Assembly (NCBI GenBank): GCA_918797485.1 | Contig: CAKKNE010000006.1 | Location: 124,001-188,000, forward strand | Direction of reading: 5' to 3' | DNA length: 64,000 bases | Source of the DNA: Pelagomonas calceolata | Lineage: Eukaryota | Shown here: positions 1-64,000 of the stretch, one piece after another | Layout: every line of letters begins with the position of its first letter | Position numbering within the stretch: the stretch's first letter is position 1 | Notes under the pieces: model-generated | What the model was told of the DNA's origin: nothing | Databases searched by the model: none | The model's input: only the letters and a program-made list of their open reading frames with translations | Made by a program: the position numbers and the translations under genes

Positions 1-656
1 TCTTTCGACGAGCTCTTGGCTTTGTAGTGCTGCGAGGACGCTGTAAGCACTCGCCGTCGCCGTCGCGAGTGGGTTACTGCCGAGCGCGTCCAGTGCGTTT
101 CGCGCTCGCGCGGCATCGTTGGCTCGCCAGAGGATCTCTCCGAATTTTGACGTGCTCCGAGCGTGTGGAAATGAGTCCTGCGGCAGTGGTGCGCCCGCGG
201 CAGCGTTTTGCAGCAGGGAGAGCTGGCTCTGGAAAATGAGCTTGCTGTCACGCAGGGCTGGAATTCGTGGCAGAATCGATGCGAGCACGAGTTGTGCGAC
301 TCTCATCTGTCGCCTCGCACGCTTGCATGCAGGAATTATGCCAGCAATGCGCCCCGGCCTGCCAAGCAAATTGATGCAGCAAACTAGACACACTAGCCTG
401 ACCGCGATGAAAAAGCCTCCGCTGTGCGCGCGCGCCCCCCTAGCCACCCCGCGCACCCCGGGCTGCCCGCGACGTGCAGCGCCGCCCCTGTTAGCCCGGA
501 AATGAGAGTTGCCCGCGTGAAAAATGGCCCAGAACCCGCTGAGCACGGCCTTCAGCTTGGGGGCTGCCTTAGCTGCCGCGTCGCGCCGCCGCCTGGCCTT
601 CGCCCGACTTTTACCTTTCGCCCCTCTACCCCGTGGTGACGGCGCGGCGTTTCGGC

Positions 657-714
657 GGGGGCTCCATCGTGAACGCGCACAGCCGGGGGGCTCCATCGTG
701 AACGCGCACGGCCG
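657..714. repeat. 29-bp tandem duplication (2 copies, 1 mismatch)
   Basis: gggggctccatcgtgaacgcgcac(a/g)gccg at 657-685 and 686-714. Confidence 0.9.
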
Positions 715-1164
715 GGTCAGCCGATCTTTCTTTCCGGGCGTCGCCGGCATGGCGCGCCTACTTTCTTTATCATTGGCGGGTCGAGCCCGGAACACGGACG
801 GCACCCATCCTCGGGCATCGAGTGGTGCGCGTTCGGAGGTATCCGGCCCGTTTCCTGAAGTTCTGCCGCCGGCATGGCGGCGAGCCTCATCTGCCTGCGA
901 CCGGACCGACCCTACGGAGCGGAGCCGGTCTCGACCTGGGAGGCGTTGGGGGCGGCGGCATGCCGCCCCCCGTAACCTTGGCCGCGCCAGCCGAGCTTTC
1001 GTAGGCCCTCCGAATCGCCGTGGCATCCATTGAACCCATTAGTTCCGTTCCGACGAGTTATTGTCAAGGGCCGTCTGGGCGGGTCGGAGCTCTCGCTCCC
1101 CGCTTCAGGATTGCTCGGCCTGGTGTGCGAGGGCATCTCTCTCACCACTTGATTTCCGGCTCGT

Positions 1165-1340
1165 CGTAAAAGAGGAGCCAGCGGCCAGTTCCACATCCTG
1201 ACGGGGGTCGTCCCAAAAGAAGGGGGGGCGTGCGAGTCCCTGTGACTCAGCCCTTGCGTCCTAGTCCAGCCGGACGGGTGGGCCCAGGGGGAGCGGGAGG
1301 GGTACGGGGAACCCTGCGACGTAACTAGCCTCAGCCTCAG
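1165..1340 (-). repeat. ~175-bp dispersed repeat, copy 1 (inverted relative to copy at 32748-32920)
   Basis: Reverse complement nearly identical to 32748-32920; both give the same spurious translation SQGSPY.SRSP.AHPSGWTRTQGLSHRDSHAPP. Confidence 0.9.
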
Positions 1341-1378
1341 ACCGCCACGCGGTAATCGCCTCTGCGAGAACAGCAATT

Positions 1379-1822
1379 TTAAATTAGACTCCTCCCTTCA
1401 AAGTCCGTGTCCAGCAGGGACGGCATCTCGACGGCGGGCGCGGGCGCCGCGGCGCGGTCCGCCCGCCGCCGCACGCGCTCGTCGTGCGCGCCCGGCCCGA
1501 GGAAGTCCGTGTCCGCGGCGAGCAGCGACTGGCCCGACTCGACCTCGGGCCGCTTCGGTCGACACCGGTCGTACGCCAGCGTCGCGATCGACAGGAGGAG
1601 GATGAAAAAATAATACTGCGCGGCCTCGTAGCATTTCTCGGAGGCCTTGGCGGGCTCGTCGACGCCCAGCACATACAGGGGCTGCCGGTGGAGCAGGAAG
1701 CCGATCAGACTCAGGAACAGCACGCCGCTCGTCGCGAAGACGACGCAGCAGTTCGCGCAGGCGAGGCACCGCGGCGACGGGAACGCCGCGGCGGCGCGAG
1801 CGCCGGGGTAGGCCGTCGCCAT
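1379..1822 (-). CDS. RNase kappa / V-ATPase V0 subunit f-like two-TM protein
   Basis: CANCCVVFATSGVLFLSLIGFLL...KCYEAAQYYFFILLLS matches the RNASEK-family two-helix pattern; ATG at 1822 (MATAYPG). Confidence 0.6.
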   Translation of the reverse strand: MATAYPGARAAAAFPSPRCLACANCCVVFATSGVLFLSLIGFLLHRQPLYVLGVDEPAKASEKCYEAAQYYFFILLLSIATLAYDRCRPKRPEVESGQSLLAADTDFLGPGAHDERVRRRADRAAAPAPAVEMPSLLDTDFEGRSLI

Positions 1823-2084
1823 CGATGCGTTCTCCCAGCGCTGCTGGACACGTTGCGAGTCAAGCTCGCCTCTCAGCCCAGGGTGCGGCGTTTTGCACCA
1901 GACTTCGCTGGCGCAGGGTGACAACGATAACAAAGACTGTGTCCGCCCTCTGTGCAGTTTGGCTCGATTTGTGGGCAGTACAGTGCCGGCAAAACCCTTG
2001 CTGCCCATTCGCTAGTAAGTTACCGACGCTAGTTAGTTGCCCGTGCAAGCCGTGCTCGCGTGTGAGCTTGCTGGAGCACCAACG

Positions 2085-2646
2085 ATGTTTGCCGCGGCCC
2101 GACAGGGCCTCGGCCGAGTCGCCCAGGCCGCCAGGCCAAGGACGGTGCCGGCGAGGCGGCACATGAGCGCCGATGTACGACACAGCGAGCCAATCAACCT
2201 TTTGGGCCGCGCCGCGCCCCCCGCGGCCCCGCCCGGCCGGTCCGGCTTGCCACTACCCAACGGCAGCGGTGGGCAAAAATTCACGCAAAAAACCGGCTTC
2301 GCGCGGCCGCACGAGCGTCCCGAGACCGAACGCAGCAGTCGCCCCAAAACTGCACACACACCGCACACCACAGTTGCCCGACGCCGTCGACCCACCGCAG
2401 GTGTACGTCATCGGCGGCAAAGAGTTCAGCACCGAACAAGTAGTGGGCCTCGTCTTCGGCTTCTACTGCGTCCTCGGCTTCCTCGGCACGCGCGGCGGCT
2501 CGAAGAAGGAGGAGCCGAAGGTGGCCGAGAGCGCGCCGGCCGCGAGCGGCAGCGTCGTGTCCATGCTCGACGACGGCTTCGAGGCCTGGGCGGCCAACCC
2601 GTCCAACATGAAGAAGTGGGAAGACAGCATCGCCGAGATGAAGTAG
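2085..2646 (+). CDS. Small mitochondrial-targeted single-TM protein (exons 2085-2174 and 2374-2646)
   Basis: Arg/Ala-rich presequence MFAAARQGLGRVAQAAR; GT(2175)..AG(2373) intron of 199 nt joins in frame to LPDAVDPPQ...VVGLVFGFYCVLGFLG (TM); alternative in-frame acceptor at 2400. Confidence 0.65.
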
Positions 2647-2683
2647 ACCCGCCCCCTAAGACTTAGTATATAGTAGTAAAAAC

Positions 2684-3952
2684 TTACTGGAGGTTCTCCA
2701 CGAGCGCCTTGTGGAACGTCGCGATGGAGCAGAGGCCGCCCTCCGCGACGTCGTCATACAACTTGTGCTCGCGGTCCCCGAGTTGGGCGCCCGTGGCCCT
2801 GAAGAGGGAGAAGATGTCGTCCTTGTCCCTGAGGTTCGTGAACTCGTCGTCATCAATGCCCATCTGCGACAAGGCGGACGGGTAGAGCAGCTCCTTCCCG
2901 GTGGGGTCGTCGCCGTAGTTCTGCGAGTCGGCGACGGACCGGACCGCGTACTTCGGGATGTCCGTCCGCACGGAAGGCACGCCGAAGGTCCTTCCCCTAG
3001 ATTTCTCGGTGAGGATGTTCCGGTACCCCGGAGTCAGCGTCTTGCCGAGCTCGGGCTCGGGCTCGCAGTCTTCCGGCGCGTAGTCGCCGGCGATGCACTG
3101 GCGCGCGTCCCACTCGCCCTCGCCTCTTACCGACTTCTTCCCATAGCGGTGCATCTTGCCGAATTGATACGCGCCGGTGTGCCCGAGGTACCTCGATTGC
3201 CCGAGCTTGTCTTGTAGGGCTTTAAAATTGCGCATGCGCTGGGAGATGATGGGCTGGGGGTCGAGCTGCTCCATGGCCGCCGTCGCGCCCAGCGCCAGAC
3301 CGTTCAGCGCGACATAACTCCCGACGCCTTCCCCAAATCTATGAGTCTTCAGGTCGCAGCCCTTCCAGTCGTAGTCTCTTGAGCGTTGTTCCCCGGGACC
3401 GTAAGAACCGTGGCTCTTGATGTACTGGGCCCGTTCGCCCGGCACGGGCTTCGCGGACGGCATATAGATCAAAGTTTTCGAGTCGTTCCCTCCAGGCGTG
3501 ATCGTCGACTTGCCGAACTTGTGCTCTCTTGTTCTACACTCCTCGGGTAGCACGTGGCCGTGCGAGAAGCACTTGCCCAGCGGCTCCATCCTCGTGGAGT
3601 GATAATGTCTTTCAGCTTGCGTGAGCTTCGTCTGGGCGTACTCGCTCTCGGCCCCGGGCTGCGCCAGCACATCGTCGACGTGTTCGCCCTCGCCCGGGTC
3701 CTTCTTGCGCACGCCGAAGAACTCCGGGTGCTTCACGTCGCGCCAGTCGTCGACGCCGCCCGGGTGGATGATCCGCGTGCCCGGTACACTGTAGGTCGAC
3801 TTGCGCCACTTCTTGTACCTATCGGGGGTCGGCGGCCGGTCCTCGTCGACGAGGCACTCGGACGTCCTTTCATTGCCGTAATTTGGCCTTGTACCAGCTT
3901 CGGGGGGCAGGGCGTAGGGGTCGACGGGGCGGCCGCGCAGGGTCGTGGCCAT
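2684..3952 (-). CDS. EFHB: EF-hand domain-containing family member B (CFAP21)-like axonemal protein
   Basis: EPLGK, QRSRDYDW, TFGVPSVRTDIP, RSVADSQNYGDD, LLYPS motifs typical of EFHB. Confidence 0.8.
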   Translation of the reverse strand: MATTLRGRPVDPYALPPEAGTRPNYGNERTSECLVDEDRPPTPDRYKKWRKSTYSVPGTRIIHPGGVDDWRDVKHPEFFGVRKKDPGEGEHVDDVLAQPGAESEYAQTKLTQAERHYHSTRMEPLGKCFSHGHVLPEECRTREHKFGKSTITPGGNDSKTLIYMPSAKPVPGERAQYIKSHGSYGPGEQRSRDYDWKGCDLKTHRFGEGVGSYVALNGLALGATAAMEQLDPQPIISQRMRNFKALQDKLGQSRYLGHTGAYQFGKMHRYGKKSVRGEGEWDARQCIAGDYAPEDCEPEPELGKTLTPGYRNILTEKSRGRTFGVPSVRTDIPKYAVRSVADSQNYGDDPTGKELLYPSALSQMGIDDDEFTNLRDKDDIFSLFRATGAQLGDREHKLYDDVAEGGLCSIATFHKALVENLQ

Positions 3953-4276
3953 CTTGGCCGAGCTGTTGTATGTGTGCTAGCACCGCGCGGGGCCGGGGGC
4001 AGCGTTTCGGTGCCGCGGGCTGCTTTTGCCCGGCGCCGCTTGGGCGTTGATGGCGGGGCTAGAGGGAAAAACGCCCGCCCCCTCTCGGAGCTCTCGCGTC
4101 GAGCGGTCCGCAGCGAGCTATGCCTCCAGCCCACGGACGGCACGGATCCCGGGGCCAGCGAGATGCCAGCATCTTGGCCATATGGGCAGCCATCGCAGCC
4201 TGCTCCGATCCAACGTGTCTACCGGTGACAATTAAGACGAGTAGGAGGTGGTTCGAGTAGCATGTATAACGCGGAG

Positions 4277-5234
4277 ATGGCTGGCGAGCAAATTGGCAGC
4301 GTGTGCCTTGCGGAGGTCGTCGCAGTAGAACAGTCCGCGGCGGGGTCGGGCTTCCTGGCCGACGTGGACGTCTTGAGACGCGAACTGGGCCTCGCCGGTC
4401 AGGCCTTCGAGGTGGTCGCGAGCGCCTGCCGCATGATCGGCGTGCCGGCGGAGGGCGGTCTCGTCGCGCAGGCGGCCGCGTGCCGCGCGGCGCTGGTCGG
4501 CGGGCCGCGCGCAAACCCGTCGGACGACGCATTTGTCACGGAGCCGAACTACACAGCGTATACGGGCAAGGCATTGCACGCGCCGGCGGCGGCCCAGATG
4601 GATCGGGGCTTCCCCATCGCCGGGCGCGAGGGGCCGCTGCGCCTGACGCTCGCGTCGCACCCCGGCCAAGCGCTCACGTTGGAAGGCGATTGCTGTTGTC
4701 CGTTTCCGCCGCCGGTCTTCGTCTGCTGCTGTTCCGGCGTCAGGCTAGGGGACGAGCATCGCGCGATGCAAGTCGTCTACAATCCGTTCCGCGGGCAGCT
4801 CCTCCGCCCCGAGGCCTGCAACCAGCGCATACACAACTCGTGGGAAAATTTCGTGCCCAACAATGAAGTGAATTCCTTCCACTGCGGCTGCTTCGACTGC
4901 GACCATCATGAATCCTGGACCCTCTACTCGGACGGGACGATTCACTCGAAATATCATCCGGAGCTGGTGCTCGGCGCCCGCGACGACGGCAAGCTCTGCC
5001 TCGTCCGCCAGGAAGACCAGCGGAGGCGCCTCGCTCTTCTGCGGCGGACGAGGCAGAGCTTGCGCGCGGGGCTCCGTCGACGAGTTCTGGGACGCGCTCA
5101 TGAAGTTCGTCGACGGCCAGAAGGGCGCGACGGGCGCGGAGGGCTTCCTGCTCGAGGCCCTGCGCGCGTCGACGGACTACCGCCAGTTCGCCGTGACGAT
5201 GCGCCAGATGCGGCGCGACCGGTCGGGGAAGTAA
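4277..5234 (+). CDS. Hypothetical protein, apparently frameshifted near 5030-5070; ricin-B-like segment plus BART-like C-terminus
   Basis: WTLYSDGTIHSKYHPELVLGA (beta-trefoil-like repeat) in one frame; SVDEFWDALMKF...FLLEALRASTDYRQFAVTM (ARL2-binding BART-like) in another frame. Confidence 0.4.
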
Positions 5235-6100
5235 AAACTTGTAGTGTTGGGCTGCCCCCAGTCCCAGCTTGACCGGTGCGGCTGCCAGGGAGAGCTAGTA
5301 CTAGAAGTACTACAAGTACGCCGGGCCCGCGCGGCCGCGCCCCCGCGTGTTAGCTCGGAGGCGGCCGCGGAGCTGTGCGACGCGCTCGCGCAATCGGAGA
5401 GGCGTTGCCGGAGGCGTTCTTCCGTACTTCTCCCGCGGTGTTATCCCGAAAAACCCGCGTAAGTGCATTTAGCAAAAGCTCTCCTTTTTTTTCAAATAAG
5501 TGTTGTGCGTTGGGCGTCTAGCGTCAACGCTCAAACACAGAGCATTCGTGTGCAGTCTCCGAGTGCAGTCTCACGACAGAGGCCTAAAAAAGAATAGCAA
5601 AAGTTGCAACTTTTTGGCAAAAGCCAGCCCTCTGTCGCGTTTTTCGTCTCATTTTGCGGCAAGCACCGGCGTCTCGACCGCATGGCTTCGGCCACATTGC
5701 CAGCAGTCACCCCTTTCACAACTCTCGTGTCTGGTCGAAGCCATCCTTCATATTGACGTCGCGGCGACCTCGCGAGCGCGAACGACGAACGGTACGCGAC
5801 ACGCGAATATCCTACGAGACGGAGCTACGGCGCGCGGAGAGGGACGGATGAGAACAAAGGATGACCCCTACGATCTTCTCTTCAAACATTCTTATTACAT
5901 TGGGTCGCACCGCGCAGGCGACCGCCCCCGTTCATCCTCTGAACGCACGACTCCCGCGTCTCCTTTAGCTCCTGCGCACGTCCCCGTACGCGGCGGTCGT
6001 CCGGCACGCCGTCGATCGTCGACCGGTCTCGGGAAGGTGCTCTCTTAATTTGAAGGCACCGCCGCGTCTCGTCGCGCACGTTCAGTCACCTCCCACGCAG

Positions 6101-6621
6101 GCCGCCGCCCGTGGCCGTGCCGCCGTCGCTAAAGCCCTCGTCCCACACGTCGAGGCAGCAGCCAAGTCGCTGCCGACGCGCCGAGCTCGCCGTCGACGCC
6201 AGCGCGGGAATCTTTACCTTCGCCGGCCCTTCTTCTGGTGGTGCACGGTCGCGCCCTTATATATACGTACAAGCGCGTTCCGGGCACGCCGTCCGTCGCA
6301 ACACTTTGCCCCGCCGACTGCGTCCTGGCCGCGCTCTAGTGGTTAGGACGCGTCTCCGCGGCGCGCTCGTATCGTTGATCTCCACACAGGCCGCCGCCCG
6401 TGGCCGTGCCGCCGTCGCTAAAGCCCTCGTCCCACACGTCGAGGCAGCAGCTAAGTCGCTGCCGACGCGCCGAGCTCGCAGTCGACGCCAGCGCGGGAAT
6501 CTTTACCTTCGCCGGCCCTTCTTCTGGTGGTGCACGGTCGCGCCCTTATATATGTGTACAATTGCGCGTTCCCGGCACGCCGCTCGTCGGAACGCGTTGC
6601 CCACACACGGCCGCGCTCTAG
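6101..6621. repeat. Direct duplication, period 289 bp (6101-~6339 and 6390-~6621)
   Basis: gccgccgcccgtggccgtgcc...cgcgcccttatata near-identical for ~175 bp then diverging; both copies preceded by cag (copy 2 by gatctccacacag, an introner-type end). Confidence 0.85.
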
Positions 6622-6724
6622 CCGGGATGTAGAGGTTCGACGCGCGCACGTCCGTCGCGCTCGAAACCTTTCTTTCGCCAAACGCAGGCCCGCCTATACA
6701 GCCAGGCCTATACAGCCAGTACCC

Positions 6725-9700
6725 ATGCCGAGACATAGAGACCGAGTTGTGAAGGGGGCCCTGTGGTTGGGCCGCGGTGGCCGTCCGGACGGCCCACTCC
6801 ACCCGGTAGTCGCACAAAAATTAGAAGCTGCCGTCCAGAACTGCAATGCCGTCGACGCACAAGGGCTGCGCGATTTCTGCGACCACGCCACGCCCAAAGA
6901 ATCGCTCGCCTTGTTCGAGAAAGGCGAAAAGTACTGGATTCATCCGGCCGGTGACGTGCAGCTCTTCTTAAGGACGCAGGCCGCAGAAGCCCTCGGGGCT
7001 ATTAGTAAAGCCAAAGACGTGGAAGCGGCAGTGCGGGCCGTCGGCGCCATCCAAAACGTCTTCGGCTCGCACCTCGGCGTCCACTTCTTCGAGACCGAGT
7101 CGTACGTGAAGCAGTCGAAGCTAGAAGTCCAGGAGGGCAAGGTGCTCGTGATCGAACTGCTCTGCGCCCTGCGGAACAACAAGTTCAACAGCATCAAGGA
7201 CCCGGAGGATTCTCTCACCGCAGCCGAGATATATAAAGCGCTCACAGCTGTCGCCAAGGCGAGCGGCGTAGCGCCCCGTGTGGAAATCAACTTTCAACGC
7301 GTCCCAGCCCGACGCGACGTCGTCCCCGTAACGCATCTGATCGATGTCATGGGCGTTCGAGCGTCTCTTGCAATAATTTCCATTCCACACAGGTAATGCC
7401 CCAGTATATATTGATCCTGGAGGCGGTCCTCGTCCCTGGTCTAGATGGCGTCCTGGTCATCGGCAAGGTCAAGGGCGACGTCTACGAGTACAACCCGAGC
7501 CCCAACATCCACGCGTTCGCGCTGAACCATCTCGAGTCCGAGCCGCGCGCCGCGCTCCTCAACAAGTGCCGGGAGGTGAACGCGGCGATCCTCAAGCGCA
7601 TCTCGGACGACTTCGTCATCGTCGCGTGCGGCGGCAATGCCGAGGTCGAGCTCGGCCACACGCTAAAGCTCCTCAGCGGCGACGCGCGCCGCCGCCTCGT
7701 GGCCAAGTACAGCGTGGCCCACCCGTCCGTGCTAGCATACTGCAAGCCGAAGCAGGTCGAGTTCGTAGCTTGGGCGGAAGTCAAAATTTCACGACGCCTT
7801 CGTGCTGAATCGTCGGCCTTCACGCCATCGACGCAACGCCTGCTCGATGGCATGGCGGTGTAGCTACCTTACCACTCGATGGAGCCAGCACGGTCATCTC
7901 ATCGCCGAGAAATGACTTCGTGAAGAAATATCGTGCACCCGACGCACTGGTTGATTTCCATACAGGTTCCTAGCCAAATTCGCCGAAGCCGTAGACAAAC
8001 TCTGCTTTGCCGACGGTAAGGGGCCGGCCGCCTTGCAGGCATTAGCGGCCACGGGCGACGCGCCGTTGCCGGAGCCGTGGAGTGAATGCAGGAGGGCGTC
8101 GGGGAACAAGAGCCATGCAGGCCGCGTCTACATCGCCGCAACAAAGGACGGCGGCCAGGTCTCCACGGGCAGCCGCATCGATGCGATGAACGCCTCGTTA
8201 CACATCGAAGAGCATCCAGACACGTCCATCGAAGATGCCTTGACGTTCGTCATCAAGGAGCGCGTCGCCTTAGATTACTTCGAGGTCGTCGGTACCCGTG
8301 TTGAAACCGCGTTGTCCCGTTTCCTAACTCACTGGTTGATGTCCACGCAGAAGGTCCGGGTCAGCGGAGGCATGTGGTGGCACAAGTACCCCGGCTTCCC
8401 CCCCATTGGCAACCACAAGCACGCGGTGGCGTTCTCAGCAGCACTCGTGGCCGCGGGAAAGCTCGGCGCGCCCGCCAACGACCCGCTCGTCGCCGAGCTC
8501 TACCACGAGACGGTCGGCGTTCACCTCGAGAAGCGGGTCGCGGCGAAGGAAATGCCCGGCCTTGTGCACACAGTCGTCAACTTGCAGCAGAACAAACACG
8601 TATGGGCCCACGGCGACCTCGTCGCGACCAGCGAGGACCAAGCCCGGAAGTTCTCGGCAGCGCTCAAGAGCAGAGGACTCCTCGAGGCGCGCGCCGGCGA
8701 CCCGCGCGTCCAGTCCACCGCGCGGAAATAAAAGTTCACGGACACATCTTCGCCAAGGTGCGCCCAACTCACTGGTTGATTTCCACAGGTCCAGAAAGCG
8801 TACGACGAGGTCATCCTCGCGCCACTCCTCGCCAAAAAGGAGCAGAGAGGGTTGATAGTCGTCCTCCAATCGAATCCTCCTGCAGTATATAGATGGCACC
8901 TCCCCGGAACAACTATGTATCTGACCAAGGAGAACGACGCCAAGGCCTTCTCGGAAGCGCTGATCCGGGCCAAACTCGTCGACGCGCCCGCCGGCGACCG
9001 GCGTGTCAGGGAGCTGTTCAACAAGACCTTCCCGGACCTGGCCAACAAGAAATGGGCTAACTACATCAAGGCAGTGACAAAGGCGAAGATAGCGGCGTCG
9101 CCGAGGCTCATCGCGGTGGCGAAGGCCGCCGCCGCTGCCGCCGAGCGCCAGTCGCCGCAGAGCTCGCTCACTTCGTCGGACGTCGCTGCGCCTCCGCCGC
9201 GGCCGCGCGCGTCGGGCGTCGCCGCGGCGCCGTCGATCAGTCAGCAGAAACGGAAGGCGTCGCACCCTTCTCTGCAGAACTTCTTTAGGAAGAGGACGAA
9301 GCAGCCGCCGCGCGCCGCGCCGTCGCGCGACGAGCTGGCCCGCGCCGCGGCGCCACCGTCGCGCGACGAGCTGCCGCCGGGCGCCGCCGCGTCGCCCCGC
9401 GACGAGCCGGCGGCCGCCGCCGCCGCGCGCCTCTTCGCGGCGCCGCCGTCGCGCGCCGCGCCGTCGCGCGACGAGCTGGCCCGCGCCGCGGCGCCACCGT
9501 CGCGCGACGAGCCGCCGCCGGGCGCCGCCGCGTCGCCGCGCGACGAGCCGGCGGCGGCCGCCGCCGCGCGCTTCTTCGCGGCGCAGCCGTCGCGCGCCAC
9601 GCCGTCGCGCGACGAGCTGCCGCGCGCCGCGGCGCCGCCGTCGCGCGACGAGCCGCCGCCGGGCGCCGCCGCGTCGCCGCGCGACGAGCCGGCGGCGGCC

Positions 9701-10084
9701 GCCGCCGCGCGCTTCTTCGCGGCGCAGCCGTCGCGCGCCGCGCCGTCGCGCAACGAGCTGCCGCGCGCCGCGGCGCCGCCGTCGCGCGACGAGCCGCCGC
9801 CGGGCGCCGCCGCGCCGCCGTCGCTCGCCCAAGTGACGGTCAAAAAGCGCAGGCGCATCGTCGAGTCCGACGACGAGGACGAGTCGCTGCAGCCGTCGCC
9901 CGAGGCGCACCCGTCCAAGATGCGACGCGTCTCGCCGCCCACGGTCACGGACGAGGCGACGCCCGACGCCCCGGACCCGCGCGTCTCGCCGACAATGATG
10001 GCGGACCTCGTCCAGCTCGCCCGCGAGGACCCCGGCGCCTTTGAAGCGCTCTGCGCCGCCGTGCGGCGGAAGGCGCAATCATGA
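6725..10084 (+). CDS. Multi-exon hypothetical protein (~950 aa) with UDG-like motif, three internal domain repeats and a low-complexity tail; 5' end uncertain
   Basis: Removing introner-type introns 7268-7392, 7761-7965 and 8708-8788 (and probably ~8288-8350) joins ORFs 6527, 7396, 8033 and 8852 into one frame. Confidence 0.7.
7268..7392 (+). mobile_element. Introner intron (degenerate)
   Basis: gtagcgcc + ccgtgtggaaatc ... attccacacag + gtaatgcc (TSD with 2 mismatches); splicing restores frame. Confidence 0.8.
7761..7965 (+). mobile_element. Introner intron, near full length (~200 bp)
   Basis: gttcgtagc / gttcctagc flanking repeat; ends gatttccatacag; interior is the reverse complement of TPI intron 2 interior; splicing restores frame. 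Confidence 0.85.
8288..8350 (+). mobile_element. Short degenerate introner-like intron (in frame; boundaries uncertain)
   Basis: ccgtgttgaaacc ... ctcactggttgatgtccacgcag resembles both TIR ends; no clear TSD. Confidence 0.5.
8708..8788 (+). mobile_element. Short introner intron
   Basis: gtccag...ccgcgcggaaat ... ctcactggttgatttccacag + gtccag; removes in-frame stop at 8729-8731. Confidence 0.8.
9311..9823 (+). repeat. Coding minisatellite, 141-bp (47-aa) unit, ~3.6 copies
   Basis: Units start 9311, 9452, 9593, 9734: RAAPSRDEL.RAAAPPSRDE.PPGAAASPRDEPAAAAAAR.FAA.PS. Confidence 0.92.
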
Positions 10085-10548
10085 GCGATCCGCGACGCGA
10101 TCATCGCGTTCTAATGAAGGGCGTGCCGTCCTCCCTTCCCATCCCTCGCAGTCCCCCGTCTAAATATCATACCCCCGTCGTGTAATGCCAGCATTGGCGG
10201 GTGACAACTCCCGCATGAGAAAGGCAGAGTCAGCGACTATATAATCCGATGCTCTAGCCGTGTCTCGGACCACGACCGCCCTTCGACTTGCGAGAACTCC
10301 ACAATCGGCTCGATTGCCGAGCTCCGGAACGCTTCACGCTTCGTTTCCACGCGCAGGAGATCATCAACAAGCTTCTCAACAACTGCGGCAACCAGAACCT
10401 CCAGTACTTGCTGGTCCCGTCGTGCCTCGAGGCCGCGCTGCTCGTGCTCAATATACACACCACTCCATTGGTTTCTCCAGAAACCACCCGTTCAACCCGA
10501 AGATGTCCATACTCTTATCTATCATCGTCGCTTATTCGTAGTTCTCGG

Positions 10549-10663
10549 CTCGATGTCCTGGTCGAAGGCCGACGCCGTAGTTCTCCGTTCTAAGGAAATG
10601 TCCTAACTCGATGTCCTGGTCGAAGGCCGCACGCCGTAGTTCTCCGTTCTAAGGAAATGTCCT
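10549..10663. repeat. ~56-bp tandem duplication
   Basis: ctcgatgtcctggtcgaaggccg(c)acgccgtagttctccgttctaaggaaatgtcct at 10549-10604 and 10607-10663. Confidence 0.9.
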
Positions 10664-10671
10664 GCGTAGGC

Positions 10672-10872
10672 CTGTGTAGAAATCAAAATTTGGACGCCCC
10701 ACGCCATCGATGCGACGTCGTCCCCTTAACTGTATGTTCGATGGTGTGTAGATTCCACGCCATCGACGCGAGGTTGCCTACATTCCTGCGTCTGCTCGAT
10801 GGCGTTCAGGTTGACGAAGTTCTCCGCGATAATTCTCAAGATAACCGAATTCACTGCTTGATTTCCACACGG
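10672..10872. mobile_element. Introner/MITE element (201 bp) not within an intact gene
   Basis: TIRs ctgtgtagaaatc (10672-10684) and gatttccacacgg (10860-10872); interior shares aaaattt, cacgccatcgacgcg, ctgctcgatggc and tcactg.ttgattt blocks with other copies. Confidence 0.85.
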
Positions 10873-11206
10873 TCGTGGTTAATTCGTAGGCCGCCCCGCT
10901 CCGCGACGCGTCCCGCTCGTAATCCTTGTGCAGTAACCCGAGCGGCCCAATCGTCGGGGCAAAGCGGTTCTTGTGCGAGGTCTAATACATGTCGTGCGCC
11001 ATCGCGGCGTAGCTGGCCGTCTCGGTAGCGTGCGACGTACAGCCGGCGCTGGCTGGAGGGCCGAAACTGTGAATGCTAATAAACGCAGCGCGACGTCGTA
11101 ATCCTGCACGAAAAGGCTGCGAAGCTACGCACTGCGCCTCACATTGACGGCTCGTGCCAGAGGCAACAAAGCCGAGAGTCACGAGCGCTAATAATTGCCA
11201 GCATCC

Positions 11207-11228
11207 CTAGTGTCTTACAGACCGCTAG
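11207..11228 (+). promoter_or_regulatory. CTAG-bounded intergenic motif copy
   Basis: ctagtgtcttacagaccgctag; no intact + strand gene downstream. Confidence 0.55.
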
Positions 11229-11377
11229 CGGATGGCTCAATAAGTGGCTCTCTCTCTCTGATGGCTACCGGTACGAGACTACTTCTAGTACGACGAGTCC
11301 CAGGGAAAAAATAAACAGCACTCTGAATTAGGCAAGCAGCTCGTGGCACCGTTGCAAAGCCCCGGCGTCCCTCGACG

Positions 11378-11730
11378 ATCACCAACAAAGATTGGGAGGT
11401 CCTATCTCTCACGACGCCTCGGACCGCCGATTCGGCTAGAGCATAAGGGTGCGGCTTCAACAAATTCGCATCGTCGCCGGCGCCGAAGCGCGCATACCCA
11501 TCGTCATACAACCGCTCAATTTTCCGGAACGGGTTTATCGCGACGACCACCCCTCCGAGAGAACTATAAATGCGATCTCGTCGGTACCTCCGCCTCAAAC
11601 ACTCGAGCATCGTCGCCTCGCTCAGGTTCTCGAGGGCGGCCATGTCCTCCGTCTCCTCCAATGTTTTATCATTGGTTAAGCGTTCGACGTCGCTGCCGAG
11701 CTTCTCGAGCAGCACGCCGCCGTCGTCCAT
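11378..11730 (-). pseudogene. Myosin motor domain N-terminal fragment
   Basis: EDMAALENLSEATMLECLRRRY..DRIYSSLGGVVVAINPF...PHPYALAESAVR....SQSLLV; homology stops just before the expected SGESGAGKT P-loop and no continuation is visible. Confidence 0.7.
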
Positions 11731-11966
11731 CTGAGTTTGAGCGTCGCCCCCAATCCAATCCCTTGCGACCCCGTGACGACGGCCGTGGCCCAGCCGTGGT
11801 CCTGGTCCTTCACGATGGAAACTTGAAAAATACGGATAAACAACGGCGGGGGTGATTACTAGATGCTCATAAATATATTTCATCGTCTTCTCAGGCCACG
11901 CCGTCGAGCCGCAGGAGTATATATAGAGTACGACGTTAATAGGGGGAGAGGGGACGGGAAACGCGC

Positions 11967-14645
11967 CTAGGACTCCTCCTTGGGCGCCTCGGGCGCGACG
12001 TTCTCCTCGTCCATGGCGTCCTCCTCGCCCGTGGTACCGTCCGCGACCGCAATCAAATCTTCGACGCGCGCCGTGAGGGCGTCCTCGCCGTGCGACGCCG
12101 CGATGCGCCGCGCCAGATCCAGCGACTCGCGGAGCTGCAGTCGACGGGCCAAATCGTAGGCGCGCGCGTAGGCCCCGTCCTTGGTAGCCGCGACGAGCTG
12201 GCGCAGGACCGCCCGGTCTCTTTGTAAAATGGCCTCGTTCGCGGCCCGCGCCAGATCGCGGGCGATGCGCTCGTGCTTCGCCGCATCATCAGAAGCCGGG
12301 CGTCTGGTGAAGGCCAGGACGCCCGCCGCGCCCGCGAGTCGAGCCCGCTGGCGCGCTAGAGTCGTGGGCGCCCCGAGCCCGGCCTCGGCCCTCCGCTGCG
12401 CCGCGTCCCGCGCGGACGACGCGTGGGGCAGTCTCAGCGGCAGCGCGTCGAGGACCGGGCGGGCCCCTCTACACTGCGGCTGCGTCAGCCCCCCCTTGAG
12501 CACGCAGCAGTGGACGGAGCCGTGCTTCGCGTAGACGGGCCATTCTCTGTCACCGATGTTGTGCCTCGTGGTGGCGGCGTCGAGCGCCGGCGCCCAGCGG
12601 TGCCCGAAGTCGTCGACCAGGAGCCAGAAGGAGCCCTGGGAATCACTAGCTAATAAAACGCCGTCGTCACTCTTGAACGCGAGCCACGTCAGCAAACACC
12701 CAGGCTGCAGAGGTAATCTCGTCCCGTTGCCATTTAACGTCTGACGCGATTCCACGTCCAAGACCTGGACCTGGACGTGCTGCCTCCCTTCTCCATCAGG
12801 AATACCTCCATGGTAGGCAACAGCCAGGTACTTGCCGTGGGCCGCGCAGGCCACCACCGGTCCTAAGGAAGCCACCACGGCATCTTCGACGCCACCCGTC
12901 GAGTAGATTCGGATGAGATCGCGCGACGTACAGGCCGCCACGAAGTCGTCGCCCGCGCACACAACTTGAACTCTCTCACCAGGAGGCAGTGTGGCCGACC
13001 AGCCGGCGTCGCGCGCCCACGCGTCCAGGGGACGGAAGTGGAGGATCGACGGCGCGTTTTCGTTGTCCTCCTGACCTTCGGTCCCGAAGACGGCGCCGTT
13101 CTTGCCCAGGGAAGCGACCGTGAAGTCCCTCCTGTCGACGAAGCGCGTCGTCTTCGTCCGGGCCAATCCCTCAGCGAAGTGCTCGACCTCGAAGGCAAAT
13201 TCTAATCCACCTTCTTCCGCGCGAGCGGTGACGCAGCCCTTCTGCGACCAGTGGAGGTAGCGTGGGGCGCCCTCGTCCTCCTCTATTGTACTAGAAGGCA
13301 TGAAGGGCTTCTGGCAGGGGATCAAGGGAGTCTGGACGACGGGCGCTTCCTCGTGGATCGACTCTTCCTCGGGCGGCGGCGCGAAGGGCTCCTGGCCGGC
13401 GAAGGGGTCGTCGAGCTGTTCATCCCCAATAATCTCGTCGTCCTCGGGACTCGGTTCGTTCTCGGCTTTCGGGGACAGTGATAAGTCAACAGACTCGTCG
13501 TCCTCGACGATGCGCTTCTTCTTTCGGCGAGACACGATGGGCACTTCGTCCTCGTCCTCATCAATCTTGCGCTTCTGCGGCGACTCGGACGCCTGGTCCT
13601 CTATCAATGAAGGTTCTTCTTCAGGCTCCACAACTAGTGCCGTGGCGAGGGCACCATGTTTGGAAGCTAATACCAGCGCTTCACCCTTGTTGTGCGTGAT
13701 GAGGGCGAGCGACTGGACTCTAATATCACAGGCAAAAACTTTTAAGGTAGACCCGGTGGCGGCGTCCCAGATGGCCGCGGTATTGCTTGTGAGTTGATCG
13801 GTGATGGTCGCGACGAGCGTACCAGCAGCATTCCAGGCACAAGCTACCACGGCACCGCCTTCGAACAGGGCCTTCTGGTCCTCGTCGGGGAAGACGCCCT
13901 GGGCCGACTTGCCCCAGTCCATGTCCGTAGGCTCTCGCTTGAGCAGTGTAAGTTCCGGTCGCCCCGGCGCCGCGAGCCATTCTCCAGAGTTAGGTTGCCA
14001 GGCGCACTGGAAGAGGGGGTTGTCGTCCTCGAGGGCCGTCTGGGACAGGGTCTTCTCGATCTGCAGGGAGCACCTTGACTTTAATGTAGAATCATCAACA
14101 CCAGAACCAACCGACACCTCGTACAACGAGAGTTGCTTACTTCCGAGATCTACAACGGCCAACGCCTCGGCATTCTTCGGGTCGAATGATGAATCCGTGC
14201 CTGTCGTATCAAGTTCCAGGGAAGAACCGGACTTGACGTCCACGACGAGCACTTTACCATCTCTACAAAGAGCTAATTTGGAGCCGTCCACCGACGCCCG
14301 CAACGACGAAGGCATGACGTCGTTGGCCTTGACGAGCTCTTTGCCTTCTCCTTCATCAAGGTTGGCGTACAGCCTCAAAACGCCGGTGTTGTCCGTCAAC
14401 GCCACTGACCCCCCAGGCAGGGGCACCGTGAAGGCGATCTGGTCCACATCATCCGGTTCGAGGGCGGAAGAGGCGGACGCGAGGCCGTCGCCCTGCCCGG
14501 ACGCCGCCGCGTCGACCAATTTGGCGGCATCGACGACATACGCGCGGCCCTGGCGGCCGCTGCTCACGGCGAGCGCGCCGTCTTCTCCATTAAGAGCGAA
14601 GGCGCCGGCGTACTCTTCTAGTCCAAACTGGAGGTCGAGGGCCAT
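11967..14645 (-). CDS. WDHD1: WD repeat replisome factor Ctf4/AND-1/Mcl1
   Basis: N-terminal WD40-like repeats, acidic linker, SepB region PFMPSST..RYLHWSQKG, WSATLPPGERV, IRIYSTGG, LTWLAF. Confidence 0.85.
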   Translation of the reverse strand: MALDLQFGLEEYAGAFALNGEDGALAVSSGRQGRAYVVDAAKLVDAAASGQGDGLASASSALEPDDVDQIAFTVPLPGGSVALTDNTGVLRLYANLDEGEGKELVKANDVMPSSLRASVDGSKLALCRDGKVLVVDVKSGSSLELDTTGTDSSFDPKNAEALAVVDLGSKQLSLYEVSVGSGVDDSTLKSRCSLQIEKTLSQTALEDDNPLFQCAWQPNSGEWLAAPGRPELTLLKREPTDMDWGKSAQGVFPDEDQKALFEGGAVVACAWNAAGTLVATITDQLTSNTAAIWDAATGSTLKVFACDIRVQSLALITHNKGEALVLASKHGALATALVVEPEEEPSLIEDQASESPQKRKIDEDEDEVPIVSRRKKKRIVEDDESVDLSLSPKAENEPSPEDDEIIGDEQLDDPFAGQEPFAPPPEEESIHEEAPVVQTPLIPCQKPFMPSSTIEEDEGAPRYLHWSQKGCVTARAEEGGLEFAFEVEHFAEGLARTKTTRFVDRRDFTVASLGKNGAVFGTEGQEDNENAPSILHFRPLDAWARDAGWSATLPPGERVQVVCAGDDFVAACTSRDLIRIYSTGGVEDAVVASLGPVVACAAHGKYLAVAYHGGIPDGEGRQHVQVQVLDVESRQTLNGNGTRLPLQPGCLLTWLAFKSDDGVLLASDSQGSFWLLVDDFGHRWAPALDAATTRHNIGDREWPVYAKHGSVHCCVLKGGLTQPQCRGARPVLDALPLRLPHASSARDAAQRRAEAGLGAPTTLARQRARLAGAAGVLAFTRRPASDDAAKHERIARDLARAANEAILQRDRAVLRQLVAATKDGAYARAYDLARRLQLRESLDLARRIAASHGEDALTARVEDLIAVADGTTGEEDAMDEENVAPEAPKEES

Positions 14646-15335
14646 GGTTGTGGCTGCGTGCTGCGGCTGGCAGTTTTGAGTGCTCCGCGCCAAGCGCTGG
14701 TACGCGGCCGCGGCGGCTCACGCTTCGCTGCGCGAGGTCACAGCGGGTCACAGGTGCTGCGGCGAGCTGCCTGCGTGACCAGTTTGGCCGCAGATGAGCT
14801 CAAAACCGGCTCGTCTCGTTCAAACTCTTTGAGAGCAACCCGCGCGATTTTGATCCAGCCCAACCACCGTCCCATTCCTTCTTTGCGAGTCTGAAGGCTC
14901 GGTGTGCACTTTCCGAGGGGTCGGAAGCGCATCTGCTAGGCAGCCCATCGCTTTGGAGGCATCTCCAGCCAGCACGGTCATCACACGCCCTACACCGCAC
15001 ACCGTATCACCCGGCGCCTAAAATGCTCTTCAAAAGCCCAGATCTATGTTGCCTTTGCTCGCCCAAAAGCTGCGTGCAGCGCCGACCTCGCCATCACGAG
15101 TTTGAGCAGTGGCAACTGGTCTGCAGCAGCCAGTGGTCGGGCGCGAGGAGTGCCCACGCATACGTGAAGCGTCAGTCGTGCTGCCACGCGCCGGCGTGCA
15201 CCCCATCTCGCAGCTGCACACGCGTGAGCCGGCACTCGCCACGACGCGACGCGCGTCCGCGGCACACCCGACTCGCAGCCCCGTACGGTTCAGCCGCCAC
15301 AACACAACACGACGCGCGCCCGCCGCAGGCGAACC

Positions 15336-18134
<2,799 letters not shown>

Positions 18135-18281
18135 TTGGCGCTCCTCTGTAGGCTGCCAAGTTGGGGAGCGGTGGCCTTTGCCTGACTTTAACGTCGCGTC
18201 GGCGGCGGGTGTATTGGGCCTTTGCCCACGTTGGGGCAGCCCAGGAGGGCGTAACAATAAAGCTGCCCGGAGGGTGCGCTG

Positions 18282-18304
18282 CTAGCGGCCTGTAAAGACA
18301 CTAG
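18282..18304 (-). promoter_or_regulatory. CTAG-bounded motif, 148 bp upstream of ATG 18134
   Basis: ctagcggcctgtaaagacactag. Confidence 0.65.
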
Positions 18305-18390
18305 CAAGCGGAGATCCTCGCCATGCCTCCTGCTTAGCGACCCGGGCGACGAGTGGGTTGAAAAACACAAGTTAGCCACAACAAAGCACA

Positions 18391-21300
18391 CTAGGACAGG
18401 TCGAAGCCCGCGCCCGAGTGGATCGACGTGAGCAGCCGCTCCTTCAAAACCTTCTCCGAACTGTAGGAAGGTAATTTCAGAGTGTTGAAGCACGTCGAGG
18501 CCGAGGGCAATTTATCAGAATCCGGGATCTTGCGGATGGTGAAGGGCGGCTCGAGGGCCCCAAATCCCAAGGAAGGCCCGCGCTCGCACGCCGTGACAAA
18601 TTTCAACAGCGCGGCCCGATCGGACGGAGAGAGCTTCTTGCAGACGGCCCAGAAGCGTTGGATCGTAGAATCATTGGAACGGCAGTTTTCATAGCGAGTG
18701 AACTTGCGCAAATCATCAACGTCGATGGCCGCGTCCGCGCCACTGATCAAGACTTGTAGTTCGGGCGCCGCGAAAACCCTGAGTAGAGACACATCAACCG
18801 CATCCGCCAGACCGCCCACAAACGCCTCCGACGGCTTCTTCAACCGATCGACCATGTGGAACCGCGCGACGGCCTGGACGTACGCGTGCTTGTTTTGGTT
18901 GGTGACGTCTGTCTTCGAACCGTCGTACCTCAAGTCCTGGGTCACCGTCTCGCCGAAGCGCTCATAAGTTATAGTGAAGTCCAGGCCCAGATCCGCCGCG
19001 TCGCCATCGTACAACTGGAGGAACCGCAGATTCTTGTGGAGCTCCGGGTCTAAGCTACGAAGATCTTCTAACAACGTCACGTAGTTGAAATCGCCCGTCA
19101 GGAAACTCAGGAAACTCCGCGAGAACCTCGGCTGCACCGTCAAGCCTTCTCTCAATGCTTTTCCTAACACCCTTCCAACAAATCTGAACAGCTCCAGCGC
19201 TTCCCGCTCGCCGTGTGCCGTCGCCGCGTCGGGGTTTGGGTAGAGCAATCCATCATGCTTCGTCGTGCGGAAGAGCCCGAAGGCCTCGTCGAAGGCCCTC
19301 TTGGATAGCTCGGTCCAGAACTCCTTGAAGAGGCCGCCCGCATCAATCCCCGCCTCCGTCCGGCCGAAGTCGTCGACAAATTGCACGCTCAGCCTCCCTT
19401 GGAGTTGTAAAGGCGTCAAGGCCGCGACCTGGGCCAGGCCGTCGTCCAAGATGCGGCACCGCCGCACCCGTACGCGCGTCGCCTCCGCGGCACTCGGCCG
19501 CGCGTTGTCCGAACTGTGTAGTGAGAAGGCGTCGGCCCGGTGGCGGAAGGACACGCAGAAGGGCATGCGCGCCATGAGTCGCTTGCTTCGTTGCGACTGT
19601 CTCTGTGCTATTTCTGCATGCGCGTCCTGCGCTTCATCCACTAACCAACCGCTCGGCTTGCATAAGGGCCGCCGGCAGTGCCTCGCATGCAAGTCTCTCA
19701 ACAACGTGACGACCCACGCAAACAACTCGTCCCTCACGGCATCTTTTTTTGGGGAAGACCAGCAGTAACTAAACGCCGCCGGTTTATACATTTGTAGGAC
19801 TTTGCGCAGCATGAAGGGCTGTAGTGGATGGCCTTGGAGCACGTCGTCGTCGTCCGCCACTAATAATGCATGCCGTAGCAACGCCGCGGTCACACAAGCC
19901 AGCGCGACGTCGCTCGTCAGTCGTCCTCCACTAAAGTACGCTGATAGAGCGTAAGTCACGCGCTCCGGTTGCGCTGCTAGGAACCCCCAGAGCTTTCTCG
20001 GAGCGTCGTTCCGGAAGGTCAATTGCGTCAGGGCCTTCAGCCTTAAAACAGGAGAGCACGCCGCCAATCCCAGACATGTGGCGAGGGCCCAGGCCTCGGC
20101 GTCTCCAATTATCATGGGAGTCAAGGAAGGCGCCTTGATTTTGGTAACCGAGTAGTTTTTGGGAGCCGGTTTCTTTTTCGACGAGTAGCCAAAGGCTCTG
20201 AGCACGGACTTCTCCATGCTACCCGCGGTCTTCTCCAATTTTCGAGCCCACTTCGATCCTACCATATCGGCGAGGGCCGACCGCTTCTTCTTCGCGGCGG
20301 CCTCGGAAAACTCGTCGGCGGTTTGTTGGGCTAATTGCGCGTCGAGGGCCATTTCACTTGCCGGGGGCGCGTCGAGGAAGCCTAAATCAATCTCTGATAC
20401 CAGAGCGTCGAACAACACGCCCAGACACCCGTTCCGCGCGTCCACGAGGTCCTTCGCTCTATCTCTAAGCTCGCGGGACGCCGTCACGGGCGTCTTCGCG
20501 CCGCGCACCACGCGCCAGGCCACGACCACATCCTCGTCCGTGAATAATGATGAGGCGTTCTCCGTGCGCTTGAGTGAAGTGGCGACGGCGTCGGCGAAGG
20601 CGCGCGCGTCACTATTTTTTGATGAGAGGAGCCGCCGTCCCAAACTACCGAGCGTTCCCAATATACGAGCGTGCGCGTCGACATCTGCTTCACCACTCTC
20701 GGCCAGCGGGCCCTCTTCAATCATAGCTCGGAGCGCTTTTGATGAACCATCGCCGACGAGCGCTCGTTTACCGGCCTCGCCCGCGACCTCCACAATATTT
20801 GTTGGCCACAGCAGCCGCGCAAAGAGCGCCTCCTCACCTAAACGTCGCGCCGCTGAAGCTGCCGCGGCGACGGCCGCTTCGAGGAAGGCGCCGCGCCTGC
20901 CTCGAATTGCTACTCGCAGCGCGCCATCGTCGTCGAGGATTAATTCACGCAAATCAACATCGCCGCGCCGGTTTAGTAAAGCGCCGACGGCGTCAATTAA
21001 TCCTTCGTTTCTGTTACTCAGCCCGACGCGCCAGCACCGCGCCGCGAGGACCTTCAGCCGCCACGCGTCGTCGTCTTTGCAATCCGCGAGGCCCGCGACG
21101 TTGATGATGGCTTCGAGCGCTTTGGCGTCGAGGGCGTCGCGCGCGAGCGCCGCGTCTCTCAATAAAGGCCCCGCGTGCTCCGCCGGCAGCGTGAAGGGTT
21201 TGTTTGCGGCCGCGAGCAGTTGTTTCAGTTTCGCGATGTCAGCAGACTTCTTCGTGCAGCGCTCGGCGCAGCTTTTCCGGAAAGCGGTTCTGTGTGCTTG

Positions 21301-21441
21301 TCGTCGTATAGCTTTAGTGATCACTAACGCGGGCCGCTGTTCGCGCTTGGCTCGCGCTCGCGCTTCTCTTGCTGCTTTGGCTTGTTCGATGGTGTCGTTC
21401 CTCGTGTTCTTTTTGTCGCTGCTGCGGGAGGTCCACTCCAT
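18391..21441 (-). CDS. HECT E3 ubiquitin ligase (UBE3B/UBE3C/UPL6-7 type)
   Basis: EAGIDAGGLFKEF, LLKFVTAC, LPSASTCFNTLKLP (catalytic Cys), SGAGFDLS C-terminus; IQ-like N-terminus. Confidence 0.93.
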   Translation of the reverse strand: MEWTSRSSDKKNTRNDTIEQAKAAREARARAKREQRPALVITKAIRRQAHRTAFRKSCAERCTKKSADIAKLKQLLAAANKPFTLPAEHAGPLLRDAALARDALDAKALEAIINVAGLADCKDDDAWRLKVLAARCWRVGLSNRNEGLIDAVGALLNRRGDVDLRELILDDDGALRVAIRGRRGAFLEAAVAAAASAARRLGEEALFARLLWPTNIVEVAGEAGKRALVGDGSSKALRAMIEEGPLAESGEADVDAHARILGTLGSLGRRLLSSKNSDARAFADAVATSLKRTENASSLFTDEDVVVAWRVVRGAKTPVTASRELRDRAKDLVDARNGCLGVLFDALVSEIDLGFLDAPPASEMALDAQLAQQTADEFSEAAAKKKRSALADMVGSKWARKLEKTAGSMEKSVLRAFGYSSKKKPAPKNYSVTKIKAPSLTPMIIGDAEAWALATCLGLAACSPVLRLKALTQLTFRNDAPRKLWGFLAAQPERVTYALSAYFSGGRLTSDVALACVTAALLRHALLVADDDDVLQGHPLQPFMLRKVLQMYKPAAFSYCWSSPKKDAVRDELFAWVVTLLRDLHARHCRRPLCKPSGWLVDEAQDAHAEIAQRQSQRSKRLMARMPFCVSFRHRADAFSLHSSDNARPSAAEATRVRVRRCRILDDGLAQVAALTPLQLQGRLSVQFVDDFGRTEAGIDAGGLFKEFWTELSKRAFDEAFGLFRTTKHDGLLYPNPDAATAHGEREALELFRFVGRVLGKALREGLTVQPRFSRSFLSFLTGDFNYVTLLEDLRSLDPELHKNLRFLQLYDGDAADLGLDFTITYERFGETVTQDLRYDGSKTDVTNQNKHAYVQAVARFHMVDRLKKPSEAFVGGLADAVDVSLLRVFAAPELQVLISGADAAIDVDDLRKFTRYENCRSNDSTIQRFWAVCKKLSPSDRAALLKFVTACERGPSLGFGALEPPFTIRKIPDSDKLPSASTCFNTLKLPSYSSEKVLKERLLTSIHSGAGFDLS

Positions 21442-21601
21442 TTTAGCACCTGGTCTTTGTGCTGCGCACGGAGCGGCGTGCGGTTGGGAGAAAGCTGTGC
21501 TTTCGGCGCAGCCGTTGAACAGGTACAGGATTATAGCTCTTATCACGATGACTCGTTCGGCGCTTTACGCCAGAGCGCTTTTTGTCATTATTGACAAGGG
21601 G

Positions 21602-21623
21602 CTAGCGGCCTGTAAGATACTAG
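21602..21623 (-). promoter_or_regulatory. CTAG-bounded motif, 161 bp upstream of ATG 21441
   Basis: ctagcggcctgtaagatactag. Confidence 0.65.
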
Positions 21624-21686
21624 CAAACAAGCAGACGTATCAGACGCCCGCAGATACGACTCTATAGGTATTCATACACAAGCTGC

Positions 21687-23600
21687 TTACGCTTTTTCTG
21701 TGCGGCAGTTATAGCACTTGTCCAACTGAGCATCACAGATGACACAAAGGTAAGCGGGGCAACAGGGCTGGCGGTTCATCTCGTCGTGGCGCCTTGTCTC
21801 ACTGCATATCGGACACGTCTTCGTGCCGACGCGCCGAATGTCGAAGACGTCGGTACCGTCGTACGTCGTGCGTTCGGACGCGCCGCCCGTCTGAAGGGTG
21901 CACGACTGCCAGGACTCATCATCAAGCTCGACGATGGTCCCCTGGGCACGCTCATCAGAATCGATGGGTACGAAAATCACATTCGAGCCCACGCGCAACT
22001 GGAATAACCTCGCGTGAAATTCGAAGCTTGCGGCGGCCTGGACGACGACGGTGTTCTTAAACAGCGCCTGTTCCGATGTTCTCTTGAGTTGGTTGTCTAA
22101 TTGCACGCGCTCGGCGTCGCTAATCTCTCGGAAACCACACCTTTCCCAGAAATCGTCATCTCGTCTCACGGCCTCCACGAAGGTCCGCGGCATGCCGCGC
22201 TGCGCCGCGATACGAGCGAGGTTTCGCAAAAGAAACTTGGCATAGCCTCTTTGCCGCACATTCGCCTTAGTACACAACAGGCGCACTCGCAGCCGGTCCG
22301 TATCGTTGTAGCCGCCCAGGCGCAGGGGTCGAGCCGTGACGACAGCCGCGGCGGAGACAGGAGCGAGCGGTGCGTCCGCACGGCTGATGCAGACGAACCG
22401 GACGGTTTCGAAATCGCGCGTTTCGCTCCTGATGATATCTTTAACCGCCGACGTGGGGGGCCGGCCTGGGGCGGTGAATCCTTCGGTCAGGAGCGTCCGC
22501 GCCGCAGCCAACTCGGCTGGCGTCTTCGCGACCCACAGCTGCATCTCGCGCGTCTGCCCCTCTCCTTGAAAGTCCAGGGTCTCCCGCAGGTGGTTATCCA
22601 AACGAGAAGTGACCCTTCTGGAACGCCGCGACGACCTCGTAGTTTCGGGTTGCGCCTCAGTAAATTCCCGCCAGTGCTCCAGTGGGGGCTCTGACCGCTG
22701 CGCCGCGGCGGGCACGCGGGGCCGCCGCCGCGGCGCGGGGCGGGGCGCGGCCGCGAGAGCCGCACGCGCCGGCTGCCGCGGCGCGGGAGGCGGCGCGGGC
22801 GCGAGACGCGCCGGCGCTGGCGGCCGGCCGCGACCACGCGCGTCGCGCTCCGCGCGCAGGCGCGCAATCTCCTCGTTCGCGCGGCCCAGCCTCCTTTCGG
22901 ACTGGTTCAGTCGCAAACGCAAGGAAAGGATGAGATCTCGCAGTTCCTCATCCAGTGATAGCGAGCCGATCAGAGGAATCCCGCGAGAGACAACGTCCGG
23001 GTCATCCGACTGCAGGAGCTCGTATATCTCGGCCGCGGACAGCTGCGGCGCTACAGGCGCACCGGCGGCAGTGGACTCGTCGGACTCGTCATCATTCTCG
23101 GGAGCGGACGCTGGCGGCGCCGGCGACGGTGGCGGTGGTGGCGCAGCCTCAGCGGGCGCCGGCGCCGGCGCAGGAGCGGCGGCCTCGTCGGGCTCTCCGG
23201 TGCGAGCCCGCTTGCGGCGCGTCTGTGCCGGCGCGGGCGCCGGGGGGCTCCGCTGCTTCTTTTGTGTCTTGCTGCCCCAGCCGCCGCGGCCGCACGTGTG
23301 GCGCCTGTGGCTGCCGTTGCAGGCCTGGCACTTGGCGGGCGGCCGGTCCGACTCGCTCGACGCATCGTCCTCGACTGGCTGCTCCTCCTCCATCGTGTCA
23401 GCAGCTGGCCGGATATCCGTCTTCGGGTAATCACCGTCGTAGCGCCTAAGCCCGCCCTTAAAAAGGATCCGGAAGTACTCCGTTTCCTCGATAGTGCGCA
23501 CCGAGTCCACGCGGGCATCGAGCCACCGGTCATTGACCTTGCACTGGCAAGGTCCGCCAATGGTTATCCTCTGCCGCCGCGGCGGCGGCGCTTCAGCCAT
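21687..23600 (-). CDS. Putative chromatin protein: Tudor-knot-like N-terminus, GNAT acetyltransferase, C-terminal RING-like Cys cluster
   Basis: WLDARV...YFRILFKG...YD; LLCTKANVRQRGYAKFLL (acetyl-CoA motif) ...FWERCGF; CPIC...PCC...CVIC...CYNC. Confidence 0.65.
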   Translation of the reverse strand: MAEAPPPRRQRITIGGPCQCKVNDRWLDARVDSVRTIEETEYFRILFKGGLRRYDGDYPKTDIRPAADTMEEEQPVEDDASSESDRPPAKCQACNGSHRRHTCGRGGWGSKTQKKQRSPPAPAPAQTRRKRARTGEPDEAAAPAPAPAPAEAAPPPPPSPAPPASAPENDDESDESTAAGAPVAPQLSAAEIYELLQSDDPDVVSRGIPLIGSLSLDEELRDLILSLRLRLNQSERRLGRANEEIARLRAERDARGRGRPPAPARLAPAPPPAPRQPARAALAAAPRPAPRRRPRVPAAAQRSEPPLEHWREFTEAQPETTRSSRRSRRVTSRLDNHLRETLDFQGEGQTREMQLWVAKTPAELAAARTLLTEGFTAPGRPPTSAVKDIIRSETRDFETVRFVCISRADAPLAPVSAAAVVTARPLRLGGYNDTDRLRVRLLCTKANVRQRGYAKFLLRNLARIAAQRGMPRTFVEAVRRDDDFWERCGFREISDAERVQLDNQLKRTSEQALFKNTVVVQAAASFEFHARLFQLRVGSNVIFVPIDSDERAQGTIVELDDESWQSCTLQTGGASERTTYDGTDVFDIRRVGTKTCPICSETRRHDEMNRQPCCPAYLCVICDAQLDKCYNCRTEKA

Positions 23601-23780
23601 AGATCCTGGGGCTTGCAACAAGGGCCTGGTGGCTATGATCTGGCTATGGGGCGCTGTCCCGCCGATGACCACGGGCAGCGTCTTGTGTAGAACTGTCGCG
23701 TGGTGCGTCAGGCCGATTCTAACGCGATCAGCGCGCGTATCGCGGCAGACAAAGCGCATCTAGCGCGCCTGGCATTCTAG

Positions 23781-23803
23781 CTAGCGGCATGTAAAGACAC
23801 TAG
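23781..23803 (-). promoter_or_regulatory. CTAG-bounded motif in divergent intergenic region, 181 bp upstream of ATG 23600
   Basis: ctagcggcatgtaaagacactag. Confidence 0.65.
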
Positions 23804-23941
23804 CAAAAGCCGCCGCGACGCGCCGGTAATTCGAGCAAGCTCAGCAGCCATACATGCTGCATTCCAGTGCTGTCCATCACCTGTAAACGCAGCACGCCGT
23901 CGGAGCGACGGCGGAAGACTAGACGCCTCTGCTGGGTGTGA

Positions 23942-24925
23942 ATGCTTGGAGACCTGACCATGGCGCGCCGCCACGGCCACGCGCCGCTCCCGCCGGACAG
24001 CTCATTTCCCCGCCGGCCGTCGCACGAGAGCTTTGGGAAGGGCCACGCGCCGGCTCGAGGCCTGCTGGCAACTGTGCTGGCCGCGGTAAAAGGCGTCCTG
24101 CAGACGACGGTGTGCACCATCCGACGGCCGAAAGAGTCGTGTTCATCATTGCGGCGCTTCTACAAGCAGTTTAAAGGGGGCGCGACGCGACTCTGGGCCG
24201 ACGGACGCGTCGCCTGGCGGCACCGCAAACTCGACGAGCGGGACCGGTGTCGGTTGTTGGACTGGAGGACCGCGCGCATCGCGAGGCGGGCGCCGTGGGA
24301 GGTGCTGCACGTGCTCTGGCTCGTGTTCAATCCCATGCCCCCGCCGCTCGGATTCTTCTGCATCGCGGCGGCCTACCGCTGGCCGCGCATGTTGCTGAGT
24401 CCCCAGTTCCACGAGCCCGAGCAGAAGGCGCGATTTGCGAGGGACGACGACCGGCAAAGGGCCGAAGCACGCGCCATGTTGCGAGGCGGCCAGTTGGCAT
24501 CAGCACTAGTGGCGGCGTCATTATGTGTGAACGACGAAGCCGCGTTGCGGGCGCAGTTCCGCGGGCCGCTCGCGTGGAGCCGCTTCGACGCGCGCGACCG
24601 CGCCGCGTTACTCATGCTCGCGGACCCGGCGCCGCGCTGTTGCCCCTGCTCTGTTTTGAGTTCTCGGAGGCTCGCCGCGAGGGCGGCGGAGCTGCGGGAG
24701 GACGACCAGTTGCTGCGGCCCGCGTTGTTATCTTTAAAATCCGCGGAGCTCCACGCGTGCGCCGCCGAGCGGGCCCTGGTGGTGGACGCGGCGGGCGACG
24801 CGGCGCTGCGCATGGCGCTGGAGCGGTGGCTCGACATGAGGGCGCGGGTGGGAGCGGCGCCGGACCACGCGCCGTTCGTGCTGGCGCTGCTCGCGGACGC
24901 GGGGGGTGGGCTGGGGCTGGCGTAA
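23942..24925 (+). CDS. LETM1/LETMD1-like protein
   Basis: FKGGATRLWAD, proline-rich TM (NPMPPPLGFF), WPRMLLSPQF, AELREDDQLL, ELHACAAERAL. Confidence 0.6.
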   Translation: MLGDLTMARRHGHAPLPPDSSFPRRPSHESFGKGHAPARGLLATVLAAVKGVLQTTVCTIRRPKESCSSLRRFYKQFKGGATRLWADGRVAWRHRKLDERDRCRLLDWRTARIARRAPWEVLHVLWLVFNPMPPPLGFFCIAAAYRWPRMLLSPQFHEPEQKARFARDDDRQRAEARAMLRGGQLASALVAASLCVNDEAALRAQFRGPLAWSRFDARDRAALLMLADPAPRCCPCSVLSSRRLAARAAELREDDQLLRPALLSLKSAELHACAAERALVVDAAGDAALRMALERWLDMRARVGAAPDHAPFVLALLADAGGGLGLA

Positions 24926-24945
24926 AGTAGTTATCTGTGGAAATG

Positions 24946-24967
24946 CTAGTGTCTTACATGCCGCTAG
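24946..24967 (+). promoter_or_regulatory. CTAG-bounded motif, 146 bp upstream of ATG 25113
   Basis: ctagtgtcttacatgccgctag. Confidence 0.65.
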
Positions 24968-25112
24968 CGCGCACCTGGGAAAAAACGGGCCCGTAGCCGC
25001 AGATTGATCGTGAGACGTCACTACACGTGGTCCTCGAATTAGCCTTAGTCACTCCGTAGCACACTGGACCCTGTCGAATCGGTGGTCCTGCTCTAAACAC
25101 TCTCAACTCAGG

Positions 25113-26096
25113 ATGGCACATTTTACGGCAGGCGTCGCTCTAGCGGTCGTGATCCTGACCGCAGCAGACCCCACGCTACGCCCGTCGACGCCACCGACGC
25201 GACCGCCTACGGCGCCGTCGCCGCGCCCGACGTCGAGCACGCCGCAGCCGACGGACCTCATACGGATCATCGAGCAGGACGTGCAGAGCGCGCCGTATGG
25301 GCTACCGTCGAATACCTGCGCCGCCTTTCAGGTGTCTTTCGAGGGCGGCAGCGACAAGAAATTCAGGGTTGAGATCACCGACTCCGAACGCGGCCTGAAT
25401 TACGTCGCCGCGGGACTAGCCTACTACAACAAAAACGAGGTCTACGGCGATCCCTTCACGCTTGCAAAATGCGATAGTGATTTCGACTACGACGCCCAGA
25501 GCCCCCAGCCGCAGTGCTGGGGGCCCGATTCCAGCGCCGTCGACGTGAGCGGGTACAAGGACCGGGCCGACTGCTCCGGCGACGTGGATGCGTTTGTGAA
25601 GGACCTGGGCGACGACGTCGTGACCACCTTTGCGTTTCGTGCCTCAACGAATGCAAAATGTAGGACGTCGTCCGGCGACTACTACCTTTACGTCTACGCG
25701 CAGCGACGGACGTCCGTGAGCTTCCTCGTCACGTCGGCGAAATCGTCGTGCGGCGGCAACAACAAAAAAGCGGAAAAAGTATCCTTAACCCTCCTCGCGA
25801 TCTTGCTCCCGATCGCGTTCTGCATCGCGATCATCGTCTGCGTGGCCTACTGCGGCTGGGCGACGTGGGAGAATTGTAAGCCGTCGAACCACCGGCCCAC
25901 GGAGTATCCGGAGCATCCCCCGGAGGGCTACGGCCAGGAACCGGTGTTCGATACTCCGGCAACCGGTCAGCTCGACCAGCCCGTCAGCGCCGGTTATGGG
26001 CATGGGGGCAACTGGGCCTCCGCGACGCCGGTCGCCTCGGCGCCGCCCGTCGAGCAGAGTACAGGGTGGACGCCGGCGCAGCATGTCTATAAATAA
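25113..26096 (+). CDS. Hypothetical type I membrane protein
   Basis: Signal peptide, Pro/Thr stalk, Cys-containing ectodomain, TM LLAILLPIAFCIAIIVCVAYC. Confidence 0.75.
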   Translation: MAHFTAGVALAVVILTAADPTLRPSTPPTRPPTAPSPRPTSSTPQPTDLIRIIEQDVQSAPYGLPSNTCAAFQVSFEGGSDKKFRVEITDSERGLNYVAAGLAYYNKNEVYGDPFTLAKCDSDFDYDAQSPQPQCWGPDSSAVDVSGYKDRADCSGDVDAFVKDLGDDVVTTFAFRASTNAKCRTSSGDYYLYVYAQRRTSVSFLVTSAKSSCGGNNKKAEKVSLTLLAILLPIAFCIAIIVCVAYCGWATWENCKPSNHRPTEYPEHPPEGYGQEPVFDTPATGQLDQPVSAGYGHGGNWASATPVASAPPVEQSTGWTPAQHVYK

Positions 26097-26105
26097 AGTT
26101 AGTCC

Positions 26106-28397
26106 TCATAAACCCAGAGAAGAATGGACCTTCGGGGAGGGCGAGAAGTGGGCCTTCGGCGGCGGCGGCGGCGGCGTCTCCGCGAAGGCTGCGTCCAGCG
26201 CGCCCGCCGTCGTCGCCACGTCGTCTGGCTCGTCGTCGCTCGTGTACGGCGAGGAACTCCGCGAGCGCCGCCGCTTCGGCGACCCAGACCTCGACCGCCG
26301 CCGCCGCTGCGACGTACTAGGCGCTCCAAGAGACGGGTGGGCTCCAGAGACGTATGCGGGCAGCCGCTTCGGTCGCACGCGGATCTGGCCGTAGCCGTCT
26401 CGCGCGACGAGCAGTAAGGCTGCATCGTTTTCTTCCCGTCCAAAGTAGTTCCTAGCGCTAAACAACGTCACCAAGCGGCCAGCATGCATGTACTTGTACC
26501 CTCTTCTAACGTACTGATGCGATCGCACGACGAGGTCGATGCCGTTGCCCTCACAGAATCTATCAGTCACGTCGGGCCCGAACTCAACACTAATCCCCCC
26601 GCGCGGCGACATGTGCACGCCCCGCCGCATGTCCGCGTCGGAGTCTGAGGGGTCGCTCCACAGCGCCTGCACGACCCAGGCCGGCGCCACCCTCAGATCA
26701 GATAACGGTCGCGGCACGCCCGCGGCCAGGTCCTCGAGCCGCCAGCTCCCGTCGCCGACGCCCCCGTGGACCACTAATATGCGGTCACCGACTAAAGCAG
26801 CCAAAGGCAACCACTCGAAGACCCCGAAGCACGCCTCGTACACTTCATGTGCGTCGTTCGGCGGGAAGGCCCGGCTACACGCCGCTTTAAATGAAGTAGC
26901 GCCCATGCGCTCCGACGTACTTCGAAATTCGTGGTTGCCCCTGACCAGATAAATGCGCTGCGGGTAGAGTGCTTTGAGCGCGAACAGCAACGCCACCAAA
27001 GCGACCTGGTGCTCGCCGCGATCGATGAAGTCGCCGTTGAAGACATACGAGCACAACTCGACGTCGCCCGCGTTCTTGTGGGTGGGCGCCCCAAAGGACG
27101 CGAACAGGAGCAGCACGTCCCGCAGCTGCCCGTGCGTGTCCCCGAAGATCTTGCAGGGCAACCTCGCGCGTACCAAGGGCGGCTGCGCCGCCGCGATGCG
27201 CTTGCACGCCTGCGCGAGCTCCACTACTCTTCGTGCGAGGACAGATGGATCTGTGGCATCTAACAACAAAGCTAGAGCGGCGTCCGGCGGGTCACACAGC
27301 CACGTCCTATCTAATTCATCTTCCGGCGCGTTGAGGCAGCTGCGAGCCATAGCCCCGGCCCTATCCACACAACCCATGGCCACATCAAATAATTCCGAGT
27401 CGCGCTGCGCGGCACCCGGCCCCCGCCAATCAAACTCGCAGGCCAACGGTGCCGCTAACTCCAGATCGGCGTTCACGGCTTCCGGGTGCACCGGCCGCGT
27501 GACCGCCTTCCGCGACACGCCCTCGCAGGATTCCGAAGTGGACGCGACCTGGGCCTCCGTGGCGCGCGTGACCGCGACCTGGTCGTAGGCCTCGAGAGCC
27601 ACGCGCAATCCCGGGCGATTGGCCTGCCCGCCGTCGGCCTCCGCCCGCGCGTCGGACGCCCGCCATCGATGGCGTCGTCGCCGTTGCGGCGAATCCCCGG
27701 AAAAGCCCATCAGTAGATCTCTTTTTTCTAACCCTCGCGGCCCCAGCAGGTCCTGATCGAGTAAATCGCTCAGGAAATCTTCCTCGGACAGCCCCTGCTC
27801 GCCGCACATCGCATCTGGTATTAATCTAGGTCTATTCTTGGATTCTCGATGCTGTTCCAGTACTCGCATGACATGGTCGACGTGCGTGTCGCCCGCACAC
27901 AGATCCGCGACAAAGTCCCGGTAGTCCTCCCTCGTCAAGCCCTTGGGGCCCCTTCGGTCGTATTTGTGCCATAGAGCCGCCCCGCGCATGCGATCCAACT
28001 CCGGGCACGGCCTCGCGTCACGATGATGAAAGGCCTCCCGCAGCAACAGATACTCGCGCTTGTTCAGCGTGTCCTCGCCCGTCAGATCCGCCGAAGCGAA
28101 CGCCGCCGCGGCTTGCACGTGGTCGAGGCCCCAGAGTTGCCGCGCGGCCATCAAAAACGACTCGCGCGTCATATTTCTCGGTCCGTTCGTCTTCGTTTGC
28201 GCGCCCACGATGCGGTGGAACTCCGTGTCCGACCGCATCTTCGCTTCGATCCTGTCGTCGTAGAACCCTAGTTTTTGTAATAGCGCCTGCTCCCGCTGTT
28301 CCGTTTCTTGCGTACTGGGTTCCTCTTCAAAGTCGATCGAGACGCTCCGACAGTAGCGCAGCGCGCCGGCGGGGCCGAGGCGGCCGTAGTTGGCCAT
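26106..28397 (-). CDS. PPP-family Ser/Thr protein phosphatase with N-terminal EF-hand-like motifs
   Basis: GDTHGQ, GDFIDRG, RGNHE, VHGG, RSHQ, FSARNY; DLTGEDTLNKREY and DRRGPKGLTREDY EF-like loops. Confidence 0.9.
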   Translation of the reverse strand: MANYGRLGPAGALRYCRSVSIDFEEEPSTQETEQREQALLQKLGFYDDRIEAKMRSDTEFHRIVGAQTKTNGPRNMTRESFLMAARQLWGLDHVQAAAAFASADLTGEDTLNKREYLLLREAFHHRDARPCPELDRMRGAALWHKYDRRGPKGLTREDYRDFVADLCAGDTHVDHVMRVLEQHRESKNRPRLIPDAMCGEQGLSEEDFLSDLLDQDLLGPRGLEKRDLLMGFSGDSPQRRRRHRWRASDARAEADGGQANRPGLRVALEAYDQVAVTRATEAQVASTSESCEGVSRKAVTRPVHPEAVNADLELAAPLACEFDWRGPGAAQRDSELFDVAMGCVDRAGAMARSCLNAPEDELDRTWLCDPPDAALALLLDATDPSVLARRVVELAQACKRIAAAQPPLVRARLPCKIFGDTHGQLRDVLLLFASFGAPTHKNAGDVELCSYVFNGDFIDRGEHQVALVALLFALKALYPQRIYLVRGNHEFRSTSERMGATSFKAACSRAFPPNDAHEVYEACFGVFEWLPLAALVGDRILVVHGGVGDGSWRLEDLAAGVPRPLSDLRVAPAWVVQALWSDPSDSDADMRRGVHMSPRGGISVEFGPDVTDRFCEGNGIDLVVRSHQYVRRGYKYMHAGRLVTLFSARNYFGREENDAALLLVARDGYGQIRVRPKRLPAYVSGAHPSLGAPSTSQRRRRSRSGSPKRRRSRSSSPYTSDDEPDDVATTAGALDAAFAETPPPPPPKAHFSPSPKVHSSLGL

Positions 28398-28758
28398 TGT
28401 TGTTTCTCTGTTCTCTGAGATCGCTTTGGGGCAGCTCTTTGGGCAGCCTCTCTCGCGTTGCTCGCTCTGCAAGTGGTGCGCCGCCCAGGTCTGGCTCTGT
28501 AGGCGGTGCTTGCCCACTGCCTCTGTTTTGGCGCTGGCTACACGACGAGCTTAATTGGCCTCTGGTCTTGGCTTTTGTGGGCTGCCCGCACGATCAGAGG
28601 CCGCCAAGTGGGTGGGTGGGTGGGCTCTGCTGCAACTTATGCGAGGAGTCCTACTAAGAATGGCGGGTGTTTGGAGGGTTTGCTCCTTTCCGCCGCAGGC
28701 CGTCGAGCTCTCACGGCGAGGCGCAGTTTCAGTGGCAGTAACAATCGCACGAATCAAC

Positions 28759-29318
28759 ATGGCGGCATAACGACAGCGTATGAATCGAAGACACATACCA
28801 ATCCGTCATATGCGCACAACGCCGCTGGCCGCTGGCACTCACACACTGCCTGGTGTGGTCACCACTCTCTGTCGTGGTCGCGGCGCGCGGAGCGATGGTG
28901 GCTGTGCACGCACGACGCACCGTGGCATCGCTTTTGCACTGCTGCACACACAACAAAGCGTCGATGCGAAACCGCACCGCACACCGTCGTCGTAACGCAC
29001 ACACGAACGCAGGCGCGCCTCTTCTCGACGGCCCGGCGGCTCGTGCCCATCGCCGACCGCGTCCTCGTGAAGCGCGTCGAGCACAAGACGCAGACCGCCG
29101 GCGGCATCTACCTGCCGACGGAACAGAAGGTGAACGAGGCCGACGTCGTCGCCGTCGGCCCGGGAGCGACCGACGAGAGCGGGAAGCTCATCCCCATGGA
29201 GGTCGCCGTCGGCGACTCCGTGCTGCTGCCCGAGTACGGCGCGACGGCCGTCAACATCGGCGAGGAGGAGTTCCACCTCCTGAGGGCGTCGGACATCCTC
29301 GGCAAGTTCGAGGGCTAG
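28759..29318 (+). CDS. HSP10: 10 kDa chaperonin (mitochondrial Hsp10/GroES); main exon 29013-29318, first micro-exon inferred
   Basis: LVPIADRVLV, TAGGIYLP, VVAVGPG, VGDSVLLPEYG, DILG; acceptor cag at 29010-29012; upstream ATG at 28759 would need a GC donor. Confidence 0.88.
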
Positions 29319-29349
29319 TGTCTCTCGCATAAATAGTTGGTGTTCTTAG

Positions 29350-29952
29350 TTAGCTGTAAGACCTTCGTCGATCGCGGCGCTCGCGCGACCGCGACCGCCT
29401 GTGCCGTGCCCGCCCGCGAGAGCGCTCTCGCCGGTCGCGTCGCCCGCCGTCGTCCTGGCGCCGAGATCGGGACCGCTCGTCGTCGCGGCGGCGCTCTCGC
29501 CGGTCGTCGTCGTCGCGGCGCCGCCGGCCGCGGCGCCGGTCCCGCGACCGCGAGCGGTCCCGCCGCCGCCCGCGCGAGCGAGACCGCGACCGCGACCGCG
29601 AGCGGGACCGCGACGGCGCCGGCAGCAACGGCTTGCCGTCGGCGCCCACGATCACGTGTTTAAGGGTGGCGGCCGTCGCGGGCGGGCGCCGCGCCGGCGC
29701 CGCGGCCGCAACGGCGGGGGCGTCCTCGGCGCGGCGCATGATGCGGAAGACGCTGCCGACGTTTTCCGTTCCGGACAGGACCTGCTTCGACGACCGGCTG
29801 AAGCGCTCCAGCACGCCGCACGCATCCTTGGGAGTGGTGAGGCACGGTTCCTCTTCGTTGCGCACCTCGCCTTCGTGCGGTAAGGGTGCGAAGCGGCTGT
29901 CCGGCTTTATTCTGCGGTTGAATTGGTTGCGCTCCGTCTGGTGGCGCGACAT
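29350..29952 (-). CDS. Hypothetical RS/RD-rich nuclear protein
   Basis: 200-aa ORF with RSRSRS / RRRDDD tail. Confidence 0.6.
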   Translation of the reverse strand: MSRHQTERNQFNRRIKPDSRFAPLPHEGEVRNEEEPCLTTPKDACGVLERFSRSSKQVLSGTENVGSVFRIMRRAEDAPAVAAAAPARRPPATAATLKHVIVGADGKPLLPAPSRSRSRSRSRSRSRGRRRDRSRSRDRRRGRRRRDDDDRRERRRDDERSRSRRQDDGGRRDRRERSRGRARHRRSRSRERRDRRRSYS

Positions 29953-30112
29953 CCTCTAGCTTGTGTCTTAGGGTTTGCGGTCGCGGCGGCTTCGTGCCGT
30001 TGGGCGCTGCACGATCGATCTGTTTGTAGTCTCTGAGCACTGTCGACTAAACTGGCTGTCCAGCTGCAGTTGTGCGACCACTGCGGCCGAAAATTGCCAA
30101 AGCACAGGCGCG

Positions 30113-30133
30113 CTAGCGGCAGTAAGACACTAG
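30113..30133 (-). promoter_or_regulatory. CTAG-bounded motif, 161 bp upstream of ATG 29952
   Basis: ctagcggcagtaagacactag. Confidence 0.65.
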
Positions 30134-30271
30134 CGGGAGTAAAACCGCGCAGTGGCTCCGCCCACTAGTCCTAGCACCGTCGTAACAAGTATAAGTATCT
30201 CGTAAAAAAACGCGCCCGCCAGAAGGCGCGACGAGTCCTGGAAGCGAGAACGCCATCGCCGCGCCACGTAA

Positions 30272-31561
30272 CTAGGAACAAATCTTACACACAACGTACA
30301 GCGCCGCCACAACCGCCGGCGCGCGCCACGGCGGCCAGCGCGACGGCTCGAACAGTAAAGCGCGTGGCAGGTCCACGAGCAGAAATGGCCAGTGCGACAG
30401 TAGGATCGCGTCCCGGCCCTGCGCGAGCCGCTGGAGCTGCCGCTGGTGCCAGCCGTAGTTCAGGCCCGGGACCCACACCCTCCGGCCGCCGAGCCACGAC
30501 GGCATCTCGCCGAATTTTGGAGGTTTGAGTATCACCGCTTTTTGATCATGGAGCCACTTCGAAGCACAGGCCGGGTCCACGCACGCGGCGCGCGCGACGC
30601 CGGCGACGTCGGCCACCTGCAACGCCTCCGACGCGGAAGCTCGATCGGAGACGCCGCCGGCGAGCATCAAGGCCGCCTTCAGCGACGTCGAGCGCCGCAG
30701 CTCGGAGACGTGCGGCGCGAACTTGAGACCGGGGCCCGTGCCGGGGAAATCGGCCGATGCCCCCAGACAAGCCACACCAGCCTCATAGGTACCTCCCGAC
30801 ACTTCCGCGAGGTCCAGACGCACCAAGGGGTCGTCGTCCAGGATTTCGAGGACCGTGCGCAGGCGCGCCGCGTCGTCATGAGCGCCGTCGAAGTCCGAGG
30901 CGTTGACCTTGACGCTCAGTATCTGGTTGGGACCGATCGCTTGTCGGCAGGCTCGACACACGTCCACCAACACTCTCGTGCGGCTCCCATACGCATCGTC
31001 TCGGTCGTTCGACGCCCCTAGAAACTGCGATAACAAGTACCCGTGCGCCGCGTGGACCTGGACGCCGTCGAAGCCGCTTCGCACGGCGATGCGCGCGGCC
31101 CGCCCGAAGGCCTTGATCAGGTCGTCGACCTCTTGCGTCGTCATCGTCACAGGCGTCCGGTGCAATTGGGGCCCGACGCCCCCGAGCCGAAAACTCCGGG
31201 CAGAGCAGGACCGGGGCCGGCGCCAGCTCGCGGCGATGGGCGACTGGCGCCCCGGGTGCGACAGCTGCACGAGTACGAGGGCGCCGCCGCTCTTGGCCGC
31301 GCGCGCCCAGTGCGAGACTTGTTTCGTATCTGTCGCTCCATCGAAGACGACGTTCCGCGGCGCCTCCAGGGCCCGCCGGTCGACCATGACGTTGCCCGTG
31401 ATGACTAAACCCCAGCCGCCCGCTGCCCACCGGCCGTAGAGCGCCGTGAGTAATGGCGTCGCGTCGTTGGTGCGCGCGTCGCCGAGGTGCTCCGACGTCG
31501 CGACCTTGCACAATCTATTGTTGAGCGTTCTACCGCAGCGCAGCGCGAGCGGTTGGTCCAT
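30272..31561 (-). CDS. NADH:flavin oxidoreductase / old yellow enzyme family
   Basis: YGRWAAGGWGLVITGNVMVD, QLSHPGRQ, GFDGVQVHAAHGYLLSQFL, EVSGGTYE. Confidence 0.92.
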   Translation of the reverse strand: MDQPLALRCGRTLNNRLCKVATSEHLGDARTNDATPLLTALYGRWAAGGWGLVITGNVMVDRRALEAPRNVVFDGATDTKQVSHWARAAKSGGALVLVQLSHPGRQSPIAASWRRPRSCSARSFRLGGVGPQLHRTPVTMTTQEVDDLIKAFGRAARIAVRSGFDGVQVHAAHGYLLSQFLGASNDRDDAYGSRTRVLVDVCRACRQAIGPNQILSVKVNASDFDGAHDDAARLRTVLEILDDDPLVRLDLAEVSGGTYEAGVACLGASADFPGTGPGLKFAPHVSELRRSTSLKAALMLAGGVSDRASASEALQVADVAGVARAACVDPACASKWLHDQKAVILKPPKFGEMPSWLGGRRVWVPGLNYGWHQRQLQRLAQGRDAILLSHWPFLLVDLPRALLFEPSRWPPWRAPAVVAALYVVCKICS

Positions 31562-31898
31562 TATTCGCACCGCTGCGGCGCGTCGACGGCGTTTTCAGTG
31601 CGGAGAGCAATCAAGCTCTCCGGTGGTTTTGAGCACGCCACGGGCAGCTGCAGCCTCAGCGGTCACCGATTGTGTCCTGGAACAATGTCTAAGCGCTCCG
31701 GCGCGGTAACTGTGACGCGTTTGGCATTCGCCGCGCGATCTATATGAGCACGGGTTTTCATCCGTCGCGTTTTGAGGGCCCAGAGCCTCAGCATCCTGCT
31801 CTCCTGGGTCGATGCCTCACATTCGTCGTTCATTTATGGCCACAATGCCCTCTACAACGTCTGGCTGACGTGCGAGGCAGCTGTGCCGAGATCCAGCC

Positions 31899-32714
31899 AT
31901 GGCAGTGCTAGCAGTGCTGCAGCCTCTACGCAAACGCCTCGTCGCCGGTGCAACAGTGGTCACGATTGCCGTCCTGCTGCGGCCAAAGCTCCAGCGCTGG
32001 TGGCGCCGGCGGCGCTGGGCCCGCGAACAAGACCGCCTCGCGACGCTGGTCTCGTTCGACGACGCGCCGGCCGTCGCCGCGCTCGTGAGCAGGCTCGACG
32101 CGTCTGAGCCGTGCGTCGTCGCCGGCGTCGCATTGGTCGAGGACCGGCGGAGGGCCGTCGCCGTGGCCATCGCCATTGAGTTGCCGTCGATGAAGCGCAT
32201 CGACGGCGCCGTCGTGCCGGTCGCGACGAGTCTACCTTACGAGCCCGGATATGTTGGGTTTCGCGCGGCACCGTTCCTGGCGCGAGCGCTCGGCGCGCTG
32301 AAGGTGGACGTCGCCGTCGCGTTGGTGCGCGGCCACGGCTTCCTCCACCCGCGCAAATTTGGGGTGGCGTGCCACGCGGGCCTCGTCGCCGGCGTGCCGA
32401 CCTGCGGCGTCGCGGACTCACTGCTCCGCGTCGACGGCGTCGACGAGGCGGCAATCGTCTCACGAGCCCGCGCGTCGCTGCAGCTCGGCGAAGCCCTACC
32501 CATCGTCGGCGCCTCGGGCATCGTGTGGGGCGCGGCGCTCCGGGCGACAGTTGAACCGAATTTCCGGCCGACGTACGTGTCGGCCGGGCCCGGCGTCTCG
32601 CTGGCGACGGCCGTCAAACTGGCCGTCGCGTGCCGACGGTACCGCGTGCCCGAGCCCGTGCGGCTCGCGGAGCTCGAGGGACGCGTGGCGTTGCGCGAGC
32701 GCGTCGTGGACTAA
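31899..32714 (+). CDS. Endonuclease V-like protein lacking catalytic acidic residues
   Basis: PYEPGYVGFRA, LVRGHGFLHPRKFGVACHAG, PTCGVAD, PTYVSAGP, RVPEPVRLAE align with EndoV motifs. Confidence 0.85.
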   Translation: MAVLAVLQPLRKRLVAGATVVTIAVLLRPKLQRWWRRRRWAREQDRLATLVSFDDAPAVAALVSRLDASEPCVVAGVALVEDRRRAVAVAIAIELPSMKRIDGAVVPVATSLPYEPGYVGFRAAPFLARALGALKVDVAVALVRGHGFLHPRKFGVACHAGLVAGVPTCGVADSLLRVDGVDEAAIVSRARASLQLGEALPIVGASGIVWGAALRATVEPNFRPTYVSAGPGVSLATAVKLAVACRRYRVPEPVRLAELEGRVALRERVVD

Positions 32715-32747
32715 TTGTTTTGTTGTGAAGAGTGCTGTTCAAGCAGG

Positions 32748-32920
32748 CTCAGGGTCAGGCTAGTTACGGCGCAGGGTTCCCCGTACGCCTCCCGCTCCCC
32801 CCGGGCCCACCCGTCCGGCTGGACTAGGACGCAAGGGCTGAGTCACAGGGACTCGCACGCCCCCCCTCTTTTCGGGACGCCCCCCATCAGGATGTGGTAT
32901 TGGCCGCGTCCTCTTTTACG
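32748..32920 (+). repeat. ~175-bp dispersed repeat, copy 2
   Basis: Matches reverse complement of 1165-1340. Confidence 0.9.
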
Positions 32921-32923
32921 GAA

Positions 32924-32947
32924 CTAGTGTGTCTACAAGCCCGCTAG
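32924..32947 (+). promoter_or_regulatory. CTAG-bounded motif, 252 bp upstream of gyrA ATG
   Basis: ctagtgtgtctacaagcccgctag. Confidence 0.55.
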
Positions 32948-33198
32948 GTCTCCTTCACTAAAGCTGCCTGAAGTCGGAGCGCGCTCGCCGCAGGCGTTGC
33001 CTTGCCTCGCGGTGCAGTGTGTGTACATCTAACATCTCGCGAACACGGCGCAAGCCAACGGAGAGACGCGAGCATTGCCGCTGCAGAAGACAGTAGAGAG
33101 CGGCTGACTCGCTGTGGCAAGCGGTTACCGACGTCCGGGACCACCGCGGTGCAGCGATAGGCGGCCGAGGACCAGGAGAGCGGCCGCGAGGTCGGCGG

Positions 33199-35865
33199 AT
33201 GCGCCTACTCGCCATGCTCCTGGCCGCGCGGGCGGCGCGGGCGCTGCGCCCGGCGCTGCGGCCGCCCCGCGCGCCTCCACAAGCGTGGCGGCGCTTCGCC
33301 GCGACGCAGGAGCCGCCGCCCAAGGAGACGGAGATCATTCCGATTGAATTGGAGGACGAGATGGCCGACAGTTTCATGAAGTATGCCCTGTCGACAATTC
33401 TAGGACGAGCTTTGCCAGACGCCCGCGACGGTTTGAAGCCCGTGCACCGGCGCATCTTGTTTGCGATGCGCGAGTTGAAGTTAGAACCATCATCACAATA
33501 CCGAAAATGTGCGAGAGTCGTAGGTGAGGTATTAGGAAAGTTCCACCCGCACGGAGACTCATCAGTGTACGAGGCGCTCGTGCGCATGGCCCAGGACTTT
33601 GTCATGTCCGAGCGTCTTGTGGATGGCCACGGCAACTTCGGAAGTGTGGACGGGGACCCGCCGGCGGCGATGCGCTACACGGAGTCGCGGTTGACGAAGT
33701 TCGCGGCGTCCGCGTTGCTGAATTCATCGGACCTAGGCCAGGGTCGCGCGGGCGCGTCGTTGAACGGGGGCATCGGCGTGCGCTTCTCCGAGAACTTCGA
33801 CGCGTCCGAATACGAGCCGGACGTCTTGCCGGCGAGATTACCGGTGTTGCTCGTGAACGGCGCGCAAGGTATTGCGGTTGGGATGGCGACGAACATCCCG
33901 CCCCACAACCTGGGCGAGGTCTGCGACGCGGCGCTGGGTCTAGCGAAGGCGGCGAAGAACAATGAGGTCTTCGACGACGATGCACTGTTAAGAGCTCTGC
34001 CGGCGCCCGACTTCCCGACGGGCGGATTGATCATGGGCACGACGGGCGTGGCCCGGGCCTACGCTACGGGGTCTGGTTCCGTCTTGGTGCGAGCTAGGAC
34101 GTCCATCGAGAAATTGCGGTCTGGGCGGACGGCGATCGTGGCCACGGAGCTGCCTTATTTAGTCAGCAAGGCGGATCTCCTCGAGAAGACGGCCGAGGCC
34201 GTGAACAACAAGAAGCTGCAAGGTATTCGTGATTTGCGAGATGAAAGCGGTCGAGCTGGGATGCGTGTGGTGTTCGAACTGAAACGTGACGCGCATCCGG
34301 AGACGGTGCTGGCGAATTTGTTCAAGTCGACGCGGTTGCAGGCGTCGTTCCCCGCGAATTTGGTGGCCGTGGATTGTATAAGAGACGAGAACGGCGTGGA
34401 AGACCCCGACAGAAAAGCACCGGTCCGATTAACTTTACGAAGTGCATTGGAGCGGTGGATGCGGTTCCGGTTCGATTGTGTGCGGAGGCGGGCGTCGTAT
34501 GAAGAGGCTCGAGCGGCGGCGCGACTCCATATCGTGGAAGGCTTGGTGTTGGCGCAGGCGGCCGCGGACGAAGTTGTGGCCGCGGTGCGGAAGTCGGCGT
34601 CGCCCGAGGACGCGAGGAATCTATTGATGAATGGTGGCGTGCCGGGCCTGAAGGCCCTGTCCGAGACGCAAGCCAGGGCCGTCCTGGCGCTTACACTATC
34701 TCGGTTGACGTCTCTGGCAGCCAATGAGCTCAAAGACGAGGAAGCGGATTTAACGCAGGAGCTCGCCCGTCTAAGGAACGAGCTGGAGAACGACTCCGCG
34801 GTCTACGACCGCATCTGCGGCGAGTTGGAGGACTGCAAGAAGCGGTTCGGCGGGCCGCGGCGGTCGGAGATCGTCGAGGAGGACAGCGGTGAGGTGACGG
34901 AGGAGGACACGACGCCGAACGAGCGGAGCGCCATCCTAGCGCTGGCCGGCAATTATCTCAAAAGGACGTCCCTCAAGGAGTTCGCGGCGCAGGCTCGGGG
35001 CGGCGTCGGGCGGCGGGCGGCGCCGCTGGCGGTCGAGCACCTCGCGACGTGCCGCGATCATGATACTTTGCTATGTATCACGGACGCGGGCGTGGCGTAC
35101 GGCGTCCGAGCCTTCAAAGTGCCGCAGGCTAGTCGTGCGGCGCGCGGGTCTCCCTTATCTCGTGTCTTGCCGGTCGACGCCGACAGAAGTATCGCGGGGC
35201 TGTTGCCCGTGTCGCAGCAGCAACTCGAAGGCGATCAAGATTACGTGGTCCTCGTGACGAAACAAGGGCTAGTCAAGAGGACGCCGCTCTCGGCCTACAG
35301 AGACATGACGTCGCGCGGCAAGATCGCGATTCGCCTGAACGAGGGCGACGCCGTGGGCTGGGCGGCGCTGTGCACGTTGGGCGACTCGCTGGTCGTCGCG
35401 ACGGCCAAGGGCATGCTGCTCAAGTACGACGTCGACGCCGTGCGCGAGACGGCGCGGGCGACGATGGGCGTCAAGGCCCTCAAATTGAGGGACGACGACG
35501 AGCTCGCGACGGCGCGGGTGGTCGCTCCGGACAAGGACCACGTCCTCGTGCTGACCGCGGCGGGCTACGGAAAGCGCGTCGACGTCGAGGCGGTGCGCGC
35601 GCGCAGCCGGGCGACGATGGGCGTCCAGGCGATCAAGTTCAAGAAGGAGGGCGACGTGTTGGTGGACGTGAGAGGGGTAGCCGACGACGACGAGGTCCTG
35701 GTCGTGACGAGCGGGGGGACCATCGCTCGCGTGGCCGCGAACACGATCGCTGCGCAGTCGCGGACGGCGAAAGGGGTATCCGTGCAGAAGAGCACGGCGA
35801 AGGACCCGTGCGTCGGCATCTCGCTCGTGCCCGGGGACCTGGCGGGCGTCGTGGCGGACGAGTGA
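33199..35865 (+). CDS. gyrA: DNA gyrase subunit A, organelle-targeted
   Basis: [36 protein letters not shown] (catalytic Tyr), GyrA-box QARGGVG, C-terminal beta-pinwheel repeats; N-terminal targeting peptide. Confidence 0.96.
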
Positions 35866-36390
35866 GTAAGTGCTCTATTTAGGTCACTGTACGGGTTTTG
35901 CGCGATTCTCTAGTTTCACCAAAAACCAGCGCGTTAACAGTATCGTGCGTTACAGGGGGCCAAGGTTACGAGAACTTCACTGTACGTACGCTCTCAGAGA
36001 TGTAACCGCGCCCGACCGTCTGAAACCCCTGAAGAGGTGGATACGCGGGCCCGGTCTTCGCCGGAGTGTGCGTCAGCGTGGGCCTCGTCACGCTCGTGTT
36101 TGCGCTCTATCTATTCCTCTCCGAAATGAAGACCTACGCGACAAGGACCCGCGTGGGAAGGCAGCTCTCGAGCTCGGTCGACGCCGCGGCCAACTACGCG
36201 AAGAAGAGAATTCGCCGCGTCGGGTCATCTGAGATCGGCGCTGAGGAGGAGGCCAAGGACGACGCGGCGGCGGCCGCGCTTTAGATGTTTTGGGCCCTAC
36301 TCTGGGTCCGCCCTCCCCGCCCCGATCCCACTAGGCCCTGGAGGGGCGTGTACATAACATCCTATCTTACGGAAATAACCCTATCTCGTG

Positions 36391-39039
36391 CTAGTGTGTC
36401 GACACACTGGAGCCGTCTCGCGCCGACGCGGTACCGGCGCGCCAGGGGCCATGCTCCTCGCACCACGCGAGCACCGCCGGGTGCAGGAGGGCGGCGGCGC
36501 GCGCGCGGTCGCCGCGGGCGAGCGCCTCGCGTGCGGCGGACGAGGAGATGTCGGGCAGCTCGGGCCCCATCACGAGATGGCCCGCGTCCAGGTCTACGCC
36601 CGCCCGCCGCGCGCCCGCGAGCGCCTTTTCCGTGAATCCCGGCCGCCCCAACACGATCATCCGGTACTGCGGCCCGACATCCGCAAACTTGTTATAGCGC
36701 ACTACATCGTCCGCCCCGTTCATGAAAAAGTGGACGAAGTGGAGGTGCGGGTGCGTCTGCCGAAGCAGCCCGACCGTCTCGCCCTCGCGGCAGGACTCCC
36801 ACGATAGCCACGGCAGCTCCTCCGCCGCCATCTTCACCAGCGCCAGCCGCTTTTCCGCACTCAGCGACGCCTCGCCCTTTTTCGCAAGCTTCCGGTCGAC
36901 GTACGACGATCCGTTGAGCGAGATCAGCCCGAGAACGGCACCAAACGGCTCGAGGTTCGCCGGGCGGGCCACCCCGGCCTCCACGCCCAGTAATATCCTC
37001 CGCGCCTCGATAAAGGCTCGTGTGTGCCCGCGCGTCACGGGGCAGAGCGAGCCGAGCAACGTCACCACGCCCACGCGCGTGCCCGGCTCTACGTCGGCGA
37101 GCGCGTCGTGCAGTTTTTTTAGCGAGCCGTCGAACCACGCTGCCGCGGCGCTCGCTGGCCGCGCGGGCGGCGGCGGCGCGGGGGCGGGGGCGGGCGCCGG
37201 CAAACCCAGCGCCACGAGCACCTGTTGCAGAAGGAGCGTCGGCGGCTTGGTGCCGTCGAGTACGAGCTGTGGCATCGGTCCGCCCTCTCCGAAGCAGCTC
37301 TCCCAGTATTTGTAATGCCGAGGCCACAGGTTGCGGTCGAAGTACTCCTCCGTCACGCGAGTCGTTGCCATGCGCCGCTCGTAGCACGCCTCCCTACTAA
37401 GCTCGATCCAGACGAGGTGGTGGAGCAAGTCGACCACGCCACCCGGAGGCCGGCTTGCGAAGGCGCGGAATCCCTCGACGATGACAAAGTGCTTTGACTT
37501 GCTCGCCTCGACGACGACGTCTCGGAAGGCTTTGAAATCGATCGAGTCGGTGCTCTCCCAGCCGCCCTCCGCCTGGGCGGCCAGCCCTTTCGAGGCGAAG
37601 CGGTCCTGGCGGATCACGGCCGTCTTGGACGCTCCGAGCGCCTTCGCCAGCACCGAGGCCAACGTACTCTTGCCGCTGCGCGTGCAGCCGGAGATGCCAA
37701 TCACAAGTGTAGGTGCGTCCCGGGCGAAGACAAAGAAGCTGCCGTACCACTCTCGAAAGGTGGGCCCGTCAGCGCTCGGCGCGTCCAGAGCCTCTGCGAG
37801 GCATCGACGGACGTCGGCAGCGGAGAGCGCGCGAGCGCAGCGTGGCATCAACTCACTCATGAAGCCTCCGAGCCGATTGATCGCGATTTTTGTCCGCGGT
37901 GCAACGTACGCGATGGCGCCCGCTGCCAAGATGGCCTCGCCGAGGCCTACCGAGCCGGTGCTGCACGCCGAGGAGACAACAACTGCACCGCGCAGATCGA
38001 GGCGCTCTCGGATATCGCTCGCCCCCAAACGCACCCGACACCGCTTTTCGCCGTCCCACTGCATCGCAAAGCCCGCTGGATCGCCGTGCATGCCCACGTG
38101 GACAATGCGCGGGCGGTGCGTACGCAGGGCCTCGGCGATCTTGTCGACGGTCAGCGGCGAGGCGTCAATGTGCGACGAAGGGTGCAAATCCCACCAGCTG
38201 CTGTTGTCGAACATGAGGAATGGCGTGGAGCTCGCGAGAAGAAGGTCGTGCAGGGCGATGTACTCCGCCCACCCCGGTTTGAAGCTCTCGCCCATGGTGG
38301 TCGCCAGCTCGGGAGACCGGGAGCAGGCGAAGAGAAGCACCTCGCAGCGGGCTAGCTTCGGCTCCTTGCTTTCAATTGGCTCCCGCGGCGGCCGGAGCTC
38401 GGTTCCCCCGTCCGCCGCGTCGGCGACAGCGAGCGAGCCGCTCTCGGCCAGCTGAAGCTCGGCGCGCAGCTGCATCCAGATCTCGGCCAGCAGGTTCTCC
38501 CCGCGGGCCGTGACCGGGTCGAAGCCCCAGACCGCGTCCCGCTTGAGGCTGAGCAGCGGGTGCTGCCCCGTCGCCAGCAGTAGCTCGCGCAGGCCGCCCG
38601 GGTCGGCCGCTAGCTTCGCCCTAACCGCTGTCTCCATGACGCGGCGCTTCCGCCGGTCCCAGAGCGCTTTGTCCCACGGCTGGGGCTTCTGCGCGTGGTA
38701 GTAGGCCTCCGACCCGGCGTAGACCCGCCCGCCGATCGTGAGCGGCGGCTCGTCGTAGCGCCAGAACGAGTGGACGTTCTCGAACTCAGTGGCCCAGGCG
38801 TAGCTCCTCCCTAAATGCGCCACCGCGGCGTCCACGCCACCGGGGTCGTGGCCAAGCGCCCGGCCTACCAGCCGCTGCGGGGCCCAGCACGGCAGCGCCA
38901 GCCCGAGCGCCGCCAGCCCGGGGTGCGCGGCGACGACCGACGCCTGCGCTGCCGACAGCCAGACCACGGGCTCGTCCAGCTGCCCCAGGAGCGCGGCTGG
39001 CTTCTCCGCCTGCTCCGCTGCATTCTCATAAGACGACAT
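36391..39039 (-). CDS. Four-domain fusion: NADAR (YbiA/DUF1768) - CHAT/caspase-like - nicotinamide riboside kinase - NMN adenylyltransferase (882 aa)
   Basis: NADAR: SEAYYHAQK, WD...VMETAVRAK, LRELLLATG, DAVWG, GENLLAEIWMQLR; CHAT: IVHVGMHG, VVSSACSTG, LAAGA; NRK: IGISGCTRSGKST, QDRF, IVEGF, YFDRNLWP; NMNAT: GSLCPVTRGH, GADD, GRPG, DISSS, LLHPAV. Confidence 0.85.
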   Translation of the reverse strand: MSSYENAAEQAEKPAALLGQLDEPVVWLSAAQASVVAAHPGLAALGLALPCWAPQRLVGRALGHDPGGVDAAVAHLGRSYAWATEFENVHSFWRYDEPPLTIGGRVYAGSEAYYHAQKPQPWDKALWDRRKRRVMETAVRAKLAADPGGLRELLLATGQHPLLSLKRDAVWGFDPVTARGENLLAEIWMQLRAELQLAESGSLAVADAADGGTELRPPREPIESKEPKLARCEVLLFACSRSPELATTMGESFKPGWAEYIALHDLLLASSTPFLMFDNSSWWDLHPSSHIDASPLTVDKIAEALRTHRPRIVHVGMHGDPAGFAMQWDGEKRCRVRLGASDIRERLDLRGAVVVSSACSTGSVGLGEAILAAGAIAYVAPRTKIAINRLGGFMSELMPRCARALSAADVRRCLAEALDAPSADGPTFREWYGSFFVFARDAPTLVIGISGCTRSGKSTLASVLAKALGASKTAVIRQDRFASKGLAAQAEGGWESTDSIDFKAFRDVVVEASKSKHFVIVEGFRAFASRPPGGVVDLLHHLVWIELSREACYERRMATTRVTEEYFDRNLWPRHYKYWESCFGEGGPMPQLVLDGTKPPTLLLQQVLVALGLPAPAPAPAPPPPARPASAAAAWFDGSLKKLHDALADVEPGTRVGVVTLLGSLCPVTRGHTRAFIEARRILLGVEAGVARPANLEPFGAVLGLISLNGSSYVDRKLAKKGEASLSAEKRLALVKMAAEELPWLSWESCREGETVGLLRQTHPHLHFVHFFMNGADDVVRYNKFADVGPQYRMIVLGRPGFTEKALAGARRAGVDLDAGHLVMGPELPDISSSAAREALARGDRARAAALLHPAVLAWCEEHGPWRAGTASARDGSSVSTH

Positions 39040-39163
39040 CTGTCCCACTCTTCTTTCAGGGGGGCAGCTCGGCCCAGCCGAGGGGGGATTTAAACGCTGC
39101 CCCACTGTCCGAACGCTGCCCCACTGCCCCACTGTCCTGCCCCACGTCCGGAGAGGATCTGTG

Positions 39164-39183
39164 CTAGTATGTCTATGAACTAG
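39164..39183 (+). promoter_or_regulatory. CTAG-bounded motif variant, 157 bp upstream of CSN5 ATG
   Basis: ctagtatgtctatgaactag. Confidence 0.45.
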
Positions 39184-39339
39184 ATAGAGTCGGGTCGAGG
39201 CGCGCGCCATCGCTTGCTGCGCTTGCTGAGCCAAATCAGTGCAACCGCTACGTCCCTACGCGTTACCAGCTCTAGTGTCCAGCGAAGCCACTGGAGCGAC
39301 GCCAGCGCGCGAGCACTAGGCAAAAAAAAACAAAAAACC

Positions 39340-40587
39340 ATGGAGGTGGACCCGCCGCCCGCGCCGGCGCCTGAGGCGACGCCGGCAGCGCTCCCCGGCG
39401 ACAGCTTCTACGCCGTCGACGAGACCGCCGTCGACGCGCAGCGGCAGGCGAAGCCGTGGACGCAGGACGCGACCTACTTTAAGAGGGTAGCTGTATCGCC
39501 GGCCGCGTCGACCAAAATGCTCGCGCACGCCCAACGAGGCTGCGAGGCCGGCGTCAAGGCGGGCGGCAAGCCGCTCGAGGTCATGGGTTTATTGCTGGGT
39601 TATCCGGACGCGGACGCGTCGAAGCGGCGCCTCGTCGTCACGGACGCCTTGCCCCTGCCGGTGACGGGCTTCGAGACGAGCGTCGTCGCCGACGACGACA
39701 ACGTGGTCAACTACATGATCGCGCTCTCCGATCTGGTCGAGAAGACGAGGAAGGAGCGCCTGATGGGCTGGTACCACAGCCACCCCTTCGACGTCGACGA
39801 GGACCACGACAACTGCTTCTTTAGCTCGACGGACCTTTCTACGCAGCTCAGCTGGCAGAACGCGGAAGACCCGCAAGGTAACCCCTTCCTCGCCATCGTC
39901 CTGGACCCGCTGCGCAGCGCGGCCAAGAACTCGGCCGCGCTCGCGGCGTTTAGGGCGTACCCGCCGGCCTACACGCCGCCCGCGAACCAGTGCCCCGACG
40001 GCGAGATCTGCGCCGACGACGCGCGCCGCGTCGAGGTCTGGGGCTCGTGCTGGCACCGCTACTACCAGCTCGATCTCGAGTACTTCACTGTGTGGAAATC
40101 GAGCAGGCGTCGCGTCGATGGCGTGGAGGTCGACGCGACGAGTCAGCACGAACGCGCCGTAAAATTTTGATTTCCACACAGGTACTTCATGAGCGGCCAA
40201 GCTAGAGCTATAGTCGACGTGCTCAACCGGAGCCACCTCTGGGCGAAGACGCTGAGTGAGTCGCACCGCGAGGACACCACGGACCGGGTCGCGAAGATCG
40301 CCGACAAGCTCGCGCGCGCGCCAGGAGCCCAGCCGCCGCGTGCGCCACGCTTAGGCGGCTACGGCGGCCTCGACGCGCTCGGGTCCGGCGCGGCGCCGAG
40401 CGCTCGCGCCGACCAGGCACCCCTCTCCAAGGCCGCCGACGCGGCGGCGGGCGTCGCGACTGAGGCGCTCCACGGCCAGCTCTCGCAGCTGACGAAGCGC
40501 CACCTCCTCTGCGGCTGCAGCGGCTTCCAGCGCGCGGTCCACTCGTACCTGGCGCGCAAAGGGCAGGTCGCGAAGCCGTGCGCCTAG
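39340..40587 (+). CDS. CSN5: COP9 signalosome subunit 5 (JAMM/MPN+); exons 39340-40079 and 40182-40587
   Basis: KPWTQDATYFK, EVMGLL, GWYHSHPF, FFSSTD, FLAIVLDPLRS, AFRAYP, YYQLDLEYF after splicing. Confidence 0.92.
40080..40181 (+). mobile_element. Introner intron in CSN5 (102 nt)
   Basis: Perfect 8-bp TSD gtacttca (40080-40087, 40182-40189), perfect 13-bp TIR; last ~70 nt nearly identical to TPI intron 2. Confidence 0.95.
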
Positions 40588-40621
40588 CGGCCTAGGCCCC
40601 ATCCCCTGTGTTAAGAGTCGG

Positions 40622-41668
40622 CTACGTTACTCCGCATTTCGGCGCGCCCTGTGGAGGCGCGTGCGCGAGGTGCTTGAGCGCGTAGTCGAGGAGCGCCCCT
40701 TTGTTCTCGCCTTTGTGCCCGGCAAGATGCACGACGAAGTCGCCGGGCTGGTACGCCGCGCGCGCCGCAACCTTGGCGCTCGGGCCCGACGCGAGGCGCG
40801 GCCGCACCAAGTACGCGTTGAGCGCGCACTGGGGCACGACTTTGATGTGGGACCGCGTGCGCGCGGCGGCGGCGGGATCGACGCGAGGCACCTTCGTCGG
40901 CGACCGGGCTGCCCACTTGCGCCATGACGCGGTGTCCGTGAGGTAGTGCAACGCCCGTTGTTCGAACTCGAAGGGTAGCGTCTTGGCGTACCAGGGCTCG
41001 CGGCGGGCGAGGTCCAGCTTTCCGGTCGCCGCGTCGGCCATCTTCCGCAGCAGCTCGTGGGAGAACGTCGAGTTCCGCACGAAGAAGGCGCCCGTGTTGT
41101 AGCCGCCCCAGTCCTCCGCCATGACGACGTCGTAGGCGTCGTCGAGGAACGACTCGAGGCAGATGGCCGGGTTCGCGACGAGCGCGTCGCCGTCCAAATA
41201 CAGGAGCCAGTCGAAGCGGCGCAGGTGGAGCAGCAGCGCGTCGACCTTCGACCAGGGCGCCGGCAGCGCCGCCGCGGGCTCGTGCACGATGAGCTCGTAG
41301 CCGTGGTGGTCCGCGTAGGCGCGCTTGTTGTCCAACGATTTTTGCGAATAGCGCTGCGTCTGCACGTAGCGGGCCTCCGACGCGGTGTCCGCCAGGACGA
41401 CAATGCCAATACGCGGGTTTACGGCGGCACGTTCCGGCGGCGGCGCGCGGCACGGCGGCTCGCGCGGCTCCGGTGGCGCGGCCTCGAGCGACGCCGCGAG
41501 CGTGCGTCCGTAATTGGCGCGGTAATAGATGATTGAACAGGCGGCGACAATCAGGGCGGCAAGCGCGGCACGCAAGAATTTGCTGTTGCGACCGCTGGAA
41601 TTTGGCAGTGCTGGCGCTGGCCGCTGCTTGTTGTGCGCCGGCGGCGCTGCCGGGACGCGCCGCATCAT
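40622..41668 (-). CDS. Glycosyltransferase family 34 (GMA12/MNN10-like), type II membrane protein
   Basis: TM anchor, NKRAYADHHGY, WSKV, LYLDGDA (DxD), NTGAFFVRN, FEQRAL, GDFVVHLAG. Confidence 0.9.
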   Translation of the reverse strand: MMRRVPAAPPAHNKQRPAPALPNSSGRNSKFLRAALAALIVAACSIIYYRANYGRTLAASLEAAPPEPREPPCRAPPPERAAVNPRIGIVVLADTASEARYVQTQRYSQKSLDNKRAYADHHGYELIVHEPAAALPAPWSKVDALLLHLRRFDWLLYLDGDALVANPAICLESFLDDAYDVVMAEDWGGYNTGAFFVRNSTFSHELLRKMADAATGKLDLARREPWYAKTLPFEFEQRALHYLTDTASWRKWAARSPTKVPRVDPAAAARTRSHIKVVPQCALNAYLVRPRLASGPSAKVAARAAYQPGDFVVHLAGHKGENKGALLDYALKHLAHAPPQGAPKCGVT

Positions 41669-41806
41669 GCGTTCATTTGCTATAGATGGCTGTACAGATG
41701 CCTGTACAGATGCTCCAAGAGATGCAAGAGGTAGCCTGAAACGCAAAGACTGCCCGACAAGCCGACACACGCCCACAAAACTCGTTTTTTGTGAAAGTTA
41801 GAGAGG

Positions 41807-41828
41807 CTAGCGGGTTGTAAGACACTAG
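41807..41828 (-). promoter_or_regulatory. CTAG-bounded motif in divergent intergenic region, 139 bp upstream of ATG 41668
   Basis: ctagcgggttgtaagacactag. Confidence 0.65.
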
Positions 41829-42014
41829 AAGCAAGAAAAGTCCGTGAGGACTCCCGGCGGCCGCGCGCAGCGGCACGTGGGGAGTATTCCGCCCGTCAGA
41901 AGGATCTCGTGTACGAGCTAGCCGCTAACTAACTTACAGCCTCCCCATGCTTGTAGCGCCAACAAGGGGGAGACTGCGGCGAGGCAGCCCCGTGCCGCCG
42001 GGGGCAGCCCAAAG

Positions 42015-44318
42015 ATGATCGTCGCCGTCCAAACACGCAAAGCCCGCGCCCAGCGAGAAAAAAGGCGCCTCGTAGACGCACGCGAGAAGGGCTTTGATGG
42101 GCGCGCGCCGATATGGGAGCGCCGCATCCCGGCCTACGACGCCAAAACAGACCCTTATTGCCGCCTCTACCACGAGGGCAACGACCCCCCGAATTCAATG
42201 TCGACCATGTCGTCGGGCCTCGTGTCGGCCCCGCCGCGCGACGCGCGCGCCATCCTGGCCGAAGCGCAGCCCGCGGGCGCCCCCGCCGAATTCGCCTCGA
42301 TCTGCGCGGCCTGCGACTTCGAGCCGCACGAAGGGACCGACCCGCACTGCCAGCTCGCCGTGCTCAAGGCTATCCTGTCGAGGGAAGCGGCGTTGGCCGC
42401 GCTCGAGGCCTTGTGCGAGGACGTCGCGCGGCGAGCGCACCGCTCCTGGGCGCTGCGGGAACCGCCGAAGCCGCTCGACCAGGTGACCCGTAGGGAAGCG
42501 GCGGACGCCATGAGCGCCCTACGAGACCGGACGCTGGAGCTCTGCGAGGCCCTGCTCGCGTGGAGGGGCGACACGGACGTGGCCGAAGCCAAGCCGTTCC
42601 TCTGGCACGGCCGCGACTACGCGCTCAAGGTCGCCTCCTCGGACTCGGACTTCGTCGCGGCCGTGGAGCCCCTCGCGGCGGCGCTCGGCGTCGACGCGCG
42701 GCGCATGCGGAGGAACCCTCTGATGCTTCCGCGGACCCTCGACGACGCGCACGTGGCGCCTCCGACCGGCGAACAGACCGCCAAGGGGGCGCGCTTCGCG
42801 GCCGCCGAGGCCTTCCTCGTCGCTGAAGAAGTGAGAGCGGGCAAGGGCATTACTGCCGGCGACGCCGCGCTCGACGACGACTCGCTCCCCGCGCTCGCCG
42901 CGCCGGCGGGGCCCCAGAGCGACGCGCTGCGGTCGCAGCAGGCGCGGGCGCTGCGCGCGCCCGCGGAGACGTCCTGGGCCGGCGGCGGCATCGCCGCGCG
43001 GCACGGGTCGCTGCCGCCGGCCGCCATCGCGCCCGTCTCGCTGGCCCACGCCGCCGACGCGGGCTGGGGCTCGAAGAAGACGGAGCTCGTCAACTGGCGC
43101 GAGCAGGCGTCGGACCAGCTGGCGAACCTCGCCGACCGCGGCGAGAACGCCGCGCGCCAGGCGGCCACGCGCCGCCTCGGCGGGTCGGCCCGCGGGACGG
43201 TCTCGCAGCGCAGCACCATCAACACCCACAGCACCAGCTCGGCGCCGGGCCACCCGCTGGCCATGCCGCGGCGCAAATCCACCTCCCGCCGCACGAAGAA
43301 GGGTGATAGGAGGGGCGCACCAGCACCACAAATCGGCGCGCCCACCCCGACGCTGGCGCTGCCAGACGACGATGCTGGATCGTACGCGTCGGACGACGAC
43401 GTCGCGCACTCGGCGCCCGACGCGGCCGTCAAGGCCGCCGCCCACGCCGCGGCGGCGGCTCGCACGGTGGAACCTGCTGATCTCAGCACGCTCGCCGGCC
43501 TCGACGCGCCCAAGGAGGCCGTTGCCCTGGTAGCGGCAGCGGCTTTAACACTCGCGGCTGGCGGCGGCGCGGGCGTGCCTGGAGACGTGCGGTGGCCCGC
43601 GTTCGTCGAATTTGTCGACGCTGATGCGGCCGGCGTAGCGAGCTCGCTGCGCGCGTTGGACTGTAGTGCCGTGGCCGACTTCAAACGCCGCGCACTCCGA
43701 AGGTTTCTGGATGCGGCGGCGCCGGCTGCCAGCGGTGCGCAAACGCCCGGCGGGCCTGCGGACGCCGCCGCGGCCCGCCTTCATGCATGGGTCGCATCGG
43801 CGCTCGCGGCCGCCGACGCCGCGGCGCACGCGCGTGCGGGTGATGATGAGGCCGCCAGTCGCGCGCTCTCCGCCGCGGCTGCGGCGTCTCGCCGAGCTCG
43901 CCGCGTGCGCGCGCGCCGGCCGCCGAGCAAAAGACGGGCGCGGACGCCTGCCTCGCCGAATCAGACTGGCCCCAGGTCACCCTCTCGCGGCGCACCGCCT
44001 GCTAGTCTGGCCGCTGACGTCGTCGTGACGTCCAAGCTCCGCGACCGCTTCGGCCCGGACCCGCGTCGGAGTAGCGGCCAGCGCGAGGCGTGGCTCGTCT
44101 CCGTGGTCGCCAAGCCCGACGGATCCTTCGAGGCCAGGGCTTACCACCCGGGCACGTCGGTCGAGCTGTCGCTGCCGGTGCCGCGCGCGGCCGCGCCAGC
44201 AGGGAAGAACCCGGACCGCTGGGCCGCCGACGTGCTCCCGAGCAAACTCGTGCTCGACATGGGGAGTGGTCGGCCCGAGCTCGTGCTCCGGTCTACTTCG
44301 CCGATCCGCAGAAGGTGA
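42015..44318 (+). CDS. Hypothetical protein (767 aa)
   Basis: Long ORF with high GC3; conserved-looking blocks PAYDAKTDPYC and KPFLWHGRDYALK. Confidence 0.75.
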   Translation: MIVAVQTRKARAQREKRRLVDAREKGFDGRAPIWERRIPAYDAKTDPYCRLYHEGNDPPNSMSTMSSGLVSAPPRDARAILAEAQPAGAPAEFASICAACDFEPHEGTDPHCQLAVLKAILSREAALAALEALCEDVARRAHRSWALREPPKPLDQVTRREAADAMSALRDRTLELCEALLAWRGDTDVAEAKPFLWHGRDYALKVASSDSDFVAAVEPLAAALGVDARRMRRNPLMLPRTLDDAHVAPPTGEQTAKGARFAAAEAFLVAEEVRAGKGITAGDAALDDDSLPALAAPAGPQSDALRSQQARALRAPAETSWAGGGIAARHGSLPPAAIAPVSLAHAADAGWGSKKTELVNWREQASDQLANLADRGENAARQAATRRLGGSARGTVSQRSTINTHSTSSAPGHPLAMPRRKSTSRRTKKGDRRGAPAPQIGAPTPTLALPDDDAGSYASDDDVAHSAPDAAVKAAAHAAAAARTVEPADLSTLAGLDAPKEAVALVAAAALTLAAGGGAGVPGDVRWPAFVEFVDADAAGVASSLRALDCSAVADFKRRALRRFLDAAAPAASGAQTPGGPADAAAARLHAWVASALAAADAAAHARAGDDEAASRALSAAAAASRRARRVRARRPPSKRRARTPASPNQTGPRSPSRGAPPASLAADVVVTSKLRDRFGPDPRRSSGQREAWLVSVVAKPDGSFEARAYHPGTSVELSLPVPRAAAPAGKNPDRWAADVLPSKLVLDMGSGRPELVLRSTSPIRRR

Positions 44319-44673
44319 CTCTCGAGCGAGTAAGTTCCCCAGTTTACTTAGTCGACTTCCGCGCGAATGAGCCCCGAGCAGCGGCGCCGGGCAAGGCACC
44401 CCGGACCGCTCCTAAGAGTGGCTCTGGTCGCCACGAGCTCCGACGACGCCTGTACGTGTACGTGTCGGGCGCGCGCGGGTCCGGAGATCAGCGCCCAAGC
44501 TGCCCGGAGAGCAGGAGCAAAAAGCAGGAGAAAAAGCTGGCAAGCCCGGTCGCCGAGGCAGCCAGATAATTTCAATAAGCTCAGCCCCCAAGTTCGACGG
44601 GAGCCGCAGGCGCGGCCGCGCCACAACACCTGCCCCCAAGCTCGACGGGGAACCGCACTGCGGCCACACCACC

Positions 44674-45306
44674 ATGCCGGCCTCGCCCAACAGCTGGGCG
44701 GCCTGCCCCGGCCCCGCCGCCTTCGAAGGCATCAGCTTCAGCCACGACCCGGACATTCCCGACGAGCCGGTGCGCGATTCGGCGCCCATCTCGCTGCCCG
44801 CCCTGGCGTCGCCGCCGAAGAAGCGCTCCAGCGGCGGCGGCGCCGGCTACGGCGGATCTGGGCGCGGCAGCGGCGGCAACTCCGCACGCGAGACCGAGAA
44901 CGACAGCCGCGTCCTGTCCTGGATCGAAGATTTGGCGGACGTCGACGGCAGTGCCTACCCCGAGGCGACGCGCGAGCAGCGCGCCCGCGGCGACCCCGAG
45001 GCGCTGCGCGAGGCGACGCGCGAGGCGCGGCTCTCGGGAGAAATGGCCACGGACGCGTTCTCCGGGCCGACGTCGCCCTACAGCTCGCCGTCGAATCGCC
45101 GCTCGCCCGGCCGCCACCAGACGCTCGAGGCCCTCGAGCACCACGGCCTCGCCGCGCGCTACGTCGCCTTCGAGGAGCCCGGGCCGAAATCCCCGAGCGG
45201 CTGGTCGTCGCCGGCGGGCGAGAACCCCTTCGACGAGGCCGTCCGCGCGTCGGCCGCCGCCCAGCGCCTCGCGCCGTTCAAGGACCCGCTGCTCGAGTCG
45301 TTCTGA
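44674..45306 (+). CDS. Hypothetical protein (210 aa)
   Basis: ORF with high GC3 preceded by an AC-rich leader; no recognisable domain. Confidence 0.6.
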   Translation: MPASPNSWAACPGPAAFEGISFSHDPDIPDEPVRDSAPISLPALASPPKKRSSGGGAGYGGSGRGSGGNSARETENDSRVLSWIEDLADVDGSAYPEATREQRARGDPEALREATREARLSGEMATDAFSGPTSPYSSPSNRRSPGRHQTLEALEHHGLAARYVAFEEPGPKSPSGWSSPAGENPFDEAVRASAAAQRLAPFKDPLLESF

Positions 45307-45383
45307 AGGAAGTAAGTAGGTATCGACGAGTTACTCCCCCAACGGCGACGAGGGGCGCGCGCTCGGCCGTCTGGCTGCGCCGC

Positions 45384-46631
45384 TCACTTGCGCGACTTCT
45401 TGCTCCGTCGCGACTTCTTCTGCGCTTTGGCCTTCTTCTTCGCGGCGCTCTTTGAGATTCCGTCCTCCTCGGCCGCCGCCGCGGGCGCGACGTCGACCAC
45501 AGCAGCCGCGGGCGCAGCGTCGACGACCGCCTCCGCCACCACGTCGACGACACCGGCAGCGTCGGCGACGACGGGCGGCGCCGGCGCCGGCGGCGCCGCC
45601 GCCGCCTTGGGCGCGGCGGCGACAAGGTCCTCGAAGGCGGGACCTGCTTTCGCCTTCTTCTTCTTCTTGAGCTTCTTGGGCGCCGGCGGCGCGGCCGACG
45701 CGCCGCCCATCGTCACCGGGTTGGCCTCGACGGTGCCCCGAATATATAAGGTGGAGGCCGTCGTGATCAAATTGTTGCAGAACCAGTAGATCGTCAGGCC
45801 CGCCGGCACGTTGAGCGAAAAGAACCCAACCATCACTGGCAAAAACTTGAGCACCGCGTTGTTGCCGGGCGCGTTCGGATCGTCGCTCTGCCCCGGCGGC
45901 GCCAGGAGCTGCGTCGACACGCTCTGCGCCACGACGAGCAGCACGGGTAATGCTAAATAAGCGGCCGTGTCCGACCACCCCAAAGGCGGCACGGCGCCGT
46001 TCCAGTTGTCGAACTTGAAGAGCCAGTCCGCGTTCTGCGCGCCGAAGACGGGCCCTTCGAGGTTCGGGATCCAGAGGAACGACTCCTCCAAGAGGTCCTC
46101 CCTCGCCAAGCTCAGCAGCGCCCTGTACAGCGCGATGAAGACCGGAATCTGTAAAAGCGAAGGCAGGCACCCGGCCAGCGGGTTGAGCTCGTTCTCCTGA
46201 TACAATTGGGCCATCATCATGTTCATCTTGTCGGGATCGGCCGCGTACGTCGCCTGGATCTTCTTGATGGCCGGCTGGAGCGCCTGCATCTTCGTCGTGG
46301 ACTCGATCTGGGCCTTGTTTAGCGGGAAGGTCGCGACCTTTAATATTAGTGTAAACAACACGATGGCGATCCCGTAACTCCCTACCACATCGTGGAGGAA
46401 CGTGATCACCGACTCCATGGCCTGGACGATGCCGCCGAACCATCCACTCTTATCAATGGGCACGGCGTTCTCGAGCTCCGCCACGAGCTGGGTGGGCAGC
46501 TGGGCCAGGTCGACGGGGCTGGCATGGAGCGGCGGCGGCACGCTTTGCCTGACCGGTGCCAGGGGCGCGCGCGCCGGCGAGACGAACGCGCGGGCCGGCG
46601 CGGCAAGCAGCACGGCGACGAGGGAGCGCAT
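45384..46631 (-). CDS. ALB3: Plastid membrane insertase ALB3/YidC with bipartite targeting signal
   Basis: MRSLVAVLLAAPARA-FV signal/transit junction; SYGIAIVLFT, NPLAGCLPSLLQIPVFIALY, FLWIPNLEGP, VPAGLTIYWFCNN. Confidence 0.93.
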   Translation of the reverse strand: MRSLVAVLLAAPARAFVSPARAPLAPVRQSVPPPLHASPVDLAQLPTQLVAELENAVPIDKSGWFGGIVQAMESVITFLHDVVGSYGIAIVLFTLILKVATFPLNKAQIESTTKMQALQPAIKKIQATYAADPDKMNMMMAQLYQENELNPLAGCLPSLLQIPVFIALYRALLSLAREDLLEESFLWIPNLEGPVFGAQNADWLFKFDNWNGAVPPLGWSDTAAYLALPVLLVVAQSVSTQLLAPPGQSDDPNAPGNNAVLKFLPVMVGFFSLNVPAGLTIYWFCNNLITTASTLYIRGTVEANPVTMGGASAAPPAPKKLKKKKKAKAGPAFEDLVAAAPKAAAAPPAPAPPVVADAAGVVDVVAEAVVDAAPAAAVVDVAPAAAAEEDGISKSAAKKKAKAQKKSRRSKKSRK

Positions 46632-46813
46632 ATTTGCTCCAGAGCCGCTCCTGCTTGCAGTGACCTCAGGTCGATGCTCCGGGGCCTCGGCGTCGCAGGG
46701 TGCACGGAGACCGTTCAGGCGATGCCTCTTGCACTTCTCACAGCGCAGATCTAGCGCTGCGCTTGCCACCTAGGGCCAGCACTGAGCTAACTTGATCACG
46801 GAGGTGTTTTGCT

Positions 46814-46835
46814 CTAGTATGTTACGTGCCGCTAG
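46814..46835 (+). promoter_or_regulatory. CTAG-bounded motif copy
   Basis: ctagtatgttacgtgccgctag; points into the non-coding 46.85-48.28 kb block. Confidence 0.55.
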
Positions 46836-48407
46836 GTGCCCGCGGCATGCAGCCGTTCGAGCATCGTTCGGTTCGCTAATGGTCCAAAGAGACAAATGGG
46901 ACACTTCTTAGGGCGCGAAAAAATTAATTTTTTTAATTCGCGATATTGACGACGCCGCCATGGCGGGCGCGTCGGTGGAATCCTGTCAATTCGTGGTCCA
47001 AAGGTCTCCCCGGAGGCGCCTAGGGTCGGATCTGGTCGCGTGCAATCGCCTACGCCGCCTACGCGGCCGCTTCCAACGTAAGATACATCTCCCAAGGTCC
47101 TTTGCGCTATACCTCTATTGGCCATGATTTGCCAAAGATTTCGATCCAGAGCTCTCTAGGGAGCTCCAAGTACGGGCGCACGCGGCGTAGGCGACTATCC
47201 GACCCCAGACCCATCCCAGAGGGCGTCCGCGAACCGATCTACATCCGAAAAAAGTAAGTAATTTGGGCCCGATGGCGCCCCGTTCCCGTAAAAAACGTCA
47301 ATTACCCGAGGCCCCCCAGGAATCGTAATAGCGGTCTCGTCGGACCCCATACTACCCCACCGATAGTCAACTACGAGTATATGGCATCTACACGCCGAGA
47401 AGGGTACTTTGGGCTGCCGACGCTCGGGTCGTGAACATCTTGATCTGGACCTCGCGCAAGTCGGTTTATCATGGAACAAATGATCGCGTCAAGGTCCATG
47501 GTAATGTTACACGCGCTGATGGTCGCAGGGCCATGTGTAGAGCTTGAATTAATGAGATCGTGGACTCGCGAGTTGGCCGAGCCGCGCGGAGCATCGTGGG
47601 GTCTCGAGCAATGTAGTAGGCGCTCAGCCCGGTTATCTGGCCCGTCCAATTACCGAAGCGCCTGAAACGCAAATTTATTTTATAACTCACCGGTCTGGGA
47701 CCTTTCTGGTGCTCCGTCAACGTACCGTCGTCCGCGGAGAACGGGCAAGTCGGTCGATTGTGAATAGAACAACGGCGTTATGATCCATCTGGGTAGTGGC
47801 GTCGCTGATACTCGCAGGTTTAGGTTCTGAGCCTATTAAGGGATAAACGTGGGGTCGCGGATTCGTCTTTTCGCGCAGCTCTAACGGAGTACATGATCGC
47901 GCTGGCCGATGTCCAGGTGGCCTAGATGGACTCTACCACTAACAAACGGAAGGAAACGAACATAAACGCGAGAGTTGCCTAGTAGAATTCTTCTCCCGCC
48001 CTCCGAGCGCGGGCCGTCGGCTCCGGTTCCGTCGATTGTGTATGAAAACTGGACTGGAGTTGATATAATGTCCTATTCGGACGTTAGATGGCGGCGTCAA
48101 TCGCTGGTGTAGTTTAGCGAGCCGGAAGACTCATCCGCGAATGTCGCGGGCGGTGCCTTCCGGGAGGCGCGAGGGTATGTTCCCGGGCCGCTATTCTGAA
48201 ATCTTTGGTCGCGGCGATCGACTGGGATGTATTCTAAATTTGAGTCATTCTTTTGACGCTATCGAGGCGTATCTTTGGATTTACTAGTATGTCGATATAC
48301 GCTAGCTCGGTTTGGCTCTTCTTTGTATAAACATGGGGGCCCGGAGCAGAATAATCTCGCACCACAGCTGTGAGAATAATGCTACGTATGTACTCGTCTT
48401 TAAACCC

Positions 48408-49325
48408 CTACTCATCGCTAAAAAGCCAATCGGCCAGATCATCAGAGTCGCTGCGGCGGCGGCGGGCGGGCTTCTTGGCGCGGGGCTTCTTGGCCCGGGA
48501 AGGCTTCTTGGCGGCGGGCTTGGCGGATCGCGCCCTCGGCTTTGCCGCCGCGGGCGGACCCGCGGCGGCCGGCCCGGGCCGGGGCGGCGGGAGGTGCCGG
48601 GTGGTCCTGGCGACGTAGCGCGCGACGAGCACGGGCTTCGTCCCGTCGTACGGCTGGCCGAGCTCCACGAGCTTGATCCGGAGCTGGTCGACCGTGAGCT
48701 TCTTGGCCGCCCGCGTGGCGGCGGCGCGGCGCTCCTCGCCGAACGGGTCGTGCCGGTTCAAATTCTCCTCGGCCCGCGCCAGGAGTCGCGCTGTCGCCTC
48801 CCGTGACGCCTCGAGCACAAGCGCATGAAGTTCGTCGTGCTCTTGGTCGTGGAGCACGACCAGGGCGTTCTGCACGTACGTCCGCACGCGCTCCTTCTCG
48901 TCGGACGCGCAACCCTCTAGCAGCTGTTCTAGTCCGTCGGGACCATCGTAATCCCCTAGCTCGTCGATGGTGACTTGTGCCGCCTCCGACGCGAGGAAGA
49001 AAGGACTTGGCGTGTGCGTGACGTAATCAATGCTCAGGCGCGCCCCCATCCTGCTCAGCTCACCGAGCGTCGTCGCGCGCGAGATAAGTAACGGGGGGTC
49101 TTGGCGTAACAAATGTCGCCGAAAAAAATCGGCTTGGGGGTCTCGTTGGTCTTCGTCCAACCCGGTGATCTGGTCTCGCATCTGCCGTTGTATCTCTCCA
49201 GACAACGTGGGTCTGTCCTCGCTCTGGAGGATTCTCCAGTAAACGTCGCGGACCGATCGCGGCGGCGGCGCGATCCGCGTCTGTGCGGGCGGCGGCGGCG
49301 CGTCTTGCGACGTACTTTGGCCCAT
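48408..49325 (-). CDS. Hypothetical SAP-domain protein
   Basis: LTVDQLRIKLVELGQPYDGTKPVLVARY fits the SAP consensus; Lys/Arg-rich tail. Confidence 0.7.
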   Translation of the reverse strand: MGQSTSQDAPPPPAQTRIAPPPRSVRDVYWRILQSEDRPTLSGEIQRQMRDQITGLDEDQRDPQADFFRRHLLRQDPPLLISRATTLGELSRMGARLSIDYVTHTPSPFFLASEAAQVTIDELGDYDGPDGLEQLLEGCASDEKERVRTYVQNALVVLHDQEHDELHALVLEASREATARLLARAEENLNRHDPFGEERRAAATRAAKKLTVDQLRIKLVELGQPYDGTKPVLVARYVARTTRHLPPPRPGPAAAGPPAAAKPRARSAKPAAKKPSRAKKPRAKKPARRRRSDSDDLADWLFSDE

Positions 49326-49514
49326 GTCTCTCTTTGTGGAGCGCTTTGCCTCCCTGTGCCTCCTGCCCAGTGTATAGTTTCTACGGCTTGGAAGGGTAGT
49401 ACGTTCCAACACGTGGTGCGCTGCGCTGCGCTGCTTGCGTGAGGCTACGAAAGCACCTTGGCGGTGTCTGCGTTGCCACTAGCCGCACAGATGGCCAAGG
49501 CGCCTCGGTGGCCG

Positions 49515-49535
49515 CTAGCGGTTGTAACATACTAG
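49515..49535 (-). promoter_or_regulatory. CTAG-bounded motif in divergent intergenic region, 190 bp upstream of ATG 49325
   Basis: ctagcggttgtaacatactag. Confidence 0.6.
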
Positions 49536-49661
49536 CAACTCGAAGCCGGGGCAGTTTTTGCCTGCTTTTTTGACCGAATTATTGGCTATTGGTCGCCGGA
49601 AAGTTGCTGCTGCCGCAACTTGAGGACTGCCAGCTTTGCTGCGAGCTTTTGGCCACAAACA

Positions 49662-50795
49662 ATGGACCCACCGCTGCCACCGGGCTGGTCCGCTGCCCGC
49701 GACCCCGCGAGCGGTCGCACTTATTACTACGAGCATAGCACACGACGAACAGCATGGTCACGGCCAGCGCCGGCTGCCTCGGAGGAGGCGGAGGAGCTGC
49801 CGCCTGGCGTCGAGAGATCAGCGGGCCCGGCAGCGCTACCGCGGCCCGCCCCGGCCTCTTCCGCCGCCGCCGCGCCACGCGCTGCCGCGCCGCATACTGT
49901 CGCCAGGCCAGACGCGGCGGCCGAACCCGTCGCGGAGACGCGCGCCGCAGCGCCAACACGCAAGCACCGCCTCAACACGGCCTGCACCTTCGTCATCGCA
50001 CCGGGCGCCAGCGGCGCGAACTTCTGCTACGAGTTGACGGAGTGCCTGCGTCGATTGGGACACGCCACGGAAGTCGAGAGATGGCACGGGGCCTACTCGA
50101 AGGACATAAAGCGGAACGCGGACCGGCTCGAGCGTTTTGCTAAAGAGGCTGCGGCGGCGTCGGGTGAGGGGTGCCGCGTACTGCTCGTGGGCGACGGCTA
50201 CGGCGGGAGAGTCGTCGCCCACCTGCTCGCGCGCTGGGCCGCCGGCGAGCCGCCGCCCGCGAACGTCTTCGCGGACGCGGCGCTGCTCGTCGGCTACCAG
50301 CTCTACGGCGCGGCGCCGCCGCGCAATAGCGGCGACGACCGCCTCGCGTTGCTGCAGGCCCTGCCGGCGTCCACGCGGCTGCTCTTCGTGAGCGGCGAGA
50401 AGGACGAGTTCCTCGACCGGACGAAGGGCGGCACGGCCTGGCGCGACGTCGGAGCGGCGCGCGGCGTCGCGGCGCTGCGCGCGGCGGCGGCGGATTTGCC
50501 CTGCGCGGCGCACGCCACCGTGGTCGGCATTGAGAACACGGGCCAGCAGCCGCTGCGCGCGGGCCGCAAGCGCACGGAGCCGGCGAAGGCGCTCGTGCTG
50601 CGGGCCCTCGCCCCATTCGTCGACGCGTTGGCCGGCGTCGTCGACGACGACCGGCGCTTGAAGCGCCTGCGCGCCGACCCCGACGACGCCCTCGCGCGCG
50701 CCGACGACGACGAGGCGGCCGACGGCCTCACGCGCGCCCACGACCTTGAGGCGGTCGCCGAGGGCGAGAAACGCGGTGCGTATGGGTACAACTAG
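49662..50795 (+). CDS. WW domain + alpha/beta-hydrolase (Tex30/KANSL3-like) protein
   Basis: LPPGWSAARDPASGRTYYYEHSTRRTAWSRP; APGASG, LVGDGYGGRV, LLVGYQL, LLFVSGEKDEF. Confidence 0.75.
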   Translation: MDPPLPPGWSAARDPASGRTYYYEHSTRRTAWSRPAPAASEEAEELPPGVERSAGPAALPRPAPASSAAAAPRAAAPHTVARPDAAAEPVAETRAAAPTRKHRLNTACTFVIAPGASGANFCYELTECLRRLGHATEVERWHGAYSKDIKRNADRLERFAKEAAAASGEGCRVLLVGDGYGGRVVAHLLARWAAGEPPPANVFADAALLVGYQLYGAAPPRNSGDDRLALLQALPASTRLLFVSGEKDEFLDRTKGGTAWRDVGAARGVAALRAAAADLPCAAHATVVGIENTGQQPLRAGRKRTEPAKALVLRALAPFVDALAGVVDDDRRLKRLRADPDDALARADDDEAADGLTRAHDLEAVAEGEKRGAYGYN

Positions 50796-50842
50796 CTAAG
50801 ATTTTGATGTGAAATCACGGGTGTCAGCAAGCCGTCTCCTTG

Positions 50843-50864
50843 CTAGTGTCTTACAGGCCGCTAG
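50843..50864 (+). promoter_or_regulatory. CTAG-bounded motif, 198 bp upstream of ATG 51062
   Basis: ctagtgtcttacaggccgctag. Confidence 0.65.
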
Positions 50865-51061
50865 CATCGAGAAGGTATTTCCATCTTGAAAGTCAGCATC
50901 CGCGAGGTTTCCGAGCTTGGGGGTGGAAGGTGGTCAGTATCATTATTAAACAATTGCGTGGCATCGATTGAGATAGCACACGAGCCCTTTGCGCGTACAG
51001 ATAACTCACCCAAAGTTGGACCTAGCCCTTTAGCAAATCCAGCGCTCGCTCGCGGTGCATC

Positions 51062-52676
51062 ATGACGCGCGACATCAAGTACTTAGTGCTCGCCCTCGCC
51101 ATGGCCGCGACGGCCGGCGCAATCGCGCCGCCATCCTTGCGCGGCGTCAAGGACGCCTCGGGCGCCGAGACCGTCGGCGACACGTTCGAGATGTCGCTGG
51201 CCAAGGCGGTCGACACGACGCCGAAGCTACGTGGCGCCGCTGAGAACGACGCTGCTCACAGGCGGGTTGGTCGCGGCCTAGACTTTGGTTACCGAGCCCG
51301 CGAATGCCCGGAGCTCGACGTGCCGGACGAGTGCCCGGGCGACGCGACGGGCCTGAGAAGGTGCGACGAGGTGCTCTCGCCGCTGGAGGTTTACTGCGTC
51401 GGGGACGCGTCGACCTGCTCGGATCCGCGTCTATAGGAGCTCCCTTCGCCACGCCATCGTAAAATGCGAGGCCCGCGCAGGCCCAGACATGCCGGCGAGC
51501 GACTGCCTCGCGCATTTTGGCGGAGACGGCGGCCGTCGGCGCCTAGATGCGACTAGCCCGGCGCCCACGCCTGCGCCTCTCTATGTCTTTGCGGTGCGGC
51601 AGCCGACGCCCGCGCCGACGCCGGCCGAGCCCACCGCCAAGCCGACGGGCGATCCGACGCACAAGCCCACGGCCGCGCCTGCGGCCGCGCCTGCGGTCGA
51701 GCCGACGGCCGAGCCCACGGCCGCGCCTACGACGGCCGAGCCGACGGCAGCGCCTACGACGGCCGAGCCGACGGCGAAGCCGACGGCGGAGTCTACGGCC
51801 GGGCCGACGGGTCAGCCGACCGCGTCGACGCCAGGCCCGACGCCCGCGCCGACGCCGGAGGGCACATTCTCGTATGGCTACTCTCTCTCGTATGGATACC
51901 AGACGGACGCGCCAACGCCCGTCAGCTATTGCCACGGGACGGAGTACGCTGACCCTCAGTCGTGCGGCGACGCACCGTTCCCTGCGTGCGAAGGCTACCA
52001 GACAAGTTCGGGGTACGGCATGGGCTACCCCTGCGTGCCGGGCCCCGAGGGCAGCGACGAATGCACGGCCTCCTCGGACCCGTGCACGTTGCCTACGACC
52101 GCCCCGACGCTCTCGAAGGCGCCGACGGCCACGCCGGCGCCGACGGCGGCCCCGACGCCCGTGTGCGTGTACCCCGAAGACCAGAGGCGACTGGAGTCCG
52201 GGAGCGACGAGCGCCTGGGAGGTCGCGCCGAGTTCCTCGGTCCGGCGCCGGATTACTCGCGAATCGTCAACGGTGGCGATGCCATCCAGGGCAATCAACC
52301 GTGGATGGTGGCGCTCTTAAGAACTGGCCCCGGGCTTAAAGATGGCACTGGTAGCTACTACGATAGGCATTACTGCGGCGGCACCTTGATCCATCATTCG
52401 TGGGTCCTGACGGCGGCCCACTGTATTGTGACTCCTCACAGCACCAAAATGTTCCCCACTACGGTCGTCGTCGGCGCGTACGACCTTACCGATTGGCAAA
52501 ACGAGGGAGACACAGAAATTCCAGCGCCGGAAGAGAGAGTAGTGAACGACGTGCTGATCCACGAGAAGTACTACGAAAACCCAAAGTTGACCGACGGGAG
52601 TCAAGATCCCGACGCTGACGGCTCCAGTTCCACTTCCAGCTTTCCTTCTTCTTGTCCAACACCGCCACCTTTGTAG
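51062..52676 (+). pseudogene. Secreted mucin-like/trypsin-family protease, frameshifted and truncated
   Basis: Signal peptide; 1-nt frame shift near 51427; PTAAP repeats; RIVNGG, PWMVAL, CGGTLIHHSWVLTAAHC; stops before the catalytic Asp and GDSGGP Ser. Confidence 0.7.
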
Positions 52677-52899
52677 CACATACTTTACACGTCGGCGTGT
52701 CGAGGAGGCAATAGAGTCGTTGACTACGACCCATAATCTTCGGCACCGACACAAACGCCCCCGCCCGACCCAAGGTCGCGCGGGCCCGCGCCGTACGCGG
52801 CCGTCATCCCTTGTCTGCTCCCCGTCGCAACGGTCTCGGACGCGCTAGCCTAAGAGACCTCTCGCTCGTAAATGAAACAGTCCTTAAGCGCCCGAAAAC

Positions 52900-54147
52900 C
52901 TAGGCCGTGTAGAACGCGAAGTCCGTCGAGGCCTTGTTCACGTGCTTCTTGTACGCCGCGTCCAAATCTTTGGGCAGGACGACGTAGCGGTTCTCGCGCA
53001 CCGCATGTAAACCGGCCTCGTTCGCGATGGCCGAACAGTCCGCCGCCGAGACGCGCTCCGGCCGGTTCACGTAGTCCTCGAGGTCTACACTGTCCGCGAG
53101 GTTCATGTTCGCCGTGCATGCCTGCAGCACCAGGCGCTTCTGCCTTCGATCCGGCGGCGGGAACTCGATCTTCCGGTCCAACCGCCCCGGTCGGAGCAGT
53201 GCGGGATCCAAGGTATCCGCCCTATTGGTGGCCATGATCACTTTCACGTTCGTCGCTTGATCAAACCCGTCCATCTGGTTTAGTAATTCAAGCAAGATGC
53301 GCTGGACCTCCCGATCCGCGCCCGTCTGCGCGTCGAAGCGTTTGGTAGCGATCGCGTCGATCTCATCAATAAAAACGATGGCCGGCGCGTTCTCCCGCGC
53401 TAATCTAAAGACGTCGCGGACCATGCGCGGCCCCTCGCCCAGGTACTTCTGGACGAACTCGCTACCGACCACCGATATAAATGATGCTGTCGTGGAGTTC
53501 GCCACTGCTTTCGCCATCATCGTCTTCCCGGTTCCGGGCGGCCCGTACATGAGCACGCCTCGCGGCGGATCGATGCCGATCTGCCTATACAACTCGAACT
53601 GCGTCAAAGGCAATTCGACGGCCTCGCGCATCTCCTGCTTCTGCACGTCGAGGCCGCCGATGTCCTTGTAGGACACTTTCGGTTTTTCCAGCATGAGTTG
53701 TACGGTAGAATCGGACTCGGGCGGCAACACGTCTACCACACTATGCGAGTGTCTATGCAAAGCTACAGAGGAATTCGGCTTGAGCTTTTCTCTGTCTAGA
53801 GTGGATAGTACTCGTACATAATAAACGGACCCAGCAGTAGAAGAAGCAATACTATAGGTCCCGTCGACCATCTCGTTGAACTGGCCGATGACCAATGGTA
53901 CAGATTGGATCCTTGCTACTTCCTCTTTGGCCCTTATAAGTTCTCTTTTGAGGTTCTTGATCTCGTCCTTGACGTAGCGCTCCTGCACATCTAGGAACGC
54001 TAATTCGCCCTCCTTCTGCTTGAACAACGCATATAAATCACCTTCTGGTATTGCTGATTTAGGTTGGGGCATGAGCTCCTCGTCCTTGGGCCGCGGCTCC
54101 TTGACGTCGACGTCCATGGCGGCGGGGGCGGTCGCGGCGGCGGCCAT
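52900..54147 (-). CDS. RPT3: 26S proteasome regulatory ATPase subunit 6B
   Basis: [63 protein letters not shown]. Confidence 0.97.
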
Positions 54148-54800
54148 TTTTTTGGTTTTTTGCTCTGATCCGCGCGCGCGCTCGCGGCGGCTCAGGCGGC
54201 GCGCGTCGGCGGCGCTCGCGGGCGCAGCGACCTCGACTGAGCTTGCTGGCCTGGTGCGCGGCGCGGCTCAGCGCGGTTTTACAGACGCGAGCGCTGGGGG
54301 CGCGCGGCGACTTTAAGCAGTCCTACGGGTTCCGCGGCGGCACAGCGGTGGCGCAGGAGCCAAAAGAGCGGACTTGGTCCAAGCGGACGAAACCCGCACG
54401 AAAAAGCTAAACGCGTCTTCCCGCGAAGCAGCCCGTCCCCCGGCACGGGTCTCCGGTATTACACGGGACTGAGACGACTCTGCAACCTCCCTCATTTTCG
54501 GGGGCTGACCAACCTCGATCGACGAGGTGGATGCGTGGGCCATCGACTGGTGTTGAGTAACGTGCAACGCCGAGTCGAGCAGCGTACCGTATCTCTGAGA
54601 AGCGTTCGCACGCGCAGCAACAGCTTCGCTGCGTGCGCCTGACGCTCACGAAGCTGCATCGCCTCATTTCTAGATCCAGGGCAGCGACGCCGCCGCTGCG
54701 CGCGCAGCACTGAAACAGAGGGGCCCGCGGGGCGACCTCTCGTGCGAGGCGATCAGCTAACCTGCGACACGAATCGGAAGAGGCCGCTGAAATAGCTCCG

Positions 54801-57800
54801 ATGTCACTCCTCACGACGTTACTCGCGAACGCGGAGGCCTTGGCCTTACTAGCCACGGCCGCCGCCGTCGCGACAGCCGACGGCAGCAGCATCTTAGGCG
54901 CGTCGCTCTTCGGCAGTCTCTGCGTGGCGGCTATAAGACCAACCTACGGCGACGCCTCTGATGTGTACGCGACGGTCGGAGTCATTGTGTGCGCCGTCGG
55001 CGCGTTGAGCGGCGGCGCCGTCGCGGCGCTCGCGCCGCAGAAGGTGACGGCCGTGTCGGCCGCGGGCCTCGTCGCGTTGCCACTAGCTCTACTCCTCGAG
55101 AAGCACGGCAAGTGCCCCGACAGCGGCATCGCGCCGGACGCCTCCGGTTCTGTACTAGGCGCCTTGCTCATTACCATTTTATGTGGCGTGGCTTTGTACC
55201 TGGCGGAGAGAGATCCGAGACGGGACGCCCAGGTGAAGAGGGTGGCGCACGCCCTAGGAGCGGGCTGGTTCGCGGCTCTAGCACTAGATGTCTCCTTGGC
55301 GAACGGCGCGGCGTTGTGGGTCCACGCCGTGGCCGTTGCGAGACCAGGAGACGTCCCCGGGCCGGACTTCGTGAAATATACCTTCAATGAACTTTGGGCC
55401 TGTTTGGTCTGGGCGGGCATCTCATCCATTGTGTATGCGCTGCGGCCCGCCACCAATAGGATCGGCTCATTACGAGCGGCGGCGATGCCGCGGTCTTCCG
55501 ACGTGCGGAGGGACGACGGCCGCGCGTCCGACGCGGCGACGCACCAGCTCCACCTCGTCGCCGCGCGGACGCAACACTTCAACCTCTTCGACCCGCTGAA
55601 GCTGCCGCCCGCCCTCAAACGCTTCTCGTCGAAGACCTTCGCGTCGGCGGAAGCGCTGGGCAACTTCTTCGGGCTGCAGGACGACAACGTCCGGAGCCAG
55701 GTGCGTACTCGGCGTCCTTATTTTTCGCGTCGACGGCGTCGCGTCGACGGCGTCGCGTCGATGACGTTGTGACGCCATCGTGCCGTCAGGGCGCGCGCGC
55801 GCAAGATAGAGAGAGAGCACGCCAAGACGCCGGAGCGCTGCACCATCGTGCCGTCGGGACGCGAGCACACGACAACAAAAATCAACGCAGGCCGAGCACG
55901 CCCTGATGCTCTTCGCGAATGCATTAGCAAGGCAAGCGCCCGGCAAATCATCAATCGACGAGGCCGACGAGCAGGCGGCCAAGGCCGTGCACGCGAAGTT
56001 GTTCGAGAACTACCGGCAGTGGTGCTCGTCGCTCGAGGTCGAGCCCCACTTCTCGAAGGAGATCGACGAGTGCGGTGGGGTTTATGGGGACGTGGTGCTC
56101 TGGTTATGTGTGTGGGGCGAGTGCGCGAATCTGAGGCACCTCCCGGAGTGCGTCTGTTACTTGTATCATAGCGCGGCGGGCGAGTGGGCCGCCTGCGAGG
56201 TGCACGAGCGACAGGGTGAAAGAGGGGCGTCGTTGTATCCCGGACATTTTTTGGACACAGTAGTGTCGCCGATATATGATGTGATAGCCCAGCAGATGCG
56301 CCTGAAATGTGATCATATCAGTAAAAAGAATTATGATGATTTCAACGAGTTCTTCTGGTCGAAAGATTGTCTGAGATATCATCGCTCGCCGGTCGCGACG
56401 GAGACGGCCGTGCGGGCCCACAAACGGCGCTCGGATAAAGCGCGGCAAAAGTCCATGCACGAAGGTACCAGCCTCTATGACGACTCGACCTTCCCGCCGC
56501 CCGTCCACAGTGCCTTGTCAGGAGCTCCTAAAACTTATATGGAGGAAAGGACGTGGCTCCACGTGGCCTTCGCCTTCGGTAGGGTCTACGAGTACCACGC
56601 TCTGTGGTTCCAGGTGCTGGCGACGTTTGGCTTTGCGACTTATCTCGTGTGGGACACGGCCTACGCTATGCAAGTCTACTCCGGGTTATTTATTGCCATC
56701 AACTTGTATGCTTTGCTGAATGCGTGTCTCGAGGCGAAGCTACTAGCACCCGCAGCGGACGACGTGCAACGCGGCGCCCTCGCGACGAGGATAGCGGGTA
56801 GATACGCCTGCTTCGTCTACCAGTGCATGTACCTGAGCTGGGCCTTCGACGCGAACGAAGTATTACCGAGGAGTCCCGTGAGAAGTTTGGGTCGGACCAA
56901 TGCCTTTTGGTGGTGGCAGTACGTGTGGCTGTCGCTGATCCCGATGTGCATTTATGTGACCGAGGCTTGCTTACAACTGTGGCCGCGGGCCCTGACGTCG
57001 ATCTACGAGTCTGGTGCGAACAGTGACATCTCGCGGGCGTTGTTAGCGGTCTTCCTCCCTCGCTCCACGAACTACGTGGGCAAGAACGTCCACGAGCCGC
57101 TGGCGATCGCCCGGACCTACCAACTGTACTGGCTCATACTCGTCAGTTGGAAGCTCATTTTTGGCTATCAATTTTTAGTCAAACCGATGGTAGCTCCGAC
57201 GATCCAAATCGTCGACGACTACCTGAACTACCCCCAGATTTCCGGAAGAGGCCTGAAGACGGCTTCTCAGTTAATAGGAAGGTGGGCGCCGCCCTGTTTG
57301 ATCTTCTTAATTGATAGCAGTATATGGTACTCGCTGGCGTCCTCAGCTGTTGGAGTCTACGTGGGCTTCCGGGACAAGCTGGGTATCGTGCGGGACTTCC
57401 CCGCGCTGCGGGATGCGTTCCTGTTATTACCGACGAATTTCTGCGCGAAGCTCGTGCACGGCGTCGCGGAAGAGGGCCTCGCGGACCGGACGCCCGCGTC
57501 CCCGTCTCCCGGCGGTCTGAGATTTGCGCCGGGCGACGACCCTCGAGTACGAGAAAGTACGTCGTGCCTCTACCAGACGGTGTGCGGCGACGACGATCCT
57601 CAAAGACCTTTTAGTCCGAGAAGGTTAGGTGATGCCACCACACCACCTACGTCGTCGTCAGATCTCGCCTCGACGTTGGGAGCGGCCTCGGCCTACGGCG
57701 GCGCCCTGGCGCCGCGCCTCCCGTCCTTCCTGTCGATGGCGGACGCGCTCGACTCGCCCCCGGACACGGCGCGGCGAGGTTTGCTGGACTTGTTGGAACA

Positions 57801-60800
57801 CGGTTCCCATCAAAAGCACTTGGAACCATTAGGTGCGGCCGACGAGGTCCAGTGGGTCTTGTTTGCCGAAGCGTGGAATGATGTCATATCTGCCATGAGG
57901 AATAGTGATGTGATCAACGACTACGAGCGGGAGGTGCTAGCTTTCGATCGGTTCCCTGGTTTTTCGAAGCCGGTCTACTTGCCTATCTTCGTGACGGCCG
58001 GTGCCTTGGAACGAGCCTCAGCCGCGGCGAATGATGCGGCGGCGGCGTATCGACCTTTACAAAGATTAGCCGAGGACTACAAGGGCATCGACGAGACGCG
58101 GTCGAAAACTCATTTACAAGCTGCTAGAAGTGTGGACGACGACCTCGCGAACGCGTTGAGAGCGGATGTTGTTGCTACGGAGGCAGTGGACGAAGTGAAG
58201 GAACTGGCGACGGTGTTGCTCCTGAAGTTGTTGGGTCCGATCCACAAGGACGACGTCGTCGCCATCATAAGCATAGTGGAGAAGTGGGCCCGGGGCCCGG
58301 AGGCGTTACTGCAGAATGTTTACCTCGAGGATCTCACGTCTAAAGTCCTGAAGCCTCTGGCGGACCTCGCGGGGTTGCTGGCGTCGAAATTGCATAAGCG
58401 CTCAGTTTCTGACGCGTCACCACTGGACGCCTACGCCAATCTTGAGAGTGGACAACCTAGTGAGGACGCCTCCGACGCTGATGGTGAAAGTCTGTCGTCG
58501 ATGCCTCGCTCGCAGTCCACTTCCGGCCTAGCTGCTCTCGGTACGTCGACGCCATCCATGAAAACACAACGGAACAAGTACTCTCTGTCGTCATCAAAGT
58601 ACGTCGCGTCTTCTCAGAAAGAAGTCCGGGATCCCCTGCGCGATGCGTTGAGGGATAAACTGCGATCTGCCTTGACGGGCGCCATGGCCTGCGTCGTCAA
58701 GTCCAACGTGAAGGGCAGCTACGCGAAGGAGGTCAAGGATCGGCTGACTTTCGTCTTAGCAAACGAGCGGGGCTTCTTCTGGGACGGCCGTTACGCGTCG
58801 GCGTGTGCCGACTCCTTAGCCTTAGATGCGAAACTACTTAAGCGGTTAGCCGTGAAATTGAAAGGGTTGTTAACTACTCCCCAAAGAAAGACGGAACCTC
58901 GAGGGCAAGAAGCGACGCGAAGGCTGACCTTCTTCGTGAACTCTTTACTGATGGACCTGCCGCCGCCCCCACCGTTGGATGCCGCCGTTTCTCTCACGAC
59001 TTTGACGCCGTTCTACTCCGAAGACGTCATCCTGTCGGAGGCTGACCTGAGGAAGAAGAACAGCGATGGAGTTACGACTCTCTTATACTTACAAACTTTA
59101 TATAAAGCTGATTGGCGCGCCTTCTTGGAAAGGAGAGGGATTGACGACCACGCCGCGAGAGATGCTGTATTTAGCGCAAAGCATGCGACAGAGACGCGCC
59201 TGTGGGCCTCGTTCCGCGCGCAGACGTTGGCACGGACGGTCGAGGGCATCATGCAGAACGAAGCCGCTCTACGGTTGTTAGCTCGTTTAGAGAGAGTCAA
59301 TGATGCTAGAAGAAGTAGAAGAAGGGCAGGGGCCCCGAAGACGTCGCGATTATATGCCGCGGCCTGCGATGAAAGCCCGACGCACCCCCAAATTTCGTTA
59401 GATGACCTCCTCAAGCTCAAGTTCGGGTACGTCGTCACGTGCCAGATCTATGGCAGGCAGTCGGCCCAGCAGGACCCGAAGGCAAAGGACATCGAGATGT
59501 TGCTGAAGCGGTTTCCGTTACTTAGAGTTGCGTACATCGACGAGCAGCGCGTGAATCGTTCAGGCGCCTCGGCGTTCTACTCTTGTCTGGTCAAGCATGA
59601 TGCGACAACAGACGGTCCCGCCGAAGTCTACCGCGTGCGACTCCCGGGCAACGCGATCGTCGGTGAGGGCAAGCCTGAAAATCAAAATCATGCCGTCGTG
59701 TTTACCAGAGGGGAAACTTTACAGACGATCGACATGAACCAGGACGGCTTCTTCGAGGAGGCCTTGAAGACTCGTAATTTAGTGCAGGAGTTCCGGGGGC
59801 CGCGGGCACCGGGCGCGCCGCCTGTGGTCATCGTCGGCTTCCGGGAGCACATCTTTACTGGTTCAGTATCATCTTTGGCGAACTACATGGCTTTACAAGA
59901 ATTATCATTCGTGACGCTAGGCCAGCGGGTCTTGGCGGACCCGTTACACATGCGGCTGCACTACGGGCATCCGGACATTTTTGACAAACTGTGGTTCACG
60001 ACGCGAGGTGGTGTCAGTAAAGCGTCGCGAGGCATCAACCTGTCCGAGGACATCTTCGCGGGCTACACGGCGGTGATACGAGGAGGCGGCGTGACGATGC
60101 GGGAGTACGCCCAAGTAGGCAAGGGCCGCGACGTCGGGATGCAACAGATCTACAAATTCGAGGCGAAGCTATCTCAGGGCAACGCCGAGCAGTGCCTCGC
60201 GCGGGATGTATCTAGGGTGGCCGCTCGGTTGGACTTTCCGCGGCTGCTGTCGTATTACTTCGGGGGGATTGGCCATTACATCAACTCGGCGCTGACCGTG
60301 GCTACCATACAAGTTGCTACTTATCTATCTTTACTATTAGCTGTGTATGGCGCCGAAAGTATCGGCCATCGATTAGTAGTGCCGTTGGGGACTTTACAAG
60401 TGGTGTTGGCTGGCTTGGGGTTGCTGAACACGTTACCTTTGTTAGCTACCTTAGCGGTCGAGCGAGGTTTGTTGGCGGCAACGAGGGACGTGGCCCAGGT
60501 CTTCGCGTCGGGCGGCCCGTTGTATTTTGTGTTTCACATCCAGACGCGGGCCCACTACTTCATGCAGACTCTATTAGCTGGAGGTGCCACGTACCGCGCG
60601 ACGGGCCGAGGCTTCGTCACAACACATAACAGTTTCGACGAGCAGTACCGCTTCTTCGCGGCCTCGCACTTGTATCTTGGCGTGGAACTAGCGGCGGCGT
60701 TAGGGCTGATGGGCGCCCACACGCAGGCCGGCCAGTACCTGGGCCGGACCTGGTCTTTATGGCTCGCCTGCGGGGCCTTTTTGTTAGCACCCTTCTGGTT

Positions 60801-61839
60801 CAATCCCTTAGGGTTCTCGTGGCCCCACGTCGCCGACGACTTTGTCGCGTGGCGGCGCTGGATATCCTACGGGACACGGGGCGGTTCGGCAACGGACTCG
60901 TGGGACGTCTGGCACAAGGAGGAGACGGCGCCGTTACGTCGATTATCTAATAGGTCGAAGTGCGTCGTGTCGCTGAAGGCGGTGCTCTACGTGGTCCTTG
61001 CGAAAGGACTGTTTGACTTCTCGGGCAAGGCGGCGACGCGGCGGTTGATCGCCTTCTCCTACGCGTTGTTGGTTCTGGCGTCGCTGCAGGTCTGCGCCTA
61101 CGTCGTGGACCGCGTGGCGCATCGCCTCCATTATGCGTGCCACCGCCTCGTGCAGATGGTCTTGGGCATCTGTTCGGTGGGTGTCGCTCTGTATGAGGTC
61201 TGCGCCCACCCGGCCTCGCTCAAATTCGCCATCTCGATGTACTACCTCGCGGCGGCCGTTTGTGTGCTGGGAACGCTCTGGGGCGGCGAGGGCCCCGCCG
61301 TCTACGGTGGTAGAAGACATTCGTCTTTTGCCGCGATCGTACCATCACTCACGCGACACTTGGCGCGGCTCCACGATTTGGTCGTGGGCTACGTGTATTT
61401 CGCGGTCTTCGCGCCGCTCTCCGCCATCAGAGTCGTGGACGTCGTGCAGACGTGGCTCCTGTTCCACAACGCGCTGTCGGAGGGCGTGGTCGTCGACGAC
61501 ATTTTGAAGCAAGCTAGGCAGTCCCAGGAGACGTCGTCGTCGAACGGCCAGAGCGAGGAGATCGCCCAGCTCCGACGCCAGGTCGAGCTCCAGCAGCGGG
61601 CGCTGGGCGCGCTGCTCGAGGGCCGGGGCGACGCGTCGGCCTACTACCAGGCCGCGGTGTCGCCGCCGCCACCGCGGTCCGACTCGGACAGCGCCGTCGA
61701 CGGCGGCCGGCGGCCGAGCGCGCCGGCGTCGCTCTCGCCGCCGGCGGACGCGGCGGCCTTCTCGTTCAGCTCGCCGGCCGAGATGCCGCCGCGGGACGCG
61801 ATGTCGGACCCGGCGCCGGCGAGCGGCGGGCTGGCCTGA
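54801..61839 (+). CDS. 1,3-beta-glucan (callose) synthase, GT48, with extra N-terminal multi-TM region; intron 55701-55890
   Basis: FGLQDDNVRSQ|AEHALML across splice, WGECANLRHLPEC, NYDDFNEFFW, GEGKPENQNH, TIDMNQD, HYGHPD, SEDIFAG. Confidence 0.95.
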
Positions 61840-62175
61840 GGCGTCCTCCCCCCCCATCTCTTGAACGCGCGCGGGGGCATAACATAAACTGAATCGAGGC
61901 TTCGCTAGTTCCTTGGAGCTTTCTTGAGTAAGCCCGCACGCGGGTGGCACAGCGCCGCGCGCGGGGGTGTGCTTATGCACAGCGCCCTTCGCTGCGCTTG
62001 CGCGATGCGGTCGGCAGCCCTGCAGCTCGCCACGAGTGGATCCTCGATCACAGGGAGCCGCCTGTTAGAGCATAACAGCCGCACCCAACACGGGTAGACT
62101 TTATGCCTTGCATAGATGGATGTTGTGAGCACAGTAACGAGGTGCTCTGCGCAGACTTGGAGCCGCAGCCCTTCC

Positions 62176-63955
62176 ATCACGGCCGAACGAGCGCCGCCCA
62201 GAGTACAGCGAAATCGCTGTGCTTTTCACAGCCACATCGCTGTGTCCGGCACAGTGACGCGGCCGTGGTCGGCGCAGAGACGAGAGCACTCTTGAGCCGC
62301 ATCTGGAGCCACGCAGCCCTATCACGGCATCACGGCGAACGAGCGCCGCCCAGAGTACAGCGAAATCGCTGTGCTTTTCACAGCCACATCGCTGTGTCCG
62401 GCACAGTGACGCGGCCGTGGTCGGCGCAGAGACGAGAGCACTCTTGAGCCGCATCTGGAGCCACGCAGCCCTATCACGGCATCACGGCGAACGAGCGCCG
62501 CCCAGAGTACAGCGAAATCGCTGTGCTTTTCACAGCCACATCGCTGTGTCCGGCACAGTGACGCGGCCGTGGTCGGCGCAGAGACGGCGAGCGCTTGAGC
62601 CGCATCTGGAGCCACGCAGCCCTATCACGGCATCACGGCGAACGAGCGCCGCCCAGAGTACAGCGAAATCGCTGTGCTTTTCACAGCCACATCGCTGTGT
62701 CCGGCACAGTGACGCGGCCGTGGTCGGCGCAGAGACGAGCGCACTCTTGAGCCGCATCTGGAGCCACGCAGCCCTATCACGGCATCACGGCGAACGAGCG
62801 CCGCCCAGAGTACAGCGAAATCGCTGTGCTTTTCACAGCCACATCGCTGTGTCCGGCACAGTGACGCGGCCGTGGTCGGCGCAGAGACGAGAGCACTCTT
62901 GAGCCGCATCTGGAGCCACGCAGCCCTATCACGGCATCACGGCGAACGAGCGCCGCCCAGAGTACAGCGAAATCGCTGTGCTTTTCACAGCCACATCGCT
63001 GTGTCCGGCACAGTGACGCGGCCGTGGTCGGCGCAGAGGCGAGCACCCTTGAGCCGCATCTGGAGCCACGCAGCCCTATCACGGCATCACGGCGAACGAG
63101 CGCCGCCCAGAGTACAGCGAAATCGCTGTGCTTTTCACAGCCACATCGCTGTGTCCGGCACAGTGACGCGGCCGTGGTCGGCGCAGAGGCGACGGCGTCA
63201 CCTTGAGCCGCATCTGGAGCCACGCCCTATCACGGCATCACGGCGAACGAGCGCCGCCCAGAGTACAGCGAAATCGCTGTGCTTTTCACAGCCACATCGC
63301 TGTGTCCGGCACAGTGACGCGGCCGTGGTCGGCGCAGAGGCGAGCGCCTTGAGCCGCATCTGGAGCCACGCAGCCCTATCACGGCATCACGGCGAACGAG
63401 CGCCGCCCAGAGTACAGCGAAATCGCTGTGCTTTTCACAGCCACATCGCTGTGTCCGGCACAGTGACGCGGCCGTGGTCGGCGCAGAGACGAGAGCACTC
63501 TTGAGCCGCATCTGGAGCCACGCAGCCCTATCACGGCATCACGGCGAACGAGCGCCGCCCAGAGTACAGCGAAATCGCTGTGCTTTTCACAGCCCATCGC
63601 TGTGTCCGGCACAGTGACGCGGCCGTGGTCGGGCGCAGAGGCGAGCACCTTGAGCCGCATCTGGAGCCACGCGCCCTATCACGGCATCACGGCGAACGAG
63701 CGCCGCCCAGAGTACAGCGAAATCGCTGTGCTTTTCACAGCCACATCGCTGTGTCCGGCACAGTGACGCGGCCGTGGTCGGCGCAGAGACGAGAGCACTC
63801 TTGAGCCGCATCTGGAGCCACGCAGCCCTATCACGGCATCACGGCGAACGAGCGCCGCCCAGAGTACAGCGAAATCGCTGTGCTTTTCACAGCCACATCG
63901 CTGTGTCCGGCACAGTGACGCGGCCGTGGTCGGCGCAGAGACGAGAGCACTCTTG
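62176..63955. repeat. Satellite array, ~152-bp unit, ~11.7 copies
   Basis: gaacgagcgccgcccagagtacagcgaaatcgctgtg recurs every 150-152 bp, 12 times. Confidence 0.97.
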
Positions 63956-64000
63956 CACCCGCAGCAGCTCCAGTACCAAGTTGAGTAATTCTCATAGTGG

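Follow-up and report, generated by a model that had tools for sequence, protein, structure and literature searches.

A transcribed NADAR-CHAT-NRK-NMNAT gene of Pelagomonas calceolata with a variable domain architecture among close relatives

One known front in the conflict between phages and bacteria is the depletion of NAD+ and its reversal; to our knowledge, this type of conflict has been little described for algae. In humans, nicotinamide riboside (NR) kinase (NRK) and NMN adenylyltransferase (NMNAT) are encoded by separate genes. The phage system NARP3, which consists of PnuC and the NadR-like protein Bas30_86, relies on the same two reactions for replenishing NAD+ depleted by immunity (available text of PMC13464706), and the accessible part of PMC9503650 reports no NAD+ salvage for eukaryotic viruses. 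Human NRK1 depends on the essential residues D36 and E98 and binds ribose via D56 and R129; its lid residues exclude uridine, which is accepted by NRK2, lacking Gln-Pro (PMC1994991, in the part available). With respect to NADAR proteins, the available sections of PMC11543638 name a Glu (Pn E43) and a Lys (Pn K50) as superfamily residues. In YbiA, DarG1 and phage NADARs, the catalytic residue of the last strand is a Glu, Asp or His (Pn E125, Ec D171).

The window analyzed here, a stretch of 64,000 nucleotides from Pelagomonas calceolata, carries on its minus strand (36391..39039) an intron-free, transcribed open reading frame (ORF) of 882 amino acids (aa), in which a NADAR, a CHAT, an NRK-like and an NMNAT-like domain are joined. 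The first-pass annotation knew of no description of this architecture, and none was found by literature searching. The main finding is that the architecture differs from one close relative to another and that the gene is present at more than one locus.

Gene structure, transcription, and genomic surroundings

Translation of 36391 to 39039 (minus strand) yields 882 aa with zero internal stops, which bears out the uninterrupted ORF claimed in the first-pass annotation, and all motifs quoted there were found in their places. The exact protein is also present in a protein collection, on a 3.9-Mb contig. In two runs, poly(A) reads from the expected strand covered all bins of the ORF, i.e., from end to end, and contained no splice joint inside it; the RNA depth in culture was about that of gyrA and CSN5. 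In one RNA run, six molecule ends were located at 38287, inside the ORF. An upstream start (947-aa frame) was rejected, as this frame is absent from the protein collection and almost no minus-strand RNA was present above 39162. Removal of the CHAT domain by splicing was rejected based on the lack of an RNA joint and the different linker of CHAT-less proteins. Three short GTGGGGCAG-type repeats (39093..39137, minus strand) are located upstream of the ATG, and the homology to a second copy of the gene (L001) starts at 39105, likewise upstream of the ATG. An assembly chimera was rejected because wild relatives carry every domain junction; DNA contigs also match without differences, with the provisos that among those listed none spans the whole gene, that 38381-38411 lies outside the listed pieces and that DNA run X3 is a possible source of the window.

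The gene is flanked by gyrA, an unassigned 81-codon frame and CSN5, and its neighbors in the window are housekeeping genes. The 81-codon frame at the downstream flank (36042..36284, plus strand; GC3 0.84) has a hydrophobic stretch, no preceding ATG and no plus-strand RNA, and is possibly a gene remnant. No ART, NADase, viral or transposon gene was detected among the 26 other frames scanned in the window, no DarT1-type toxin gene adjoins the 882-aa gene and no PnuC transporter gene was found beside it. Transposon ends were rejected given the lack of long terminal repeats within 35800-39500, and foreign codon usage was rejected since the codon composition matches host genes (GC3 0.85 vs. 0.70-0.91). 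In PADLOC, the whole protein and its NADAR, CHAT and NMNAT parts had no match, and only weak P-loop matches were obtained. A viral origin was rejected, as the whole protein, the NADAR profile and the NMNAT profile all had no relative in a collection of viral contigs, in which relatives of two genes neighboring distant NADAR loci were also absent. A prokaryotic origin was rejected as well: among 185,579 species, scanned with exact peptide patterns that miss distant forms, the NADAR subfamily was present in two genomes, and the NMNAT family gave one weak match (E 1e-5, 65 residues). Judged from these scans, the NADAR subfamily appears to be nearly absent from prokaryotes and viral contigs.

Domains and active sites

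The N-terminal module (aa ~20-200; 38440..38982, minus strand) is an N-extended NADAR of the 'WATEFEN' subfamily, recognized by Pfam and fold. It exceeds the gathering score of PF08719 (45.3 bits, cut-off 35.1), and its presence is thereby confirmed; the start previously placed at nt 38790 has to be corrected, since the module begins near residue 20 and residues 20-85, a ~65-residue N-terminal extension, are a conserved part of the subfamily. YbiA is the closest solved NADAR structure, and the model (pLDDT 95.7) matched 2b3w (Z 9.8, rmsd 2.8, 126 aligned) and the Phytophthora NADAR 8bau (Z 9.0, rmsd 3.3, 124 aligned). The motif SEAYY occupies residues 110-114 of the 882-aa protein, and E111, K118, W127, K131, D168 and W171 are kept; E111, the equivalent of Pn E43, occurs in 42/42 subfamily members and K118 (Pn K50) in 40/42. 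Most of the residues that contact ADP-ribose are thus retained in the subfamily. The position of the catalytic acid is S164 here and is occupied by Ser in 32, Ala in 9 and Glu in 1 of the 42 members; one residue is missing from the NADAR loop, so that either S164 or a gap comes to lie opposite the acid in the alignment. Relative to YbiA-type enzymes, the domain has a deletion of ~25-30 aa, and H90, E97, K142 and K166 are invariant in the subfamily (42/42). The erasing of ADP-ribosylation attributed to this domain in the first-pass annotation is unproven because the catalytic acid of characterized NADARs is absent. A NADAR subfamily without the canonical acid, of which no description was found in the literature, would imply new chemistry or a sensing role.

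The CHAT caspase-fold domain (aa ~231-440; 37720..38349, minus strand) was recognized by Pfam, Foldseek and motifs. It passed the PF12770 cut-off narrowly and as an excised domain only (24.8 bits, cut-off 24), the whole 882-aa protein having no Pfam CHAT match; the CHAT of one relative (P0014) reached 25.3 bits. The top Atlas match was a CHAT cluster at 0.94, and the bacterial CHAT proteases SAVED-CHAT, TPR-CHAT/Csx29 and DdvA occupied Foldseek ranks 1-12 for the model (pLDDT 63; E 2e-4 to TPR-CHAT). CHAT proteases are characterized by catalytic His-Gly and Cys motifs. Both are intact, as had been claimed: HVGMHG (residues 314-319, nt 38100-38083) contains His318-Gly319 and SSACS (residues 356-360, nt 37974-37960) contains Cys359, and the motifs are kept in all relatives spanning them. 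The His-Gly is paired with its 8tl0 counterpart in an alignment whose E of 0.45 is not significant. Over 134 codons, pN/pS between the window and L001 copies was 0.056/0.193. We predict the domain to be proteolytically active. It is flanked by NADAR and NRK, and no SAVED or TPR domain was found in the protein with Pfam or NCBIfam.

The NRK-like nucleoside kinase (aa ~444-612; 37204..37710, minus strand) contains GCTRSGKST (residues 451-459) and QDRF (residues 478-481). Human NRK1 is its closest solved structure (E 2.7e-7), in line with the proposed NRK1-like kinase, and its profile matched NRK1 at E 9e-14 (positions 4-167) vs. UCK1 at E 9e-9 (3-119); the nearest named Atlas clusters are bacterial uridine kinases, names that were assigned automatically. 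T453, K457, D479, E522 and R556 match NRK1 T12, K16, D36, E98 and R129, D56 is replaced by Glu495, and the lid is three residues shorter, leaving R132, Y134 and Q135-P136 of NRK1 unmatched.

NMNAT/NadD enzymes share the motifs (T/H)xxH, a conserved Lys, GxD and SxT/S. The NMNAT-like adenylyltransferase (aa ~640-872; 36424..37122, minus strand), recognized by family profile and motifs, has GSLCPVTRGH at residues 663-672 and DISSS at residues 830-834; its motifs are T669-x-x-H672, K717, GADD (775-778) and SSS (832-834), and H672, K717, D777 and S832 occur in 86/86 family members. With a 41-sequence family profile, human NMNAT3 and NMNAT1 were the top matches (E 2e-9 to 4e-9), which speaks for the NMNAT-like assignment made before, with the cut-off of the bacterial NadD model TIGR00482 being missed (27.6 bits vs. 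112.45); this model was matched at E<=0.01 by 32/41 members. Across the 86 members, the segment matching human W-x-E-T is variable, and 84 have an aromatic residue (W, Y or F) after GADD, which presumably serves in stacking.

Domain shuffling among relatives

Among the five near-full-length homologues (87-92% identical), four lack CHAT and have the architecture NADAR-NRK-NMNAT, and the fifth (P0007) is NADAR-CHAT-NRK without NMNAT; in other relatives, CHAT was found standing alone. Wild sequences contain the NADAR-CHAT junction (L001, P0005, P0007), the CHAT-NRK junction (P0002, P0004, P0007, P0013, P0016, P0029, P0165) and the NRK-NMNAT junction (P0006, P0008-P0010, P0012, P0055). At least four architectures were present among copies that are 73-98% identical per domain, making whole-domain gain and loss observable within one lineage; the NADAR-NRK-NMNAT core recurs in four separate clusters, and no other complete four-domain protein was among the matches listed. 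The L001 copy, which adjoins a different gene, has 0 differences over codons 23-240 (218 identical codons) and a pS of 0.19 beyond. NADAR and CHAT are connected by two different linkers among relatives, and CHAT-bearing copies are nested among CHAT-less ones (SH-aLRT 87) in a quick tree with 24/47 inner branches below 80. CHAT stood beside this NADAR in 1/80 metagenome loci, many of them on short contigs, i.e., in near-identical relatives only, and none was found in distant NADAR-family proteins. CHAT is therefore likely an optional, recently inserted extra, and its distribution does not support the metabolite-gated switch envisaged in the first-pass annotation as a conserved trait.

Pairwise fusions with other domain orders are also found in distant proteins, namely NMNAT-NADAR (P0056, P0065, P0116), kinase-NADAR (P0026, L006) and kinase-NMNAT (P0124). 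Of 36 longer NMNAT-family proteins scanned, picked among 150 listed of 1037 matches, a partner domain (E<=0.001) was recognized in 21, in nine cases from an ADP-ribose hydrolase family (Macro 2, mPARG 2, ARH 1, MavL-like 2, NADAR 2); such hydrolases were the commonest annotated partners of the NMNAT family in this sample. Ten of 21 NADAR-family proteins had a partner, which in eight cases was NMNAT, kinase, mPARG, MavL-like or a second NADAR, the latter read from two matched stretches. The proteins counted here were assembled from environmental sequences and may include chimeras, e.g., the NRK-Sir2 fusion P0011, a single sequence with the switch inside the kinase domain that was set aside as a likely assembly chimera. 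At one locus (L020), an mPARG-NADAR gene is located near a PARP catalytic-domain gene. In the literature, no description was found of an NMNAT-like family with fusions to ADP-ribose hydrolases from five unrelated families.

Proposed NAD+ resupply, rival explanations, and known systems

We place about half of our confidence in a transcribed, domain-shuffled gene for NAD+ resupply and ADP-ribose clean-up with an optional recent CHAT. By family knowledge, the kinase would convert NR and ATP to NMN and the adenylyltransferase NMN and ATP to NAD+, and the NADAR-NRK-NMNAT core likely rebuilds NAD+ from nicotinamide riboside. The fusions suggest that the NADAR, with its altered active site, likely binds or clears ADP-ribose products; if it handles ADP-ribose derivatives, the protein would remove what is left behind when an attack or stress consumes NAD+, and would replenish the pool. 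The resupply idea, already put forward in the first-pass annotation, is supported by NRK-like and NMNAT-like sequences keeping most catalytic residues and by the repeated fusion of both families with ADP-ribose hydrolases. Counting against our explanation are the deviations of the kinase lid and the Glu in place of D56, the Atlas neighbors named uridine kinases, the variable W-x-E-T segment, the missing NADAR acid, the housekeeping neighbors, the lack of a PADLOC match and an RNA depth as for a routinely expressed gene. The context that we favor would be a conflict role, against a virus or bacterial effector or as protection from the cell's own NADases. The gene is likely not a four-part machine of fixed composition but a module that evolves fast and acts in stress or against infection.

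YbiA removes wrong or reactive ribosyl intermediates in riboflavin synthesis. With YbiA as the closest solved NADAR, the protein might serve routine vitamin B3 salvage, in which NRK-NMNAT would scavenge NR, NADAR would remove such intermediates and CHAT would be a passenger; the expression depth like that of housekeeping neighbors, the host-like codon composition and the dispensability of CHAT fit this explanation. It is nevertheless unlikely in our view, as the different neighbors and the number of architectures at such high identity are unusual for a housekeeping enzyme and the NMNAT family is most commonly fused to ADP-ribose hydrolases. Quite doubtful is a nucleotide-gated protease, whose non-catalytic NADAR would sense ADP-ribose or a derivative and activate CHAT, as SAVED does in SAVED-CHAT, with NRK-NMNAT tuning or resetting it. 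The NADAR keeps ADP-ribose contacts yet lost the catalytic acid, CHAT follows it directly, its motifs are kept in all copies spanning them, the NADAR-CHAT-NRK form exists without NMNAT and, in the wide fold comparison, CHAT was matched best by SAVED-CHAT 8tl0 (Z 9.4, rmsd 4.0, 169 aligned). However, a designed protein matched equally well (Z 9.0) at a model pLDDT of 63, the invariant H90, E97, K142 and K166 could make an alternative catalytic site, and neither the two linkers nor the restriction of the neighborhood to near-identical relatives agrees with such gating.

A neutral by-product of shuffling, in which the domains matter singly and their four-part combination has no function of its own, would explain the single complete protein among the matches listed, the mosaic identity to L001 and the start-less frame next door, but it is very unlikely given 882 open and transcribed codons, kept catalytic motifs, a CHAT pN below pS, the recurrence of the core in separate clusters and pairwise fusions in distant lineages. 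We consider it extremely improbable that the protein is an effector instead of an antidote, making a non-standard dinucleotide or consuming NAD+ or ADP-ribose with pyrophosphate via the NMNAT-like domain: the kinase lid and W-x-E-T segment do differ from the human enzymes and fused ADP-ribose-releasing hydrolases would supply ADP-ribose directly, but an aromatic residue still follows GADD, the structures closest to the domain are NMNATs and the gene is expressed in growing cultures.

Little credence is given to the boldest reading, a combinatorial innate-immune cassette of a marine alga whose four modules would be swapped by populations and moved between loci; in the four-domain form, a non-catalytic NADAR would sense ADP-ribose released by an attack on NAD+ and fire the protease, with NRK-NMNAT refilling NAD+. 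If this is true, a single eukaryotic chain would correspond to both SAVED-CHAT and NARP3, and it would open the way to a protist network of ADP-ribose hydrolase-NMNAT fusions that has not been described. The gene provides a single expressed test case from a culturable organism, in which a NadR-like pathway would have been built independently from eukaryote-type parts.

Compared with YbiA, 8bau and DarG1, the NADAR has the same fold and keeps the equivalents of E43, K50, W89, R93, D130 and W133 (available parts of PMC11543638, PMC12945103 and PMC11125620), but its diagnostic catalytic position is occupied by neither Glu nor Asp nor His, and it lacks the segment holding R79 and K75 and possesses the conserved N-terminal extension. 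Unlike in DarTG1, no DarT-like gene adjoins, and the core matches the anti-phage NADAR DS-32 (NCBIfam NF053876) weakly (E 1e-7; 31 bits, cut-off 240), of which it is not a member. The CHAT shares the caspase-like fold and His-Gly/Cys motifs with SAVED-CHAT (8tl0), TPR-CHAT/Csx29 (Craspase) and DdvA, but with about 210 aa and 12-23% identity it lacks SAVED or TPR and occurs in a eukaryote, alone or within an NAD enzyme. Human NRK1/NRK2 and NMNAT1/3 are the closest solved relatives of both enzyme domains; the essential D36 and E98 of NRK1 are kept, whereas the uridine-excluding lid residues are absent. As in NadR and NARP3, an NR kinase and an NMN adenylyltransferase would be united in one polypeptide (PMC13464706, in the accessible text). 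The role would resemble that of these systems plus an inserted protease, but here the kinase comes first, whereas NadR has NMNAT before the kinase, the nearest relatives of the two enzyme domains are eukaryotic NRK1 and NMNAT with no NadR model match, PnuC does not adjoin, and NADAR and CHAT are added.

A transcribed four-domain gene

The four-domain gene at 36391-39039 (-) is real. Its 882 codons form a single frame with zero stops, as the first-pass annotation had proposed, and the exact 882-aa protein has been recorded in the protein collection from a 3.9-Mb contig. The neighbors in the window are gyrA, CSN5, an ALB3/Oxa1-type insertase, a HECT ligase, a proteasome ATPase, and a glucan synthase. 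The chromosome is compact and eukaryotic, and genome features suggest a pelagophyte-type alga as the putative host. Stranded poly(A) reads (two runs with one sample label, of which 6 and 12 in 100 were read) covered all 15 bins of 36448-39162 on the expected strand at depths of 0.6-46 and 2.2-54, and neither run contained a splice joint across this interval, although reads this short are no proof of one continuous transcript. An adjacent 81-codon frame at 36042-36284 (+) has a hydrophobic stretch without an ATG ahead of it and a GC3 of 0.84. It lacks a Pfam match and plus-strand RNA and is possibly a gene remnant.

The C-terminal domain was correctly recognized as NMNAT/NadD-like: its family profile retrieved human NMNAT3 and NMNAT1 first, and H672, K717, D777, and S832 are invariant among 86 NMNAT-family relatives. 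The kinase is closest to NRK1 across its full length and retains both essential carboxylates named in PMC1994991, but its lid is shorter and its nearest Atlas neighbors are auto-named uridine kinases. The caspase-like CHAT domain, with His318 and Cys359 intact as claimed, is the top match in Atlas and passes the Pfam cut-off narrowly once excised. Searches with its weaker structure model (pLDDT 63, built from 8 sequences) placed TPR-CHAT, SAVED-CHAT, and DdvA in Foldseek ranks 1-12, and in a wide fold search SAVED-CHAT came first at Z 9.4, level with a protein of artificial design at Z 9.0.

An altered NADAR subfamily

The NADAR domain exceeds the Pfam cut-off, and its structure model (42 sequences, pLDDT 95.7) matches only E. 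coli YbiA and the Phytophthora NADAR, in agreement with the original assignment. A metagenome scan retained 80 of 106 relatives; in 42 nonredundant sequences, residues ~20-195 form a single conserved unit, in which H90, E97, E111, K142, K166, and D168 are invariant without having been selected for by the search, while the invariance of WATEFEN is built in by its use as a search pattern. Mapped on the Phytophthora structure 8bau, the equivalents of E43, K50, W89, R93, D130, and W133 are retained, but the E125 position is Ser or Ala in 41/42 sequences and the segment bearing R79 is missing. In E. coli C7 NADAR and in SCO5665, activity depends on the acid at the position of E125 (PMC11543638 and PMC12945103). 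With these contacts kept but the acid and the R79 segment lost, binding of an ADP-ribose-like ligand in the pocket is likely, whereas guanine de-ADP-ribosylation is not a safe assumption. The domain shares the fold of the described NADAR subfamilies but fails their catalytic-residue test.

The subfamily was not found in a scan of viral contigs and was present in two prokaryotic genomes, both metagenome assembled, amid ordinary bacterial genes (L081, 4182-5642; L082, 5031-5534). NADAR-family genes on ten further contigs (L028, L044, L048-L051, L057, L060, L068, and L075) lie in dense ORFs, mostly without a Pfam match, accompanied by ankyrin, ephrin-receptor-like, RING, and heliorhodopsin genes. 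Such surroundings are reminiscent of giant viruses, although they showed no hallmark gene and two viral scans were empty.

A shuffling family at more than one locus

In this shuffling family, the four-domain chain represents one arrangement among others. A search for near-length homologues (7997 candidates scored) yielded five proteins, 87-92% identical in alignment. Four of these have the order NADAR-NRK-NMNAT, a short linker taking the place of the CHAT in the window gene, and the fifth is NADAR-CHAT-NRK, stopping ahead of NMNAT, as do three fragments (P0002, P0013, and P0165). CHAT also stands free with its own N terminus (P0014, a cluster of 40 sequences; P0015, P0162, and P0163), and P0012 and P0033 have yet another sequence N-terminal of the kinase. 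The CHAT start and the kinase start are each preceded by three different sequences. None of 160 classified proteins, including the best 150 of 1037 profile-free matches, has all four domains. Because CHAT-bearing copies nest inside CHAT-less ones in a quick tree (support 87), insertion of CHAT is likelier than loss. A CHAT tail-NRK protein fused to a Sir2 domain within the kinase (P0011) was set aside as probably an assembly chimera, being a single sequence with the switch inside the kinase.

The gene is present at more than one locus. The metagenome contig L001 encodes a NADAR-CHAT copy with 0 differences to the window gene across codons 23-240 and a pS of 0.19 and pN of 0.056 over the following 134 CHAT codons, a pattern that fits recent recombination between diverged copies. 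Homology begins 66 nt upstream of the ATG; above it lies a different gene, not CSN5, without a Pfam match. Since the L001 spacer shares, at L001 554-575, a 22-nt motif with the window (11206-11227, 21603-21624, 24945-24966, 41808-41829, and 50842-50863; five copies, 0 in 100 shuffles), the contig is assignable to the same species or close kin. Most copies of the motif sit between long ORFs. No transposon ends were found in 35800-39500; the second locus would reflect either movement of the gene or, in L001, a paralogue absent from the cultured strain. The window contains further copies of the CSN5 intron at 40080-40181 (+) (102 nt, GT..AG, spliced, very high read depth), related sequences lying at 16185-16268 and 7776-7848, in the manner of an introner element. 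The NMNAT domain of the homologue P0055 reads into a translated copy similar to this intron, which points to the same lineage as the window, as far as hosts of protein relatives can be inferred.

Function and known systems

Distant NADARs are joined to NMNAT (P0056, P0065, and P0116), an NRK-like kinase (P0026 and L006), mPARG (P0061, L020, and L036), or a MavL-like domain (P0083), in orders that differ from that in the window and on scattered branches. Among 36 NMNAT-like proteins scanned, which were chosen for their greater length, 9 of the 21 with a recognized partner carry an ADP-ribose hydrolase; the others carry SH3 (5), histidine phosphatase (2), RNA ligase, methylase, IIGP-type GTPase, eRF1 domain 3, or kinase domains. 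On L020, an mPARG-NADAR gene (91-1839) lies near a PARP catalytic-domain gene (4617-5600), possibly a writer-eraser pair. Further NADAR fusions involve actin-fragmin kinase (L010, 3549-5981), D123 (L014, 2-2626), villin headpiece (L074, 1954-3192), and an OTU protease (L066, 451-1815), whose match sits at the Pfam cut-off and which would be a second protease partner of NADAR.

The putative clean-up-and-refill function draws its strongest support from the recurrent pairing of an NAD+-making enzyme with ADP-ribose hydrolases. The kinase would phosphorylate NR, the adenylyltransferase would complete NAD+, and NADAR would bind or cleave an ADP-ribose derivative, so that the whole protein may counter NAD+-consuming events, a reading to which we give an even chance. 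Routine salvage by the same enzymes is unlikely, and a neutral chimera very unlikely. CHAT is probably an active protease, recently added; the metabolite-gated switch envisaged for it is rather improbable and is not a conserved feature, as CHAT is missing from four of the five near-length homologues and stands alone elsewhere. A role in conflict is opposed by the housekeeping neighbors, ordinary expression in culture, and the lack of a match in a defence-library scan, and an NAD-consuming effector is extremely improbable. The shuffling family with its altered NADAR is a more valuable lead than the four-domain chain itself.

No description of this architecture was found in the literature, as far as the accessible texts go; supplements, e.g., that of PMC9503650, may list such fusions. 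The gene would work in the manner of NadR and the phage NAD+-restoring pathway NARP3 (PMC13464706) but is not a member of either, since, unlike them, it has the opposite domain order, eukaryote-type domains, and no PnuC.
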